NCBI RefSeq assembly: GCF_001194135.2
Contig: NC_069003.1
Span: 10,207,832-10,240,916 of the forward strand
DNA from: Octopus bimaculoides
Taxonomy: Eukaryota
Length of the DNA stretch: 33,085 bases
Direction: 5' to 3'
Translations under genes and position numbers: made by a program
Shown here: one piece after another, positions 1-33,085 of the stretch
Layout of the letters: the number at the start of each line of letters is the position of its first letter
Position numbering within the stretch: position 1 is the first letter of the stretch
The notes under the pieces: model-generated
Told to the model about the DNA's origin: nothing
What the model saw: only the letters and a program-made list of their open reading frames with translations
Database searches by the model: none

Positions 1-22400: not shown

Positions 22401-22610
22401 GGCGGCGAACTGGCAGAATCGGTAAGATTCCGAGAAAAATGCTTAAAGGCAATTCGTCCGTCATTAAGGTCTGAGTTCAAATTCCGCCGAGGTCGACTTT
22501 GTCTTTTACCCTTTCAGTATCAATAAAATAAGTACTACCTAAGCACTGGGGTCGATGTCATTGACTTATCCCTCTCCCACAGCGGAAACTGTACCAAAAC
22601 TTGAAACCAA
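22401..22610 (+). mobile_element. SINE family A
   Basis: A-box TGGCAGAATCGG, B-box GAGTTCAAATTCC, ctggggtcgatg core, ccaaaacttgaaacc tail. Confidence 0.9.
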
Positions 22611-22891
22611 TAATATTATTATAACGATGACGAGGAGGGAAGTGGACAAAGACAAAGAAGTTATGGAGGCGGTGAAAAGGGGAGCGAAGAGAAACATTTC
22701 GATGGATTCATTGAAATCAATGGCGTCCAAATTGCACCATAAGTCATTAGTAATGATGTGTCAGGCAGACCATCCTTGGGTATTTATGGATTTTAGTGCA
22801 AGTTTTACTAGTGTTGTTGCAGTGGCTGTTGTTATAGACTAATTAGTCATTTTACAAAGAAGCTTATAGCTGTATTAAGTTACTCTATATT

Positions 22892-23109
22892 CTCAGAGTC
22901 GCCCGTTCATACCTGTCTCCCCTCTCCACGCCACCAGTGTTATCCAAGGGAAAGGCAAAGACCGATACAGATTGGCACCTGTGACGTCGCAACTCATTTC
23001 TACAGTTGAGTGAACTGGAGAAACGTGAAATAAAGTGCCTTGCTCAAGAACACAACACGCAGTCCGGTCCGGGATTCGACGCTCTAACCACTGAGCCATT
23101 TGCCTTCAC
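22892..23109 (-). mobile_element. tRNA-derived SINE with conserved central domain; head internally deleted
   Basis: The minus strand reads gtgaaggcaaaTGGCTCAGTGGttagagcgTCGAATCCCggacc...gtgttcttgagcaaggcactttatttcacg...ccagttcactca.ctgtagaaatgag. The cttgagcaaggcactt segment resembles central domains of SINE superfamilies. Confidence 0.8.
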
Positions 23110-23146
<37 letters not shown>

Positions 23147-23647
23147 GATGTAAATTCTTAGCACCATTAGAGTGAAAATTAAGACATGACAAAAGTGGCC
23201 AATGTCTACACCGGTTAATATGTCGGCTTTATAAAATCAAAAGTCGTATAATCACCACCCTGAGCTTGTAACTAGTGGAGAAAATGTAATGATTGTTCGG
23301 TACTTTCCAGTACATTCAGACCGAAGCATCAAAACTAATAAACCAGATATTGTTGTGAAAGACCAAAACTATGAAAACTGTTTATTGATCGATATGAGTA
23401 TTCCTCCTGATCATAATATCTAAGCAAAAGAATTTGACAAGCTCAGAAAATATAAAGATTTCCTCGTTGAAATCGAAAAAAAAAAAAAATGTGGCACTTC
23501 AAGGGTTACAGCACCCGTGATTGTAGGAGCAGTAAGAATGATAAAAAAAGGAAGTGAAAATTATTTGAGAATAATCCCTGGCTACCATCCTTGAAAAAAG
23601 TGCAAAAGATTGCTTCAACTGGTGCGTCACATGCATTGAGAAGAGCA
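23147..23647 (+). mobile_element. R4/Dong-type (RLE) LINE fragment
   Basis: With stops and frameshifts it reads CKFLAPLE*KLRHDK...LHRLICRLY...TNKPDIVVKD...CLLIDMSIP.D.NI..KEFDKLRKYKD...MWH...PVIVGA...QKIASTGASHALRRA. These are the end of the CCHC knuckle, the RHD motif and the PD..D endonuclease. Preceded by (AAT)n. Confidence 0.9.
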
Positions 23648-23777
<130 letters not shown>

Positions 23778-24304
23778 TTGGAGGAAATATCAAAGGCACG
23801 TGTTGAGAGGAATTCTTTGGTGTCTTAATAATTCACCCCTGCAAATATGGGTGTTTCGTTCATCATCGTCATGCAACCCGGACTTTTTGAACAGGATAGG
23901 CTACTCGACCTGTAGGAAATTCTAACTGGGCCTCACCTACAAAGTCATGTTTTTCTTGATATGAGATCACCATGTCGCGAACATATGGTTGTGATGCATG
24001 TGTCTGATGTACTTTTATCAGACGGGTAGTCATGATGATTATATTAGGCTTCGTATATTTCAGGTCTTGTGCCCCTAGTAGAAAAGATTATTGACAATGG
24101 TTCCTGTTATTTGCCACAGGGGCATGAATGGGGGGCGGGGGTGGAATACTAAAGAAATATCCATTTGTGGTGTTTAGAAAAAAATATTTAGAAAAAAACA
24201 ACAAATAATGAATAAGGGAGTTAACTCTCATAAGATCTGTTGATCGAAATTTTTAACTAAAGGAACAACAATTATAACCAGTTCAATTAGTAACCTTGCG
24301 GTTT

Positions 24305-24307
24305 TGT

Positions 24308-24369
<62 letters not shown>

Positions 24370-24533
24370 TATTGTTGTTGTTGTTGTTGAGGGGATGTGA
24401 TGGGAATGAGGATACTGGTGCTGCTGTTTGATATTGCACCTATTCTTATCGCTATTGTTTGCAATTGTTGCTACCGTTGTTCTTCTTGTTACAGTAATTG
24501 TAGTGGCTGCTGCAATAATAACAATTATTATCA

Positions 24534-24603
<70 letters not shown>

Positions 24604-24613
24604 CATTATTATT
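24305..24613. repeat. (GTA)n/(GTT)n and (ATT)n arrays
   Basis: Directly visible; the (ATT)n is the tail or target of the adjacent LINE. Confidence 0.92.
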
Positions 24614-24988
24614 ACTTTACTTCTCAGAGCTCTCGGTTGATTCTGTGAAAAGCAAGCAATAACCTGTTGTCAAAAGTCTCACAGGGTCTTTTCTCGCAAA
24701 TTATAAACTTTGGATGTTAACTTATCGTGGAAGACGTTCGTCACTCAAGCATCAATCTCAAAATCCTAACTGTCCCCAATAGAGAAGGTTTTTTGAGCCT
24801 GCTCTGCCATGATGTCAATACCAATTTCTCCGACATATTTTTCGAACCTGGTTGTTAGGGCTCCGAATAGCCCAACAACTACTGGGATAACAGTTACTCT
24901 TCTCATTGCCCACATTCTTCCAATTTCATCTTTTAGTAGTCTCTATTTTTTCCATCTTTGCCACCTCATTGTCATCTACGCGTGCAAG
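24614..24988 (-). mobile_element. R4/Dong-type LINE, 5'-truncated, 3' end intact
   Basis: ARVDDNEVAKMEK/RLLKDEIGRMWAMRRVTVIPVVVG.FGA...QAQKT/LLGTVRILRLMLE* (stop 24741-24743), then a ~125-bp 3' UTR running into (TAA)n. A short (TAA)3 also lies at the 5' junction (24989-25000). Confidence 0.88.
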
Positions 24989-25019
24989 ATTATTATTATT
25001 TTTTTTTTTTAATATATTA

Positions 25020-25329
25020 TTAATATAGAAAGGATTGAGGTAACTCCTCCTGAAGATATAGAGTCAAAATTAAAAGAAGAGTGCCATTTGTTATCTTGTG
25101 AACAATATTTCGACATCTCGCGTGTCTTCAACTGGTTCAAAAAATAAATTTGTCAATCTACTTCATTTTGGTTAATATAGAAAGGATTGAGGTAACTCCT
25201 CCTGAAGATATAGTGTCAAAATTAAAAGAAGAGTGCCATTTGTTATCTTGTGAACAATTTTGACTCTATATCTTCAGGAGGAGTCACCTCAATCCTTTCT
25301 ATATTAACCAAAATGAAGTAGATTGACAA
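25020..25329. repeat. Direct plus inverted (fold-back) duplication block
   Basis: 25020-25106 equals 25172-25258 (87 bp, 1 mismatch). 25258-25329 is the reverse complement of 25150-25221 (72 bp, 2 mismatches). Confidence 0.95.
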
Positions 25330-25344
25330 NNNNNNNNNNATCTA

Positions 25345-25412
25345 AAAAAAAAATTAATAAATAAATAAATTCATGAATGGATGTTGTTTTCACAGCGATA
25401 GTGCTCTTCTCA
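25345..25412 (-). mobile_element. Terminal codons and 3' UTR start of an R4/Dong-type LINE
   Basis: The minus strand reads AGA AGA GCA CTA TCG CTG TGA (RRALSL*), continuing the HALRRA end of 23147-23647. Confidence 0.55.
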
Positions 25413-25428
25413 TATTATTATTATTATT

Positions 25429-25791
25429 CAGTAGTTTTATTTCTTTTACGTGCTTTCACTTCACTACCGAGCGCAGCTCTGTGTGCCTTGGGTATGTGCT
25501 GTGGTTTGCTGTGATGCTCTTATGGTTACTGTATTGAAAGTGTTTTGCGTATGATGTGTGCAGTGCACAGTAGTGCAATTTTCTGTGTTATATATATTTG
25601 TAAGTCCTAGTGTTTTTGTTATGTATTTGTCTGAATATTTTTTTTATTATACCTAAGGCACCTACTATGATAGGAATTGTTTCTGTTTTTATATTCCACA
25701 TTCGAGTTACCTCTATTTCCAGGTCTTTGTATTTTGAAAGTTTTTCCATTTCTTTTAGGGAAACGTTGTCATCTGCTGGAATTGATACATC
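25429..25791 (-). mobile_element. R4/Dong-type LINE 3' end, cut by gap
   Basis: DVSIPADDNVSLKEMEKLSKYKDLEIEVTRMWNIKTETIPIIVGALG.../QKIALLCTAHIIRKTLSIQ* (stop 25526-25528), a ~95-bp 3' UTR, and a (TAA)n tail at 25413-25428. Confidence 0.92.
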
Positions 25792-28072
25792 NNNNNNNNN
25801 NNNNNNNNNNNNNNNNNNNNNNNNNNNNNNNNNNNNNNNNNNNNNNNNNNNNNNNNNNNNNNNNNNNNNNNNNNNNNNNNNNNNNNNNNNNNNNNNNNNN
25901 NNNNNNNNNNNNNNNNNNNNNNNNNNNNNNNNNNNNNNNNNNNNNNNNNNNNNNNNNNNNNNNNNNNNNNNNNNNNNNNNNNNNNNNNNNNNNNNNNNNN
26001 NNNNNNNNNNNNNNNNNNNNNNNNNNNNNNNNNNNNNNNNNNNNNNNNNNNNNNNNNNNNNNNNNNNNNNNNNNNNNNNNNNNNNNNNNNNNNNNNNNNN
26101 NNNNNNNNNNNNNNNNNNNNNNNNNNNNNNNNNNNNNNNNNNNNNNNNNNNNNNNNNNNNNNNNNNNNNNNNNNNNNNNNNNNNNNNNNNNNNNNNNNNN
26201 NNNNNNNNNNNNNNNNNNNNNNNNNNNNNNNNNNNNNNNNNNNNNNNNNNNNNNNNNNNNNNNNNNNNNNNNNNNNNNNNNNNNNNNNNNNNNNNNNNNN
26301 NNNNNNNNNATATATATAATACAAAGAATATATATACATGTATACACACATATATGTACATACTTACATCTACATGTGTATATATATGCATATCAGGGTA
26401 CAGGACGTTATATATATATATATACATATATAAGTGTGTGTGAGTGTGTGTATATATGTATGTGTGTATGTTTATATACATATATATACATATATAAACA
26501 AGTACACATACATATATATACACACACTCACACACTCGCACATGCACGCACGCACACATGCACACACACACACACACACACACACGTATATGATGTTTCG
26601 GGTGACACGCAGCAAATCTTTCCCACCGGGTTGAATTTCGCTTATGGAAGTGACTTCAAATCTCATATCAGAGGAGCGGTGGTGGAGAGAGGAGCGAAGA
26701 GGAAGGTGGGGTGGGGGAGAGGGCGACGTTCGGCGTCAGAATGTGGGGTGGCAGAATGACGGNNNNNNNNNNNNNNNNNNNNNNNNNNNNNNNNNNNNNN
26801 NNNNNNNNNNNNNNNNNNNNNNNNNNNNNNNNNNNNNNNNNNNNNNNNNNNNNNNNNNNNNNNNNNNNNNNNNNNNNNNNNNNNNNNNNNNNNNNNNNNN
26901 NNNNNNNNNNNNNNNNNNNNNNNNNNNNNNNNNNNNNNNNNNNNNNNNNNNNNNNNNNNNNNNNNNNNNNNNNNNNNNNNNNNNNNNNNNNNNNNNNNNN
27001 NNNNNNNNNNNNNNNNNNNNNNNNNNNNNNNNNNNNNNNNNNNNNNNNNNNNNNNNNNNNNNNNNNNNNNNNNNNNNNNNNNNNNNNNNNNNNNNNNNNN
27101 NNNNNNNNNNNNNNNNNNNNNNNNNNNNNNNNNNNNNNNNNNNNNNNNNNNNNNNNNNNNNNNNNNNNNNNNNNNNNNNNNNNNNNNNNNNNNNNNNNNN
27201 NNNNNNNNNNNNNNNNNNNNNNNNNNNNNNNNNNNNNNNNNNNNNNNNNNNNNNNNNNNNNNNNNNNNNNNNNNNNNNNNNNNNNNNNNNNNNNNNNNNN
27301 NNNNNNNNNNNNNNNNNNNNNNNNNNNNNNNNNNNNNNNNNNNNNNNNNNNNNNNNNNNNNNNNNNNNNNNNNNNNNNNNNNNNNNNNNNNNNNNNNNNN
27401 NNNNNNNNNNNNNNNNNNNNNNNNNNNNNNNNNNNNNNNNNNNNNNNNNNNNNNNNNNNNNNNNNNNNNNNNNNNNNNNNNNNNNNNNNNNNNNNNNNNN
27501 NNNNNNNNNNNNNNNNNNNNNNNNNNNNNNNNNNNNNNNNNNNNNNNNNNNNNNNNNNNNNNNNNNNNNNNNNNNNNNNNNNNNNNNNNNACACGGTCAC
27601 ACACACACCGACGTGTGTTTGTGTGCATGTATGTTTGTATATTTGTATGTATGTATGTATGTATGTATGTATGTATGTATGTATGTATGTATGTAGATGT
27701 CGTAGGTGGGTAGGTGAGTATATAACAACAATTAAAGCTGACATTTTAGCGCCATTTTAATTGCTGCTATTATTATTAACCCTATATATTGAGTAGCTTT
27801 CCCTTCGAAAACGCACATAGATACAAACATACACATATATAATATGAATTTCGAAACTTCGAGAGAAAGTGAAATAATTTTTCCTTTTTTTCTTTCAATT
27901 TTTAGTATGATGGTATTCTAAGCAGATAAAGCTATAGATGATGGGGCGTATATTGGCTTCTATCGAAAGCGTCTTTTTCACTCAATATTTACATTTACAA
28001 TATGTATGCATACATACATACATACATACATACATACATACATACATACATACATACATACATGCATACATA

Positions 28073-28660
28073 TTCACATCAGAAGCAGTTCTCCGAAAAT
28101 GTCATCAAGTATTAATTACCGATGAGACATGATGTGCCAAGGCTAACCCTAAGGACAACGAAATAAGAACCTACAGTATGGTAGAAGCTACAGCCACTCA
28201 TAATAAAAAGGAGCGCTGGTGGAATGTCCCAGTGAAAACCTCAATAAAACGTATACACAATAGACCTGACATAGTAATTTGGGATAGAGAAGAGAAATAT
28301 ACAGTTGGGGAAATCAGTTGTCCAGCAATGTTAACATAAAGCTAAAGATAAGCGAAATAGAAAATTCCTACGCTGAACTATTGAGGAATCTACAGCTATT
28401 CTATCCAGATTACAAGTTCAGGTTTATACCTGTAATTATTGGGCCACTAGGATATGTAACACACTGCCTAAATACCAATCTTGAGAAATTAGGCTTCTCA
28501 AAACCAGAAAGGAGAAAGCTGATTCTAAGACTACAAATCCAAGTGGAACTGTAAAAATTTATAAAACTTTCGAGAAGGTTATTATTTAAGTATATATGAG
28601 CATGTCTAGACATGCAACTATATGCATGATTCCACATGCATAAAACAAAACATACAAATC
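28073..28660 (+). mobile_element. Divergent RLE (R4/Dong-like) LINE fragment embedded in (TACA)n
   Basis: HIRSSSPKMSS/LPMRHDV...WWNVPVKTSIKRIHNRPDIVIWDREEK..EISCPA/VNIKLKISE.ENSYAELLRNL...FIPVIIGPLG.../GTVKIYKTFEKVII* (stop 28587-28589). (CATA)n lies at 28009-28072 and ~28665-28715. Confidence 0.9.
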
Positions 28661-28715
28661 TACACATATACATACATACATACATACATACATACATACA
28701 TACATACATACATAC

Positions 28716-28824
28716 CCTGTTGATGTTGAAATTCTAATGAAGGAGCCTTGGAGTCAGGTTAGGAACCGACTCTTTCTTTATTGGCAAGGAAATCTTGAAA
28801 TAAAAAAATAAAATTGAATAATGA
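28716..28824 (+). mobile_element. Short element embedded in (TACA)n, copy 2
   Basis: catac|cctgttg...gaaatt...tgaaggagccttgga...gaaataaaa..tgaataatga|cata has the same ends as copy 1 (3666-3767, minus). Confidence 0.8.
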
Positions 28825-29196
28825 CATAGATACATACATACATACATATATATATATANNNNNNNNNNNNNNNNNNNNNNNNNNNNNNNNNNNNNNNNNN
28901 NNNNNNNNNNNNNNNNNNNNNNNNNNNNNNNNNNNNNNNNNNNNNNNNNNNNNNNNNNNNNNNNNNNNNNNNNNNNNNNNNNNNNNNNNNNNNNNNNNNN
29001 NNNNNNNNNNNNNNNNNNNNNNNNNNNNNNNNNNNNNNNNNNNNNNNNNNNNNNNNNNNNNNNNNNNNNNNNNNNNNNNNNNNNNNNNNNNNNNNNNNNN
29101 NNNNNNNNNNNNNNNNNNNNNNNNNNNNNNNNNNNNNNNNNNNNNNNNNNNNNNNNNNNNNNNNNNNNNNNNNNNNNNNNNNNNNNNNNNNNNNNN

Positions 29197-29315
29197 TAAA
29201 TAACAAAAGGATGTATTAGTATGACGCTCAGGAATACGGAAAGTCTTTGACGTTTCGAGCTACGCTCTTCAACAGAAATAATACGGAGACAAGGAGAAAA
29301 ACACGGAGAAAAAAA
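29197..29315 (-). mobile_element. Probable Penelope-like element terminal-repeat fragment
   Basis: Minus-strand CTGTTGAAGAGCGTAGCTCGAAACGTC (29249-29275) resembles the CTGANGA-A-stem-GAAACG motif of Penelope pseudo-LTRs. No PLE ORF is visible. Confidence 0.5.
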
Positions 29316-29358
29316 TATATATATGTATGTATGTATGTATATATATATTATCTATATC

Positions 29359-29389
<31 letters not shown>

Positions 29390-29659
29390 GGAATAATTAC
29401 TATGAAGCATTGTGTAGAATATATTGTATAAAGGATCGTGGGTAATTAATGTAGCCTTACCTTGTATTCAATATTTCGGGGTTATGACCCCATTTTCAAG
29501 AAATTGACGAATGTTGCCGATATGCGTGTGTGTGGGCATGTGTGGAGTGGACATGCACGGAAAGGTGTTGCTATAGCAACCAGTTAGCTTCCTGTAACTT
29601 ACTTCTATTGTTGATTTTAGGTTTCTTTTGGTGTATGAGGATGGCCTCGGAGATTCTAA

Positions 29660-29807
29660 GGTTTCCGTCTACCATATTCACTCACAAGGGCTTGGTCATT
29701 CCAAGGCTATATCAGAAGACGCTTGTCCAAGGTTCCATGCAGTGGGACTGCACCAGGAACTATGTAGTCTGGAAGCAAGCTTCTTACCACACAGCCACGC
29801 CTGCGCC
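29660..29807 (-). mobile_element. SINE family B, 5' half
   Basis: gtttccgtctacca...ctcacaagg...gcagtgggactg...aagcaagcttcttaccacacagccacgcctgcgcc is the reverse complement of 20659-20810. Confidence 0.85.
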
Positions 29808-29812
29808 TGTTT

Positions 29813-29813
29813 A

Positions 29814-29868
<55 letters not shown>
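29813..29868. repeat. (TATC)n microsatellite
   Basis: Directly visible. Confidence 0.95.
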
Positions 29869-30731
29869 ATACACATAATTAAGGGATCAGCAAATATTTG
29901 CTTCACCATATACCGAAGTTCAGAAATAGCAGCTAAAAAATNNNNNNNNNNATATACACGCACTCACGGTATAAGTCTCTGAATTGCTATGGCACCCTGA
30001 CGAATTTTCAACAATATGTGAATTTCAGCAATGATGGTTATTGTTCGTTGATGTTCTTTGGGGGAAGTTTTTTTTTTTTAATCCTGAATAGAGTATCAAG
30101 TGGCGAAATCTGAAGGTTATAAATGCTATTGTTATTATTTTTAAGTTGGTGAGACTCACTTTAGGTCAGGCATAGGTTAACTCTTGGCATATATTATGTG
30201 AGCTCTGTATTCGCTTATATGTGAACATGTACGGATGTATTTATTATATACGTATATATATATATATGTGTATATGTGTGTGTGTGTGTGTGTGTCTGTG
30301 TATACATGCTCGCACACACACATACACAGACACACAGACATATATTTATACAAACATTTAGTGTACACACTAACGTATGTGCAACAGATATGTAAAAGTT
30401 ATGAATATATAATTATCTAAATACCTCAATAGAGCAATTCTATAAATACATGACTTTATAACCGTTTAAGTATTTTATAACTATATAAATACATAAAAAT
30501 TATTGTAAAATTTGTTTAAAATTATTTCTAACTTTCACAGGTTTTATTATGCACACAGACGTAAACTTTAGAAGCATATAATGTAAATAAAATTTATATG
30601 ATGTGTAACTACAGATAAAGATTAAGGTATAAGGAATCGGAGTAATTGACAAATCAGAGCAAAATGCACCTAAATGCGTGTTCATGCTTACGTGCAGTTT
30701 CAAGTTTACTTGTGATTATAATCTAACTAAT

Positions 30732-31800
<1,069 letters not shown>

Positions 31801-32227
31801 ATTATAAATATATATGTGTTTGTGTGTACTATATGTACATACTATAATTGATACGTAGCAGCGCTCGTTGGGTTTTCCGATATGGATGGATATCTACAAT
31901 TGTCTAGCTTTAGTGTATTACTGAGGTAATTTAATGTTGCGGTATATGGTTACTCTTATTGTTAGAGTTAATCCTTTAATTGTATTGATAAGGCTATTTC
32001 TAAAATTGTTTAATCGGTCTCGTATTACCAATTAGACAATTTTGTGTTTTGGTGTTGTGAGCCCATTATCACGATATAAGCCACCGTTTAATTTTCTAAA
32101 TTTTGCACGTAGTGAGTGGATACAATACATAGAGGCGTATAGTACTTACAGTTTATATTTGTGGTTAAGCTATACATAGATACAAGTTAGCATAAAAAAG
32201 GAAGAAAATGAATATGCACATTTTATA

Positions 32228-32665
32228 GGCACAAGCATAACCGTGTGGTTAAAAAGTCCCTTTTCTGCCACGTGAATTCGGGTTCAGACCCGCAACGCGG
32301 CACTTGGATAAGTGTCGTCTACTCTAGCTCTGGATCGCTCAATATCTTGTGAGTTTAAATTGTGTGGAAACCCGTCGTATATGTGTGTATGTGTAAGTAT
32401 GTATGTATGTGTGCGTGTCTTTGTGTTTCTGTTTGCCCATCCCCCCATCGCTTGACAGTTAACGTTGGTTTGTTTATGTCCCAGGAATTCAACAGTAATT
32501 TAACATTTCGGACAAAGAGACCAATAGAATACATACCAGACTTTAAAAAAAAATTTTTTTTAACTGAATTCGAGGGTCGATTTTTTTTCGACTAAATCCT
32601 TCAAGGTTGTGCTCCAGCATGGGCGCAGTCCAATGACTGAAACGACAAGTAAAAGACAGAAGATA
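32228..32665 (+). mobile_element. SINE family B, full length, old copy with internal TG/TATG tract
   Basis: Colinear with 20659-21105: gtgtggt, gggttcagaccc, ttgtgagt, cccgtcgtatatg, ccatcgcttgaca, gtgctccagcatgg.cgcag, atgactgaaac. Confidence 0.8.
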
Positions 32666-33085
32666 TCGTTCAAATGTTAAAAGAATGTTCTGAATCACTC
32701 TATATGCATGCAGATGTCTATATTAGTATACTTAGATCTGTGCAGAGCAAATAGTTGCTTGTCGTGCGCTTGTGTATGGATGTCTATAGATGACTGTCGA
32801 CTGCATATATACGTATATATGTGTCTTTGTGTATGTGTGAACGTGCGTATATATATGTATGTATATGTGCATATATGTATGTATGTATATGTGCATGTTA
32901 TTGTGTAGAAGAACCGAAATGCACTTATTTGTCCTCCGAGCCGTTTTTCTCTTCAGTTCTTTTTTGTTGTTTTTGTTATTTTTTTGCATGTTTTAAATTT
33001 TCTCTTCTTTTTAGCTTTTCTTTTTACTCGGTAGATGGATGGGTGGGCAACGGGTGGGGTATGAAACAGCAGTAGAAATAATGAC

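What the first reader, a model, noticed from the sequence alone, without database searches (positions are those of the whole stretch)
28009..28850. RLE retrotransposon lineage apparently targeting a (TACA)n tetranucleotide repeat
A 5'-truncated LINE with CCHC/RHD and NRPD..E endonuclease motifs and an intact stop and 3' UTR is flanked on both sides by (CATA)n in the same phase orientation. It is followed by the short TACA-embedded element and more CATA. Its protein is clearly divergent from the TAA-associated copies in this window (WWNVPV, EISCPA, GTVKI). Repeat on the truncated 5' side as well as the 3' side is what target-site specificity predicts. TAA targeting is established for Dong; I do not know of a described TACA-specific R4/Dong family, but could not search. 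If real, it gives a natural pair for studying how RLE target specificity changes.
Basis: partly seen in the sequence, partly recalled or inferred. Interest (0 to 1): 0.72.

Follow-up and report, generated by a model that had tools for sequence, protein, structure and literature searches.

The report
ACAT-repeat-targeting Dong-like LINE retrotransposon
The window holds a dead, front-truncated copy of a jumping gene whose whole lineage inserts, always in one orientation, into (ACAT)n microsatellites; a close sister lineage uses (ACTT)n instead, so the family is a natural series for studying how such elements choose their DNA target.

Summary
A 5'-truncated remnant of a restriction-like-endonuclease (RLE) LINE, broken by four frame changes (28073-28589), sits between (CATA)16 and (ACAT)n arrays of the same orientation in a cephalopod genome.

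The interpretation also holds. In 13 other loci from O. vulgaris, Argonauta hians and unidentified ENA/JGI assemblies, relatives with 40-90% protein identity abut (ACAT)n. This was true at 12 of 12 visible 5' junctions, including five different truncation points and seven full-length elements. It was true at 12 of 13 visible 3' junctions. The repeat is always sense-oriented.

The most distant relative found (30% identity, colinear from RT to RLE) ends in (TAA)n, like Dong. One lineage nested in the clade sits in (ACTT)n.

The "short TACA-embedded element" (28715-28825) is not foreign. It carries the family's covarying 3' hairpin (CCTT-stem-loop-stem-CGG) and aligns with the A. hians 3' UTR. 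Whether it moves with the LINE or on its own is unresolved.

Full-length members have no N-terminal zinc finger. They have a conserved three-helix N-terminal domain, an RT, a CCHC knuckle and an RLE whose predicted fold matches R2.

I found no published RLE (ACAT)n family. Repbase and Dfam could not be checked.

The parts
28009..28072 (+). 5' flanking target repeat, (CATA)16, which reads as (ACAT)n on the element's sense strand.
   Evidence: TRF. The sequence shows the repeat running directly into the first ORF-homologous base at 28073.
28073..28589 (+). 5'-truncated, frameshifted C-terminal ORF remnant of the RLE LINE. It covers the end of the CCHC knuckle, RHD, [N]RPD, the catalytic E, K, the IPVIIGxLG motif and the SGTVKI tail, and ends at stop TAA 28587-28589.
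   Evidence: Translations; motif coordinates. Homologs P0001-P0012 at E 7e-50 to 1e-25. Alignment A1 shows the family-invariant residues. tblastn with the full-length L004 ORF matches aa 984-1158.
28590..28660 (+). ORF-proximal 3' UTR with two hairpins (28600-28615 GCATGTCTAGACATGC; 28621-28642).
   Evidence: RNA fold -16.2 kcal/mol, z = -3.5, 0 of 200 shuffles as good. The first 38 nt are conserved in the O. vulgaris copy L001 (84%).
28650..28715 (+). (ACAT)16 array between the ORF-proximal UTR and the 3' module. It is either internal to a composite element or the target array between two separate insertions.
   Evidence: TRF. The same ORF-UTR-(ACAT)n-module order occurs in the independent O. 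vulgaris copy L001.
28715..28825 (+). It starts CCCTGTTGATG, carries the family hairpin at 28746-28768 and ends AATAATGAC.
   Evidence: It aligns with the solo copy and the L001 copy with sharp ends (A2) and with the A. hians 3' UTR (A6). The hairpin motif CCTT-stem-loop-stem-CGG is shared with L002-L007 and L012-L014 and covaries (A5).
28826..28858 (+). 3' flanking target repeat, ATAG(ATAC)n followed by (AT)n, cut by the N gap at 28859-29196.
   Evidence: Sequence; TRF; gap list.
3665..3768 (-). Solo copy of the 3' module on the minus strand. On the element strand it has about 100 bp of (ACAT/ACGT)n upstream (3768-3867) and (ACAT)-like repeats downstream (3646-3666). No LINE ORF lies upstream.
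   Evidence: blastn 83% over 87 nt; sequence; alignment A2.
23290..23777 (+). For comparison, not part of the ACAT element: the C-terminal remnant of a (TAA)n-type Dong-like RLE LINE, running into (TAT)n(TAA)n at 23648-23777.
   Evidence: Sequence. tblastn 33% to L004 ORF aa 1038-1094. BLASTP 30% to the ACAT copy. It falls outside the ACAT clade in the NJ tree.
25588..25791 (-). For comparison: a second Dong-like RLE C-terminus (DVSIPADDNV...IPIIVGALG), cut by the gap at 25792-26309.
   Evidence: ORF list; tblastn 33%.

Best explanation
The region is a dead, 5'-truncated insertion of a non-LTR retrotransposon from a Dong-like lineage of RLE LINEs. The lineage inserts specifically, and in a fixed orientation, into (ACAT)n microsatellites.

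Shown:
- The lineage is a distinct clade. About 40 relatives score E<1e-92, after which scores drop sharply to APE-type LINEs.
- Members have one ORF of about 1,150 aa.
- Each ORF has a conserved N-terminal domain of about 80 aa with three predicted helices and no zinc finger, an RT, one CCHC knuckle, RHD, [R/K]PD...E...K, and a C-terminus whose predicted fold superposes on the linker-CCHC-RLE part of R2 proteins.
- The 3' UTRs carry a covarying hairpin 37-50 nt before the junction.
- Both element ends abut sense-oriented (ACAT)n, whatever the 5' truncation point.

Inferred by analogy with R2 (cryo-EM structures 8gh6, 9dou):
- The protein binds its own 3' UTR hairpin.
- The N-terminal helical domain, possibly with the RLE/CCHC region, positions it on the repeat duplex.
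- The RLE nicks the (ATGT)n strand.
- The nick primes reverse transcription, probably helped by pairing of read-through ACAT repeats at the RNA 3' end with the target.
- Incomplete cDNA synthesis gives 5'-truncated copies like the one in the window.

The 110-nt module after the second array is the canonical 3' end of this family. I favour, at about 60:40, that ORF remnant + (ACAT)n + module is one composite unit. The alternative is two separate insertions into one array.
For: (1) Junction census. (ACAT)n lies directly at 12 of 12 visible 5' ends and 12 of 13 visible 3' ends in the window and loci L001-L008 and L013-L015. The loci come from O. vulgaris, Argonauta hians and at least 8 ENA/JGI samples.

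(2) Orientation. In element-oriented loci there are 35 ACAT(+) runs against 3 short ATGT runs.

(3) The 5' flanks beyond the arrays are unrelated unique sequence (window, L008, L013), so the 5' array is not another copy's tail.

(4) Full-length L004 and L007 are bounded by (ACAT)n at both contig ends and share 5'-UTR starts (GACGTGTGGATTA) and 3'-UTR ends.

(5) Domains. Pfam RVT_1 at E=1.6e-25, plus zf-RVT. R2 RT match at E=1.6e-21. The CCHC/RHD/PD pattern is present in all 18 full-length ORFs, with no N-terminal C2H2. The AF2 C-terminal model (pLDDT 88) matches R2Tg 9dou_A at E=1.6e-10, TMq 0.64, and R2Bm 8gh6_A at 2e-6.

(6) Hairpin. 88.6% of cells pair against 66% in shuffles (0/500). All six stem pairs show two-sided changes. 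Slid controls give 22-48%.

(7) Relatives with other targets. P0162 joins (TAA)n. L012 is a tandem array of four copies in (ACTT)n and is nested in the clade.
Against: - No empty (pre-insertion) site was seen, and target-site duplications cannot be read inside a microsatellite.
- Only two to three copies of the octopus subfamily itself could be examined. The O. vulgaris copy has no (ACAT)n after its 3' end.
- Hosts of most loci are unknown.
- Contigs that end in the repeat (L004, L005, L007) show adjacency but not array length.
- The N-terminal domain's DNA-binding role is unproven. Sequence searches were negative and the best fold match, a Myb domain (1wgx), is not significant (E=4).
- Clade assignment to R4/Dong rests on architecture and an unnamed (TAA)n-joined outgroup, not on reference sequences.
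- Deep nodes of the NJ tree are weakly supported.
Confidence: 0.85

Rival explanations
1. The (ACAT)n arrays are made by the element rather than targeted. Under this view the LINE ends in a template-slippage microsatellite tail, as I factor ends in (TAA)n, and the 5' arrays are tails of upstream copies or later expansions.
For: LINE 3' tails are known sources of microsatellites (PMC3812793). 3' arrays can be very long (L003 >400 bp, L014 268 bp). Tandem arrangements exist (L012, L014).
Against: 5'-truncated copies cut at five different ORF positions all abut the repeat. The sequence beyond the 5' array is unique DNA with no upstream element (window 27700-28008, L008 2500-2616, L013 1450-1505). 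Some 3' arrays are only 3-5 units followed by unique DNA (L002, L015), as expected for insertion near the edge of a pre-existing array.
Confidence: 0.07
2. The adjacency is chance or passive accumulation. The genome is very rich in simple repeats, so the LINE fragment merely landed, or was retained, near them.
For: TRF reports 187 rows of tandem repeats in 33 kb. ACAT-type arrays occur at about 8 places in the window. Waldo-A/B in Drosophila are thought to accumulate passively near CA repeats (PMC3812793).
Against: ACAT runs cover only 1.5% of the window. Junctions are base-precise on both sides, in one orientation, in 13 further loci from several hosts. Sister lineages are just as strictly tied to other motifs: (ACTT)n in L012 and (TAA)n in L010.
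Confidence: 0.03
3. This rival concerns anatomy only. The 110-nt module (28715-28825) would be an independent non-autonomous mini-element derived from a LINE 3' end. It would have inserted separately into the array downstream of a LINE copy whose own 3' end is the ORF-proximal UTR.
For: A solo copy with the identical 5' boundary lies at 3665-3768 (-) without any ORF upstream. The ORF-proximal UTR has its own significant hairpins (z=-3.5), about 45 nt before the array, which is the usual hairpin-to-end distance. Two of about 8 ACAT arrays in the window hold a module, so co-occurrence by chance is not negligible.
Against: Two independent LINE copies (window and O. vulgaris, with different truncation points and flanks) show the same ORF-UTR-(ACAT)n-module order. 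The ORF-proximal UTR lacks the clade-wide CCTT...CGG hairpin, which only the module carries. A solo module with a fixed boundary is also what 5' truncation by microhomology at an internal ACAT array would give.
Confidence: 0.4

Closest known systems
Dong and Dong-like elements (R4/Dong clade; Bombyx mori Dong, DongAg, DongBg of the snail Biomphalaria)
   Same: Both have a single ORF with RT followed by a CCHC knuckle and a restriction-like endonuclease, and no N-terminal zinc finger. Both have a short helical N-terminal domain; PMC7998251 reports a diverged Myb/SANT there. Both insert orientation-specifically into a microsatellite, and both are present in molluscs. A (TAA)n-joined relative (P0162/L010) is colinear with the ACAT-type ORF over 770 aa (30% identity, E=2e-102).
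   Different: The target is the tetranucleotide (ACAT)n, not (TAA)n. Identity to the (TAA)n type is only about 30%. The C-terminal signatures differ (EYWWNVP, SCPADVN, SGTVKI-KTF against ILWDF, DIAIP-D, TARILRKVL). A clade-specific 3' hairpin, CCTT-stem-loop-stem-CGG, is present. No reference Dong or R4 sequence could be included in a tree here.
Waldo (WaldoAg1/2, WaldoFs1; R1 clade)
   Same: The same kind of target: ACAY microsatellites, inserted sequence-specifically (PMC3812793, citing Kojima & Fujiwara 2003).
   Different: Waldo is an APE-type LINE of arthropods. The present elements have no APE domain (Pfam) and instead have a C-terminal RLE with an R2-like fold. The shared target is therefore convergent.
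Kibi (TC)n, Koshi (TTC)n, Togen (TG)n and microsatellite-specific HERO families
   Same: All are LINEs tied to one simple repeat (PMC3812793, PMC4640811). Togen is NeSL-related and HERO is an RLE clade (PMC4640811). From memory only, Kibi and Koshi are also RLE-type; PMC3812793 lists them, with Dong, under APE-type elements. They show that target switching between microsatellites is a recurring theme.
   Different: The motifs and hosts differ (fish, leech), and the relationship to the present clade was not tested. The motif targeted by the leech HERO families (Repbase Reports 14:311) could not be looked up, so overlap cannot be excluded.
R2 (28S rDNA-specific RLE LINE; structures 8gh6, 8ibw, 9dou, 9nl2)
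   Same: R2 is the mechanistic model. The RT is homologous (E about 1e-21). The C-terminal linker-CCHC-RLE fold superposes (TMq 0.57-0.65). Both have a 3' UTR RNA structure near the end. The inferred mechanism is target-primed reverse transcription.
   Different: R2 has N-terminal C2H2 zinc finger(s) plus Myb and targets rDNA. Here there is no zinc finger and the target is a tetranucleotide array. No HDV-like ribozyme or other Rfam family was detected in the window region.

Membership tests
RLE-type (R2-supergroup) non-LTR retrotransposons | Reverse transcriptase of the non-LTR type in a single long ORF | tested here: met
   For full-length relatives: Pfam RVT_1 at E=1.6e-25 on L004 ORF aa 450-714, and phmmer to R2 proteins at E=1.6e-21. 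The window copy itself is truncated downstream of the RT.
RLE-type (R2-supergroup) non-LTR retrotransposons | C-terminal CCHC knuckle followed by a PD-(D/E)XK restriction-like endonuclease (RHD/N ... K/RPD ... D/E ... K) | tested here: met
   C-x2-C-x9-H-x4-C, RHD 29 aa later and [RK]PD about 55 aa later occur in all 18 full-length ORFs. The AF2 model (pLDDT 88) matches the R2Tg, turtle R2 and R2Bm C-terminal region at E=1.6e-10 to 2e-6. The window copy keeps RHD, RPD, E and K but only the last Cys of the knuckle.
RLE-type (R2-supergroup) non-LTR retrotransposons | No N-terminal APE endonuclease | tested here: met
   No Exo_endo_phos hit on the L004 ORF at E<=0.1.
R4/Dong clade | No N-terminal zinc fingers; a diverged Myb/SANT-like domain near the N-terminus (PMC7998251) | tested here: inconclusive
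   No C2H2-like pattern in the first 450 aa of 18 ORFs. A conserved 80-aa domain is predicted as three helices (pLDDT 82). Pfam and PDB sequence searches were negative. The top Foldseek hit is a Myb domain but is not significant (E=4, TM 0.44-0.48).
R4/Dong clade | RT phylogeny groups the element with reference R4, Dong and Rex6 rather than R2, HERO, NeSL or CRE | not testable with these tools
   No Repbase, Dfam or reference sequences were available. Indirect evidence only: the nearest non-ACAT relative retrieved (P0162) is joined to (TAA)n like Dong.
R4/Dong clade | Sequence-specific insertion into a repeated target (rDNA or a microsatellite) | tested here: met
   12 of 12 5' junctions and 12 of 13 3' junctions lie in sense-oriented (ACAT)n (tally and the notes).
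Dong proper | Target is (TAA)n | tested here: not met
   The target is (ACAT)n. The (TAA)n-associated copies in the window (23290-23777, 25588-25791) are a different lineage at about 30% identity.
Waldo (R1 clade, ACAY-specific) | APE endonuclease, R1-clade RT | tested here: not met
   No APE domain was found, and the endonuclease is a C-terminal RLE.
HERO clade | RT phylogeny with HERO references; mostly non-specific insertion | not testable with these tools
   No reference sequences were available. The strict target association argues against a typical HERO element, but some HERO families are microsatellite-specific (PMC4640811, ref. 20).

The most novel reading that the evidence does not exclude
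Target choice in this clade may be set largely by a very small, swappable determinant. One candidate is the recognition helix of the 80-aa N-terminal domain: LR[Q/E]QA..[I/V]EKK in ACAT types against LRDHVSSIIKRK in the nested ACTT type. The more radical candidate is base-pairing between read-through repeat units at the RNA 3' end and the nicked repeat strand. In that case these RLE LINEs would be naturally re-addressable to different tetranucleotide arrays, and the ACAT, ACTT and TAA lineages would form a ready-made series for engineering target-primed insertion.
Probability: 0.2. Interest if true: 0.8.

Novelty: new variant of a known kind. Interest (0 to 1): 0.55.

Why it matters
Microsatellite-specific RLE LINEs are known for (TAA)n, (TC)n, (TTC)n and (TG)n. 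ACAY repeats are a known target only of the unrelated APE-type Waldo. If the present reading is right, three things follow.

1. It adds a widespread Dong-like clade, in cephalopods, probably a cnidarian and other unidentified hosts, that is tied to (ACAT)n.
2. It shows a switch to (ACTT)n inside that clade. ACAT-type (L003) and ACTT-type (L012) copies come from the same ENA sample.
3. It points to two compact candidate specificity elements: the N-terminal three-helix domain and the conserved 3' hairpin with the adjoining RNA end.

Because R2-type proteins are now being developed for site-specific DNA insertion, natural relatives with different, simple and easily assayed targets are useful material. 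The finding also bears on why (ACAT)n arrays and their flanks are so often shared between loci in cephalopod genomes, a nuisance for marker development and assembly.

Tried and rejected
No read-level census, expression check or empty-site check was possible.
- The metagenome scan returned only 2 loci, though both were informative.
The targets of the intermediate lineage P0158/P0159 and of P0161 stay unknown, because the L009 contig ends at the stop codon.
- An AATAATGAC 9-mer near the L002 3' end first suggested a 'tail' there too. I rejected this after finding the canonical hairpin upstream at the usual distance from the (ACAT)3 junction, and chance copies of the 9-mer elsewhere.
- Pfam and PDB sequence searches of the N-terminal domain gave noise only. 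The Foldseek Myb match is not significant.
- P0165, P0168 and P0174 looked like possible RLE outgroups because they have RVT_1 only. They turned out to be APE-type or chimeric proteins.
- The first NJ trees failed, once on a time-out and once on NaN distances. Only one search is used.
- Rfam matches to mir-297, mir-466 and similar on the arrays are sub-threshold low-complexity hits. The bacterial promoter and terminator scan is irrelevant here.
- The idea that the module contains a second ORF end plus stop (TGA-AGGAG against A. hians TAA-AGGAG) is only weakly supported by alignment A6, and I do not rely on it.
- Cluster look-ups gave no host names.
Full report
**What is in the window.**
The finding lies on a 1,268-bp island (27591-28858) between two assembly gaps. 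TRF finds three arrays, all reading ACAT on the + strand:
- (CATA)16 at 28009-28072
- (ACAT)16.5 at 28650-28715
- (ACAT)8 at 28824-28856

From 28073 to the stop codon at 28587-28589, three-frame translation recovers the C-terminal ~172 codons of an endonuclease-bearing LINE protein. The recovered motifs are RHD, ERWWNVPV, HNRPDIVIW, GEISCPA, NIKLK, YAELLRNLQ, IPVIIGPLG and SGTVKIYKTFEKVII*.

The frame changes four times, so the copy is dead. It also starts inside the CCHC knuckle, of which only the last Cys survives.

The best database match is a predicted Octopus vulgaris protein (P0012, 91% identity), followed by an O. bimaculoides protein. The window is therefore cephalopod DNA.

**Is the repeat association real?**
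For the ACAT lineage, the junctions are as follows.

| Locus | Source | Copy | 5' junction | 3' junction |
|---|---|---|---|---|
| L001 | O. vulgaris chromosome OX597824.1 | Truncated about 100 codons further 3' than the window copy | (CCAT)n(ACAT)3 | No (ACAT)n |
| L002 | ENA assembly | Cut at aa 853 | About 200 bp of (CATA)n | (ACAT)3, then unique DNA |
| L003 | ENA assembly | Cut at aa 446 | Over 400 bp of (ACAT)n | Over 400 bp of (ACAT)n |
| L004 | JGI metagenome contig, 4.5 kb | Complete element, ORF 385-3867 (1,161 aa) | (ACAT)n at contig end | (ACAT)n at contig end |
| L005 | JGI metagenome contig | 5' end not on contig | Not visible | (ACAT)14 |
| L006 | Argonauta hians | Full length | (ACAT)15 | ATAC(AC)n |
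| L007 | ENA assembly | Full length | (ACAT)n at contig end | (ACAT)n at contig end |
| L008 | ENA assembly | Full length | (ACAT)40 | Off contig |
| L013 | ENA assembly | Full length | (ACAT)n | (ACAT)n |
| L014 | ENA assembly | Two copies, one cut at aa 693 and one full length | (ACAT)n for each | (ACAT)n for each |
| L015 | ENA assembly | Full length | (CATA)14 | (ACAT)5, then unique DNA |

The tally is 12 of 12 visible 5' junctions and 12 of 13 visible 3' junctions, counting the window's copies.

With loci oriented by the ORF, there are 35 ACAT runs on the sense strand. Only 3 short ATGT runs occur, all in L006 away from the element.

In the window, perfect ACAT/ATGT runs cover 1.5% of non-N bases. 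Five different truncation points all abut the repeat, and the DNA beyond the 5' arrays is unique. The 5' array is therefore target DNA, not part of the RNA and not another copy's tail.

**What the element is.**
The L004 ORF has Pfam RVT_1 (E=1.6e-25) and a weak zf-RVT hit. Its RT matches R2 proteins of known structure at E about 1e-21.

All 18 full-length ORFs retrieved share these features:
- one C-x2-C-x9-H-x4-C knuckle
- RHD 29 residues later
- [R/K]PD about 55 residues after that
- no C2H2-like motif in the first 450 residues

An AlphaFold model of the C-terminal 298 residues (25-sequence alignment, pLDDT 88) superposes on the linker-CCHC-RLE part of R2Tg, turtle R2 and R2Bm (E=1.6e-10 to 2e-6, TMq 0.57-0.65). 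The next hits are PD-(D/E)XK cap-snatching and restriction nucleases.

The first ~80 residues are conserved throughout, with the pattern RRNRDY..W..ELN.DL..Y....GY.KRLK.LWD..HPE....K.LRQQA. They are predicted as three helices (pLDDT 82). A profile of this domain finds 480 representative proteins, mostly short 5'-end ORFs.

The identity of this domain as Myb/SANT is not established. Pfam and PDB sequence searches are negative, and the top fold hit, a Myb domain, is not significant. Even so, the overall architecture is the one described for R4/Dong elements in PMC7998251.

**Relatives with other targets.**
The search with the full-length ORF shows a compact clade (E<1e-92), followed by a jump to APE-type LINEs at E about 1e-25.

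The most distant member with flanks, P0162 (L010/L011), is colinear with L004 from RT to the C-terminus (30% identity, E=2e-102). Its 3' end joins (TAA)n, which is the Dong target. The window's own (TAA)n-associated fragments (23290-23777 and 25588-25791) belong with this type.

Unexpectedly, L012 carries four same-orientation copies of a lineage 43% identical to L004, separated by (ACTT)n. One spacer also contains (ACTG)n. L012 comes from the same ENA sample as the ACAT-type L003.

In an NJ tree of 321 C-terminal columns, this ACTT lineage is nested among ACAT-flanked members. The (TAA)n types fall outside. Deep nodes are weakly supported.

Its N-terminal domain differs from ACAT neighbours mainly in the third helix.

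**The 3' end and the 'short element'.**
A hairpin lies 37-50 nt before the 3' junction in L002-L007 and L012-L014. Its form is CCTT, a 6-bp stem, a 5-nt loop (often TTGTT or AGGTT), the return stem, then CGG.

The stem sequences differ between lineages by compensating changes (alignment A5):
- 88.6% of cells pair, against 66% in column shuffles (0/500).
- All six stem pairs show two-sided changes.
- Slid controls give 22-48%.
- Caveat: I derived the structure from these same sequences.

In the octopus copies this hairpin is not in the ORF-proximal UTR. It lies in the 110-nt module after the second array (28746-28768). That module has sharp ends (ACATA|CCCTGTTG ... AATAATGAC|ATAC). It recurs after the O. 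vulgaris copy and as a solo copy at 3665-3768 (-) inside another (ACAT)n array. It also aligns with the whole 3' UTR of the A. hians element. So it is the family's own 3' end.

Two readings of the arrangement remain:
- One composite unit with an internal array. In favour: two independent LINE copies show the same order, and the proximal UTR lacks the clade hairpin.
- Two separate insertions, with the module acting as a non-autonomous mini-element. In favour: the solo copy, and the proximal UTR's own significant hairpins (z=-3.5).

I put this at about 60:40 for the composite. Either way it is further evidence for insertion into (ACAT)n.

**Mechanism.**
Shown: the domain set, the R2-like endonuclease fold, the conserved 3' RNA hairpin, and strand-specific, base-precise association with the repeat.

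Inferred from R2: the protein binds the hairpin, is positioned on the repeat by the N-terminal domain (perhaps with the CCHC/RLE region), nicks the (ATGT)n strand and primes cDNA synthesis there. RNA 3' ends that read through into ACAT units could pair with the nicked strand. Premature termination gives the 5'-truncated copies.

**Comparison and novelty.**
Published microsatellite-specific LINEs are Dong (TAA)n, Kibi (TC)n, Koshi (TTC)n, Togen (TG)n, Mino (AC)n, some HERO families, and the APE-type Waldo on ACAY repeats (PMC3812793, PMC4640811).

Eight full-text searches found no RLE element tied to (ACAT)n or (ACTT)n. The recent O. vulgaris repeat annotation lists abundant active Dong-R4 families without discussing targets (PMC13282606).

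Repbase and Dfam could not be consulted, so the family may already be deposited there. I therefore rate it a new variant of a known kind.

**Limits.**
- No empty sites were seen.
- Only three module copies and two ORF copies of the octopus subfamily itself were available.
- Hosts of most loci are unknown.

Noticed in passing
L012 700-8646 (ENA ERZ25067561, ctg52933): A tandem array of four same-orientation copies (one full length) of a sister lineage, separated by (ACTT)n. One spacer also contains (ACTG)n. This is a target switch inside the ACAT clade, and the sample is the same one that holds the ACAT-type locus L003.
   Followed up: partly
window 3646-3867 (-): A solo copy of the 104-nt 3' module (3665-3768) embedded in (ACAT)n on both sides, with no LINE ORF upstream.
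   Followed up: yes
window 23290-23777 (+) and 25588-25791 (-): Two C-terminal remnants of (TAA)n-type Dong-like RLE LINEs. The first runs into (TAT)n(TAA)n. The second is cut by a gap, and its 3' UTR reaches (ATA)5 at 25413-25428. Sequence resembling a tRNA-derived SINE precedes (AAT)n at 23000-23146, though ARAGORN finds no tRNA there.
   Followed up: partly
window 18087-18587 (-): A remnant of a mariner/Tc1-type DDE transposase ORF (Pfam DDE_3 E=5.6e-5, Transposase_1 E=2e-3).
   Followed up: partly
window 25000-25330: A unit of about 90 bp (ttaatatagaaaggattgaggtaactcctcctgaagatata...) occurs twice directly and once inverted around a 10-N gap. It could be a MITE-like foldback or an assembly artefact.
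   Followed up: no
window 662-961, 17808-17899, 24308-24389: Long (GTA)n/(AGT)n arrays, two of them continuing into (GTT)n. Other long pure trinucleotide arrays occur as well. Whether other repeat-specific elements are tied to them was not examined.
   Followed up: no
L003 9990-10700: Directly after the long (ACAT)n/(CCAT)n/(GCAT)n array lies what appears to be the 5' part of an unrelated LINE. By eye, its N-terminus looks like an APE endonuclease, but no domain search was run. The array itself has drifted into CCAT and GCAT variants, as also seen 5' of the O. vulgaris copy.
   Followed up: no
L004 74-130, L007 48-90, L014 2722-2760, L006 3184-3200: Full-length elements share a 5'-UTR start motif (GACGTGTGGATTA / CAGACGTGTGAAAT / ACACGTGGTTAAG) right after the 5' array. 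It could be a promoter or a processing signal.
   Followed up: no
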